Assembly (NCBI GenBank): GCA_030390025.1 | Contig: CM059431.1 | Location: 154,072,001-154,136,000 of the forward strand | Direction of reading: 5' to 3' | Length of the DNA stretch: 64,000 nucleotides | DNA from: Squalus acanthias | Taxonomy: Eukaryota | Shown here: positions 1 to 64,000 of the stretch, one piece after another | Position numbering within the stretch: the first letter of the stretch is position 1 | Layout: each line of letters opens with the position of its first letter | Program-made: the position numbers and the translations under genes | Notes under the pieces: generated by a model | The model's database searches: none | What the model saw: the letters and a program-made list of their open reading frames with translations, nothing else | What the model was told of the DNA's origin: nothing

Positions 1-148
1 GTTATCGTGTCTGTCCATGAATGCTGCGATATTATAATAGCTTTGAACTACTATCATGCTGCACATTGCAACATGGCGTCGAATCTGAAAACACGTTTTT
101 GACCTCCGGTGTGGATTTTGGTAAATTGCAGATCCAATCTTTAAGTAT

Positions 149-1400
149 TGGGGTAAATTAGACTTTTAAAACGCACAATATGGACACCCAATGGAAAAGT
201 TAATCACTGAGCATCTATCGCCCATTCGACAGTAGCAAGAAAAGCTAAAGTTACTCCGAGAGTGTGATAGCACCGTAATGGCCAAGAGGCAAAGTGGTCG
301 CGACCAATTATCGTATGAGCAAGAGTGGAAAGGATATTCGAGCGGCACATGTTGCCGAAGGGTCGAGGCTTGAATCGCAATCCAACTTGCTAACACCCTC
401 GCCCATTCCTTTCGCTATTCACTGCTTTGTCTTTCATTTTTTGGCCGCCTGCTTGATCTCGGAGTTGAGAGGAAATATATTATCAAAAATTGTCTTGCGG
501 CAGTTATCGGATTGGCCTCCCCGCAAAATTTCCGCGCACCATTCCAGCCAGTAAATGTAAAAAAATCACTTTTATTAAGTTTCGGCCACTCACAGCAGGG
601 TCCCGGTAAAGCGAGGAACGTCAAGATGAAGAATCGGTGCCTAAGTGGAGACAGGAGGGAAAAGCTAAAACAATGGGGCAGAGATTCGGATCGCAGGCTT
701 CCCGCGGGTGCAAGCCCCCTAACTGCACTTACCCAGCGCGCTTGCCGTTGTGCTGTGGGCCCGCGTGGGATTCCGATCCTGGGCCTCCTCATGCTGCCGG
801 TGTGCTGTGCTTGCGTATCCCAGGGGCACATTTAGTTCGAAGCGTTCCCTGGGATCACGTGGGCCATGGAGAGCCAATAGGAGCAGGGAATCTCCACTCA
901 TAGATTTGACAGGAAGACCTGTCAAATCTATGAAATAGAGATCGGCCACAAAACCTTCAACCTTTACTAAAACTTCAAATACATTTAAAAAAAAATCACA
1001 TTTCTAAAATAACTATAAATTACAAAAATTAACTATTTTAAACAAAAATTTTATTTTTTGAAAACATTAATTAAAGTTTTTACGGGGCTAAAAATAAACT
1101 TACCTTTCTTTATAGTATTTAAAAAAGATAAACCTTTGGAAAAAATGTTTAATTTTACTTACTTCACCACTTACCTTGTTAAAAGCAGGCCTTGCTCCTG
1201 CTTTTTCCCCACGCAGCTGCTGGGACTTAACCTCACAGAGTAGCCTTAAAAAAAGCGGAAGTCCGCTGCGTACCCGCTGCCTCTCCGGCGCACGCGATGA
1301 CCTCCGAACCCCTTCCTTCAAGGGAACGCAAGTTCCGCTTTCCAGCGCATGCGCAGTGCATGCGGGAAATCGGTACTTTCGTTGGGTCAACGGGTGAGTG
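149..1400. mobile_element. Probable non-autonomous DNA transposon (MITE-like) fragment: CpG-rich arms, AT-rich core, internal perfect hairpin
   Basis: Starts GGGGTAAATT (similar to the GGGG-starting end at 57459). CpG-rich relative to flanks, with a 16-bp perfect inverted repeat at 898-933. No matching right TIR seen; it abuts the middle of the NLR exon at ~1404. Confidence 0.4.
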
Positions 1401-1403
1401 CAC

Positions 1404-1933
1404 TGTCACTCATTCTGTTATGCAGTACTTTGCTGCTGCACTTATGAAATGTCTAAGTACACCACGAATGACCTGACACGCTTGCTCAATGAATGGCACT
1501 CGTGCAGTGACGTCAGATTTAAGACATTTTGCTGTTTCGTTTTGGTCTCTACTCAATAACTTCAACTGAACAGCTTGAAAGCAAATTGAGGGTATTTCCA
1601 TCTAAAGTAACCGCGTGTGTGTCGGATTGGCTCAGCGAAAATGTCAAAAGAAGATTTCAGAACTTGGAAGATAGGTAAAGCCAAAGGACATTCTCTAAGA
1701 TATTGGATTATTTTCTTGAATTTGGAGAATTAAAACTGATCGAGGCCGCATTAACAGCAGATAAATACAATAAAATTCAGACAGTGTCCTCTTAAACCTT
1801 CTGACTGTGCGGTTCTTTCAACTGCAATAATGGGCGTTGAAGTCTTGGAAGAGCTGAATCTCGATAGTTGTGGTGTACAGGATGAAGGCATCCTTCAGCT
1901 GGAGCCCGTGCTACACAAATGTTAAATACTCAG
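1404..1933 (+). pseudogene. NLR copy 1: 3' part of the NACHT exon (WHD/HD2 to first LRR), 5'-truncated, with stops and frameshifts
   Basis: Translates THSVMQYFAAALMKCLST...VSDWLSENVKRRFQNLED...EELNLDSCGVQDEGILQLEPVLHKC*, collinear with the end of ORF 54420-56102. In-frame stops present; splice donor reads TT (1934-1935). Confidence 0.9.
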
Positions 1934-2862
1934 TTAATTCATCCTTATCGATAAATAATATTATGAACAATGACTGTGTTACTGGCAAGTGGCATAATAT
2001 TACTTAATCGCAAAAACATATTCGATCAATTAATGAGCACATTCTCTCATTTCAATCTCTGCAGTGCTAAATGGTACGGTAAGAGACGGTCTGTTCGGTA
2101 ATACCTGAATGTTTTGTGGTGCTCATTTAATTAAATCAGATTCGGTGTTGGCAAAATCATATCCGAATCTTGCACACTTTTCGCACCACATGGGACCCTG
2201 GATTAATCAGTGAGATATCCCCTAAGTCATCATAAATTAGAACTATGTTGTGATATAAAACAATTTCACAGCATCACAGAATCCTACAGCAGAGAAGTAG
2301 GCCATTCCGCCCCTCGTGCCAGTTCTGGTTTTCAGAAAGAGCTATCCATTTAGTCCCACTCCCAACACTTTCTCCATTGTCCTGCAATTCTAATTCCTTC
2401 AAGTATTTATCCAATTACCTTTTGAAAGTTACTATTAAATCTGCTTCCACCAGCCTTTCAGGCAGTGCATTTCGGATCATATCAACTCATTGCCGAATGT
2501 ATTCCCTCATCTCGCATCTGGATTTTTTTCCCCAATTACCTTCAGTCTGTGTACTCTGGTTAACGACACTTTGCCACTGGATCCTGATCAGTAGGAAAAT
2601 ATTTCTCTTTTTTTAATTTAAAAGCGAGTTATACATTTACCGAGAGGACGTTCCCAATTCTTCGATCCGATCGGATTTGCTGAACTAATAACGTTGTTAT
2701 TGAGCACACTGATGCCAACTGAAACTTTTAGATGTGGGTTCGTGTCTGCGATTCCTCAACTTCTGAGTACTCTTTCTCGCGCCATTGCTGTGCCAAGACA
2801 TCATTAGAGGTCGAGAGAGATGTAAAATAAGAGGGAATGTCTCTCCACTGGTTCTTATGCAC

Positions 2863-5379
2863 AGAAGAACATATGAACATAAGAACATAATAAATAGGAG
2901 CAGGAGTAGGCCTTTCGGCCCTTCGAGCCTCCTCCATTATTCAATGAGTTAATGGCTGATCATTTGACTCAACTCCATTTACCGGCGCTTTCGCCATATC
3001 CCTTGCTGACCTTACTAGTCAGAAATCTATCGACTTCTGTTTTGAATATACCCAATGACTGAGACTCCACAGCCATCTGGGGTAGAGAATTGCAAAGATT
3101 CACCAAATTCTGTGTGAAGAAATGTCTTCTCTTCTCAGTACTGAATGGCCCACACTTTATTCTGAGGCTGTGGTCCCTGGTTCTAGACACTGCAGCCAAG
3201 GGAAACATTTTCCCAGCATCCACCCTATCAAGCTCTGTAATAATTTGGTATGCTTCAATGAGATCCCCTCTCATTCTTCTGAATTCAAGAGAATACAAGG
3301 CCTAGTTTCCTCAATCGCTTCTCATACGACAGTCTCGCCATCCCTGGAATCAATCTCGTGAAACTTTGTTGCACTCCTTCTCTGGCAAGTGTATCCTTCC
3401 TTAGGTAAGGAGACCATAATTGTACACAGTACTCCAGGTGTGGACTCACCAAGGCCCTATATAATTGGAGTCAGACTGCTTTACTCCTGTACTCAAATAC
3501 ACTTGCAATGAAGGCCAGCATACCATTTGCCTTCCTAATGGCTTGCTGCACCCGGACATTCAATTTCAGAGACTCATGTACAAGGATACCCAGGTCCATT
3601 TTATCATCTGCATTCCCCAATCTTTCACCATTTAGGAAATATTCTGCCTTTCTGTTTTTTCTACCATAGTTGATAACTTCACATTTGTCCAAATTATATT
3701 CCATCTGCCATGTTCCCGCCTACTCACTGAGCCTGTCAAGTTCCCCGTGAAGCCTCTTCACATCCTCTTCACAACTGACACTGACACCTAACTTTGTATC
3801 ATCAGCAAATTTGGAAATGTTACATTTAGTCCCCTCATCCAAATCATTGATATAGATTGTGAATAGCTGGGGCCCAAGCACGGATCCTTGCGGTACCACA
3901 CTAGTCACAGCGTGCCATCCTGAAAAAGAACCGTTTATCCCTACACTTTGTTTTTTGTCTGCTAGACAATTCTCAGGCCATGCTAGTATATTACCCCCAA
4001 TTCCATGTGCCCTAATTTTATTCACCATCCTCTTGTTCGGGACCTGATCGAAGGCTTTCTGGAAATCCAAATGCACCACATCTACAAGTTCCCCATTGTC
4101 TTCTCCACTGTTTAGATCCTCAAAGAACTCAATAGGTTTGTTAAGCAGTATTTCCCTTTCAAAAATCCATATTGACTCTGCCCAATGTTGCTATTATTTT
4201 CTAAGTGCCCAGTTATTGCATCCGTTATAATAGATTCCAGCATTTTCCCAACTACTGTTGTGAGGCTAACAGGTCTGTTGTTCCCCGTTTTCTCTCTCAC
4301 TCCTTTCTTATATAGCAGGGTTACATTTGCTATGTTCCAATAGCAGGAGCCGTTTTGAATGTATAGAATTTTGGAAGATTACAAGCAATGCGTCCACTAT
4401 TCCAATGGCCACCTCTTTCAAAAACCCTAGGAGGTAGGTCATCCGGTCCTTGGGATTTATCGACTTGTATACCCATTAATTTTGCAGTAGTATTTTTTTA
4501 GTAATAATCATTTCTTTAAGTTCCTTATTCTCTCCAAACCCTTGGTTTTCTCGTATTTCTGGGAGGTGATTTTTGTCTTCCTCCTTGAAGAATGATACAA
4601 AGTATTTATTTAATTTCCCTGCCGTTTCCTCATTCCCCATTATAAATTCTCCCGTCTCTGACTGTGAAGTACCTACATTTCCTTCGCCAGTTTTTTTTTT
4701 CCTTTTCACATACCTATAGAAGCTTTTACAATCATTTTTTTTATTTTTCGCTAGTTTCTGCTCATATTCCATTTTCCATTTCTTTATCAATTTCTTGCTC
4801 AGCCTTTGCTGATTTGTAAAAAAATCCAATCCTCAGGCTGACCGCTTTCTCTGGCAACTTTTTAAGCTTCCTCCTTTGACTTAATACTAGCTTTAATTTA
4901 TCTTGTTAGTCATGGTTGTATCACATTTCCTTTTGGGTTTTTATACCCTAGAGGAATATATGTTTGTTGCAAATTATGCATTATTCCCTTGTATGTTAGC
5001 CATTGTATGTACATCTTCATACGTTTTAGTGTAGTCTCCCAATCTACCATGGCCAACTTGTCCCTCATAGCCTTGTTGCTTCCTTTGTTTAGATTGAAGA
5101 CCTTAGTTTCAGATTGGAATACATCACTCTCAAGCTTAATGTAAAATTCAATCATATTATGTTCACCTGTCCCTAAAGGCCCCTTTTCCACAATATTGTT
5201 GATTAACCCTTTCTCATTACACAGTACCAGGTCCAGAATAGCTTGTTCCCTGTTTGGTTCCTCCACATACTGATCAGGAAACTATCTCGCATGCATTCCA
5301 AGAATTCGTCCTCCACACCATTAGTGGTAATTTGATTTTCCCAGTCAATATGTAGATTAAAGTCCCCCATGATTTCCGC
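2863..5379 (-). mobile_element. CR1-type LINE, 5'-truncated (end of endonuclease plus RT), degraded
   Basis: ORF fragments with [25 protein letters not shown] and KFADDTKLG. (TTCTTATG)n-like tail at ~2863-2890. Flanks rejoin to the uninterrupted intron seen in copy 3 (TCTTATGC.CTTTCGAGC), with CAC duplicated at 2860-2862 and 5380-5382. Confidence 0.9.
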
Positions 5380-5919
5380 CACTTTCGAGCTATCTGTTAT
5401 AAAATCCATCAGTGGATTCTCCAATAGACGTGAGGATGTTTTAAGGGCATTTTGAATAACAGTGCATCAAATAGATAACTTCCCTAAAATGGAGACAAGG
5501 TCGGAGGAACGGTCCCAAATTTTACCATAAATTCTACTTTTAATGAAGGGAATTATCCAGTGAGAGACATTTTGTCGGGGATTCCGCTTTGTTACAGACC
5601 ACGAGTTTACAGCGTGTAAACTGTCAACAACTCAGTGCCAACTTTAATTGTACCCGTGTAATAATGTATGTTTAAACATGACCACGGGCAATAGATTAAC
5701 TTCCGGGTTAAGCAACCACACTTACTGACAGCCGCTGATTTTACCATATGTGCTGTATGCTACTAACGTAATGAAAATCATAGAATTGAATTTGAATTAT
5801 GTGTATTATATTCTTGGATGTCCAAAGTGCCCCACGTTAAATACATTACTTAATTGACAACATTTCCTGTCTGATGCTTTATTCAACATCTCTTAATGAT
5901 TTAGTTTATTTGTTTCTAG

Positions 5920-6006
5920 ACTCAATGAGAATAAACTGGGAGATTCGGCAGTGAAAAGGCTCTCTGCAGTTTTAAAGAAAAATGATTGTAAAATACATAG
6001 ACTGGA
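5920..6006 (+). pseudogene. NLR copy 1, LRR exon (87 nt)
   Basis: ag|...|gtgagt, phase 2-2. Translates LNENKLGDSAVKRLSAVLKKNDCKIHRLE (RI-like LRR). Paralog of 51833-51919. Confidence 0.9.
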
Positions 6007-6278
6007 GTGAGTAATTTTGAAAAAAATATCGAACAGCACTACTAGAGAGTTATCTATGTATAATAATACTAATTACTGTGTTAATGATGATCAATCAATC
6101 TCACTATTCAATTTACCTTAAGGCCGAAGTCATTTCGAATGGGGCATGTCATGCATACATCAGGAACAGGATTCCGCCAATGATTTTGGAATTTCACAGT
6201 AATTATTCGCAAGTGGCGAAAATTTAACGTGTCTGTGTGTTTTTTATATAATCTCTGTTTATTTTTCGATCACTGCAG

Positions 6279-6469
6279 GTTGAAATCTAACGGTGTCACA
6301 GATGATTGTGTGTAAAGTCTTGTCTCTGCTCTCCGGGTAAACCGTTCACTAATGGAGCTGGATCTGAGTAACAGTAATCAGGATGGCAAACAGCCAACAG
6401 ATTGACGGACAAGTCTGTTCGGGCATTGGGCAGTCTCATCCAGAGTAGTGCTAATTTCAAGGATATCAG
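6279..6469 (+). pseudogene. NLR copy 1, double-LRR exon (191 nt; stop plus 1-nt deletion)
   Basis: cag|...|gtgagt. Translates LKSNGVTDDCV*SLVSALRVNRSLMELDLSNS. One nt shorter than the 192-nt paralog at 51467-51658. Confidence 0.9.
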
Positions 6470-6712
6470 GTGAGTTTCCGTGTTAACTATTCATTATTTA
6501 AAAATTCTTTCACGTTTAAAATATAACTTCGTATTCTTACTTCATTGCTGGTCATGCAATGGAAAATAAATGAACTCATTCTTTGTGGAGAATTTGTTCC
6601 AATCATTAGAGTAAAAGCGTTTGCTTTGAATGAATCGAACAATACCGCTACTCACAGTCAACAGAATGCTCCTTATTGATAATATTGTTTTGTTATTTTA
6701 ATATTTTTTCAG

Positions 6713-6800
6713 GTTAACACACAATCAGCACATTGCAGAAGAAAACCAAATTCTGACGTCAATTAATATATAGGATCATTTCACTGTAATTAAAGAATGA
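6713..6800 (+). pseudogene. NLR copy 1, terminal exon
   Basis: ttttttcag acceptor; 88 nt to TGA, same length as the paralogous exon 51134-51221. Contains an internal TAG. Confidence 0.7.
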
Positions 6801-7369
6801 AGGATTGTTTACCACAAAGACTGCTTTATGTAAATATTTTAAGTATTTTTTTCCGGTTTTACTCTATAGAATCAGGCCAATCTTAAACAAGTTGTCGGGA
6901 CGTGCTCAGACAAATAAAAAACACGCAGTAGCAACTGTGTTTTGTCCGGGGATTTAAAGTCACGGATACAGACTGGTGCGGGCGGGGGCGCCGCGCCAAC
7001 ATGCAACATAGAGATACTGGCAGTGCCGGTATCTGTAAACCATGAGCCCACTAATGAAATTATTGTATTCAAACAAAACTATGCACTGATTAATATCAAT
7101 GTCACAAGTGTGTCGGGTTTTACTCGCATTATTCGCCCTGCTCACCTTTTATGTACATTCAAAGGAGAGAGGAGCTCATGCATTATGATTACCCACTGCT
7201 TCCCTCACTGTCGTCTCTGATATCGATGTGACAATATTATCGATTAATTTTCCATTATTTTTTTACAGTTTTAAGTAACGAGCTTTATTTGAACATATTA
7301 TTCCCTTTCTTAATTAATTCCTGTTGTGGAGAATTAAACCTTCTTCAAACTAAACTCGTTTTATATTTC

Positions 7370-9660
7370 AGGTTCATATGTTTAAAATTGTCATTGGAAT
7401 GGGCGAAAGGGAACGCAAAGGTGAAAATACCCTCCTGGGAGATAACCAAGTTCAGTGATTTGCGAAGGAGTCCAGCTGAGCTGGACTGGAAACAAAGATT
7501 GGCCAGGAAAACAGTAAATTAGCAATAGCAGGCCTTCGTGTCAGATATATATATATAGGGTACAAATGAAGCATATTCACATGAGGAGGAAAGGCAGGCT
7601 TCGAAAGCTAAGGGTCACAGATGACAATGGAAATCGGCGTTAAAATGTAACAGAAAGTGGAGGTTTATGACAAAGGTCAGGTACAGATTACTGAACAAAA
7701 CCAGACAGAATATAGAGAATGCAGGATGAAATTGAAGAAACAGATGTAAACAGCTCAAAGAGATTGTAAAACAAGATTAGCGGGTACTAAAAATAGAACC
7801 AACAACCATCTTTTATAATCTGACAAAAAGTAAACAGATAGTTAATTGAATGGTGCGGCCGATTAATGTTGCAGTAGAGGAGGGGGGTAGATATACTGTA
7901 AAGGACAAATATAGATAGAAAGAAGTTGCTGGATAGGTTGACATCACTCAAATCAACAAGTCAACCGGACCACGTGGGACGCATCCTATGGTGCGAAGGA
8001 AGATAGAGATACAGGAACCTTTGACCTCAATCTGTCACTCTTGCTTGGAAATGGGAGTGATGCCAGAGAACTGGAAGATTGAAAATGTTACACCCCTCTT
8101 CAAAAAATGAGAGAGGAATAATCCTGGTAAATATAGGCGAATCAGTCTTACAGTAGATTTCCATATTGACTGACAAACGGCATGTGATATAGTACCACAA
8201 AACAGACTTATTCGACAAATGGAAACACATGGTATTAAAGGACCTGTGCTAAATTTGGTACCTAATTGACAAAGAGATCGGAGGTAGAAATTAGTGGTGA
8301 ACGGCTGTTCTTCTGACTGGAAATAAGTATGCAGTGTGGACCCCAGGGTTTGTTATTAGGACCATTGCTTTCATTGTTACACATACATGACCTGTACTTG
8401 GGTATATGTAATACAGTTGTGAAGTTCGAGGGTGATACAAAACTAGGCAACGTATTACGTACTGAACAAGATAGTAGAAAAGGTCAGAAGGACATGTACA
8501 GACTGCTGTAATGAACAGACACGCGGCCGCTGCACGTTACTGCGGATAAGTGTGAAGTGATGCATTTGGGACGAACAACACAGCGAGACAGTAAAATCTA
8601 GACGGTACTTTTTTAAGGGAGTGGAAGAGCAGAGGGACATGGGGTGCAAAATCACAATTCCTAAAGCTGACAGGGAACGTTGATAATTCAATTAAGAAAG
8701 AGACAGAGACTATTTCCTCGGGTGGAGGTAGCTGTTACAAGGAGGCATAACTATAAGGTGCATGGGGGGAGATATAGAAGGGATGTCCGAGGTAGATTCT
8801 TTACTCAGAGAGTGGTTGGGGTGTGGAATGGACTGCCTGCTGTGATAGTGGAATCGGACACTTTAGGAACTTTCAAGCGGTTATTGGATAAGCACATGGA
8901 GCACACCAGAATGATAGGGTAGGGATAGCTTAATCTTGGTTTCGGACAATGCTCGGCACAACATCGAGGGCCGAAGGGCCTGTACTGTGCTGTACTGTTC
9001 TATGTTTCTATGTTTCTAAAGCCTATGTGGTACTGGGCTTTGTAAAGAGGGACATTGAATACAAAACAAGGAAGTCATGTTAAACATTAACAAGTCACTG
9101 GTTAGATCTCCGTTTGAGCACTGTGTACAATTATGGGCACTTCAATTTAGGAAGCATGTTGAGGCCTTGGAGATTACAGTCAAGGTTTGTCAGAACGATA
9201 CCAGCGTTGAGGGACTTCAGTTATGTGGAAAGCTTGGTGAATCTATGATTGTACTCCTTAGAGCAGGGACGTTTAAGTGGTAACCTGCTAGAAATATTTA
9301 AAATTATGACGTATTTTGGTAGAGCAAGTAGGGAGAAACTATTTCCTCTGGTAAGTTGTTCAATAAGCAGAAGTCATCTTTTTAAAATAATTGGCAAACT
9401 AACAAGACAGGAAATGAGGATAAATTATTTCTCTCTAGGGTTTTTTTTGTTCCAGAATGCACTACCTTAAAGTCCGGTGGAATCAGATTACACCGGTACT
9501 TTCAAAAGCCAATTGGACTTGCATTTGAAGTGGCCTAATTTGCAGGATTGTGGGGAAAAATTTGGGGTGTGGAACTAAATTGGACAGTTCTTTCAAGGAG
9601 CCGGCACAGGCACGTCCTTCTGATAGTCCGTCTTCTGTGCTGTAAGTTTCTATTATTCTA
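7370..9660 (+). mobile_element. Old, heavily degraded CR1 LINE with a nested younger CR1 3' end (8701-9017)
   Basis: Fragments GPQGLLLGP, KFEGDTKLG and EHCVQLW. The nested piece encodes FFTQRVVGVWNGLP, ends in (TTTCTATG)n and is flanked by AAAG (8697-8700 and 9018-9021). Confidence 0.75.
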
Positions 9661-9789
9661 CGAATTTTCTAAGATATATTTTCACATACTTGCCATATAT
9701 GTATACAACTTTGATGGAATACATTTTTAATGAAAACAGCAATAAATGAATCCATCTAAAAATCGAAAACATATGATTCTAACTCATAC

Positions 9790-10019
9790 GATAGCAAAAT
9801 ACTGCGGATGCTGGAAATCTGAAATAACAACAGAAAACGCTGGAAAAACTCAACAGGCCAGGCAGCATCCGTGGAGAGAGAAAGAGAGTTAACGTTTCAG
9901 GTCGATGACCTTTCGTCAGAACTGTGAAGAGCCGGAAATCAAATAGATTTAAGGCCAGAGTAAAGCTGGGAAAAGGGAGAGGGGATAAAAGAACAAAGGG
10001 GGAGATGAAGAGACATTAA
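9790..10019 (-). mobile_element. Penelope-like element terminal fragment with a 15-bp target-site duplication
   Basis: GATTCTAACTCATAC repeated directly at 9775-9789 and 10020-10034. The insert carries a minimal hammerhead motif on the - strand. Confidence 0.75.
9887..9923 (-). ncRNA. Minimal type I hammerhead ribozyme motif (Penelope-type)
   Basis: - strand: AGUU-CUGACGA-A-AGGUC-AUC-GACCU-GAAA-C-GUU-AACU. This gives stem I AGUU/AACU, core CUGANGA and GAAA, stem II AGGUC/GACCU, and a minimal stem III. Confidence 0.75.
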
Positions 10020-11234
10020 GATTCTAACTCATACCTACCAATGATGATGTGTCCCCTAATAATGTAACTCCAACCAAGATAAGGATGCGATTTCAAATTT
10101 ACTTCGTCTATCTTACCTTAACAATCATAGAATTTCTCCTTAGTTTTCGGAAAATATTTTCCAACTTGTTGATAGATAAAACCAGCGAAATAAGACAGTC
10201 CGTTCATTGACTTTCAAGACTGATAAATCACGAAGCGCAAGTAATTTCATAAGCAGAGCAAACTCAAATATACCCAACCACTTTATCTGATTTGTCCTAT
10301 ACTGCCCTCATCTGTAAATCCATGATTATATATTAAAATTCTTACCCCTTTGCTGCTTTCAGAAAGATGTAATCAGTAGTCATTTACGTATCAATTTATT
10401 TGTGATTATAAATTCTTTTGTCCACGTTTTATTGAAAACAGCTTAACAACACCTTGATTTTACTCATTGCTGAATATCTACTCACACAACCATTTTTTGA
10501 TTCGCGAGCGAGAGTTGGTGCAGCAACCAGTTTTTCTGCTGCTCAAGCTTAATATCCGGTGATGCAAAATCGAGTGGCTCCAGCATCAGCACTGACTGCA
10601 GGACAATATTACAGCGTGACAAATTACATGGCATGTTTCCACGACACATGGCTGCGCAGGAAATTGTAATTGAAAAAGTGGGGGCAAAAATGAGTTTGGA
10701 ATCATCGAGAATCTTATGGCAAGTGAAAACCAGGTGTGGTCTTGAGGTTGTGGGTGAAATTGTGGAAGGATTCGCAGAATAATTAATATCCTGACAGCCT
10801 TGAATGGAACATTCCTTCCAAGGCCTTAACCATCTTTATACCAGCCCATAGGGTGGTTAGCTCCAAAAGGACTGGAAGGTTTTAAGGGCTCCTATGACGG
10901 ATAAGATGAGGAGGGGTGGGCCAATCTACGCACCCCAGGCGTGAGTAACCCGCTGGCTGTTAACACAGAATTCAGAGCCGGAGATCATGTTTCAACTCGC
11001 TGCGATCTTCGTTCGAAACATGCACCTTGTGATTGAGAGGCGAAAATGAAGCCACGAAGTCGAAATCCAGAAGTGAAGAGGTGTTATTACCAGGCGTGGG
11101 CAAAATTAATTCCGGCCTAATTTTAAAGGCATATAATCGTCCTATTTTTGCATTCATTTTCTAATTTGCTTTTGTTTATGCCACATAATAACAAAGCTAT
11201 TGTCAATTTAGCTTGCAGATAAATAGAGTTCATG

Positions 11235-12480
11235 ATGCCATGCGATTTCTCGGCCTATTTCATTGGTACCGATATGGACAATGACCTCTGGCTTTTCACC
11301 CTCCCCCCTCAGAGGGTCCTGCAAACGCTCAGTCACATCCTTGACCCTGGCACAATAGAGGCATCATACAATCCTGGAGTCACGTCTGCGTCCACAGAAA
11401 CACCTGTCTGCTCCCCTAAATATCGAATCCCCTACCAGTATTGCTCTTCCACTATTTTTCCTTACCCGTTGTGCAGCTAAGCCACCTGTCATGCCGTGGA
11501 CTTGACTCTGGCTTCACTCCCCAGAGGAACCATCGCCCTCACCAGCACTCAGAACAGAATACTGGTTGGAGAGGGCGATGCACTCCGGGGACTCCTACAC
11601 TACGTGCCTGGTCCTCCTCTTCTGTCTGGCAGACACCCATTCCTTCTCTGCCTGCATACTCTTAAGCTGCGGGGTGACCACCTCGAGAAACGTGCTATCC
11701 ACGTATCTCTCAGCCTCGCAGATGTACCGCAGTGACTCCAGCCGCCGTTCAAGCTCCGAAACCCGGAGCTCGAATTGTTGTAGCTGTTGACACTTCCTGC
11801 ACATGTGTTCGTTCAAGCTGCGCAACGCATCTAGACTTTCCCGCATGGCACAGGATGTGCATTCAACGGGACTCAGCTGTGCTGCCATGCCTCTATTTAA
11901 TATACTGAGAAGTAACGCAGCAGAAATAGAACTTAACAAAAAACAGTCCACAGCTACTCATCAATCAGCTCTTTCCCTCTATTTTATTGTCTATTATCTA
12001 ACTTAGCGGAGATAAACTTATAAACTTTAAAAAAATAAACAATATTTTAAAAAAATATAAAAATGCACTCACCACCTACTCACCAATTAGCTCCTTCCCT
12101 TGTGTCGACGTCAATTTTTTCACCCTGACATCACTTTTCCCAAAAACTGCCTCTGTGGAACTGATACCGCTCGGGACTGGTCATTTTAACTGCTCCGCTC
12201 TAACTGTGCTCCCACCAAGTCCGTTCCATCCAGTCTCAGGCTCCTGCCGTTCGGGACAGCTCCTTTTAACCGTTCCGCTCTCGCTGTGCTCCAACCAGTT
12301 CCTCTCCTTCCAGTGTCAGTCTCCTGCCCCTCGGGACTGCTCCTTTTAACTGCTCCGCTCTCGCTGTGCACCAATAAGGTCCGCTCTCTCTGGACTCGGG
12401 GTCCTGCCTATCGGGACTGCTCCTTTTAACTGCTACGCACTCACTGCGCTCCCACCACGCCCGCTCCTTCCGGTCCGCAG
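11235..12480 (-). mobile_element. CR1 5' end: 5' UTR plus ORF1 (Zn-finger/leucine-zipper then SGNH-esterase-like), 3'-truncated
   Basis: ATG at 11888 gives MAAQLSPVECTSCAM...CRKCQQLQQFELRVSELERRLESL. Downstream esterase-like motifs GDSIFRG and VIVHIGTN at ~11250-11440. Contains stops. Confidence 0.8.
12171..12480. repeat. 80-bp tandem repeat x4 in the CR1 5' UTR
   Basis: Units starting TCGGGAC at 12171, 12251, 12331 and 12411, each continuing ...TTTTAAC.G.T.CGC.CT. Confidence 0.9.
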
Positions 12481-12489
12481 ATTGAATTG

Positions 12490-13875
12490 CAATTGTGTTC
12501 TGAACATCTACAGGTTAAATATCGCGGCGTGCTCTAAAGTTTTGTAGGCCCATTAGCCAAGCGTACTCTGACAGTTTACAACGCCAATAGCCCAGGGTAC
12601 TCATACCCTCTACAGAGTCAAGAGCCCAGCAATTCTGACCCGCTACAGATTCAATAGCCAAGGAAGACTGACTCTGCAGATTCAGTAGGGCAAGTATTCT
12701 AGCCATCTACACGTCCAATAGCCATGTCAGACTGACCCGCTTTATAGGTCAGTGTTCTATGATCTTTATAGAGTCACGCTGACTGAAGCTTTGAATTCAG
12801 CTGATATATTCTGACTTTCCACAGGCTCAACGTTGAGGGAAATCGCACTCACCAAAGGACCAATTTATCTGGTTATCTGACGCTCTAACTGCCCGTTATC
12901 CCAGCGTAATCTTATCTTCAGTACAGCCCAAGTTACGCTGATGCTCTGCAAAGCTGTGGTTACTCTGACCCTCTTCATAGCCCAGTTTTCTTTGGACCGT
13001 TGCAAATCCTCGGGTGATCTGACCCGCTACACGACCACGACCTCAGTTTATTCTAACACTCTGCATAGCCCAGTCTGCTCTCGCCCTCTGCAATCTCAAC
13101 AGACAAGGTACTCTGATAGGGTGTATATGCCAGGCTAATTGACCTTCCACAGGGTACAAAAGCCAAGGCTACGCTGAGCTTCTGAAGGCCTAATATCCCA
13201 GAGTAATCGGAAACTCCACAGGCTCAATAGCGCAGCGTACTCTGACCTTCTACAGTCTCAATATCCCATGGTACTTAATCCTTAAAGGCCCAGCAACCCA
13301 GGGTGCTCTGACCCTCTGAAATGCCCAGTGTGCTCCTCCACTCTATCGGCTCAATAGCCCAGGGTAATTCGATCCTCTAAATGCCCAACAGCCCATGTAC
13401 ACTGACCCTCTTATTGCCCAGGGGACGTTGAACATTTATAATGTCAAAATCCAAGGGACCTTAAACATCTATATGTCCAATAGTCCAGGGTACACTGACC
13501 CTCTGCTGGCAAAATTGCCCAGAGCGCTTTGACCAAGAGAAGGCCCAATAGCCCAGAATGCTCTGACCGTCAAAACGCCCAACAGCCAGTTTAATGTGAC
13601 GTTTCGCTGTCCCAATAGCACAGGTTGGCCTGAACCTCTACAGATTCATTAGCCGCGATTGCTCTGACACTTTGCATAGCCCACAGTATTCTGACCATTT
13701 TTAGGCCCAGAGCTCAGGTACTCTGACTTTTTAAAGCCTGAATATCTGACGACACCTCACCCTCTCTATAGCTTCTAAAGGCCTAATATCCCAGAGTTTT
13801 ATGACAGTTTACAGGTCCAATAGCCCAAAGTATTCTGACCGACTGTAGGCCTAATAACCCAGAGTACAATTACCA
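12490..13875 (+). repeat. Degenerate ~34-bp minisatellite (approx. CCCAATAGCCCAGGGTACTCTGACCCTCTACAGG)
   Basis: Recurrent AATAGCCCAG / ACTCTGACC motifs. A remnant resumes at ~18920-19030 beyond the inserted CR1. Confidence 0.85.
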
Positions 13876-13877
13876 TC

Positions 13878-16800
13878 ATAGAGTCATAGAGTCATAGAGA
13901 TATACAGCACAGAAAGAGGCCATTCGTTCGAACGTCTCCACGCCGGCAATCAAGCTCTGTCTATTCTAAACCTATTTTCCTGCACATGGTCCGTAGCCTT
14001 GTATGCTTATTGAATGTTGTGAGGGTTCCTGCCTCTACCACCCATTCAGGCAGTGAGTTCCAGATTCCAACCACCCTCTGGGTGAAAAAGTTTTTGGTCA
14101 AATACTCTCTAAACCTCCTGCACCTTACCTTGAAACTATGCCCCCTTTTTATTGGCCCCTCTACTAAGGGGTAAAGTTCCATTCTATCTACCATCTTTAT
14201 GCCCACATAATTTTGTGAACCTCAATCAGGTCCCGCCTCAGCCTTCTCTGCTCTAAGGAAAACAACCCCAGCCTGTGCAGTCTCTCTTCATAGCTGAAGC
14301 ACTCCAGCCCAGATAACATCCTGGTGAATCTCCTCTGCACGCTCTCCAATGAAATCACATCCTTCCTATAGTGTGGCGACCAGATCTGCACACAGTATTC
14401 CAGCTGTGGCCTAACTAGAGTTTTGTACAGCTCCATCATAACCTCCCTGCTCTTATATTCTATGCTTCGGCTAATAAAGGCAAGTATCCCATATGCCTTG
14501 TTAACCACCTTATCTACCTGTCCTGCTGCCTTCAGGGATCTATGTACATGCACACCAAGGTCCCTCTGATCCTCTGCCCTTCTAGGGTCCAACCATTCAT
14601 TGTGAATCCCCTTGCCGTGTTAATCCACCCAAAATGCATCAACTCACACTTTTCAGGGTTAAATTCCATTTGCCACTGTTCTGCCCATCTGAGCAGCCCT
14701 TCTATATCGTCCTGTAGGCTGAGGGTTCCCTCCTCGCTATTTACCACCCCACCAATATTCGTGTCATCTGCGAATTTACTGATCATACCTCCTAAATTCA
14801 TATCTAAATCATTAATGTACACTTAAAACAGCAACGGAACCAGCACCGATCCCTGTGGTACACCATTGGATACAGGTTTCCAGTCATAAAAACAACGTTC
14901 TTACATTACCCTCTGCCTCCTGTCACTAAGCCAATTTTGGATCGAATGTGCCAAGTTACCCTGGATTCCATGGGCTCTTTACTTTTTACCAGTCTCCCAT
15001 GCGGGACTTTGCAAGAGCCTTACTTAATTCCATGAAGGCTACATCAACTGCACTATCCTCCTCCACGCACCTAGCCAGCCCCTCGAAAAATTCAATCAAA
15101 TTGGTCAGACATGATCTCTCCCTGACAAAGCCATGCTGACTATTCTTGCTTAATCCTTGCCTCTCCAATTGGAGACTGATTCTGTCCCTCAGAATTTTTT
15201 CCAACGATTACCCTACCACTGATGTTAGGCTCACAGGCCTATAATTCCCTGGATTAACCACACTAACCTTCTTGAATAACGGTACTACGTTAGCTGTTCT
15301 CCAGTCCCCTGGCACCTCCCCTGCGACCACAGATGTTCTGAAAATTTGTGTCAGAGCCCCTGCAATCTCCTCCCTTGCCTCACGCAGCAGCCTGGGATAC
15401 ATCCCGTCTAAGCCTGGGGATTTATCCATTTTTAAGGCCGATAAAACTGCTAGTACCTCCTCCCACTCAATAGAAATTTGTTCAAGTATATCACGAACCC
15501 CCTGTCTGATTTATATGCCTACATAGTCCTTCTCCATAGTGAACACAGATACAAAATATTCATTTAAATCCCCACCTACATCTTCTGGCTCTACACACAG
15601 ATTGCCTCTTTGGTCCTTAATGGGCCCTACTCTTTGCCTAGTTATACTCTTGCCCTTAATATACTTACAAAACAACTTGGGATTTTCCTTTATTTTGCCC
15701 GCCAGTGTTATTCCATGCCCCCTCTTCGATCTCCTAATTTCTTTTTTAAGTACCCCCCTGCACTTTCTATACTCCTCTAGGGCTTCCATTGTTTTTAGTC
15801 CTTTGTATCTGCCAATGCCTCCCTTTTTTTCCTAATCCATTCTCATATATATCCGTTGTCATTCAGGGTTCCCTGGGCTTGTTGGTCCCACACTTGACCT
15901 TTACAGTAACATGTTGCCGTTGTAGTCTCTCTATTTCCTTTCTGAAAGACTCCCACTGCTCTGATGTGGATTTTCCTACAAGTAGCTGATCCCAGTCCAC
16001 TTTGGCCAGGTCCTGCCTTACCATATTAAAATCGGCCTTCCCCCAATTAAATACGTTTATTTCCGGTCCATCTTTGTCTTTTTCCATGACTACCTTAAAT
16101 TTCACCAAATTATGGTCACTGTCACCAAAATGCTCTCCTACTAACACTTCTACCAATTGCCCGACTACATTCCCTAGAAATTGGTCCAGTACCGCCTCCT
16201 CTCTTGTAGGACTTTCTACAAGGCTAACAAGGGAAATCAGGGATAGTATTAAAACCAAGGAAGTTGCATACAAATTGGCCAGAAGTAGCAGCAAACCCGG
16301 GGACTGGGAGAACTTCAAAACTCAGCAGAGGAGGACGAAGGGTTTGATTAGGGCAGGGAAAATAAAATATGAAAGGAAGCTTGCAGAGAACATTAAAATG
16401 GACTGCAAAAGCTTCTATAAATATGTAAAAAGAAAGAGGTTAGTAAAAACAAACGTAGGTCCCCTGCAGTCGGAAACAGGGGAAGTCGTAATGGGGAACA
16501 AGGAAATGGCAGATCAATTGAACAAGTACTTTGGTTCGGTGTTTACTGTGGAGGACACACACAACCTGCCGGAAATAAAAGGGGTCAGAGGATCTGGTAA
16601 GAGGGAGGAGCTGAGGGAAATCCTTATTAGTCGGGAAAAGGTATTGGGGAAATTGATGGGACTGAAGGCTGAAAAATCCCCGGGGCCTGATGGTCTGCAT
16701 TCCAGAGTACTTAAGGAGGTGGCCTTGGAAATAGTGGATGCATTGACGATCATTTTCCAACATTCCTTAGACTCTGGATCAGTTCCGATGGAGTGGAGGG

Positions 16801-18915
16801 TGGCCAATGTAACCCCTCTTTTTAAAAAAGGAGGGAGGGAGAAAGCAGGGAATTATAGACCGGTCAGCCTGACATCGGTCGTGGGTAAAATGATGGAAGC
16901 AATTATTAAAGATGTCATAACAGACCATTTGGAAAGTGGCGACATGATAGGTCCAAGTCAGCATGGATTTGTGAAAGGGAAATCATGCTTGACAAATCTT
17001 CTGGAATTTTTTGAGGATGTTTCCAATAGGGTGGACAGGGGGGAACCAGTAGATGTGGTGTATTTGGACTTTCAGAAGGCCTTCGACAAGGTCCCACACA
17101 AGAGATTGGTGAGCAAAGTTAAAGCACATGGGATTGGGGGTAATGTGTTGACGTGGATTGAGAACTGGTTGGCACACAGGAAACAAAGAGTAGGAGTAAA
17201 TGGGTACTTTTCAGAATGGCAGGCAGTGACCAGCGGGGTACCGCAGGGTTCGGTGCTGGGACCCCAGCTGTTTACATTATATATTAATGATTTGGACGAA
17301 GGGATTAAATGTAATATCTCCAAATTTGCGGATGACACTAAATTGGGAGGCAGTGTGAACAATGAGGAGGATGCTAGGAGGCTACAGAGTGACTTGGACA
17401 GGTTGGGTGAATGGGCAAATGTATGGCAGATGAAGTACAATGTGGATAAATGTGAGGTTATCCACTTTGGTGGTAAAAATAGAGAGGCGGACTATTACCT
17501 GAATGGTGGCAGATTAGGGAAAGGGGACGTGCAACGAGACCTGGGCGTCATGGTACATCAGTCACTGAAGGTGGGAATGCAAGTGCAGCAGGCAGTCAAG
17601 AAAGCAAACGGAATGATGGCCTTCATAGCAAGGGGATTTGAGTACAGGAGTAGGGAGGTGATGCTACAGTTGTACAGGGCCTTGGTGAGGCCACACCTGG
17701 AGTATTGTGCGCAGTTTTGGTCTCCTAACTTAAGGAAGGACATTCTTGCTATTGAGGGAGTGCAGCGAAGGTTCACTAGATTGATTCCTGGGATGGCCGG
17801 ACTGACATATCAAGAAAGATTGGGTCAACTGAACTTGTATCCTCTGGAGTTCAGAAGAATGAGGGGGGATCTTATAGAGACATTTAAAATCCTGACTGGT
17901 TTAGACAAATTAGATGCGGGCAGAATGTTCCCAATGGTAGGGAAAACTAGAACCAGGGGTCACAGTCTAAGGATTAAGGGGAAGCCATTTAGGACTGAGC
18001 TGAGGAGGAACTTCTTCACCCAGAGAGTGGTGAATCTATGGAATTCTCTTCCACAGAAGGTTGTTGAGGCCAGTTCGCTAAATATATTCAAAAGGGAGTT
18101 AGATATAACACTCACAACTAAGGGGATCAAGGGGTATGGCGAGAAAGCAGGAATGGGGTACTGAGGTAGCATGTTCAGCCATGAACGCATTGAATGGCGG
18201 TGCAGGCTCGAAGGACCGAATGGTCTACTCCTGCACCTATTTTCTATGTTTCTATGTTTCTACATGCTGGCTCAAAAAGCTCTCCTGGATGCATTTTAAG
18301 AATTCCGCACCCTCTATGCCTTTCACACTCTGACTATCCCAGTTAATATTGGTGAAGTTGAAATCCCCTACTATTATTACCCTATTATTTCTACACCTCT
18401 CTGATATTTGCCTTCATATCTTTTCCTCTATCTCCCCCTGACTGTTTGGGGGTCTAAAGTACACTCCCAGCAAAGTGGTTGCCCCCTTTTTGTTTTTAGG
18501 TTCTACCCATATTGTCTCATTAGATGAACCTGCTAAGATATCATCCCTCCTCACAGCAGTTATTGACTCGTTGATTAATATTGCGACACCCCATCTTCTT
18601 TTACACCACCCTCTGTCTCGCCTGAAGATTCAATACCCCGGAATATAGAGCTGCCAGTCCTGCCCCTCCCTCAACCATGTCTCTGTGACAGCAACAATAT
18701 CATAATCCGATGTGTTCATCAGCACCTTCAATTCATCTGCCTTACTCGCAAGACTCCTTGCATTAAAATACATGCCATCCAGCCTTGCCATACTCCCTTG
18801 TGCTGTTACATATTTGCTCTGCCTTCCAAGCTGACATGTTTTTTCCTCTATATTTGGCTGTGCATCACTCCGTACTATAGCTCCACTCCGTATCCCATCC
18901 CCCTGCCAAGTTAGT
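13878..18915 (-). mobile_element. Older CR1 LINE (endonuclease to RT to 3' tail), split by a younger CR1
   Basis: (ACTCTATG)n tail at ~13878-13900 and RT fragments at 13961-15789. Endonuclease part with IIVGDFNF at ~18350-18390. Collinear across the 16221-18256 insertion. Confidence 0.9.
16221..18256 (+). mobile_element. Young 5'-truncated CR1 LINE with an uninterrupted RT reading frame
   Basis: Open frame from the junction to TGA at 18164 ([25 protein letters not shown]). (TTTCTATG)n tail. TTTCTACA duplicated at 16213-16220 and 18257-18264. Confidence 0.95.
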
Positions 18916-19927
18916 CTTCAGACTCAGTAGTCCAGCGTGCTCAAACCGGAAGTAGGCCCAATAGCCAGGGGTACTTTGATGCTCAAAATGCTCCGTAGAT
19001 CAGTGCAAACTATCCCTCCACAGATTAGAGCCAGGCCACTCAGGGGTGATGTCAGAAAGCACGTCTTGACAAAAGGCTAGTGGAAATATGGAAATCTCTC
19101 TGGAAAACATTATGTTGAGGCTAGGTCAATTCAACATTTCAAAACTGAGGTGGTGACATTTTAATTAGGCAAGGGTATTAATGTTTACAGAACCAAGACG
19201 GGTAGATATATTTAAGAAACAGGTTAGTTATGATCAGATAAAATGGCGGGACAGGTGCGCGGGATTGAATGGCCTCGTCCTGTTGCTGTGTACCGGGATC
19301 CGAATGTATTACATTTACAAAGAGTGAGAATTGTTACAAAGGAGCAGCTAATGATTGAAAAGGACAATAATTCCAAAGAGTTAACGTGTTAACAGAGATT
19401 TCACTGTGTACTTTCCTCGGGTGTTTGTTCCAAATAAACTAACAGCGATCTGTGTCCCTTGTTATCTATGGCCTTTCATAGTCCGATAATAAAGAGCTTT
19501 TATGAAGAGCAATGAACTCGAATTGTGGAACCAAACTGTTTCCGCCTGCAGAACCAGGTTACTATGTGGGGTCTTCTGCATCGCAAGTTGAGGGTTCGGT
19601 GGTAATGTAACTATAATTACCTCACAAACGCAAACCCTTGTAAACATGGGGCTGGATTTTGAGACTGGGGCGGATTGGGGTCGTGTCATCCGCATTTCGT
19701 GTTGCCCACCCGACACTAGATTAATGTGGATGAATAATGCGATTTTAAATTAATTGGACAATTGAGTTCCAACGTGTGGGATCCCATGGCCAACGAGTTA
19801 TTCCAGTCTAAAAGTCGCCTCCGATGACGTCATCATTGCTGCTGCATTTAAGGTCTGCAACCAGCTTTCCTTCTTCTGCAGGCTGCCAAGCTTTTGGACC
19901 TCTAATCTGGAGGCAACTGCAGCAGGA

Positions 19928-20167
19928 ATGGCCAGCCAACGACCCAGGTCTGCTCCCAGGTTCGATGACGTTGACCTGCATGCTTTGGTGGATGAAGCAA
20001 GAGCCAACAGAGAGGTGCACTTCCCCACCTCAGGGCAGAAGAAGCCTCCCCAGCAGACCAAGGCTGTGTGGGTACAGGTCGCCCAAGAGGTCAACTCCTT
20101 ATCCTTCACCTGCAGAACCTGGATCCAGTGCAGGAAGAGTTTTCATGACCTTCTATCTACTGCAAAA
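19928..20167 (+). CDS. Harbinger Myb/SANT-like (trihelix) DNA-binding protein, exon 1
   Basis: MASQRPRSAPRFDDVDLHALV...AVWVQVAQEVN...RTWIQCRKSFHDL. 80 codons followed by a gtgagt donor (phase 0). Confidence 0.85.
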
Positions 20168-20350
20168 GTGAGTATGACTTACCCTTCACCCTCAATCTGA
20201 TCCCCATTGCCTCTCCTCACCAGCACTCAGCTTTAGGAACCTCGTCCTCCATATCCCACTTGACACTGACATCCATGCACCCTTACCGATTCCCTTTCCC
20301 TCTATGGTCACATTCACCTTACTATTTGACTATGCAGCCCTCACACTATC

Positions 20351-20542
20351 TGTCTTAAGAATGAGCCTTACGCGTGGTGAACTTAAAGTAAGCTTTAATC
20401 AACTAAAAAGGTGGTACATACAAAAGAGGTCTTACTCTAAGTCTCCAGGATCCAACTGATCAGTCCAGTATTTATCCTGGACTAATCACAGGAAGTGACG
20501 CAATAAAGTTCGATTCACAGGAAGCTGTATTGTGTTACCACA
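20351..20542 (-). repeat. 3' LTR
   Basis: Direct repeat of 24579-24771 with about ten differences by eye. Adjacent G-rich PPT on the - strand. Confidence 0.95.
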
Positions 20543-20728
20543 TTCTCCCCCCCCCCCAAAAGATTAGGAGGCCGGGATGCTCCCTACATTTCGTAGCCGC
20601 TGGACGAGGGAGAGCCGCACCCGTTTGGGTTCTCGTAATGGTAGAGGGCCCCTAGCCCGTTTACCCGCCCCGGGCCGTGGACCAGAGTCCGAGTGATCCA
20701 GCCCGCTCTCTGAGGGGTCAGGACGATC

Positions 20729-21793
20729 CTAACTGTGTACTGGTGCCCGAACGGGTGTCGGGCAGCGCTGTTGCAGATCCGTAACTGAGCGTACGTTACG
20801 GGGTGGATCGTGGCTGCGCGTGCGAGCCCCGACGGGCTCATAGTCAGTCTGCCGCAGGTCGGCACGCTGGAGTGAGGTACCAGCCGGCGTAAGATCCAGA
20901 TCGTGATGAGAGGCACCTGGCGAGCCCAGAGATGTGCCTGGTACAATATCATCCCCTGGTGTCCCTCTATGTTTCAGTGGGCACGGAACCAGTTCCCGCA
21001 ATGACACGGTAGATTCCCGACCGTCAGGATACCGAATATAGGCGTAGGTAGGGTTGACGTCAGTGAGCTCAATCTCATCTACCAGGGGGTCATTCTTATA
21101 CGCCCGGACATATCTTCGGAGTAGCACTGGTCCCGGTGCAGTCAGCCACGACGGGAGAGATATCCCATAGGATGAGCGACGCTGAAATCGGAAGAACCGT
21201 TCATGAGGCGTCGTACTTGTGGCGGTCGAAAGGAGGGACCATGTGGAGTGTAATGCGTCTGGAAGTACTGCTTCCCATTGCTGGTTGGGTAGGCCCCGAG
21301 ATCTCAAAGCCAGACGTACCGCATTCCAGATGATAGCGTTAAAACGCTCGACTTGCCCATTCCCGACCGGATGATAAGGCGTCGTTTTGCTGGCAGCAAT
21401 ACCCCGTTCCGAGAGATAGGCCTTGAGTTCTCCTGACATAAAAGAAGGGCTCCGATCCGAATGAACATAGGATGCCATGCCACAGAAACCAAATACCTGC
21501 TCAAGGCAGCTGATAACCGTGGTCGTCAGCATATTGGGGCAGGGAAAGGCAAACGGAAAACGGGAATACTCATCGACCATGGTCAATAGATAAGTGTTGC
21601 GAGTTGAAGAGGGCAACGGCCCCTTAAAATCGATGCTAAGCCGTTGCATTGGCTGGGTCGCATGTATGAGTATACCACCCGAGGGGCGGAAAAACTGAGG
21701 TTTCAATTCCGCACAGACTCTGCAGTCCGAGCACATCTTCTTTACATCCCCGGTAGAGAATGGGAGATTTCGGGACCGCACAAAGTGTAGCAT
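20729..21793 (-). pseudogene. Gypsy integrase (frameshifted from pol)
   Basis: CSDCRVC zinc motif, LSIDFKGP, VHSDR, NGQVERFN. Just upstream the frame reads HPGGTRML; the first His of HHCC appears lost in a short deletion near 21810. Confidence 0.9.
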
Positions 21794-24015
21794 GCGAGTA
21801 CCGCCCGGATGTCTACGAGCGTAGAGGGTGCCATGGCGGAGCAGAATGCTCGTGTGAGGCTATCCGGAGCCACATTCTCCTTGCCAGGTCGATAGTGGAT
21901 GGTGTAACCAAAATAGGCCAATTCCAGCCGCCAAAGCTGGATTTTATTATTTTTAATTTTGGTCCGTTTTCGATTATCGAGCATGAAGGCGACCGATCGC
22001 TGGTCCGTGATTAAGGTAAAGTGCTGGCGAGCTAGGAGATGACTCCACTTCTGTACTGCCTCTATGATGGCTGTAGCTTCTTTCTCGACTGGAGGATAAT
22101 GTAGCTCAGCCCCTTGAAAAGTCCTGGACAAAAATGTCACCGGACGACCTTCCTGATTCAGAGTGGCCGAGATCACCACCTCCGAGGCATCACACTCAAC
22201 AAGAAAAGGAAGACTCTCATCGATGGAGTGAAGAGCCGCTTTCTCCAACTGTTTTTTCAGGAGGTTAAAGGCTGCAACAGCCGCTGTGTCTAGTGGGAAT
22301 GTGCTGGCTTTCAGTAGAGGTTGGATTCGGTCCGAGAAGTTAGGAATCCATTTAGCATAGTATGCAAACAGACCGAGGGCCCGGCGCAAGGAGGCCGGAT
22401 TCTTAGGTGGCGTGAGTTCTTGGAGTGGGCGAAGCCTTTCAGGGTCAGGTTTAATGATGCCATTGCCCAAACGATAGCCAAGGATGTTGATGGTTGGTTG
22501 TGACCCAATGGATTTAGCCGCATTTAATGTCAAATTACGGTGCTGGAGTGCATCCCAAAATCGTTGGAGATTGGAGTCATGTTCCCGCTGATTGCGACCT
22601 GCGACAGTAATATTGTCCAGATAAGGAAACGTATCCTTCAAGTCTTCCTGTTTTACCAGGTCATCCATTGCTCGCTGGAAGACAGCCACTCCATTAGTGA
22701 CCCCAAAGGGGAGGCGACGAAATTGATACAGCCGTCCATTGGCTTCAAAGGCCGTATACTGCTTGTCTGAGACCTTCAAGGGTACCTGATGATAGGCACT
22801 TTTCAGATCATATGTTGAGAACACCGTGTACTCAGCCAGTTTATTAACCATATCATCGATGCGCGGCAATGGGTATGCGTCCAAGTCCGTATATTTATTG
22901 ATGGTCTGTGAATAGTCAATGCACAGCCGTTTCTTGTGAGGTTGTAGAGGGTTCTGAACAATAACGACCTGGGCGCGCCATGGCGACGAACAAGGCTCGA
23001 TGATATCCTCTGCTAAAAGCCGAGAACTCTCAGCCGCAATAAAAGACTGGTCTTCCTGACTGAAACTTCGTGACTTTGTTATAATCGGTTTGCATCGAGG
23101 AGGGATACTGGTAAACAGTGAGGGTTCATCCAGTGAAGCTGCTGACAATGCACAGAACGGTAATCGAGGTAGTATATTAGAAATAGTGAGTTCAGGTTTG
23201 GATCCGCCGAACTCAATGGTGAGCTTCTTATGCTGCTTTTGAAAATCCAGCCCTAAGATAAGATCACTACATAAGTCCTTGAGCACCGAAAGCCGGGTGG
23301 AGGGATACCTGTGACCATTAAGTGTTATTTCAACCATACAAAAGCCAGAAATTTTGGTATTAAGTGATGACTGAGCCATCGCAATTGCCTGTTCCGATGG
23401 GAAAACATGTAGCTTTAACTCTGCAACAATCTGTTCCCTAATGAAACTATCAGTGCTACCTGAGTCAATTAAGGCATCTAAAGTATGTCCATTAATTGAT
23501 GCTTTTGTAGCTGCATGGAATAGGTTCTGAGGACAAGCAGCAGTAATTGGTGTCGTTGCACAAAGAGTGGCTGAAACTCTAGGTGTGTTTCTTCGAGAGG
23601 AAACCCGAGAGGAAGCACGATAGATTTTAGCCGGAACATCTTGATAGGCCCTTACCGGGGCAGTTCGGTAGGACTTAGCTTGATAAGCCCTCGTAGAGGC
23701 TCTTGATAGGCAAACCTTTGCAAAATGACCCTTTTTGTTGCAATGACTGCAAAACGCATTGCGAGCAGGGCATAATTTCCGAGGGTGAAACTCATCACCA
23801 CAAAAGAAGCATTTCTTAGATTGCCAAGAGGCTGCCACAATGGGGTCATCATCCTCTTCATCAGTGAAGTCATCAGATTGATCGTCAGGGATAAAGTCCT
23901 CCCTAATAGAGTTCACCTGTGGCCTCTTAAATTGCCTGACTGTAGTTAAGGCAGCAGACCGAGGTCTGGGCACTGTATAAAGGTCTGCATTCTTTTTGCC
24001 AGATCTAGAGAGCAA
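21742..24015 (-). pseudogene. Gypsy gag C-terminus (two CCHC knuckles), protease, RT and RNase H
   Basis: CFFCGDEFHPRKLC and CSHCNKKGHFAKVC knuckles; LIDSGS protease; YDLKSAYHQ, LPFG and YLDN in RT; ECDAS, EKEATA and TDQ in RNase H. Confidence 0.93.
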
Positions 24016-24500
24016 GCCATGTCATAATCTCTCTGAAGCTCAAGTGTCTTACTTTCCAGTAGACGCTGGCGTATAAATGGGGAGGCAAGCCCGCAGATGA
24101 AAGCATCACGGATCATTTCTTCACGGTACAGATCAGCTGAGGCCGCCGGAAAGTTACAGTCCATACTAAGTCTGCGAAGCTCTTGGAGGAATTTATCAAT
24201 GGATTCCTCTGGCCCTTGTTGGGCTGTAGCTAGTAGATGTCTGGCATAGACCTCATTCGGTGTCTTAGTATATAGTCTCTTAAGCGTCCGAATTGCCTCC
24301 TCGTAACTGCCCCATTCCTCTACATACTGAAATACATTCGGGGTGACACAGTTGATGAGTAATCGCAACTTTGAGTCATCATCAGCCTTGCAATATTCAA
24401 GAAAATTGTCAAACGTGCGATACCAGTGTTTCCGCACCTTACCGGCTGCTGGGGTGTTTGGGTCCAAGTCAAGACGCGATGGTTTAAGGATGTTTTCCAT
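23946..24500 (-). pseudogene. Gypsy gag N-terminal part
   Basis: ATG 79 nt downstream of the 5' LTR; MIRDAFICGL-type gag motif. Shifts into the pol frame at the A-run near 23995. Confidence 0.85.
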
Positions 24501-24578
24501 GATGGGTGATTCCCTGGATCCTTAGTTCCGAGTTCGTCCAAAAAGTTTGAGTGCAAAGTTTTCCAAAGTTGATTAAAT

Positions 24579-24771
24579 TGTCGTAAGAATGAGCCTTACG
24601 CGTGGTGAACTTAAAGTAAGCTTTAATCAACTAAAAAGGTGCTACATACAAAAGAGGTCTTACTCTATGCCCCTCCAGGATCCAACTGATCAGTCCAGTA
24701 TTATCCTGGACTAATCACAGGAAGTGATGCAATAAAGTTCGAGTCACAGGAAGCTGTATTGAGTTACCACA
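24579..24771 (-). repeat. 5' LTR
   Basis: Direct repeat of 20351-20542. On the - strand it is followed by ATTTAATCAACT instead of a TGG-starting tRNA PBS. Confidence 0.95.
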
Positions 24772-24934
24772 CTATCTATCGCTGTCATGCTTTGAAAACA
24801 ACTTACAGCACACAGGGAGGGCATTTAGTCTCGCCACTTCAATCCATTTTTGTCTCCTTCTAAGCATCTACTATGGATTCTCTGCACTCACTCCTTCAAT
24901 CTCACTCAAACTCCACTTGTCTCCCTAATTGCAG

Positions 24935-25094
24935 GAAAAGAGAGCTCACAATACATGGGATAGAGCCAGGACAGGTGGAGGGCTGCCCTTAACAACCCAG
25001 CTCACACCCTGGGAGGATGTGGTTCTGGAGATCGTGGGAGTAGAGGAGGATACGCAAGTTGGGGACGGACAGACGGGTGCATCACAGCAAGCTG
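24935..25094 (+). CDS. Harbinger Myb/SANT-like protein, exon 2
   Basis: ttgcag acceptor, in frame with exon 1: EKRAHNTWDRARTGGGLPLTTQLTPWED (TGGG motif typical after this domain). g|gtgaca donor. Confidence 0.8.
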
Positions 25095-25250
25095 GTGACA
25101 GAATAGTTTTCCATCTCTCTCATTGACATTGCATGAGTCGCTGATGATGAATCTGAAGCTCTAATAGATGGATTTAAGATCATCTGCAATATGCAATGTG
25201 CACGTAACCTTGGCATCACATCTCTGACTCTTTCCTTTACTCCCGCATAG

Positions 25251-25919
25251 GAACATCGCAACCACCCATCCCCACGAGCCAGGAGGAAGAGCCTGAGCAG
25301 CCAGACTCCTCAGAGGAAGCTGCAACCTCTGAGGGCGTAGCGTCAGCAGAACTCAGCGCAAGCAGCACCAGCGCAGACACTCACACCTCGGTGGGACCCA
25401 AGAGGACATAGAGTAGTGTTGTCACCTGGTGTATCACAGCTCACAATTGAGCATCAGCATATGGTGGAGACAGGGACAGCAGGGAGAGTCCTAGTCGGGG
25501 GGAGCAGGACTCTCCTAGATCGGCTCAGCTGCATATCGACACTCTGCCTCTGGGTTCATCCATAAGGTCAGCGGTGCTGGGACTCCAGGAACAGATGCAG
25601 GAGTCTCTGACATGTTTTGTCTCCAGGGTCGCTGCGAGTGTGGAGCGAATGGAGGAGTCCATAGCGAACATGAGCAGAGACTTTGTGGAGTCATTGGCGC
25701 ATGAACGCATCACCAGGGAAAGGATGGCAACCTTGCTGGAAACGGTGGCTACAGTAGAGGAGATGATGGCTACCGCTATGGAGGAGATAAGTCGCCAGAG
25801 TGTAGAAAACATGCTCATTGTTCAGAATAGACTGGCATCTCTTGAGGAGCGATTTTCATCTATTGAACACAGAAACCAAACCTTCATGGAAGTCCTTGTG
25901 AGTAGGACTTCCAGTTCAG
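25251..25919 (+). pseudogene. Harbinger Myb/SANT-like protein, exon 3 (acidic/Ser-rich plus coiled-coil), frameshifted and truncated
   Basis: gcatag acceptor and coiled-coil-like ORF 25574-26014. Stop/frameshift near 25405. Cut by the deletion junction at 25919. Confidence 0.7.
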
Positions 25920-26206
25920 GTTTCACTGGCGTGTTTCAAATCAGGCGTGCTTCACGTGGGAAAAGGGTTAAACTACCTAAAAAGTTTCAAAATGGTATTA
26001 CAGAGCCAGTTTAGGGCTTGTTAAGGGCTTTAGTGGCCTCTCCCGCCTCTTGCATGCGGGACTTAGGCGGGAACACCGCAAACGATATTATCAAAATTGC
26101 GTGGAGGCGGAATGGAGTCGGCATCAGTTCCGCACGCCACTTTTCGCTATTTTAACACCCCACAAGCCTCCAAACCCGACTCCACGGCCTTATAAAAATC
26201 CAACCC

Positions 26207-26748
26207 ATTGAGTGTGTCTGCTTCCACCACTTCTGCCGGAATCGAATTACAGCTCCTCTCCACTCGCTGCGTAAAAAAGATTTTCCTCACATCTCACATG
26301 AATCTCTTGCCCAAAGCCTTAAATCTGTGTCCCCTGGTTCTTGTACCATCAGCTAGTGGGAAACGCTTCTCCCCGTCTAGCCTATCCAAAACCGGCATAA
26401 TCTTGCACACTACTATCAAATCAATCTTCAATCTCCTTAGCTCGAATGAAAACAAATCCAGCTTTTCCAACCTGTCCTTGTAGCAAAGGTCCCCCATCCC
26501 CGGAACCATTCTGGTAAATCTACTCTGCATCCTCTCAAGGGCATTCACATACTTCATAAAGTGTGGTGACCAGAACTGGACGCAATAATCAAGTTGTGGC
26601 CTAACCATCACTTTATAAATGTTCAGCATAACTTCTCTACTTTTGTGCTCAATACCTCCATTTATGAAGCCCAAGATCTCATATATTTTGTTATCCACTC
26701 TCTCAAAATGTCCTGCCACCTTCATGGGCCTATGCACATTAACTCGCA
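26207..26748 (-). mobile_element. CR1 RT C-terminal fragment between the two Harbinger copies
   Basis: VRPQLDYCVQFWSP and RTRGHRFK in ORF 26294-26860. Looks like the same subfamily as 46700-47660 and 62526-64000. Confidence 0.85.
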
Positions 26749-26750
26749 GG

Positions 26751-29700
26751 TTCATCTCTCTCATTGACATTGCATGAGTCACTGATAATGAATCTGAAGC
26801 TCTAACAGATGGATTTATGATCATCTGCAATATGCAATGTGCATGTAACCTTGGCATCACATCTCTGACTCTTTCCTTTACTCCCCCACAGGACCATCAC
26901 AAGCACCCGTCCCCACTAGCCAGGAGGAAGTGACTGAGCATCCAGACTCATCAGAGGAAGCTGCAACCTCTGAGGGCGCAGCGTCAGCAGAATTCAGTGC
27001 ATCCAGCACCAGCGCAGACACTCACACCTCGGTGGGACCCCCGTGACATAAAGTAGTCTTGTCACCTGGTGTATCACAGCTCAAAATTGAGCATCAGCCG
27101 ATGGTGGAGACAGGGACATCAGTGGAGAGACCTAGTCGGAGGGCGCAGGACTCTCCTAGCTCGGCTCAGTTGCTTGTCAACTCTCTGCCTCTGGGGCCAT
27201 GCATAAGATCAGCGGTGCTGGAAATCCAGGAATAGATGCAGGCGTCTCTGACAGGTTTTGTCTCCAGGGTCGCTGCGAGTGTGGAGCGAATGAAGGAGTC
27301 CATAGCAAATATGATCAGAGCCTTTTTGGAGTCATTGGCGGATGAACGCATCACAATGGAAAGGATGGCAAACTCCATGGAGGTGATAAGTCGCCAGAGT
27401 GCAGAAAACATGGTGAGAGTTCTTAATAGAATGACATCTCTGGAGGAGCGATGAACATCTATTGAACAGTGAAACCAGACCTTCATGGAAGTCCTTCTGA
27501 GTAGTACTGCCAGTGCAGATACGGGTCCCCATGGTCCCCCTGATGTGCAGCAAGGTGCTCTCAATCCACTTGCAAGCGCTGAGGTGGACCTGACCCATGA
27601 GAGGGATGTTGGTGGCAGACAACAAGGAGGTGGGGGCTCCTCTCCAAGCGCTCACACTTCCATGCCACTGACAAGTCCTCGGTCAGAGCCTCACCAGAGT
27701 CCGCACCCAACTGAGATCTGCGTCTCAACCCCTGCCCAGCCGCAAGAGCAGCAGACTGTTGCCGAGCCCTCGCAGGTTCTTAACCCCAGAGCACGCCCGC
27801 CAAAGGTGTCGAGGCAGGAGCAGCAACAAACTGAGCAGGGGGCCTCCACTTCTGCTGAAGCCACAGCAGAAGTATCAAGTAGGAGCACGCGTAAGAGAAA
27901 GAAACTGCACAAATAGTCACAAGGGTAGTCATTTGGGTGAATTTTGATGTTGAATGTGAAAAAGCCATCAGGTGTAAAGTGTAAATAAAAACTCTGATGG
28001 CTACAGCTGCAGTTGTGGCGTCTGTCTTTTCGCTAATGGGACTTCCACAATGATGCCTTAGGATAACTTGAAATTATCATTATGGTGGTCACATTGTTAG
28101 GGATCCGCTTGTTCTGGGGCATTGTCGTAGCTCTGGTAAGAAGCCGCGAGCCAAAAGTGTTTGCTTGTCTAGGCTTAACAAATCTGGCCAAGATGAGTGC
28201 GTTCCTTGCATTCCGGGCAGCTATGGTCTCGCGTAATGCTGCCGCTGGTTGAGGGGGCTCAACAAGTTGTTCGTTCTCTCTCTCCTCCTCCTCCACCTCC
28301 TCCTCATCTGAGGAGGCTATGTGAGGAGCCACTTGGTCCTCCGGCATCTGTAAGCCACGAAGCTGTGCCATGTTGTGAAGTGCACAGCAAACCACGCCGA
28401 TTCAGGAGACCCTGGCTGCTGAGTATTGCATCTGATATATCCAGGCATCTGAAGCGCATCTTGAGCATTCCGATGGTTTGCTCGATTATGGCTCTCGTGG
28501 AAATGTGGCTGGAGTTGTAGCTCTCCTCAGCTGCGTTGGATGGGCTCCTCAACGGCGTCATTAGCCACGTCTTCAGGGGATAGCCCTTGTCTCCAAGGAG
28601 CAATCCGTGAAGTTGGTCTGGCGGACTGAATAGCGGAGGCACACTAGATTGGCGCAGTATGAAGGAGTCATGGCAACTGCCAGGGTACTTGGCACAAACA
28701 TGCAGAACTTCCTTCTTGTGGTAACACACCAGCTGAACGTTGAGGGAGTGTTTGTCCTTGCGGTTGACAAACATACCTGGATTGCGATGGGGTCCCTTAA
28801 GGGCCACATGTGTGCAGTCAACGAAGCCCTGCACGCTTGGAAAGCCTGCCAGATTAGTTCATCCAACAGCACGCCCCGTGAAACTTGCTCGATCATTGGT
28901 GAAATGAATGTGATTGTGCGCTATGGCAAAGAGGGCATCGTTTACCTGCGTGATGCAGGTCTGTGCGGCCGCCTAGGAGATGCCGCAGAGGTCTGCTGCT
29001 GATCCCTGGAATGAGCCTGAGGCAACAATGGTGAGTGCGGTGGTGACTTTGACGGACACTGATAAGGGGTGTCCACCTGGTCCTCTGGGCTCCAGCTCAT
29101 GTTGCAGCATTGCGCAGATGTTACCCACTATCTCTCGCGAAAGTCGGAGCCGCGTTTGGCACTGCTGCTCAGACATGTTCAGGTAGCTGACCCTGTGTCT
29201 GTAGACCCTGTTTCGGGGGTATCTCCTGCGCCGACGGCTTTCCGTGCGCTGGCCCCTTCTGGCCGGTGCAGCTTCAGGTGGGTGAGCAGCAGATAGGCGC
29301 TCCTGCTATTGCTGCTGCTGTTGTTGCGGCTTTTGTTCATGATCTGCTGGTGCCGCGGCTGGTGTACGTCCTCATCTGATGCCCAGGAGGGAAGGAAATA
29401 AATGGCTCCCATGTCTCTGGTATATGCCTCAATTGAGGAAGGGCTCAATAAGGGTGGCGAAAGGGGTTACCAGGAGCTCACTCTGGATATGGGTGTCAGG
29501 CTCCAAACTTCCAGAGCATTGGTTATGCCGTCTAAAAGTTCCCCAGACCTGTGACAACAATGTCCTGCAACCTGCAAATGATGGCTGCTCAAATCTCCTA
29601 TATAATGGCTGAGCTGCAGCTGAGAGTCAGCAATCCACTTCTGCTCTCGCCAGGTTTCACCGGCGTGTTTCAGCTCAGGCGTGCTTCACTGGAAAAAGGG

Positions 29701-29938
29701 TTGAACTAGCAAAACACTATCAAATGGCATTACAGAGCCAATTTAGGGCTTGTTAAGGGCATTAATGACCTCTCCCGCCTCTTGGAGTCGGGACGGAGAC
29801 GGGATCAGTCGACACGATTTCATCAAAATTGCGTGGAGGCGGGATGGAGGCGGGATCGGGCCCGGCCGCCCTTTTCTGCAATTTTAATCCCCCACACGCC
29901 TCCAATCCCGCCTCAGCGGCCCTATGAAAATCCAGCCT
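26751..29938. mobile_element. PIF/Harbinger element B: left-truncated; Myb/SANT gene 3' part (+), convergent transposase (-), right TIR
   Basis: 26751-27518 duplicates 25110-25919. + frame ends STRKRKKLHK* at 27916, followed by AATAAA. Right TIR AAAATCCAGCCT ends at 29938. Confidence 0.85.
28175..29412 (-). pseudogene. Harbinger DDE transposase (HARBI1-like family), frameshifted
   Basis: [52 protein letters not shown] and CCALHN motifs spread over ORFs 28033-28395, 28304-28834 and 28973-29176. Confidence 0.92.
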
Positions 29939-31154
29939 GTGGTCTGTAACGAAGAGGAATTCACGACATATGTCTCATACAGGACGATTCTTTTCATTAA
30001 TAGGAGAACTTAGGCTAAAATTAGAGACCGTCCATTTGATCTTGTCTTTATTTTCGGATAGTTATCTATTGGATGCACTGAGGTTCACAAATGCCACTAA
30101 ATAATGCCTAAATCTATTGAGAAATCAACTGATGGGGATTGTAACAAATCGCTCGAATATGCATCAGAGCAGGTGGAATGACATTCCCTCTCATTTTCCT
30201 TTCCTCCTGATCTCTGATGATGCCTTGGCACAGCAGTGCGGCTGGAAACAGGACTCAGAATTTGAGTAATCGCAGACGCGAACCCACATCTAAATGCCTC
30301 ACTTGGCATCATTGATTTCAACAAAAACATTATTGATTCGGAAAATCGGATCTGTTCGAAGAATTGGAATTTTAGAAAAGTACAATTAAAACTCGCTTGT
30401 ACATTATTCAATCTGCAAATCATAACAATGTTATTTGGCTCCAGTTTAAAATAAAACATATATTTCGTTACTGATAATGCCAGTGGCACAAGGGACAGTA
30501 AGCAGAGGACACCGATTTCAGGTAATTAGCTAAAAAGCCAGAGGGCACATGAGGAAAAACATTTATGGAGCTAGTTGTTATGACCTGGAAATCCCTGCCT
30601 GAAATGCTGGTGGAATCAGATACAGTAGTAGCTTTCCAAAGATAATTTTATACATACTTGAAAGAGATAAATATGCAGGGCTATGGGGAAAGAGCAGGGA
30701 AGTGGACGAATTGGAGAGCTCTTTCGAAAAACCGGCACAAGCACGAAGGTTTGAACTAGCTTCTTCTATGTTGTACGATTCTGTGAATCTAAGAAATGGT
30801 GTCTTTCTCCCAACAGCGATCTACTTTATCATGATTAAAGGGCAGGGGAAAATATCTTACTGATTAATCCGGATTCTCCCGTGGTGCGAAGAGTGCGATG
30901 GATTCCAATGTGATATTGCCAACATCCATTCTGATGTAATTAAATGTGCATCGCAGCACTTTCAGGCATTACCAGAACAGACACTCCGGTGCCATCTCTT
31001 ACGATTCCATTTAGCACAGCAAAAAGTGGAATGAGTGAATGTGTTCATTAATTGATCGAATTCAATATCCGTTGCTGCTTTTACCTAATATTACCCCACA
31101 TGCCAGTAAAACATTAGATGCTGATAATGCTTTTTAACATATTCGGTAAATTAA

Positions 31155-32810
31155 CTGAGTATTTTACATTTGTGTAGCACGGGCTCCAGCTGATGGATGC
31201 CTTCATCTTGTATCCCACAGGTACTGAGATTCAACTCTTCAATCACTTCAACGGCCTTTAGTGCGATTGACAGAACCTCACACTCAGAAGGTATAAGAGG
31301 ACACAGTGTGAATTTCATTGTCTTTATCGGTGTTAATGCGGCCTTCATCATTTTAATGTCTCCAAATTGAAGAAAATAATGCAATAACTGTAAGAAAGTC
31401 CTTTGGCTTTGCCCATCTTCCAGGTTCTGAACACGTCTTTTGACATTTTCTGTGAGCCAATCCGACACACACGGGAATGCTTCAGAAGGAATTTCCCCCA
31501 TTTTTCTTTCAAGCTGATCATGTTGAATTCCGTGAGGACAGACCGACAAGAAAACTGATAATATATTTAATCTCTCGTCAATGCACGTATACCCTTCATT
31601 GAGCAATCGTGTCTATCCTTTTGCTGGCGTGCTTAGACTTTTGATAAGTGCAGCGACAATGTCCAGCACGGCGGAATGAGTGAATGTGTAGACAACACTA
31701 GACAGATGTTCATCACGAATCTCCATCATAAACGCAGAGACAGCTTTGGAAAGTTTAAGTCTGTGGCGATTGATTTGGTTTTCATTAAACACAACGGTTT
31801 TGTTGCAAAATCCCTTGTAGGCTAACTCGTCCAGTTTCAGCAACATGTCGCGAGAGCTTTCTACGTAACAGCCGCATCTCTCTAAACGTTTGGTCACGTA
31901 CTCGAAGAACATCCGTGTGCTGGTTGTGACGGGCAAGGTCTCTCCCCCGCTGATTGTGTCCGGTGTAATGCTAATATTGAAGTGAGGACCGAGCAATACA
32001 AAGGATTATAGCACATAGTGTACAATGTCTCATTCTGCTCAATGTACTCGATTACATCTGTCGAAAACTGTTGATCTCCAAAATAACGGCAGGCAGAAGT
32101 ATTGTTTTATTTTCTCAGAGGTGAAACCCAGAATTTCGACCGTTAGAATTATGTTTGCCTTTCTCAGCGTCTTCAATTTCCACGGCCGGCTTGTGATCAG
32201 TACTGAACAGCCTTTCAGTAAATGTCCCTGTGTGAGGCTGCGCACGATGTCTGAAACTTCACTGCAGCACTCGGATCGAAACATTGATATTGGCGTTCGT
32301 TGTCTCTCTGAATATCGGTGAAATCGATAGTTTGTTCAAATTGGTCTAAATCAGCAAATATAAAGAATATCTTTCCGGTTCTTTCCACAGACGTTCCAAC
32401 TCAGCTTGGAAATGGGGGTAGGAATCTAGGATCAGGCTATTTCGACATGTTTTTCCTTTTATTAAATTCAATTGTCGAACCTTAAAAGGAAAGAAATCTT
32501 TAACCTGTTTGTATATTTTCCTGCGGCCCAATCATGGATTATCTTCTGTATCATGCAGTATTTCCTAATCCCCGTGGACCCAATTACCACGGTTGTCGCG
32601 GAACTGCCTGTTTTCGTGAAACTCAGCAATTGATTCAGGTGAATTTCTTCTAGTTCATTCTGGACGGTTTTGCTCTGTAATTCTTCAAGCTCTCTACCTC
32701 GGACCTTCAGTTCATTTTCTACTAATCTTTGCTCACGCAGGGAAGCAACAATCGTTACTTTAGTACATTTTTGGTTTTGAGGAGGGTTGCTTTGTGCTGC
32801 AGTTCTATCT
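31155..32810 (-). pseudogene. NLR copy 2: NACHT exon, multiply frameshifted; no LRR or N-terminal exons found
   Basis: ORFs 31151-31606, 31613-31996, 32039-32284 and 32346-32531 align with ORF 54420-56102. Walker A degraded (GSTGIRKY); donor reads TT. Confidence 0.93.
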
Positions 32811-33354
32811 CTTGAATATGAACAACGTCATTGGTGTAGTCTTTGAAATTCAGGCAATAAATATTTGACAGATCAGTGCTAGGAAGGAAACACTAATCAT
32901 CATGAAACACAAAAATCTAGAAAAATTCTGACCAATGAGTCAGCCAATAATTATTTTACAGTTTAGTGCCCAGACACACTTAGCAAAAAAGACAATATCT
33001 GTACACATCATACATTTCTGAAGTACCAGGAAAATGCATTATGAAGCAAGCTTCAGTATTGAGGGCTGTTTGCTTTTGTGTTTTGAGCTTCTGGTGATGA
33101 AGATTTCTAAATTACAAGAAAAATAGCAAACGTCAATATTGCAAAATTACTGGCATTTTATCTTCACAGGTCAATATGGGTTATGAACGACCCGTGGTTT
33201 CGTCATGTAATAAACGATGTTGGGAAATCACGGGTCTGGCCAGCAATCGAGTTCATTCATTACTTTCTAATCCTGGGGGATTGTTTGTTCTGATTCTGCT
33301 GCTCACTGCTTTAACGGCCAGAAGTGTTTTTACTGACAAGCACATGAGACGAGA

Positions 33355-33530
33355 AAGGTAGTGTAGTGCTAATGTCTCTGGGCGAGTAATCCAGAGGGAA
33401 TGGACTAATGATCTAGGGACGTGAGTTCAAATCCCACGACAGCAGCTGGGGAATTTAAAATCAGTTAATTAAATAAATCTGGAATAAAACGCTAGTATCA
33501 GTAAAGGTAAGCATGAAACTATCGAATTGA
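33355..33530 (+). mobile_element. tRNA-derived SINE 5' part (shark HE1-like)
   Basis: A-box-like GTAGTGTAGTGCTAA and B-box GAGTTCAAATCCC, followed by an AT-rich body. Family name is from recall, not a search. Confidence 0.6.
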
Positions 33531-36500
33531 CCTCGTCCTCGCCTGTCGCAGATGCAGCTGTCCGTAGCAGTGACGAAGTCCCGTATTCATACTGAGGACA
33601 CACTCCACCGTGCTAAATTCAGAATAGATCTAGCAGTTTAAAACTAGGCATCCATGAGGCAGCAGCAGAATTGTAACCTGGGATCACTGCAACACAGGAC
33701 TGCATGCATGCTAAAACACGGAGGCAGACTGCTCTAGACAGGACTAAGAAACCCCGCATTCAACGGATTAGATCAAAGCTCTGCAGTCCTGCCACATCCA
33801 GTCGTTAAACAATTAACGGGAAGAGGACTGATTATCCCCATCCTCAATGATGGTGGAGACCAGCACACGAGTTCAAAAGACAAGGCTGAAGCATTTGCAA
33901 CCATCTTCAGCCAGAAATGCCGAGTGGATGATCCATATCGGCCTACTCCTGAGGTGCGCACTGGATACAGCAAAGGTTACAACATCCCGGCTATCAAGCT
34001 GAAGACATGTGCTCTAGCGCCTCTAGCAAAGCTGTTCCAATACAGCTACAATAACTGGCATCTATCCGACGATGTGAAAATCTGCCCAGTTAAATCCTGT
34101 CCACAAAAACAAAAATATATCAAATTACCGCCCTATCAGTCTAATCTCAATCATCAGGAAGGTGTAATCCACAATGCATTCAATCAGTAATTACCCACCA
34201 ATTACCTGCTCACTGATGCCCAGTTTGGGTTCTGCCAAGACCACTCGGCTGCCGACCACATTACAGCCTTGGTTCAAACATTGACAAAGGAGATGAATTC
34301 TGGAGGTGAGTTGAGAGTGACTGCCCTGGACATTAAGGCAGCATTTGACCGAGTGTGGCATGCGGTGCGAGTTGTGTTTGATTGATTGGGGAATGTCACT
34401 CAAAGGGTTGACGGTGGATAGGCAATGGCAAACATTCAAAGACCGCATGGACGAACTACAGAATTTGTTCATCCCAGTTTGGCATAAGAATAAAACACAA
34501 ATGGTGACTCAAGAGTGGATAACAAGGGAAATTAGGGATAGCATAAGATCCAAGAAGAGGGCATATACATTGGCCAGAAAAAGTAGTAACCCTGTGGATT
34601 GGGAGCAGTTTAAGATTCAACAAAGGAGGAGAAAAGGATTAATTAAGAAGGGGAAAATAGAATACGAGAGTAAGCTTGCACGGAACATAAAATCTGACTG
34701 GAAAAGCTTTTATAGATATGTGAAGAGAAAAATATTAGTGAAATCAAGCATAGGTCCCTTGCAGTCTGAATCAGGGGAACTTATAATGAGGAACAAAGAA
34801 ATGTCAGACCAATGAAATACATATTTTGGTTCTATCTTCACAAAGGAGGACGCAAATAACCTCCCAGAGATGTTGGGGAACATAGGGTCTGATGAAAGGG
34901 AGGAACTGAAAGAAATCCGTATTTGTAGGGAAATGGTGTTAGGGAAATTGAACAGATTGAAGGCCGATAAATCCCCAGGGCCTGATAATCTACATCCTAG
35001 GTTACATAAGGAATGCCCCTTGAAGTAGTAGATGCATTGCTGATCATCTTCCAACATTCCACGGAATCTGGAACAGTACCCTTGGATTGGAGGGTAGCTA
35101 ATGTTACCCCACTATTCAAAAAGGGTGGTAGAGAGAAAACGGGGAATTACAGAACGTTAAGCCTGACATCGGTCGTGGGCAAAATGCTAGAGTCCATTAT
35201 AAAAGATGTAATAGCTGAGAACTTGGAAAACAGTGACAGGATCGGACAAAGTCAGCATGGATTTACAAAAGGTATATCATGATTGACTAATCGACTGGAA
35301 TTTGTTTGAGGATGTAACTGGTAAAATGGATAAGGGAGAACCAGTGGATGTGGTGTATTTGGAATTCCAAAAGGCTTTTGATAAGGTCACGCATAAGAGA
35401 TTAGTGTGTAAAGTTAAGGTACCTGGGATTGGGGGCAAGGTATTGATTTGGATAGAGAACTGGTTCGCAGACAGAAAGCAAAGATTTGGAATAAACGGGT
35501 CTTTTTCTGAGTGGCAGGCTGTGACTAATGGGGTACTGCAGGGATCGATCCTTGGACCCCAGCTATTCACAATATATATTAATGATCTAGACAAGGGAAC
35601 TAGATGTAACATCTCCAAGTTTGCAGACGACACAAAACTGGGTGGGCGTGTGTGCTGCGAGGAGGATGCCGAGAAACTCCAGCATGATTTGGACTGGTTG
35701 GGTGATTGGCCAAACGCGTGGTAGATGCAATATAACGTGGATAAATGCGAGGTTATCCACTTTGGTGTCAAAAACAGAAAGGCAGATTATTATCTGAATG
35801 GCAATAGATTGGGAGAAGGGGAAGTGCAACGAGACCTGGAAGTCCTTGTGCACCGGCGCTGAAGGTAAGCATGCAGATGCAGCAGGCGGTTAAGAAGGCA
35901 TGGTATGTTGGCCTTCATAGCGAGAGCGTTTGTGTACAGGAACAAGGATGACTTGCTGCAGCTGTACAGGGCCTTGGTGAGACCACGCCTTGAGTACTGT
36001 GTGCAGTTTTGGTCGCCTTATCTGAGGAAGGATGTTCTTGCCATGGAAGGAGCTCAGCGAAGATTCACAAGGCTGATACCTGGGATGGCAGGAGTGACGT
36101 ATGAAGAGAGATTCGGTTGATTGGGCTTATACTCGCTTGCGTTTAGAAGAATGAGAGGGGATCTCATTGAAACTTATAAAATTCTGACAGGACAGGACAA
36201 GCTAGATGCTGGAAGGATGTTCCCGATGTTCGGGGAGTCCAGAACCAGTGGTCAAAGTCTAACGATAAGGGGTAAGCCATTCAGGACAGAAATTAGGAGG
36301 AATGTCTTCATCCAGAGTGTGGTGAACCTGTGCAATTCTCTGCCACAGAAGGCAGTAGAGGCCAATTCATTAAATAGATTCAAGAAGGAGTTGGATATAT
36401 TTCTTAAGGCTAAAGGGATCAAGGGATATGGGGAGAAAGCAGGGACAGGGCATTGAATTTGGATGATCAGCCATGATCGCATTGAATGGCAGAGCAGTCT

Positions 36501-37600
36501 AGAGGGCCCGAATGGCCTACTCCTGCTCCTATCTTCTATGATTCTATGATTCTATGGCATCAAGGAGCCCTATTAAAACTGGTGGGAATCGGGGGGGGGG
36601 GGGAATCTCCACTTGCTGGAGTCATACCCTGCACAAAGGAAGATGATAGTGGTGATTGTCTCCTTGGCTCAACCGTTTACATCTGCTTCATCAATGAACT
36701 TCCCTCCAACATAAAGTCAGAAATGGGGATATTAATGATGACTACACAATGTTCAGTGACATTCGCAACTTCCCAGAAAATGAATCAGTCCATGCCCGCA
36801 TACAACAAGACCTAGACGACTTTCAGGCCTGGGCTGATAAGTGACATGTAACATTCGCGCCACAGAAGTGCCATGCAATGATGATCTCTTACAAGCGAGA
36901 GTCTAATCACCGCCCCTTGACATTCAACGGCATTACAATCGCCGAATCCCCAACATTTAGCATCCTGGGGGTCACCATTGACCAGAACTTAACTGGACCA
37001 GCCACATAAATACTATGGCAACAAGAGCAGGTCAGACGCTAGGTATTCTGCGGTGAATGTCTAAACCTTCTGATTTCCCAAAGCCTTTCCAAGGCACAAG
37101 TAAGGAGTATGATGGAATACTCTCCACTTGTCTGTATGAGTGCAGCTCCAACAACACTCAAGAAGCTCGACACCATCGAGGACAAAGCAGCCCGCTTGAT
37201 CGGCTCCCCATCCACGACCGGACACATTCACTACCTGCCTACCGTGGCTGCAGTGTGTACCATCTACAAGAAGCACTGCAGCAACTCGTCAAGGCTTCAT
37301 CGGCAGCAGCTCCCAAACCCGCGATCTGTTCCACCTAGAAGGACAAGGGCAGCTAGCGCATGGGAACACCACCAGCTCCAGGTTCCCCTCCAAGTCAACC
37401 ACCATCCTGACTTAGAAGTATATCGCTGTTCCTTCATCGTCGGTGGCTCTTAATCATTGAACTCCCTCCCTAACAGTAATGTGGGAGTAACTTCACCACA
37501 CGAACTGCAGCGGCCCAAGAAGGCGGCTCAGCACCACCTTCCAAGGGCAATTAGGGATGGGCAATAAATGCTGTCAATGCCAGGGACGCCCACCTCCCAT
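33530..37600 (+). mobile_element. HER1-like LINE, degraded, interrupted by CR1 34362-36554
   Basis: ALDIKAAFDRVW|HQGALLKL is split exactly at the insertion. MEYSPLVCMSAAPTTLKKLD downstream. 3' end GGGCAATTAGGGATGGGCAATAAATGC. Confidence 0.75.
34362..36554 (+). mobile_element. CR1 LINE, 5'-truncated, moderately degraded
   Basis: RT ORF fragments at 34345-36456 and an (ATTCTATG)n tail. TGGCAT duplicated at 34356-34361 and 36555-36560. Confidence 0.92.
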
Positions 37601-37869
37601 AAATTTATATATATATATATATATATAATATAATTACATTTATATGGAGCTGTATGCCTTGAAAATTAACCTATAACTTTTCCAGATGATAATCTGAGAA
37701 TTCAGATTACATTTAATGCCTTAGAAGCACCAGATGCTGATGACCAATTAACGTTACCTCTGACGTTCATATGTTTACCTAAAGACTTATTAAATAACGT
37801 ACAGAGACTAAAGGAACGAATCAGTAAATGAAGCGCCACTCTTCTTTAAGCTAAAAAGGGCTTCAAATA

Positions 37870-40215
37870 AAGAATTGTTGGGGCGGTTCAGTTGAAGGGT
37901 AATTTAGAATGTTAAAGAGAAAGTAGAATGTAATAGTGCAGGCTAGCGATAGGGGTAATGATAGCCAGTGTGTGACAGGAGGGTACAGAGCGTTCGGACA
38001 GAAGTGTGCGCCAGCATATAGTTTCACAGTAGGTAAACATATTGTAAAGGAAAAAATAAAACCTCTTTATCTGAATGCACGCAGCATCCGTAACAAGATA
38101 GATGAGTTCACGCAGAAATAGAAATACATGGGTATGATCTGATAGTAATTACAGAGACGTTGTTGAAAGGTGACCAAAGCTGGGAACTGAATATTCAGGA
38201 GTATTTGGCATTTCGGAACGATATCCAGAAAGGAAAATGAGGTGGGGTAGCGCTGTTGAGGATGAGATCAGTGCAGTGGTGAGAAATGATATTGGCTCAG
38301 AAGATCAAGATGTCGAATCAGTATGGGTGGAGATATGAAATAGTAAGGGAAATAAGTCACTGGTAGGAGTAATCTATAGGCATCCTAACATTAGCTACAC
38401 TGTAGGACTAAGTATAAATAAAGCAGTAAAATAAAAATAATATGGGCTTGTAAGAAAGGTACTGCGATAATAATTGGCGATTTTAATTTTCATATAGATT
38501 GAGCAAATCAAAACGGCAAAGCTAGCCTTGAGGACGAGTTCATATAATTTATTCGAGATGGTTTCTTAGAACATTACGTTGTGGAACCCACCAGGGAGCG
38601 GGCAATTTTAGATCTGGTAATGTGTAATGAGACAGGATGAATTAATGATGTCATAGTAAAGAGTGATCATAGCATGAAGAATTTCAAAATCAGTTTGTGG
38701 GCGACAAAACTTGGTCTGAAACATTTCTCCTAAACATAAATAAAGGCTATTACAAAGGTACGAAGTTAGAGTTGGCTGAAGTAGACACAGAAAATAGATT
38801 AAAGGGTAACACGGTAGATAATGAGTGGCAGACATTTAAAGAGATATTTCATAACTCTTAGCAAACGTTTATTCCAGTGAGAACGAAAGCTCCCTGGATT
38901 CTAGAGACATCCCAGTGGATTGGAAAAACGCAAATGTAACGCCCCTATTAAAGAAAGGTGGGAGGCAAAAAGTAGGAAACTGTCGGCCAGTTAGCCTAAC
39001 ATCTGTCATTTGGAAAATGCTGGAATCGATTATTAAGGAAGTAATAGCAGGAGCTATAGAAAATCATAATACAATCAAGCAGAGTCAACATGGTTTTTTG
39101 AAACGGAAATCGTGTTTGACAAATTTACTAGAGTTCTTTGAGGATGTAACGAGCAAGGTGGATAAAGGGGAAACAATAGATGTAGCTAATTTAGATTTCC
39201 AGAAGGCCTTCGACAAGGCGCCACATAAAAGGATACTGCACAAAATAAGAGCTCACGGGGTTGGGTTTAATATAATAGCATGGATAGAGGATTGGCTAAC
39301 TAACAGCAAACAAAGAGTCGGTATATTTGGGTCATTTCCCGGTTGGCAAACTGTAACTAGTGGGATGCCACAGGGATCAGTGCTTGGGCCTCAACTATTT
39401 ACAATCTATATTAATGAATTGCATGAAGGGTCCGTGTGTACTGTAGCCAAATTTGCTGATGATACTAAGATAGGTGGGAAAGCCAATTGTGAGGAGGACA
39501 GAAAGAGTCTGCAAAGGGATATAGATAGGATAAGTGAGTGTGCAAAATGTTTGGCAGATGGAGTAAAATGTGGGAAAATGTGAGGCTATCCACTTTGGTA
39601 GGAAAATAAAAAAAACAATGCATTATTTAAATGCATAGAGCCTACATAATGTTGCACAACAGAGGGATCTCGGGATCCTCTTACATGAAACACAAAAAGT
39701 TAGCATGCAGGTACAGCAAGTAATTAGGAAGGCTAATTGCATGTTGGCTTTTAGTGCAAGGGTGGTGGAGTATAAAAGTAGGGAAGTCTTGCTAAAAATG
39801 TACAGGGCGCTGGCGAGACCACACCTTGAGTACTGCGTACAGTTTTCGTCTCCTTATTTAAGGTGGGATATATTTGCATTGGAGGCAGTTCAGAGACGTT
39901 TTACTCGACTGATTCCTGAGATGAAGGGGTTGTCTTATGAAGAAAGGTTGAGCAGGTTGGGCCTATACTCATTGGAGTTTAGAAGAATGAGAAGTGATCT
40001 TATTGAAACACAGTCGATTCTGAGGGGACTTAATATGGTAGATGCAGGGAGGATGTTTCCCCTCGTGCGGGAATCTGTAACTAGGGGGCACAGTTTCAGG
40101 ATAAAGGGTCGCCCAATTGAAACAGAGATTAGGACGATTTTCTTCTCTCAGAGGGTCGTGAATCCTTGGAATTCTCTACCCCAGAGAGCTGTTGAGGCGG
40201 AGACATTGAATATTT
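37870..40215 (+). mobile_element. CR1 LINE (endonuclease plus RT) with an internal deletion near 38890, degraded
   Basis: YLNARSIRNK endonuclease start; RT ORFs 38915-39583 and 39705-40298. Confidence 0.85.
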
Positions 40216-40519
40216 TCATGCTAGTCTCAGCCTGTGCAGGGTCTAGCATGAATCTAGAATCTGCTCACCTCTGCTCTAAGGCTGATGTGAAATGCTGATT
40301 ATTTTAGATTTCTTCTAAAATCTCTCAAAGTGGTTCATACTTTGCTTGCAATAGCCTGTGACTTGTTAACAAGGGGCCATCATGTGGTCACTTTCAGAAC
40401 TCCCATTTTAAATAGTACATCACATCACTTGAATGAACTGGCGCAAAACTGAAGCCATGAGCTGCAGCCCACCCTTCACATACTGAAGCCTTTTTACTTC
40501 GAAGAAATTCAGGAAAGAA

Positions 40520-41240
40520 TGCACCGTGGCATGGTACATCGGCGAGACCATGCAGACACTGAGACAACGTATGAACGGACACCGCGCAACAATCACCAGG
40601 CAGGAGTGTTCCCTCCCAGTCGGGGAACACTTCAGCAGTCAAGGACATTCAGCCTCGGATCTGCGGGTAAGCGTTCTCCAAGGCAGCCTTAGAAACACAC
40701 GACAACGCAAAATCATCGAGCAGAAACTGATAGCCAAGTTATGCACTCATGAGGACGGTCTCAACCGGGATCTTGGGTTTATCTCACGATACATGACGTG
40801 ATCCAGACTCGAGTCGTCGTTGGCTTGTTCACAGATGTGATTCCCAGTAAAAAAGTAAAAAATTTAAAGTTTATCGTTTTACATACTGACTGCAGCTTTT
40901 GACACGTTAGACACCCTGTAACTCCACCTCATTGTCTCAGTTGTATCTTGCTATGTCTTTGATGTGGGACCTTCCTGGCTGACCTGATTGCCTTTTGTCA
41001 CACCTCGGCAGATAAACAGTCAGGATGATTAAATTTAGTCGTCTACCATTGTAAGGTACACATGCATAGTTCTCTATCTATATATGCTTTGGCGATTCTG
41101 TATCTCTTTACTTCACCCGACGAAGGAGCAACAGCTCCGAAAGCTTGTGATTTCAAATAAAGCTGTTGGACTATAACCTGGTGTTGTGCGACTTCTCATT
41201 TTTGTCCACCCCAGTCCAACACCGGCACCTCCGCATCATG
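40520..41240 (+). mobile_element. Penelope-like element 3' fragment: GIY-YIG endonuclease C-terminus plus terminal repeat
   Basis: WYIGETMQTLRQRMNGH...VGEHF...EQKLI...GLNRD in ORF 40526-40801, followed by a hammerhead-like motif. Confidence 0.88.
41113..41150 (+). ncRNA. Minimal hammerhead motif with variant core (CCGACGA)
   Basis: UCAC-CCGACGA-A-GGAGC-AACA-GCUCC-GAAA-GC-UU-GUGA. Stems I and II intact; core CUGA changed to CCGA. Confidence 0.6.
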
Positions 41241-44059
41241 TTATATTATTAACTTAGACTGGCTGACTACTTATTGCTAATTCTGATATGTACTACCTCT
41301 TGTTGTTTTTCGAACGAATTGCTCCAAAAAATCCTACCATGAATGCATTGAGTAAATTCACTACCTTTCTAATTTGATCTACTCTGCTCTACTTACTCTT
41401 CCTGAAAATTATATTCTCCAATTAAAATAACTCTTATTTTGCAACATGCTTCTCTAATATTTGAACTAGCAGATTCTACCACTCGATTGTTGCAATCAGC
41501 AGGTCTGTCGACAACTCCCATTATAGTTCTACGTCCTCTATTATCCGTAATTTCTAACCAATCTGTCAGCTGATGGATTGCACCTACCTATATCCTCTCT
41601 TACTCATGTTGTAATAGTGTAGTAAATCAATAAGGCTACCTATCCTCCTCTTCCAGTTTCCCTATCCTTACTAAAGGCTTTATAAGCTAGCATATTGAAA
41701 TCCAAATCCTGACCATCTTGCGGCGATCTCTCAGTAATGGACAACAAATCACACCCTCGAAGCTGTATTTCACCTCAAATATACTCAATCTATTTCTTAT
41801 ACTACTTTAGTTATTTGAGGATACCTTTCGTTTGTAGAATCTATAACAATGTTTGTGACCTGAACTTTGCTTTGATCACTTTTTAAAATGAATGAATTAT
41901 ATTTTTACTGCTCTGTCCGACGTACTCCTTCTCCCATCTTTTAGTTTACAATCCTTATATTCCGCCTGGTCATCATTTCCGCTTAGACTTTGATCCCATC
42001 CCGATTCAGCAGCAGCCCGGCCCAATGGTACACATCCTCCGTGCCCTGGTACTGTTGCCGGTGTCCCACGCAATCGAACCCTTCCTTCCCTTAAATGCAC
42101 CTTTTGCCACTGGCTCATTTTCCTGGTCCGTTTTTCCCGTTGCTCATCAGCACGTGGCTCCGGTAATAACCCTAAAATTAACACCCGTCATGTTCTGCGT
42201 TTTAATTTATATCCGAAGTCCTGATACTGCCTCTACTGGAATTTCTACACTTTCTAACCTTTGTCATTGGTATCGTCCTGAACCCCAACAACTAGATCTT
42301 CCCCTTATTTTCCAAATTCCTTTTCAGAAGCATGGACCAATCCCTAACCCTGGCATCATGTAGGCAAAACTTCCTTCAGGACTCTAGATCGTGGCTACAG
42401 AGGATGCAATCTATCCTCCTAATTTTTGACTCCCTTTTAAGTAAGAAGTTTCATATCTGCTCCGCCCGTCTGCCTAGATCATCATTGCGGCTGCCCTCCC
42501 CGCAGTCGTTCTCCTTAGCCTGACAGGTATTAAGTACATCATACTCGTTGCATTGGACCAATGTCTGCGGGCCGTCATCCTCCGTCTCCCCTCAGTTCCC
42601 CGTACCCTGCTGGAAGTCACGCTTTCCCTTTCCTGCACCTGTGCTTTACTCTGAGCTGTGACGATGCACTGTCACTGCTATTTCTAGTTTTCATCATAGA
42701 ATAATGTAGTACGAAAAGAGGCCAGTAGTCTCATCGGGTTTGTGCCAGCTATTTGGTAGGGATTTCATTTATCCCACTCCACTTCTCTATCAGCATAGCC
42801 CTGTATTATTTTCCTTCATGTATTTATCCAATTCCTTTGAGAAAGTCACTATGTAATCTTCTTCCACCTCAATTTCATACAGTGCATTCAAGATCGAAAT
42901 AACTCGCTGCATATAAAGATGTTTCCTCATGCAGCCTCTGCTTTTTGCCTATCATCTGAAACTGTGTTTTCTTTTTATCAACTATTTTGCCACTGCAATT
43001 ACTTTCACCTTATTTACACTATCAAAACCGTTCATTGTTTTGAACAATTCTGTAAGATTTTAGTGATCTCTGAGTTCTTGGACAAGATACCAATAGGCAG
43101 CAGCCAGTATGTTTGAGCAATAGATAAAGATTTATTAAGCATACAGCGTAATATACTGAACATGAGGCGATATTTTTAACGAGTAGCTCGCAGCCGTTGG
43201 TCTCTGGAACCTCTCGGAGGCAGATGACGTCGTCTTCAGGCTGTTCCTTTGTTCTCGCCGTACGGCTGTGTAAAGTTGTTCTTTGAGTATCGAGGTTTCA
43301 ACCCTTTTCTTATCAACAGTTCGTTTGGCCAGTGTCCACATATGGTGTTTAATAAAATAACCTTTTATAATTCGTTCTAATGGTCAAAATGCCATTGTCA
43401 ATCAGACTAAGGTCGCATCCCGCCTTTCCAGTATTTTTCCACCAACTTTGCCATGTTCAGTGTTTTCTTGCTTATAGTTTTTCAACCCATTGGAATTTAC
43501 TTTATCTCTTTCATTTCTAGCTTCCCTGGTACAAGGCCTTTATATCAAGGACCCATATCAGCGCTGTTTCATTCGTCTTGAGGTATCCAAGCTATCTTAC
43601 TTTAATCTACCAGGTAAATACCTTATCCCCATGATCTCTCTCAATTTATTTCCTTATACTAATTATCCTATAAATATCATTGCAATTAGTTTTGGTAACC
43701 GAATTCTAAATTCTATAACGCATTATAATATGTTATTTAATTATTTAACCTTCACTCGCAGTCTATGGCTATTTGTTATCAAAACTTAGTCAAAACTGCT
43801 TTTGACTGTCTGCAGCTACATTTTGTACGAGTCTTACCTTTTTAAGTTACACAGGAGTTATTATGGGTAATATTATTTGATCAATGGCTACACTTGTAGT
43901 TATACATAAATGATTCTCGTCTACTAAATATCTTTGAATATCAGCCTTTCGTACACTTCTATCAAATCCCCTGGGAACATTATCTGTTCTAAGTGGATTA
44001 AACTTAGCTTCTACAATACAATGCATACATTATTGCGAATCTGACAGATGTTGATGTTG

Positions 44060-46350
44060 ATTCACAGAATATCAGGAATTCTGCTAGGTGTGTATGTGCT
44101 TCCACAGTTTATCGGGAATGTGCCATGTACTCGTGGGGTTTCCCAGTGTGTCTGATGCTACCAGGTGAGTATGTGGATTGAGAGTGGATCAGCATCCGAC
44201 CAGGTGTGTATGGAGTTTCAGAGAGTATCAGGATCCTGCCAGGATGTTATGGGGTTTCACAGTGTATTAGGATCCTGCCAGGTGTGTATGGGGTTTCACA
44301 GTCTATCAGGATCCTGCCAAGGTGTGTATGGGGTTTCACAGTCTATCAGGATTCTGTCAGGTTTTGTATGGGGTTTCTCAGTGTATCAGTATCCTGACAG
44401 GTATGTCCTAAGTTTCACAGTGTATCGGGATCCTGCCGGTGTGATTGGGGTTTCTTAGTGCATTAGGAAAATGCCATGAATGCACGGGTGTGAAGGAATG
44501 TACTATAGCATTTTTAGAAAAATACACTATTCATGAAAGAATTCTGGCTATTGAGATAAGTCAGTTGTTGACCCTGAATAAATTACCTTATTGAAATAGA
44601 AGAAGGGATTGCTCAGAGTAGCTGAACTTTTGGGAACAGCACAATAGTTACCACTGAATATGTGATGTAAATTAAAGTTCGTAAAGATGGCACGTAAGAT
44701 AAGGAACATCTGCCCTCGTAAAGGTGAAATCTAAATTAAGGGGCACCGGCCTTTCACACCTTTTATATGGTGAACCCAGAACACCTGGAGATGCCACAGA
44801 TTCTGGAATATTACAAGCTGATGTGGCAGTAAGGTATTCTAGAGGTCAGCAGAAAGATGAATAGTGATAATTGATTTGTATCAGCAGAAACATTAAACGA
44901 AATACAATTTAAAAATTGTATAAATATTGAAGTCCCAATTCGCTTTAATCGGGCAATGAGATTCTCGACTGAGGAGGCAGCTCTGACGTCTTCCACTCTT
45001 TGTACCTCGGGTATCAACGGTATTTTGATATTGATGGATATCCTGTATCGAAAACTTTAAGAACTGTAATACTGTAGCGAAGTTAAGATTTAAAAGGTAG
45101 ATTCTCTGTTAAAAAGACCGTATTTTTTCTATTTTTAGAATTGTTAATGTTGTGATTGACTGATTCAACAAATGTAAATTGCATGTAGGTTCATCTAATA
45201 AATCTCTATATATTTTTAGAATTGTCTCACGTAAGTCTTCTGTATCAATAACTCACAAACTCTTTGGTGAAGAGTTACATTTCTGCAGGGAGTTCTCCGG
45301 ACCATCATAATATCCGGGATGTTACCATCTATCTAAACGTATTAAAATTGCTATCAGGAGGACGGTAGTATTCTCGGGTTATTCCTTTCCTTTAGGGAGA
45401 GAGAGCTCAGATCTTTAGACCCAGTTAAGCGTCTTTCGGATTCGGCTACCACAAACTTTAATTGAAAGTGAACATCTGAGAAATGCGCCTGATCCGGGAT
45501 ACTCCCAAAAGGGCTGAGACTAGTACATATCCTTTCACGGGGTTTCACATTTTATCGGGATCATGTCAGGTATCTTCGGATTCAACAGTGTATTAGGATC
45601 CTGCCAGGTATGTATGGGTTTTCAAAGTGTATCAGGAACCTGCCATTTGTGTCTGTGGTTTTGATTGTAACGCGATTCTGCGAAATATATATGGGGTTTT
45701 AAAGTTTATCATGATCCTACCATATGTTTAACGGTTTTTACTGTAAATGGCGATCCTGCCAGATGTGTATGGGCTTTCACAGTGCATCGGCATCCTGCCA
45801 GGTGTGCAAGGGTTTCACAGTGTATCGGGATCCTGCCCGGTGTGCTTGTGTTTCGCAGTGTATCTGGATCCTGCCAGATGTGCAAGGATTTCACAGTGCA
45901 TCGGGATCCTGCCAGGTGTGCAAGGATTTCACAGTATTTCGGGATCGTGCCAGGTGTGTATGGAATTTCACAGTGTATCGGGATCCTGCCTGGTGTGCAA
46001 GGGTTTCACATTGTATCGTGATCCTGACAGGTGTGTATGGGTTATCACAATGTTTCAGGATCCTGCCAGGTGGTATGGGGTTTCACAGTGCATCAGGATC
46101 CAACCAAATGTGCAAAGGTTTCACATTGTATTAGGATCCTGCCAGGTGTTTATGGGGTTTCACAGTGTATCAGTAACGAGCAACTTATGTATGATGTTTC
46201 ACTTTATATCGGTTTCCAGCCAGGTGTGCACGGTGTTTCACACAATAACAGGTATCTGCAAGAAATGTATGGGGTTTCAGAGTGTATTAGGATTCTGCCA
46301 GATTTGTATGAAGTTTCGCATTCTATTGAATCCTGCCAGGTATGTATTGG
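44060..46350 (+). repeat. 39-bp minisatellite (GGGTTTCACAGTGTATCGGGATCCTGCCAGGTGTGTATG-like), interrupted by non-repeat DNA at ~44480-45530
   Basis: GGATCCTGCCA recurs every 39 bp (e.g. 44231, 44270). The 13-codon period explains the repetitive ORFs. Confidence 0.92.
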
Positions 46351-46384
46351 GTTATCAGAACCCAATCAGTTTCTGTCCCTGACA

Positions 46385-46685
46385 CAATACCGAGCGGCTA
46401 TTATCACAATCACAAAAGACATTCTTTGTGAAAGTGACAAAAGGTAAATTATCTCTCCTCGTCCTTCTCGACCTGACTGCAGCCTTTGACACGGTTGACC
46501 ACTCCATCTTCCTACAACGCCTCTCCACCGTCGTCCAGCTGGGTGGGACTGCAATCGTCTGGTTCCATTCTTATCTATCTAATCGCAGCCAGAGAATCAC
46601 TTGCAATGGCTTTTGTTCCCGCTTCCGCACCGTTACCTCTTATGCATCCCCCTCCCAGGGAACTATCCTTGGCCCCCTCCTCACA
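46385..46685 (+). mobile_element. L2-clade LINE RT fragment
   Basis: LLVLLDLTAAFDTVDHSIFLQRL...WFHSYLSNRSQ...QGTILGPLL. Confidence 0.85.
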
Positions 46686-46699
46686 TAGTCAATTCATTT

Positions 46700-47660
46700 A
46701 ATCCCATCCCCCCGCTCTATCCTCGTAGCTCTGCAAGCTTATTTCTCTGAAGTGCCTATCCAGTTTCCCCTGAAATACATTGAGTGTCTCCACTTCCAGC
46801 ATTTCATTTGGCAGCGAGTTCCAGGTCCTCAACACTCGCTGAGTAATAAAGTTTTTCTCACATCCTCCCTGTATCGCTTTCCGAAAACATTGAATCTGTG
46901 TCCCCTAGACCTTGTATCATCAATTAGTGGGAACAGCCTTTCCCAGTCTAGCCTACAAACCCCATCATATTCTTGTACACCTCTATCAAATCACCCCTCA
47001 ACCTAGTTTGCTCTAATGAGAACAAATCTAGCTTTTCCAACCTGTCCCTTTAGCTAACATTCCTCATCTCTGGAACCATTCTCAAGGGCATTCACATATT
47101 TCCTAATGTTTGGTGACCAGAACTGTACACAATACTCCAGTTGTTGCTTAAGCAGCGTTTTACAAAGGTTCAGCATAACGTCTTTACCTCTTGTACTGAA
47201 TACATCTAGTTATGAAGTCCGATATTCCATATGCTTTGTTAACCACTCTCTCAATATGTCCTGCCACATTCAGGGACCTATTCACATTAACTCTCAGATC
47301 CCTCTGTCCCTGCACACTCTTAAAAATTGTACCATTAAATGTTTATTGCATCTCCCTGTTCCTTCTGCCAAAATGCATCACCTCACACTTCTCTGTATTC
47401 AATTAAATTTGCCACTTTTCTGCCCGTTCTGCTAGCCTTTCTATATCCTATTGCAGTAGATTGGTAGCATCATCACTTTTTGCCACACACCGAAGTTTGA
47501 TGTCTTTGGAAAATTTAGAAATTCTACTCTGTATTCCAATATCCAGGTCATTTATATATATATATCAAAAAAAGCAGTGGCCCCAACACTGACCCTTGGG
47601 GAACACCACTGTCTACCATCCTCCAGTCTGAAAAACAGCTATTTACCACATCTCGTCCTT
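46700..47660 (-). mobile_element. CR1 LINE 3' part, degraded
   Basis: Reverse-strand CR1 RT C-terminal sequence resembling 62600-63560. Confidence 0.8.
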
Positions 47661-47664
47661 TCGC

Positions 47665-48520
47665 AGAGTTCAGTTCCATTCGCTACTGCTCAGAAAATGA
47701 AGCATTCTATGGCCACATGCAGCAAGACCTGGACGCCATTAAGGCTTGCGATAAGTGGCAAGTAATATTCGCGCCACACAAGTTCCAGGCAATGACTATG
47801 TCCAACGTGAGAGCATCTAACGATCGCCCTTTGACATTCAATGCCATTACATCTTGGCAGTGGACCATTGACCAGAAACTTAACTTGACCAGCCAGCTAA
47901 ATATGTGGCTACACTGCAGGTTTGAGGCTGGTTATTCTGCGGTGAGCGTCTCACCTAAAGGCAGAAGTCAGGAGTGTGTTGGAATACTCTCTAATTACCT
48001 GGATGAGTGCAGCTGTAACAACACTCAAGAAACTCGACACAACCAGTACAAATCAGCCCGTTTCATCGGCACTCTATCCAACATCTTAAACTTTCACTCG
48101 CTCCACCACCGGCGCACCGTGGCTGTAGTGTATGCCATCTAAAAGATGCACTGCAGCTCGCCAGGGCTTCTGCGACACCATCTCCCAAACTGGCGACCAC
48201 CACTATCGAGAATGACAATGGCAGCTGTCACATGAGAATATCATCACCACCAAGTTACGCTCCAAGTCACACAACATCCTGACTTAGAAATATATCGTCA
48301 TTCCTTTATAGTCGCTGGGAGAAATATGTCCTCATTCCTTCATCGTCGCTGGGTCAAAATCCTGGAACTCCATCCATAACAGCACTGTTGGAGTACCTTC
48401 ACCACACGGACTGCAGCGGTTAAAAGGCGGCTCACCACCACCTTCTCAAGGGCAATTCGGGGTTTACAATAAATGACGGCCTTACCATTGACGCCAACAT
48501 CCCTTTAGCGAATGAAAACA
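47665..48520 (+). mobile_element. HER1-like LINE 3' part
   Basis: MQQDLDAI...DKWQVIFAPHK and the same 3' terminal motif as ~37500-37600. Confidence 0.75.
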
Positions 48521-48549
48521 AATAATTGAAAATGTAGATGGGATATGCA

Positions 48550-49325
48550 AAGCGTTAGAGTAAGCTTGTCTATTGAGCCCGCAGAGGGACAGATTACCCA
48601 GATGCAATTGGGCCTGTAGAGGCTGAGCTTACCTTGGACTATGCAGAGGTTCAAAGTCCCTGGCCTATTTCATCTGTAGATGTTTTAAGTGCCGTAGGTT
48701 ATATAGAGATCCAGGGTACCTTGGGATATTGGGCCTGCAGGGGGTCAGAGTGACCAGCAATTATGAACTTGCAGAGTGTCAGGCTCCCATAATCTACAGA
48801 GAATCAATGTGTCCTTGGCTACAGGAAGGTAGATGGACTATTTATTCTGTAGAGGTTCAGAATACCTGCGGCTATTGGGACTGTAGAAGCTCAGAGTATC
48901 TTGGGCCATAGGGTTGCTACGCGATAAGTGTATCCTGGGCAAACGAGCCTGCAGAGGCTCAAAGTACCATGGGGTATTGTGCGTGTATAGTTTATGAGTA
49001 CCCTGGGCTATGTAGAGGGTCAGATTTGCCTGGGCTATGCAACGGGTCAGAGTGCCCTGGTCTATGCAGATCATCAGCGTTCCATCGGCTACTGGGATTG
49101 TAGAGGGTCAGAGTAGCATGGACAACATAGACGATCAGATGCCATGGAATCATGTGTATGTAGAGGTTTAGAGTACCTGTGCTGTTGAGCCCACACAATA
49201 TCAGAGTACCCTGGGCTATTGACCCGACAGTGGGTCGGAATACCCTGCGCTATTGGGCCTACAGCGGCTCAGAGTAACCCGGGCAATTGAGCCTACAGAG
49301 GATACGAGTACCCTGGACTATGCAG
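48550..49325 (-). repeat. 34-bp minisatellite, reverse complement of 12490-13875
   Basis: TCAGAGTACCCTGGGCTATTG-like units at 49201, 49235 and 49269 (period 34). Confidence 0.85.
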
Positions 49326-49714
49326 CGTTAGTTGATAGCCACATAGAGAGACAGCAGAGTTTCAGGTCCGCCCCTTTTGTAGAGGGGCTATCAATCAGCC
49401 ATGCCTCACTCTCCTGATCCCTATCTCGTTGCCACTGCTTAAAACTGCAATTGAGTTGCTGTCATTCCGGAATGCATCGGCTCGAATTTACTCTCCCTCA
49501 CAGAACATGTGGTGTAGTTTAACACTAAAGAATAATCGGAAGAGGGACTGCACGTGTTTCAGCTTCAGTTGGATCCGGGCCATTTGGTGATAGACTAACC
49601 TTCTGAGTGGAGGGGAGGAAACTAATTAAAGATGTATATGTATACATTTTGGCCCGCTTTTGGTGAGTGTCCATCTTTCCAGAGACTTCAGGACATTGTC
49701 GACGCCGGTAATCC

Positions 49715-49885
49715 ATTGTGCTGTCCAGCACATCGGGCAGAACTCCACAGCTCTTCTTTCAAATTGTGCCATTGGATCATTTAAATCCAGCTGAGAAGGG
49801 AGACATGGCCTCGATTTAATATCTAATCCAAGAGACTGCTGACAATTCAGCGCTCCCTCAGAACTGCGCTGAAGTGTCAGCAAAT
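49715..49885 (-). mobile_element. Deu-domain SINE remnant (SacSINE1/AmnSINE1-like)
   Basis: - strand GCTGACACTTCAGCGCAGTTCTGAGGGAGCGCTG...TTAAATCGAGGCC...GATCCAATGGCACAATTTGAAAGAAGAGC resembles the Deu core as I recall it. Confidence 0.55.
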
Positions 49886-51133
49886 ATACATCGCTCCCCT
49901 TCGGTAGCCTTTTCTCCAACTTGCCACAATATTACCGAGAAGAACTGACCTCTGAGTCACTTCTACAACTGAACTCACAGAGGTACAGCCCGTATCTACT
50001 AGACACTTCGTGTAACTCAGTAAGACGCTCCACCTGTGACTCCTGTTTCTCTCTGTCAGACCTGCAGGATGCCACCAAAATCAGTTTATTATACACTTTA
50101 TTTGTTACCTGAGCAGTCTAGCACTGGCTATTGAATGATTACATTCTGAACAGTACGATCCACAATCCCTTTCTACCTTGCATAAATCAATCAGTGTACG
50201 CACATGTAATTCAGTCTCAATTGCAAATGGCGTTTATTTTATTATTATTTCAATAATTCGTGGATTTGATGTTTTTGTAACATATTAAAAATTCTTATGT
50301 CTCTATGCAGGTACATTATACATTCTGATGTCCACATTTCTAATTGATATGGATATAGATCTTAAGCTTTAATTACACCTTCTGGCCAGTGACAGCGCTG
50401 CAGCGCCTCCCGATTACATTTTCCATCTCCTTGCAGAGAAATCCCATGGCATCAGTGAACGCTATCCCTCTGCAAGTTAAATTATCTATAGGTTTGTTAT
50501 TATGTATCAAATGTAATATCAATTCAAACTATTGATACAAAAATAAGGACAGAATGCACACCTTTAAAATTGGGACTGAATTTAATCTGTCCAGCCCTGG
50601 TAATAATTCCAGTTCACTTCAGGAGTTCGACTTCACGGCAACATTCTTGCCTCTGAGACACAAGGTGCAGAGTTCCATCACCAATCGCAGCGAGCTGAGA
50701 CCTGACATTCGGCTCTGAATTCTGTGACAACAGCCAGCGGATACTCCTCATTGAATAGCAGAACCATTACCGGTACATGTTGCCGTAAACAATGGGAGCA
50801 GTGGCTGTGATCTATAATTGTTGAGCTCATTGTTGAGTCCGGAAGGTGGCAAAGTGCCGAATCAAAAAATGACGTGCTATTCCTGGAGCTGCTGATGAGC
50901 TTCATTGCCCGAGTACAAAGAGGTCACATGGGGATGGAGAATTAAAATGGCAAGCGACCGGAAGCTCAGGGTCATACTTGCGGAGAGAACAGATGTGTTT
51001 ACCAAAGTGAATACTGATTCTGGACTTGGCCTCCCCACTGTAGCGGAGACCACATTGTTCAAAAATGCAACTGATTCAATAGCGTACCACCTAATTAACA
51101 TATATGCTTAAAACACGCACGATAAGCATTCCC

Positions 51134-51221
51134 TTATTCTGTAATTACAATCAAATGATCCGATACATGGACCGACTTCAGGATTTTCATTCCTTCGGCA
51201 GAGAATTAATTGTTTGTCAAA
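51134..51221 (-). pseudogene. NLR copy 3, terminal exon (early TAA)
   Basis: tttttcag acceptor; translates SLTNN*FSAEGMKILKSVHVSDHLIVITE*. 88 nt, like 6713-6800. Confidence 0.7.
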
Positions 51222-51466
51222 CTGAAAAATATTAAAATAATGAAAAAAATAATTATCGATCAGGAGTGGGATCTTCCGCTCACTGTGAGTAGCGGTATTA
51301 TTAAATTCATTCAAAATAAATGTATTTACTCATGTGAAGGAGATAAATTCCTCACAAAATAATTATTTCATTTTTTCCATATCTCGTCCATCAAACTAAA
51401 ATACCGAAAATACATTTTACATGTGAAAGAAGATTTAATTAATAAATTGTTAACTCGGAAAATCAC

Positions 51467-51658
51467 CTGATTTCCGTGAGATTTGTTCTGCTCTGGATGA
51501 GATGGAGCAAAGACGGAACAGAATTGTCAGTCAGTCTGTTGGCCTGTTCGCCATCCTGACTTTCGTTACTCAGATCCAGCTACACCAGTGAAACATTTTC
51601 ACGGAGGGCAGAGACCAGATTTTCCACACAATCATCTGTGAGTTCGTTTGCTTTTAAC
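51467..51658 (-). pseudogene. NLR copy 3, double-LRR exon (192 nt) with in-frame TAG
   Basis: Translates LKANELTDDCVENLVSALRENVSLV*LDLSNESQDGEQANRLTDNSV. TAG at 51580-51582 where copy 1 has GAG. Canonical splice sites. Confidence 0.88.
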
Positions 51659-51832
51659 CTGCAGTGATCGAAAAATAAGCAGACATTATATAAAACGCTC
51701 ACACGTTATTATTTCCGTCAAAATGTAAATTGAAAAGTGTTTGCCTGATCATCATTCTCACACTAATTAGAATTATTATAGATAAATAACTTTCTAGATG
51801 TACAGTTCGATATTTTAAACATAATTTCTCAC

Positions 51833-51919
51833 TCCAGTGTCTGTATTTTACAATCATTTTTCTTCAGAACGGCAGAGAGCCGTTTCCCTCCCGAATCTCC
51901 CAGTTTATTCTCATTGAGT
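51833..51919 (-). CDS. NLR copy 3, LRR exon (87 nt), open
   Basis: ttttag|...|gtgag. Translates LNENKLGDSGGKRLSAVLKKNDCKIQTLE. Confidence 0.85.
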
Positions 51920-52812
51920 CTAAACAAAAACAAACAAAATCAATAATTAATTGGTAGCAATACAACAGATATCAAAATTCTTAATTAAACAATGCATTTA
52001 ACGTGGGACACTTTGTGCATCCAAAACGCGAATATAAGACCCGTAATTCAAATTTAATTCTATGTTTGCATTAAATTGTTCAGATATAGCGCATGCGGTC
52101 AAATCAGTGACGATGACAAAGTGTAATTGATTTACCGGAAGTTACTCTAATGCCCGAGATCATGATTTAACCATACATTATAAAATGATTACATTTAAAG
52201 TAGGCTGAGTGGTTTGCAGACTAAAAGCTGTAAACTCTTGGCCTGTAACGAAGAAGAATCCACGACATATGTCTCTCACAGGACGAGACTGTTCATTAAT
52301 AGGCGAATTTAGGGTAAAATTAGAATCTGTCCCTTTTATTTTGCCTCTACCTCAGCAAAGTTATCTATTTGATGCACTGAGGTTCACAGACGCCTTTAAA
52401 TCAACCCCAAGTCTATTAGAGAATCCACTGACGGGGATTGTAACAGATCGCTCGAAAGCGCATAAGAGCAGGTTGAAAGACATTCCCTCTCACTTTTCTT
52501 CACTCCGGACCTCTAATGATGCCTTGGCACAGCAGTGCGGCTGGAGAGAGTACTCAGAATTTGAGTACTCACAGAATCGAACCAACATCTGACTGCATCA
52601 CTTGGCATCATTGATCTCCAAAACAATATTATTGATTCGCCAAATCTGATCTGATCAAGGAATTGGGAATTTTAGAAAAGTACATTTAAAACTCGCTTAT
52701 AATTATTCAAACTTCAAAATATAACAATGCTATTTGTTTACAGTTCAAAATAAAACAGATATTTTGTTACTGACAATGTGGCAGTAGCACAAGTGACAGT
52801 AAGCAGAGGACA

Positions 52813-53935
52813 GTGAGGGCAAGGTATTGACTTGGATAGAATACTGGTTGGCAGACAGAAAGCAAAGAGTTGGAATAAACGGGATTTTTTTCCGAGTGGC
52901 AGGCAGTGACTTGTGGTGTATCGCAGGGATCGGTCCTTGCACCCCAGCTATTCACAATATATATTAATGACCAAGACAAGGGAACTAGATGCAATATCTC
53001 CAGGTTTGCAGACGACACAAAGCTGGGTGGGCGTGTGTGTTGTGATGACGATGCAGAGAAACTCCAGGATGATTTGGACAGGTTGGGTGATTGGGTAGAA
53101 GCATGGCAGATGCAATATAACGTGGATCAATGCGAGGTTCTCCAACTTTGATGTCAAAAACAGGAAGGCAGATTATTATCTGAATGGCAATAGTTTGGGA
53201 GAACGGGACGTGCAACGAGACCTGGGTGTCCTTGTGCACCAGTCGCTGAAGGTAAGCATGCAGGTGCAGCAGGCGGTTAAGAAGGTAAATGGTATGTTGG
53301 CCTTCGTAGCGAGAGTGTTTGAGTACAGGAAAAAAGGATGTCTTGCTGCAGTTGTACAGGGCATTGCTGAGACCACATCTTGAATATTGTGTGCAGTTTT
53401 GGTCGCCTTTTCTGAGGAAGGAGGTTCTTGCCATAGAAGGAGTTCAGCGAAGATTTACCAGGCTGATACCTCAAATGGCAGGAATGACCTATGAGGAGAG
53501 ATTGGGTCGATTGGGCTTATACTCGCTGGCGTTTCGAAGAATGAGAGGGGATCTCATTGAAACTTATACAATTCTGACAGGACTGGACAGACCAGATGCA
53601 GGAATGATGTTCCCGATGGTCGGGGACTCCAGAACCAGGGATCACAGTCTAAGGATTAGGGGTAAGCCATTTAGGACAGAAATTAGGAGGAATTTCTTCA
53701 CCCAGAGAGTGGTGAACCTGTGAAATTCTCTACCACAGAAGGCAGTGGAGGCCAATTCATTAAATATATTCAAGAAGGAGTTGGATATATTTCTTAAGGC
53801 TAAGGGGATCAAGGGATATGGGGAGAAAGCAGGGACAGGGCATTGAATTTGGATGATCAGCCATGATCGCATTGAATGGCGGAGCAGGCTAGAGGGGCCG
53901 ATTGGCCTACTCCTACTCCTATATTATTTGTTTCT
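52813..53935 (+). mobile_element. CR1 LINE 3' part in the copy 3 intron
   Basis: RT fragments at 52906-53723, very similar to 35430-36540. Absent from the paralogous intron at ~30510-30670. Confidence 0.9.
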
Positions 53936-54423
53936 ATAAATATGCATGGATATGGGGAAAGAGCAGGGGAGTTGCATTAATTGGATAGGACTTCCGAAAA
54001 GCCGGCACAGACACGATGGCCTGAACGACCTCCTTCACCAGTGCAAGATTCTTTGAATCTATAAAATGTTCTTTTTTGCCCAAAAGCGATCGAATATATC
54101 ATGATTAAAGTGTAGGGGAGTATATCTCACTGATTAATCCAGATTCCACCGTGGTGCGAAGTGGGCGCTGGATTCGGATGTAATATTGCGAACCTAAAAC
54201 CTGATCTAATTGAATGAGCACCAGAGCGCTTTCAGGTATTACCTGAACAGACACTCCGGTGTGTCTCTTACGGTTCAATTTAGCACAGCAGAGAGTGGAA
54301 TGAGAGAATGTGCTCATTAATTGAGCGAATTCAATATATGTTTTCGCTTTTACCTAATATTATCCCAGAAGCCCGTAAAAACGTAGTTGCTGATAATGCT
54401 ATTTAACGGTTTCCGTGAATTAC

Positions 54424-56143
54424 CTGAGTGTTTTACATTTGTGTAGCACGGACTCCAGCTGATGGATGCCTTTATCTTGTATCCCACAGGTACTGAGATT
54501 CAACTCTTCTACCTTTTCAACGGCCATTAGTGAGATTGACAGAATCGCACAGTCACAAGTTTTAAAAGGACACTTTGTGAATTTTATTGTCTTCATCGGT
54601 GGTAATGCGGTCTTCATCAGTTTTATGTCTCCAAATTCAAGAAAATAATGCAATATCTGTAAGAATGTATTTTGGCTTCGCCCATCTTCCAAGCTCTGAA
54701 CACGTTTTTTGAAATTTTCTGTGAGCCAATGCGACACACACCCGGTTGCTTCAGAAGGAAATTTCCCCAATGTTTTTTCAAGTTGATCAGTTGAATTGCG
54801 TGAGGAGAGACCGACAAGAAAATGTGCAAATATATTGAAGCTGTCATCACTAAACGTGTACCCTTCATTGAGCAATACTGTCAGTCCATTTCCTGATGTG
54901 TTTAAAATTTTCATCATTGCAGCGACAAAGTCCTGCAGAACTGATTGAGTGAATGTGTAGTCAACACGACATAGATCTTCGTCTCGAATCCCCATCATAA
55001 ATGCAGAGATAAGATTGGAATGTTCGACTCTGTGGCTATTTAATTGTTCATTTTTTATCACAACGGTTTTCTTGCAAATACCCTCGTAGGCCAAAGTGCC
55101 TAATTTCATCAACATGTCGCGAGAGGTTTCCGCGTCACAGCCGCATCTCTCTAAAAGGCTTCTGACGTACACGGAGAACACTTGTGTGCTTGTTGTGAAG
55201 GACAATGGTCTCTCCCCAGCTCCTTGTGTCCGGGGTCCCCTTAATAATGGAGCGAGGACCGAGCAGTACAGAGGGTTATAGCACATGGTGTACAATGTCT
55301 CATTCTGCTCAATGTACTCGATTACATGTGTCGCAAACTGTTCATCTCCAAAATAACGACCAAAGTATTGTTTTATTTTCTCAGAGGTGAAACCCAGGAT
55401 TTCGACCGTTGGGATAATTTTTGACTTTACCAGAGACTCCAGTTTCCACGGCCGGCTTGTGATCAGCACTGAACAGCCTTTGAGCAGCTCTCCCTGTATG
55501 AGGCAGCGCACGATGTCTGACACATCACAGCAGCACTCGGGAACGAAACACTGATTTTGGGTGTCGTTGTTTCTCTGATTATCGCTGAAATCGATGGTTT
55601 GCCGGAATTGATCTAAATCATCAAATATAAACAATACATTTTCGGGTTCTTCCCACAAAAGTTCCAACTCATTTTCGAAATCGGGGTAGGAATCCAGGAT
55701 TCGGCTATTTAAACATGTTGTTGTTTCAATTACATTTAAGTTTCGAAACTTAAAAGGAAATACAACTTTAAACTGTTGGTATATTTTCCCTGCGGCCCAG
55801 TCGCTGATTATCTTCTGTATCATGGTGCTTTTCCCAAACCCTGCAGCCCCAATTTCCGCAGTTGTCCCAGAATTGACTCTTTCAGCGACACTCAGCAACT
55901 TATCCAGCTGAATCCTTTCCAGTTCATTCTCGATGTTTTTCCTCTGTAATTCTTCACGCTCTCTACCTCGGGCCTTCAGTTCATTTCTTACCATTCCCCG
56001 CTCACGCAGGGAAGCAACAATCCTTAAATTAGTATATTTTTCATCCAGAAAATATCTTCGAGGTCTTTCTTTTTGTGCAGTAGTTTTGACTGTTATTTTC
56101 ACGTTCTGTTTGCGGAGGGTGTCTTTGTGCTGTTGTTCTATCT
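54424..56143 (-). CDS. NLR copy 3: large NACHT exon (1720 nt), fully open; NLRC3/NLRP-like NACHT-LRR protein
   Basis: Walker A GAAGFGKST, Walker B LFIFDDLDQ, sensor 1 VLITSRP, VEILGF, CYNPLYC, FTQSVLQDFVAA, first LRR ELNLSTCGI. Acceptor ttcaag and donor ag|gtaat. Confidence 0.92.
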
Positions 56144-57458
56144 CTTGAATATGAACAACGTCATTGGTGTAGTCATTGTAATTCAGGAGACAAATATTTA
56201 ATAGATCAGTGCTATGTAGGAGAAACTAATCGTCAAGAGATATAAAAAAATATCTAAAATGTCTGAGCAATGAGTGATCCCTTAATTATTTTACACTTAA
56301 TTGCCCAGTCACTCATAGAATTACAATAAATAGAATTTCTGAAGTGCCAGGAAAATGTAGCATGAAGCAAGCTTGATGATTGTGGGACGTTTGCTGTTGG
56401 ATTTTGAGCTTCTGGAAATGAAGCTTTCTAAACTTCGATATAAATTGCAAGGTAAATGTTGGTAAATTGCTGGTATTTTATATTCACAGGTCAATATGGA
56501 TTATGAACGACTCCTTGGTTCGTGGTGTAACAAACGTTGTTGGCGAACCACGTGTCCGGGCAGAAAAGGAGTTCCTTCATTATAATCTAACCCCGGGATT
56601 CCATTTGTTCTGATTCTGCTGCTCTATGCCTTAACCGTTTGCCACATTTTAGTGGCCAGCGGAGCCCGCAGGAGACTCCGGCGTCAGAGCAGTGGGGAGA
56701 ATCGCAGAGACCCAGAGATGGAGAGCCGAAGGAAATCCATCATTTTACTGTTTGTTATGTTGGGAAATTTCATATTGTTACGGTCAGTCTTTATGTTGTA
56801 TTACATTTGGTGGCGAATGTGTTTTTTTGCGTATCAGTCTGTATTACTACCTAGTTTTTTTACAAGAGGTTTGATATTCTCTTCTATATATATCTGCACA
56901 CACATAAATGTATTTACATGTATATATACATAAAATACAGACGTAATCATACATTAGTATTAAATTATGAATTTACCAAATTTTGAAGTGCAGTGGAGAT
57001 TTCTTATACCCACAAATATTAGTAATGTCCATGTGGAAACCGCCGCTGCAAATAGTCAAACGCATTATGAGACCACAGCAGGACACAAACGGTATCAATT
57101 TAAGCTGCTCGATATTCAGTTCTATTGGTCAATGGAAGGCAACATCGGACCGAGCGCATAACGGGCGGCAGATGTGAAAGCGCCCGTTTTGCTTTCCCAC
57201 CCAATTCAATTTTCACCCACATGGTGTTAAACTAATCAATGTCATAATAATCACAATGAGTCAGCTTGCCTGCATGCACTGCCACTTTGAGGCATGAAAA
57301 ATTTGCATTTCGATATATTTACTGAAATATGGCATGTAAGTTGTACGATGTCAATAACGTTATTTGAAACAAGTCGAAATAATCCGTAGTTACCACATTA
57401 TATTTTGAGACATTATTTGGTTATATTGTAATTTTACATTTGTCAAATATGAGTGTTA

Positions 57459-57673
57459 CGGGGTAAAATTGGCCATAGGCGGGGGTTGTAAAACCAGTGC
57501 TATTGCATCGATGGCCTGTTATAAGGTCCGCACAATATTCAGATCCATTGACTTTAATAGAACAGAGAATCTGCCGTGTGTTGCAGCGCTCGGCGAATGC
57601 GATTCCTCCTCTTTTGCGTCCCTGCCCCTGTCGAACTTCACCCTCACAAATTTTAAGTTAAAATCAAGTTCTC
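57459..57673. mobile_element. Possible short MITE remnant
   Basis: GGGGTAAAATTG start and a degenerate complementary end; weak. Confidence 0.25.
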
Positions 57674-58094
57674 GCCATAAATAATAAACGTTGTTATTCT
57701 GACGGTAAATTAGATTTGGATAACTTCTAGATTACTTTCTCCCTCTGTAATTCTGGTCAGTATCTCCGACAATGTCGCTTTCAGTTTTGGTTTTGCATTC
57801 TGCAGTTGAAAAAAAATGCTCCAGATTGCTCTTTGTCCCCAAGCTCCCTTTTCCAGCACGATATCTAAAATGAGTTGGGAGGCATCGTTTCTGCGGCTTC
57901 TGACTCTCTAAAAACAAAATATATTGCAATCATATATAGCGAAGTAATTTTCAAAATCAGATAAGAAACGTTTTTTTCTCTTTCTCCCGTTCCTTAGGAG
58001 AGGGATGAATGGAAACGTTCGGGTGTTAATGCAGAAAACAATTCAGTTCCACATTAGTGAGACAGCAGGCGTGAAATACTTGGATTAAGTAGAA

Positions 58095-58400
58095 ACAACA
58101 AGAACTCACGTAGCAGAACGTCCCAAGGCGTTACAGAGAAGTATTACCAAAATAAATTAACACCAAGCCTCAGAGTTAGATATTAAGACAGGTGACCAAA
58201 GCTTGTTCATAGAGGTAAATTTTAAGGAGAGTCTTAGAGAAGAGAGAGTTAGAGATTCAGAGAGCTATATGGAGGGAAATCCAGAGGTGAGGGTCTAAAC
58301 CGCTGAATGCACGGCAGTCAATGGTAGAGCAATGAAAATTGGCGATGCGCAAGAGGCCAGAATTGGACGTGCGACGGGATCTCGACAGCATTCCAGGAAA
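58095..58400 (-). mobile_element. L2-like LINE 3' end remnant
   Basis: - strand STIDCRAFS...PHLWISL, resembling the L2 C-terminal (GxRAFS..AP.LWNSLP) motif. Confidence 0.55.
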
Positions 58401-61025
58401 GGAGAACGTTACAGAGATAGAAAAGAACAGCGTTGAGTCACCCAGGGCGACTGGATTTCTGTCATTATAACCAGCAACTGATTGATGGAAAAGTGTATAG
58501 TGCCAAATAAAAGGAAAGCCAAAATTGTAGGTATAAGATACGATGGAAATCAATAACATTTGATTGTTAAGGACAATAATACTTTGGAAAGCTCACAGCT
58601 TGGTTTTTAGAAACTCAGATTGTACAAGTTGATAACCTTAAAGAATGGGTCACAAGGTGTTGGCCACTGTTGGCCAGTTGGGTCAAAAGGGCTGAAGCGA
58701 ATCGGCGGCCCGTTTTACTTTTGTCCGACTTTCTTTTCCGTTCACTTCAAGGAGTTTTTCATTCATTTCAAGTATTAACTTCATTCATCGAAACAGTAGC
58801 AATAGCTTTTCAGTTAATCCTTCGTCCTCTATATGAATCATTTCCTTTTCATCTCTAAAGAGCTCGGTTTTTTGTGTCAGTATTTTATTTGAAATGCATA
58901 TGGTATGTGATTATTGATTCGAACTCTGTCACCTGCCATTCTTTCATCAATTAAATGTTCACTATATTACCTCGGCTTCCTTCATTTGTTTTATATAACT
59001 AGCCCTGAACTCCAACATTCAATTTTAAAATCAACATTTTATTTCATTTTCTCTGCACATCCAAGTAATTCTAGTTGGTGCTGCAATCTTCCATTCCCGT
59101 GTGATTTTTGTTTCTTTTATGGCAAACTTTTCCTATTTGCTAGCTTCCTATTGGCTCCCCATGACATTGTCCGATCATATCCGCCTAAATATAACTGTGT
59201 TAATATGTTACCCTCGGTGAAATTAGATTTATTCCTTTAAAATATTTATTGTTTTGATTGTCACGAAACATTTTATAATTCATATGAATACTAACGATAT
59301 CATTGGTAGATGTTTCACTAACCATACCTCACCGACTAGCCACTGCCCATTTCTAGAAATAGATCAAATGCTCATTCCTTCATTGTTGTCCTAAAATGGT
59401 ACGCATCTGAATAGTGTCCTGGGCACGCTGCTCCCACCATTGCCTCTATTACCCACTTCGGTTACATCTATAATTCGGATATTGAAATTCACCGATCACT
59501 GTTTCTGTTATTCCTGCACTTTCTCCAATTTGTCTTTATAACTCTTCTTCTATCCCATTCCACTATTTGGTGTAAGATAATTAACGCCTTTCAGAAACAG
59601 AGTTCCGTTATTTTGTTTTTAATCCAACCTTATAGATTTCTATTTTGAATCATTCTTTATATCTGTCCTGAGTTCCAGTGCTGCAACTGAACCTGTTATT
59701 AATGACTGCTCCCTATTTGCTTACCCCTTAAATTACCATGTATTTTTGGTAACAGGGCACTTTATCTCCCAATCCTGACCTTATATAAGGCACGTCGATC
59801 ACATCATGTTATTATACACGCAGACAATCTGGACCTTGAACTAACGAGGAATATTCACAGTACTTTGTTAATTCACATTTGTGTTACATAACTGAGGAGA
59901 TATTGAACAAATTGAGGAGATTAACCTCATAGATCAGTCCAGGTTTTTTTTCAAAGAAATAGAACATTATGGCATTCGTGGGTAGAGTTGATGTGGCCTC
60001 GGGAGATGTCCCTGAGCATTGGGCCAAAGTAGGGGCGGGGCTTAAGAAGTAGAATGGAAGAAAAGATTTGGATATGTTCAGTAGAAATTGTTTAAATCCG
60101 CGCCAGCTGCAGTGGCTAGATCCAGTTGGATGGTTTACTGGACACGAACGACCGATTTGATAGAGAACGGGAGGAAAATCTAGGCCGTCATCGTAGGGAA
60201 ATTCCTACAGTTAACTTTGTATATGCCAGTTAATGTCAGTTCATTCATTCACATGGCATTTGAAGTATGTGGTTATTACAGTTTTGATCTAGCTCCAGGT
60301 TTTCCACTGGAATTGTAATGAGGACGCGTCATGCTTGTGCTGTACATTACATCTTTCCTAGGGATCTAGGCTAGTGGAATTACATTAACTGCAAGAAGTT
60401 TGGGAGTGAATTCACAGAGCTGGTTTTAATGGTGATCCCCAGGATACTCATGGTGGCAGAATACTAATAGCAATGCCATTGAATGTCAAAGGCAATTGGT
60501 TAGAATTTTTCTAGTTGCAGGTTGGCAGTACCTGGGTATTACACGGCATGAAAGTTAACTGCCACTTATCGGCCCAAATCTGGATGCTGTCCAGTTCTTG
60601 CTTCATGTGGGCATGGACTGCCTCATTTTGTGAGGAATTGCGAATGGAACTGAACACTGCAAACATCAGCGAGCATCCCCAATTCTGAATTTTTGAATGA
60701 AGATCATTGATGAAGCAGCTGACGATAATTGGGCTAGGTGGCTACCATTTAAAAATCACCGTTAGTCCATGAGATCCTTTATTCTTATTATGAATGCATT
60801 CTTTGAAATTTCCAAAAAAAAAATTGACAGAGCGATATCTCTGAAGAGCACTACAAATGTTGGACACACTGGCAGCGGACAACAATTTCAGGGTGGCTAC
60901 TGAAGTTAAACAAGTACAGCATAAAGTGTTGATTTTATCGTTAATTACACAGAACAATGTCTATCTAAGCAGTCAATCATATGACACATTTAACACTATA
61001 AGTTGCTAACATACATGAAGCATAC

Positions 61026-61195
61026 CTTATGATCTATTTCGGTAAACTCGTTTTCCTCTACGAGCGATTGGCTGACGTCCTCTATTACCTCTTCAATTGA
61101 TTGTTCTAGTCTCTGAGGGTAGAAAATGATAAATCTGCGCAGCTCGATATCCGTGTATCTCGCCAACGTTAGTAAGATTTTATTACCTGAATTTT
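61026..61195 (-). CDS. Probable N-terminal exon of NLR copy 3 (helical, death-fold-like domain)
   Basis: ttgacag|...aag|gtatg, 170 nt open: NSGNKILLTLARYTDIELRRFIIFYPQRLEQSIEEVIEDVSQSLVEENEFTEIDHK. Same strand as and upstream of the NACHT exon. A linking phase 0-1 exon was not identified. Confidence 0.6.
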
Positions 61196-61824
61196 CTGTC
61201 AAGGTGTAAATGAGAACAGATTAATATAAAATGGTCGCCATGAAACAGTCAATACACTGAACTAATTGCTATCGCAGTAGCAGTTGTTTAGAGTCGTTCA
61301 GGCAGTGATACGGCCATTGGAGCGTTACAGAGGTGGTATTCAGAATTAACCCTGCCGTTTCTGGCTGGAGCTAAGAGAAACAACCCAGGCCTTGCAACAT
61401 GTGGTCGCTGTTATAAATAACTAAGACGTAGAGAGGTGGCAGCGCATCGGAACTGATTTCAGTCAGTGGGGATGAATTCTATGTCTCAAGTCTGTAGCAG
61501 ATGAACCGATGCACTTGAGACCACAGCAAGGAAGAGGAGTGACAGAAGTGCAACTGAGGAGATGTGAAGACGATTTTAGAGATAAGTTGGGCGAGGGATT
61601 TGTAGATGAGGAGGAGTATTTCACAAATGATCAATGTGGGATAAGGAATCAAAGGTCAGTTAAAGAGGGTATCACGGATCCGTGGAACTAAGTGTATTTG
61701 AATTGGAGTAGTAGAGCTCTGTCCAAGCTGGAATTTGTAAAGGGCAGGACGAAAGGTCGTTTAAGGAATCGAGTCTGAACTCAGAGAAGCATGCATAAAG
61801 TAGTAGCATTCAGTAAATTCACAC

Positions 61825-62160
61825 CACTGGTGCACCGTGGATGCAGAGCGTACCATCTGCAAGATGCACAGCGGCAACTCATTAAAGCTTCATCGACATC
61901 ACCTCCCAAACCCGCGAACTCTACCGCCTAGTAGAACAAGCGCAGTAGGCGTATAGCAACACCATAACCTGGAAAGTATATCGCCATTCCTTCATCGTCG
62001 CTTGGCGAAAATCCTGGCACTCCCCCCCAATAGCACTGTGGGAGTACCGTAACCTCGTGGACTTCAGCTGTTCCATAAAGCGCGTAACCACCACATTCTC
62101 AAGGGCAATTAGTGATGGTCAATAAATCCTGGCCTTGCCAGCGACGCCCATATCCCTTAA
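61825..62160 (+). mobile_element. HER1-like LINE 3' end
   Basis: Same terminal sequence, TA-rich tail and downstream flank as 37240-37710. Confidence 0.75.
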
Positions 62161-62269
62161 ATGTATAATATATAAGTTATATATATATTTATATTTATAT
62201 TGAAGCGCATGTCCAGAAAATTAACCTATAATTGTTCCGGAACATTATCTGAGATTTCAGGTTTTATTT

Positions 62270-62525
62270 CACCGTGTATCAGGATCCTCCAGATGTATAT
62301 GGTGTTTCACAGTGTATAAGGATATGACAGGTGATTATGGGGTTTCAACTTACATCCGGATCTTGCAAGGTTTGTATGTGGTTTCACAATATATTGAAAT
62401 AGGCCAGGTGCGTGTGAGCTTTCAAAGCCTAGCAGTATCATGCCAGGAATGTATGGGGTTTCATTTTTGCCGGGATTCTATCAGCTATCTACGGGCTGAT
62501 CAGTGTATAAGAATCCTACCAGGTG
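62270..62525 (+). repeat. Degenerate copy of the 39-bp minisatellite
   Basis: TTTCACAGTGTAT / GGATCCT / CCAGG motifs at ~39-bp spacing. Confidence 0.75.
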
Positions 62526-64000
62526 TCATAGATTCGAATGGCAAAGAAGGAGGTTATTCGGTCCTTCGAGTCCGTGCCGGCTCTCTGTAGAGCAATCCAG
62601 TCTTTCCCATTCCTCCTCTCCATCATCATAGCTCTGAAAGTTTATTTCCCTAAATTCCCTATCCAGTCTCCTCTTGAAAACATTGAGTGTCTCCGCTTCC
62701 ACCACTCCCGTTGGCAGCGAGTTCCAGGTCATCACCACTCGCTGCGTAAAAAAGTTTTTACTCACGTCCCCACTGTATCTCTTGCGTAGAACATCAACTC
62801 TGTGTTCCCTAGTCCTTGTACCATCAACTAATGTGAACAGCCTTAACCCGTCTAGCCTATCCAAAACCGTCATAATCTTGTACACCTCTATCAAATCACG
62901 CCTCTACCACCTTTGCTCTAACGAAAACAAATCCTGCTTCTCCAACATGCCCCTGTAGCTAAGATCCCCCATCCGCTGAACCATTCTGGTAAATCTCCTC
63001 TGCATCCTCTCAAGGGCCTTCACATGTTCCTAAAGTGTGGTGACCTGAACTGGCGCGAACTACTCCAGTTCTGGCCTAACCAGCGCTTCATAAAAGTTCA
63101 GTACAACTTCTCTACTTTTGTACTCAATACCTCCATTTTTGAAGCTCACGTTTCCATATGTTTTGCTAACCATTCTCTCAAGATTTCCTGCCACCATCAG
63201 GGAAATTTGCACATTAACTCCCAGGACCCTCTGTCCCTGCACAATCTGCAAAACTGTGCCATTAAATGTATATTTCTTCTCCCTGTTCCTTCTGCCAAAA
63301 TGCATCGCCTCACACTTCTCTGTATTAAATTCCATCTGCCACTTGTCTGTCCATTCTGCTAGCCTCTCTATGTCCTGTTGCAGTCATTGTTTGCCACACA
63401 CTCACATTTGGTGTCATCGGCAAAAATAGAACTTCTACTCAGTATTCCAATATCCAGGTCATTTATACATATCATAAAACGCTGTGGCCCCAGCAGTGAC
63501 CCTCAGGGAGCAATACAGTCTACCAACCTCCAGTCTGAAAATCTTCCATTTACCACAACTCGCTGTTTTCTGTCCGTAAGCCAGCTCATTATCCAAGCTG
63601 CCACCCACCAAATCCATGAGCCTCATTTTGTTAACCAGTCTTATATGTGGTACTTTGTCAAAAGTCTTCCGAAAATCCTACTGGACAACATCCATTGCAT
63701 TCCCTTCATCAAATCTCTTAGTTAATTCTTCAAAAATTTCAATTACATTAGTCAAATGCGAAATGCCTTTTACAAATCCGTATTGCATCCCCTTAATTAG
63801 CTTAAACCTCTCCAAGTGCCCGTGAATTTTTTGCTTGATGATTGCTTAGAAAACTTTACCCACCACTGATGTTCAACTAACGGGCCTGTAGTTACTAGCA
63901 TTGTACTTACACCCTATCATTGAACAATGGTGTCAAATTTGCCACTTTCCAACCCTGAGGCCCTACCCCCCATCTAGGTCAGTGTGGGAAATTATGGCAA
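62526..64000 (-). mobile_element. CR1 LINE 3' part, running off the window end
   Basis: FFTQRVVMTWNSLP and MEFNTEKCEAMHFGR fragments. Confidence 0.88.

Follow-up and report, generated by a model that had tools for sequence, protein, structure and literature searches.

A PBS that follows its own LTR: candidate self-priming in a clade of animal Gypsy retrotransposons

The retrotransposon Tf1 primes its reverse transcription with the first 11 bases of its own RNA, which are released by an RNase H cut (PMC7175516). Together with Tf2, also from Schizosaccharomyces pombe, and Tj1 from S. japonicus, it represents the self-primed Ty3/gypsy chromoviruses (PMC7175516, PMC4600332, PMC5341516). These elements carry a chromodomain and lack a tRNA-type primer-binding site (PBS); the sequence behind their 5' LTR is instead complementary to an 11-base stretch of their own LTR. 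The RNA of Tf1 has been described as a 'pretzel' of three duplexes, one of which is formed between leader and U5 (PMC10085805), and its PBS is recopied from the primer (PMC11042837). Self-priming is taken to be common to the Tf1/sushi chromoviruses, those of vertebrates included (PMC10085805, PMC4600332), and has been predicted for sushi-ichi and Tcn1, which stand for vertebrates and non-seed plants (PMC6317226, PMC10085805, citing Butler et al. 2001). A predicted self-priming of vertebrate Gypsy elements is thus not new in itself. Self-primed reverse transcription has so far been demonstrated for Tf1 alone, and it is regarded as a hallmark of the Tf1/sushi group (PMC6317226, PMC7175516, PMC10085805).

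A precedent for a separate origin exists in the TAR lineage of plant Ty1/copia elements (Houba, Osr-1), for which self-priming has been predicted from the complementarity of LTR and PBS (PMC6317226); this lineage, however, belongs to another superfamily and is confined to plants. For a non-chromoviral Gypsy clade of animals, we found no report of self-priming in the open full-text literature, although an earlier remark in Repbase is possible. Likewise, the portions considered of PMC2864245, PMC6934838, PMC3601003, PMC6238403, PMC5006619, PMC3670739, PMC8556966, PMC2774666 and PMC5341516 do not describe it for such elements. In the following, we describe an element of this kind, its relatives, and how the pairing between its PBS and LTR may be explained.

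The window element and its PBS

The stretch analyzed here, referred to as the window, comprises 64,000 nucleotides of a Squalus acanthias contig. Its minus strand holds a complete Ty3/Gypsy LTR retrotransposon with the domain order PR-RT-RH-IN, target-site duplications, a polypurine tract and TG...CA LTRs, which are identical in 184 of 194 alignment columns. Target-site duplications of 5 bp also flank all seven of the other copies that retain both ends. The features of the element are, in the order of transcription:

24772..24776, minus strand: 5' target-site duplication GATAG, 5 bp
24579..24771, minus strand: 5' LTR, 193 bp, TG...CA
24622..24632, minus strand: LTR 11-mer AGTTGATTAAA, candidate self-primer, whose 3' end is the poly(A)-signal-like ATTAAA
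24609..24621, minus strand: small hairpin starting at the base directly after the 11-mer (predicted; weakly enriched across families)
24582..24600, minus strand: U5 stem CGTAAGG/TCTTACG beside the LTR end (predicted; marginal across families)
24578..24578, minus strand: one-base spacer (A) between LTR end and PBS
24567..24577, minus strand: PBS position TTTAATCAACT, complement of the LTR 11-mer, without a tRNA-type TGG
23946..24500, minus strand: gag, first frame, with its ATG at 24500
21742..24021, minus strand: second frame, with two CCHC knuckles, aspartyl protease, RT (YLDN) and RNase H
20729..21859, minus strand: third frame, integrase core
20543..20557, minus strand: polypurine tract G11-AGAA, adjoining the 3' LTR
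20351..20542, minus strand: 3' LTR, 192 bp
20470..20476, minus strand: TATA-like ATAAATA, not conserved across families and of doubtful role
20394..20404, minus strand: copy of the 11-mer in the 3' LTR, where the hexamer would serve as poly(A) signal
20346..20350, minus strand: 3' target-site duplication GATAG

In this copy, the single gag-pol frame is disrupted twice by a change of frame, once near 23950-24020 and once near 21745-21860. The RNase H motifs, which are catalytic, are present. A search of Rfam over 20200-24900 gave no match. To judge from the list of open reading frames and repeats, the surroundings hold what we take to be a CR1-type LINE frame (15990-18164, plus strand) and, presumably, a fragmented Harbinger-like transposase and NLR-like frames; a 1.64-kb tandem duplication is found among these neighbors (spans 25100-27500; 28000-29300, minus strand; 31150-32000, minus strand).

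The 5' LTR ends in ...GACA and is followed by a single A (24578) and by TTTAATCAACT (24577-24567), which is the exact complement of AGTTGATTAAA at 24632-24622 in the 5' LTR and at 20404-20394 in the 3' LTR. The two arms are 44 nt apart, and the LTR end was set independently of them, by the alignment of the two LTRs and by the 5-bp duplication GATAG. The two observations of the initial annotation, a PBS without the features of a tRNA-type site and an exact complement within both LTRs, are confirmed, as is the ATTAAA that it had pointed out in the 11-mer. A TGG is absent from the PBS of the window element and from those of all 26 families described below, which rules out a tRNA 3' end as primer. 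In PMC6317226, elements are classed as self-primed if their LTR is complementary, over at least 10 bases, to a sequence located 0-5 nt behind the 5' LTR; the window element falls into this class. The minimum free energy (MFE) fold of 24632-24567 contains the 11-bp duplex, a hairpin beginning at the next base, and the U5 stem CGTAAGG/TCTTACG that had been proposed earlier, here with one G-U pair; in the 3' LTR copy, this stem has one mismatch.

Since the 11-mer is A/T-rich and its duplex weak (-9.8 kcal/mol), one might suspect a chance complementarity, or a short inverted duplication that was inherited without function. Yet a match of at least 11 bases at an offset of 0-3 after the LTR end arose in only 5 of 20,000 dinucleotide shuffles of the LTR, and the comparison of families below also speaks against this explanation.

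The TATA-like site noted near 20470 is indeed present in the 3' LTR, about 70 nt upstream of the 11-mer, but its counterpart in the 5' LTR is one A shorter, and the 26 families share no TATA-like word at a common distance; a conserved TATA box upstream of the primer was not found among them. The word lies within the loop that a 6-bp inverted repeat encloses in U3 (20463-20482, minus strand, and the corresponding site of the 5' LTR).

Co-variation of PBS and LTR

In the source genome (3.7 Gb), 1,828 LTR/PBS junctions match the flanks of the window's family, 1,799 of them with the exact 11-mer, and both arms are identical in the best 30 copies fetched. Six copies with both ends have LTRs that are identical at 191-194 of 194 positions, which indicates that the family is young. 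Among the 29 non-canonical junctions, we probed three positions by pattern and obtained 7, 0 and 2 PBS variants, to which one further was added. None of these ten variants, all from the window's own family, has a matching change in the 5' LTR; they appear to be isolated late mutations and are neutral to the self-priming model. A protein search revealed two other families in the same genome that have other LTRs and the same 11-mer, with pairing over 12 and 13 bp, where the extensions are made by different letters.

Half-tRNA priming is known from plant Copia lineages (PMC6317226), and an internal tRNA fragment might accordingly serve as primer here. The comparison of the PBS with host tRNAs, which the initial annotation had proposed, gave a divided answer in a set that samples the Lys, Cys and Ile types: no 3' end pairs with the PBS, but one internal candidate exists, the D-loop AGTTGGTTAGA of tRNA-Ile(AAT), which pairs with the PBS of the window via two G-U wobbles. 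This D-loop sequence is present in the host as the commonest of 54 pattern matches, and ARAGORN calls one of its loci as tRNA-Ile(AAT). LTR elements recopy their PBS from the primer, so that a tRNA primer should drag the PBS toward the exact complement of the tRNA; the 1,799 of 1,828 junctions, however, match the LTR rather than the tRNA complement. Furthermore, the sole exact 11-mer in a D-arm-like context (L237) is not called as a tRNA by ARAGORN. Given also that the PBS follows the LTR of each family across 18 different sequences (see below), we regard priming by this tRNA fragment as very unlikely and largely refuted by the co-variation.

Independently of this question, the LTR 11-mer and the next two bases (24632-24620, minus strand) resemble a tRNA D-loop/D-stem and differ by two transitions from tRNA-Ile(AAT) (L244). 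This resemblance may be due to chance, or is perhaps the trace of an ancestral tRNA-fragment primer that was captured into the LTR.

The other families of the clade in the source genome that were introduced above, at least two in number (L031 and L032-L060), have an RT/RNase H about 80% identical to that of the window element, and contigs from public runs point to a sister subfamily with an extra base before the 11-mer, which would lengthen the duplex to 12 bp. At C1:562000-579000 of this genome, three internal units and four shared LTRs form a head-to-tail array (L169, L170) that is enclosed by one 5-bp target-site duplication. Such shared-LTR tandems are a product of PBS-directed recombination in Tf1 (PMC11042837), although unequal crossing-over would produce this array equally well.

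A search with the RT/RNase H of the window element yielded 1,626 matches. The 120 that were listed are 55-86% identical to it, many of them as single frames of about 1,200 residues, and 96 of the 120 have all four RNase H motifs. The named relatives among the matches listed come from crustaceans, cnidarians, a tunicate and a catshark, while further searches added relatives from a ray, a hagfish, a cockroach and a nematode; none was found in viral contigs. On the DNA level, the survey beyond the source genome covered the best 80 of 511 metagenome loci and 9 loci in metagenome-assembled genomes (MAGs). The latter (L141-L149) are animal-type elements inside bacterial MAGs and most likely represent misbinned host DNA. 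Throughout the clade, the LTRs are very short, with about 150-230 bp, which sets it apart from Tf1.

For an unbiased scan, we considered the window element and all loci from L031 to L149 with a gag start and at least 120 bases before it (65 loci, with three too short), and determined, within the 230 nt that precede gag, which perfect inverted repeat with a loop of 15-100 nt is the longest. A repeat of at least 10 bp is found in 60 of the 65 loci and in 30 of the 34 outside the source genome, as compared to shuffle means of 6.2-7.7 bp, and its right arm nearly always begins one base past CA. A perfect 10-bp repeat is missing in five of the 65: in three of these (L034, L104, L134), one arm differs by a single substitution or by a few, and two (L084, L116) lack a recognizable LTR before gag. 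In 11 loci outside the source genome, the LTR end could be set by the LTR pair together with a 5-bp target-site duplication; nine of them show the same one-base offset, while the remaining two are a PBS variant and a copy with an altered LTR end.

To compare the families, we chose one locus for each (n = 26); the scan provided 24 of them, and two are collapsed contigs. The set excludes L084, L116 and the truncated L074, and the junctions of L104 and L134 were set by hand, for L104 with the 3' LTR. As many as 23 of the 26 families come from metagenome or MAG contigs, for which animal hosts are assumed. For 25 of them, RT/RNase H is 47-80% identical to that of the window element; one locus has no RT. 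The 26 families have 19 different LTR 11-mers and 18 different PBS sequences, and both sides change at nine of the 11 positions. Nevertheless, 281 of the 286 cells are Watson-Crick paired, whereas permuted partners reach a mean of 209 and a maximum of 241 (0 of 100,000 as high), figures that are not probabilities since the families are related. A MAFFT alignment of 15 loci, built without structure, has 99.4% of its cells paired and seven of the 11 pairs changed on both sides; it contains 21 cells with changes on both sides, as opposed to 3.8 in shuffles and 1-3 in slid controls.

Because relatedness inflates these controls, pairs of close relatives carry more weight. In L069, one primer position differs in both LTRs from that in L071, L072 and L094, and the PBS has changed to match. 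Similarly, L062, L063/L065 and L064 are near neighbors in the RT tree and yet differ in their 11-mers, of which there are three, each matched by its PBS. In L067, both LTRs have changed while the PBS is unaltered; this locus thereby represents an intermediate that the primer-copying scheme discussed below predicts.

The pairing is therefore real, fixed in its position and clade-wide, and it co-varies over a deep clade. The initial annotation had named co-variation among relatives as a check on its suggestion that the element primes without a tRNA. The 26 families clearly bear out the former and support the latter as a prediction from sequence. Chance complementarity is scarcely credible in the face of compensating changes across families whose RT/RNase H is 47-80% identical and whose loops have no evident similarity. 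Nor can a fixed tRNA explain the pairing, as the 18 PBS sequences each follow their own LTR.

Placement of the clade

Among known systems, the self-primed chromoviruses come closest, but the window element looks like a member of a different clade. A chromodomain is present neither in the third frame of the window element nor in the short frame that follows it, and the Pfam domains Chromo and SH3_Tf2-1 are found in none of 40 full-length relatives, while Chromo was detected in five of ten comparison proteins. Two CCHC knuckles, a feature of Mag-type Gag proteins, are present in 40 of 56 full-length relatives. In agreement with this, the Gag profile matches five Mag-type proteins with E-values of 1e-20 to 1e-36, whereas its matches to chromovirus-like proteins are weak (1e-6 or worse). 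A search of the atlas with Gag led to animal Gag clusters, none of which carries a clade name. The RT active-site motif is YLDN in the window element; among the 120 relatives listed, 94 have xxDN, 19 xxDD, and seven do not match. The DN form of the motif appears to be tolerated, given that DN families are abundant and young.

Our RT/RNase H tree comprises 38 rows, ten from the clade and 28 chosen from 48 outgroup matches, which were labeled by Pfam domains and by known motifs; the label 'Mag-type', in particular, is our assumption from RT motifs. Named Tf1, sushi, Cigr-1 or SURL rows are not part of this set. A search of the source genome with DUF4939 for chromovirus references gave no match, and its SH3_Tf2-1 matches were dropped because they led to retrovirus-like RTs. 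In the tree, the clade forms a single long-stemmed branch (100/99) outside the six chromovirus-like rows (100/95) and the four Mag-type rows (100/99), while the backbone is without resolution. The RT/RNase H identity is about 30% to the chromovirus-like rows and about 25% to the Mag-type rows. The AU test does not reject the clade as sister to the chromovirus rows (p 0.28) or to the Mag-type rows (p 0.38); a placement among the three chromodomain-bearing rows borders on rejection (p 0.057).

With the Mag lineage (A/B/C clades, Steamer), the clade shares the single gag-pol frame, the short LTRs and the two CCHC knuckles, although it does not group with the Mag-type rows in the free tree. Steamer is a Mag-lineage element. 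Its PBS starts with TGG and corresponds to tRNA-Leu (PMC8905726), whereas the window clade is without such a TGG. As a name for the clade, Cigr-1, which has one frame of about 1,210 codons and is in this respect similar to the relatives of the window element, is our best guess. It is listed within the Mag lineage in PMC6238403 (supplement 1).

In summary of these comparisons, the clade is probably not a Tf1/sushi chromovirus, as far as can be judged from a tree in which named Tf1/sushi rows are absent. If so, its mechanism likely arose separately, and we consider a separate origin of its self-priming from that of Tf1/sushi probable.

The fold and its possible role

The duplex measures 11 bp in the window element and 11-19 bp in its relatives, and across the 26 families its 3' edge is fixed while its 5' edge varies. 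Upstream of the 11-mer, the pairing continues for 0-8 bases, with an average of 3.0 as compared to 0.69 for permuted partners; in the 14 families with a pyrimidine before AG, the extension averages 2.3 against 1.2 (4 of 20,000). This makes a start of the RNA exactly at the A, as in Tf1, doubtful, and lends some support to the caution, voiced earlier, that the RNA may begin elsewhere than with the 11-mer. In 21 of the 26 families, the 11-mer begins with AG, as would be appropriate for an initiator; judging by the extension, however, the RNA often seems to start a few bases further upstream. Contigs assembled from eight public runs, guessed to be RNA or of uncertain type, displayed no transcript start, end or poly(A) junction and are neutral on this point. 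Directly before the primer, the signal of a splice acceptor does not clearly exceed that of shuffles (28 of 500).

At the fixed edge, the families show a weak enrichment of the hairpin that begins at base 12, with a mean of 3.69 bp as compared to 3.07 (reached by 1 of 300 shuffles), and a marginal one of the U5 stem (11 of 300). The leader-U5 duplex, which forms the third duplex of the Tf1 'pretzel', shows no excess in the clade (229 of 300 shuffles as high), in a crude test confined to perfect helices. The spacer of one base is compatible with a cut behind base 11 or, provided that integrase removes two bases from both ends, behind base 10. Sixteen of the 26 families have a canonical hexamer, AATAAA or ATTAAA, that overlaps the primer; the other ten pair without a canonical hexamer in the duplex, and two of these have one elsewhere in the loop.

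By analogy with Tf1, we think it likely that the element primes its minus-strand DNA with an LTR-derived piece of its own RNA. Transcription would start in the 5' LTR, at the paired stretch or a few bases upstream of it, and this stretch would fold back onto the PBS. The RNase H of the element would then cleave where the duplex ends on its 3' side, beside the small hairpin, either behind ...AUUAAA or one base before that point, and the new 3' OH would prime the copying of U5 and of the short remainder of R. Plus-strand synthesis would in turn copy the primer and thus rewrite the PBS from the LTR, so that the two would remain complementary despite drift of the LTR. Folding would conceal the poly(A)-like hexamer of the primer in the 5' LTR but leave it accessible in the 3' LTR, and a short overlap of R would remain for strand transfer. 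Compared with Tf1, the clade differs in its one-base spacer, its duplex of up to 19 bp and its hexamer, which usually lies within the primer, as well as in that its priming is predicted from sequence.

The same 11-mer is certainly also near the 3' end of the RNA, as it recurs in the 3' LTR and overlaps the poly(A) hexamer in many families. Conceivably, then, this R copy before the poly(A) tail pairs with the PBS over a long range and is cut after ...AUUAAA, such that the 3' end of the genome's own or of a co-packaged RNA primes. Priming from the 3' copy would account for the co-variation equally well, and for the upstream pairing past AG without a special start site. On the other hand, we know of no precedent for it, and the cut would remove the R that is needed for the first strand transfer on that molecule. 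The local fold-back at the 5' end is moreover short-range, with loops of 23-67 nt, and is the MFE fold in most families. Altogether, we consider priming from the 3' copy unlikely.

A further explanation would see the duplex as regulatory, masking the poly(A) signal in the 5' LTR or acting in packaging, while some other RNA primes and displaces it. The hexamer within the paired stretch of 16 families fits such a role, and selection on a masking hairpin would likewise result in co-variation. The pairing is, however, retained in the ten families without a canonical hexamer in it; the constant one-base gap to the LTR end is relevant to priming, whereas masking would not require it; and no other primer candidate suits the 18 PBS sequences. 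For these reasons, a purely regulatory duplex seems quite improbable to us.

We therefore return to priming by the LTR-derived RNA piece, of which we propose a more specific form, tentatively and with a little less belief than doubt: an animal Gypsy clade with Mag-type Gag and YxDN RT may have invented self-priming independently, using as primer a poly(A)-signal segment of R that is variable in length, not necessarily the capped 5' end and possibly the 3' copy, in a fold that would both start reverse transcription and hide the 5' poly(A) signal. Self-priming as such would not surprise; the surprise would lie in a second large, animal-wide case in which the primer overlaps the poly(A) signal. 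If this holds true, self-priming would be a repeatedly evolved strategy, found in a widespread animal clade outside Tf1/sushi that is active in one vertebrate-sized genome with well over a thousand copies, and the RNase H of the clade would be the second to cut an RNA-RNA duplex. Such elements would presumably also be beyond the reach of a control of PBS sites by 3'-tRNA fragments, and annotation software that requires a tRNA PBS would overlook or misinterpret them.

Two minor observations concern the edges of the duplex. In the family of L066, L103, L119 and L131, it extends to 19 bp in one copy and reaches the start context of gag, so that the fold could also gate translation. At the other edge, the primer mostly ends in AAA and is followed by GCCT, ACCT, GCTT or GCCA in 21 of the 26 families; the polypurine tract likewise ends in AA before TG, and the similar ends of primer and polypurine tract possibly reflect a common cut-site preference.
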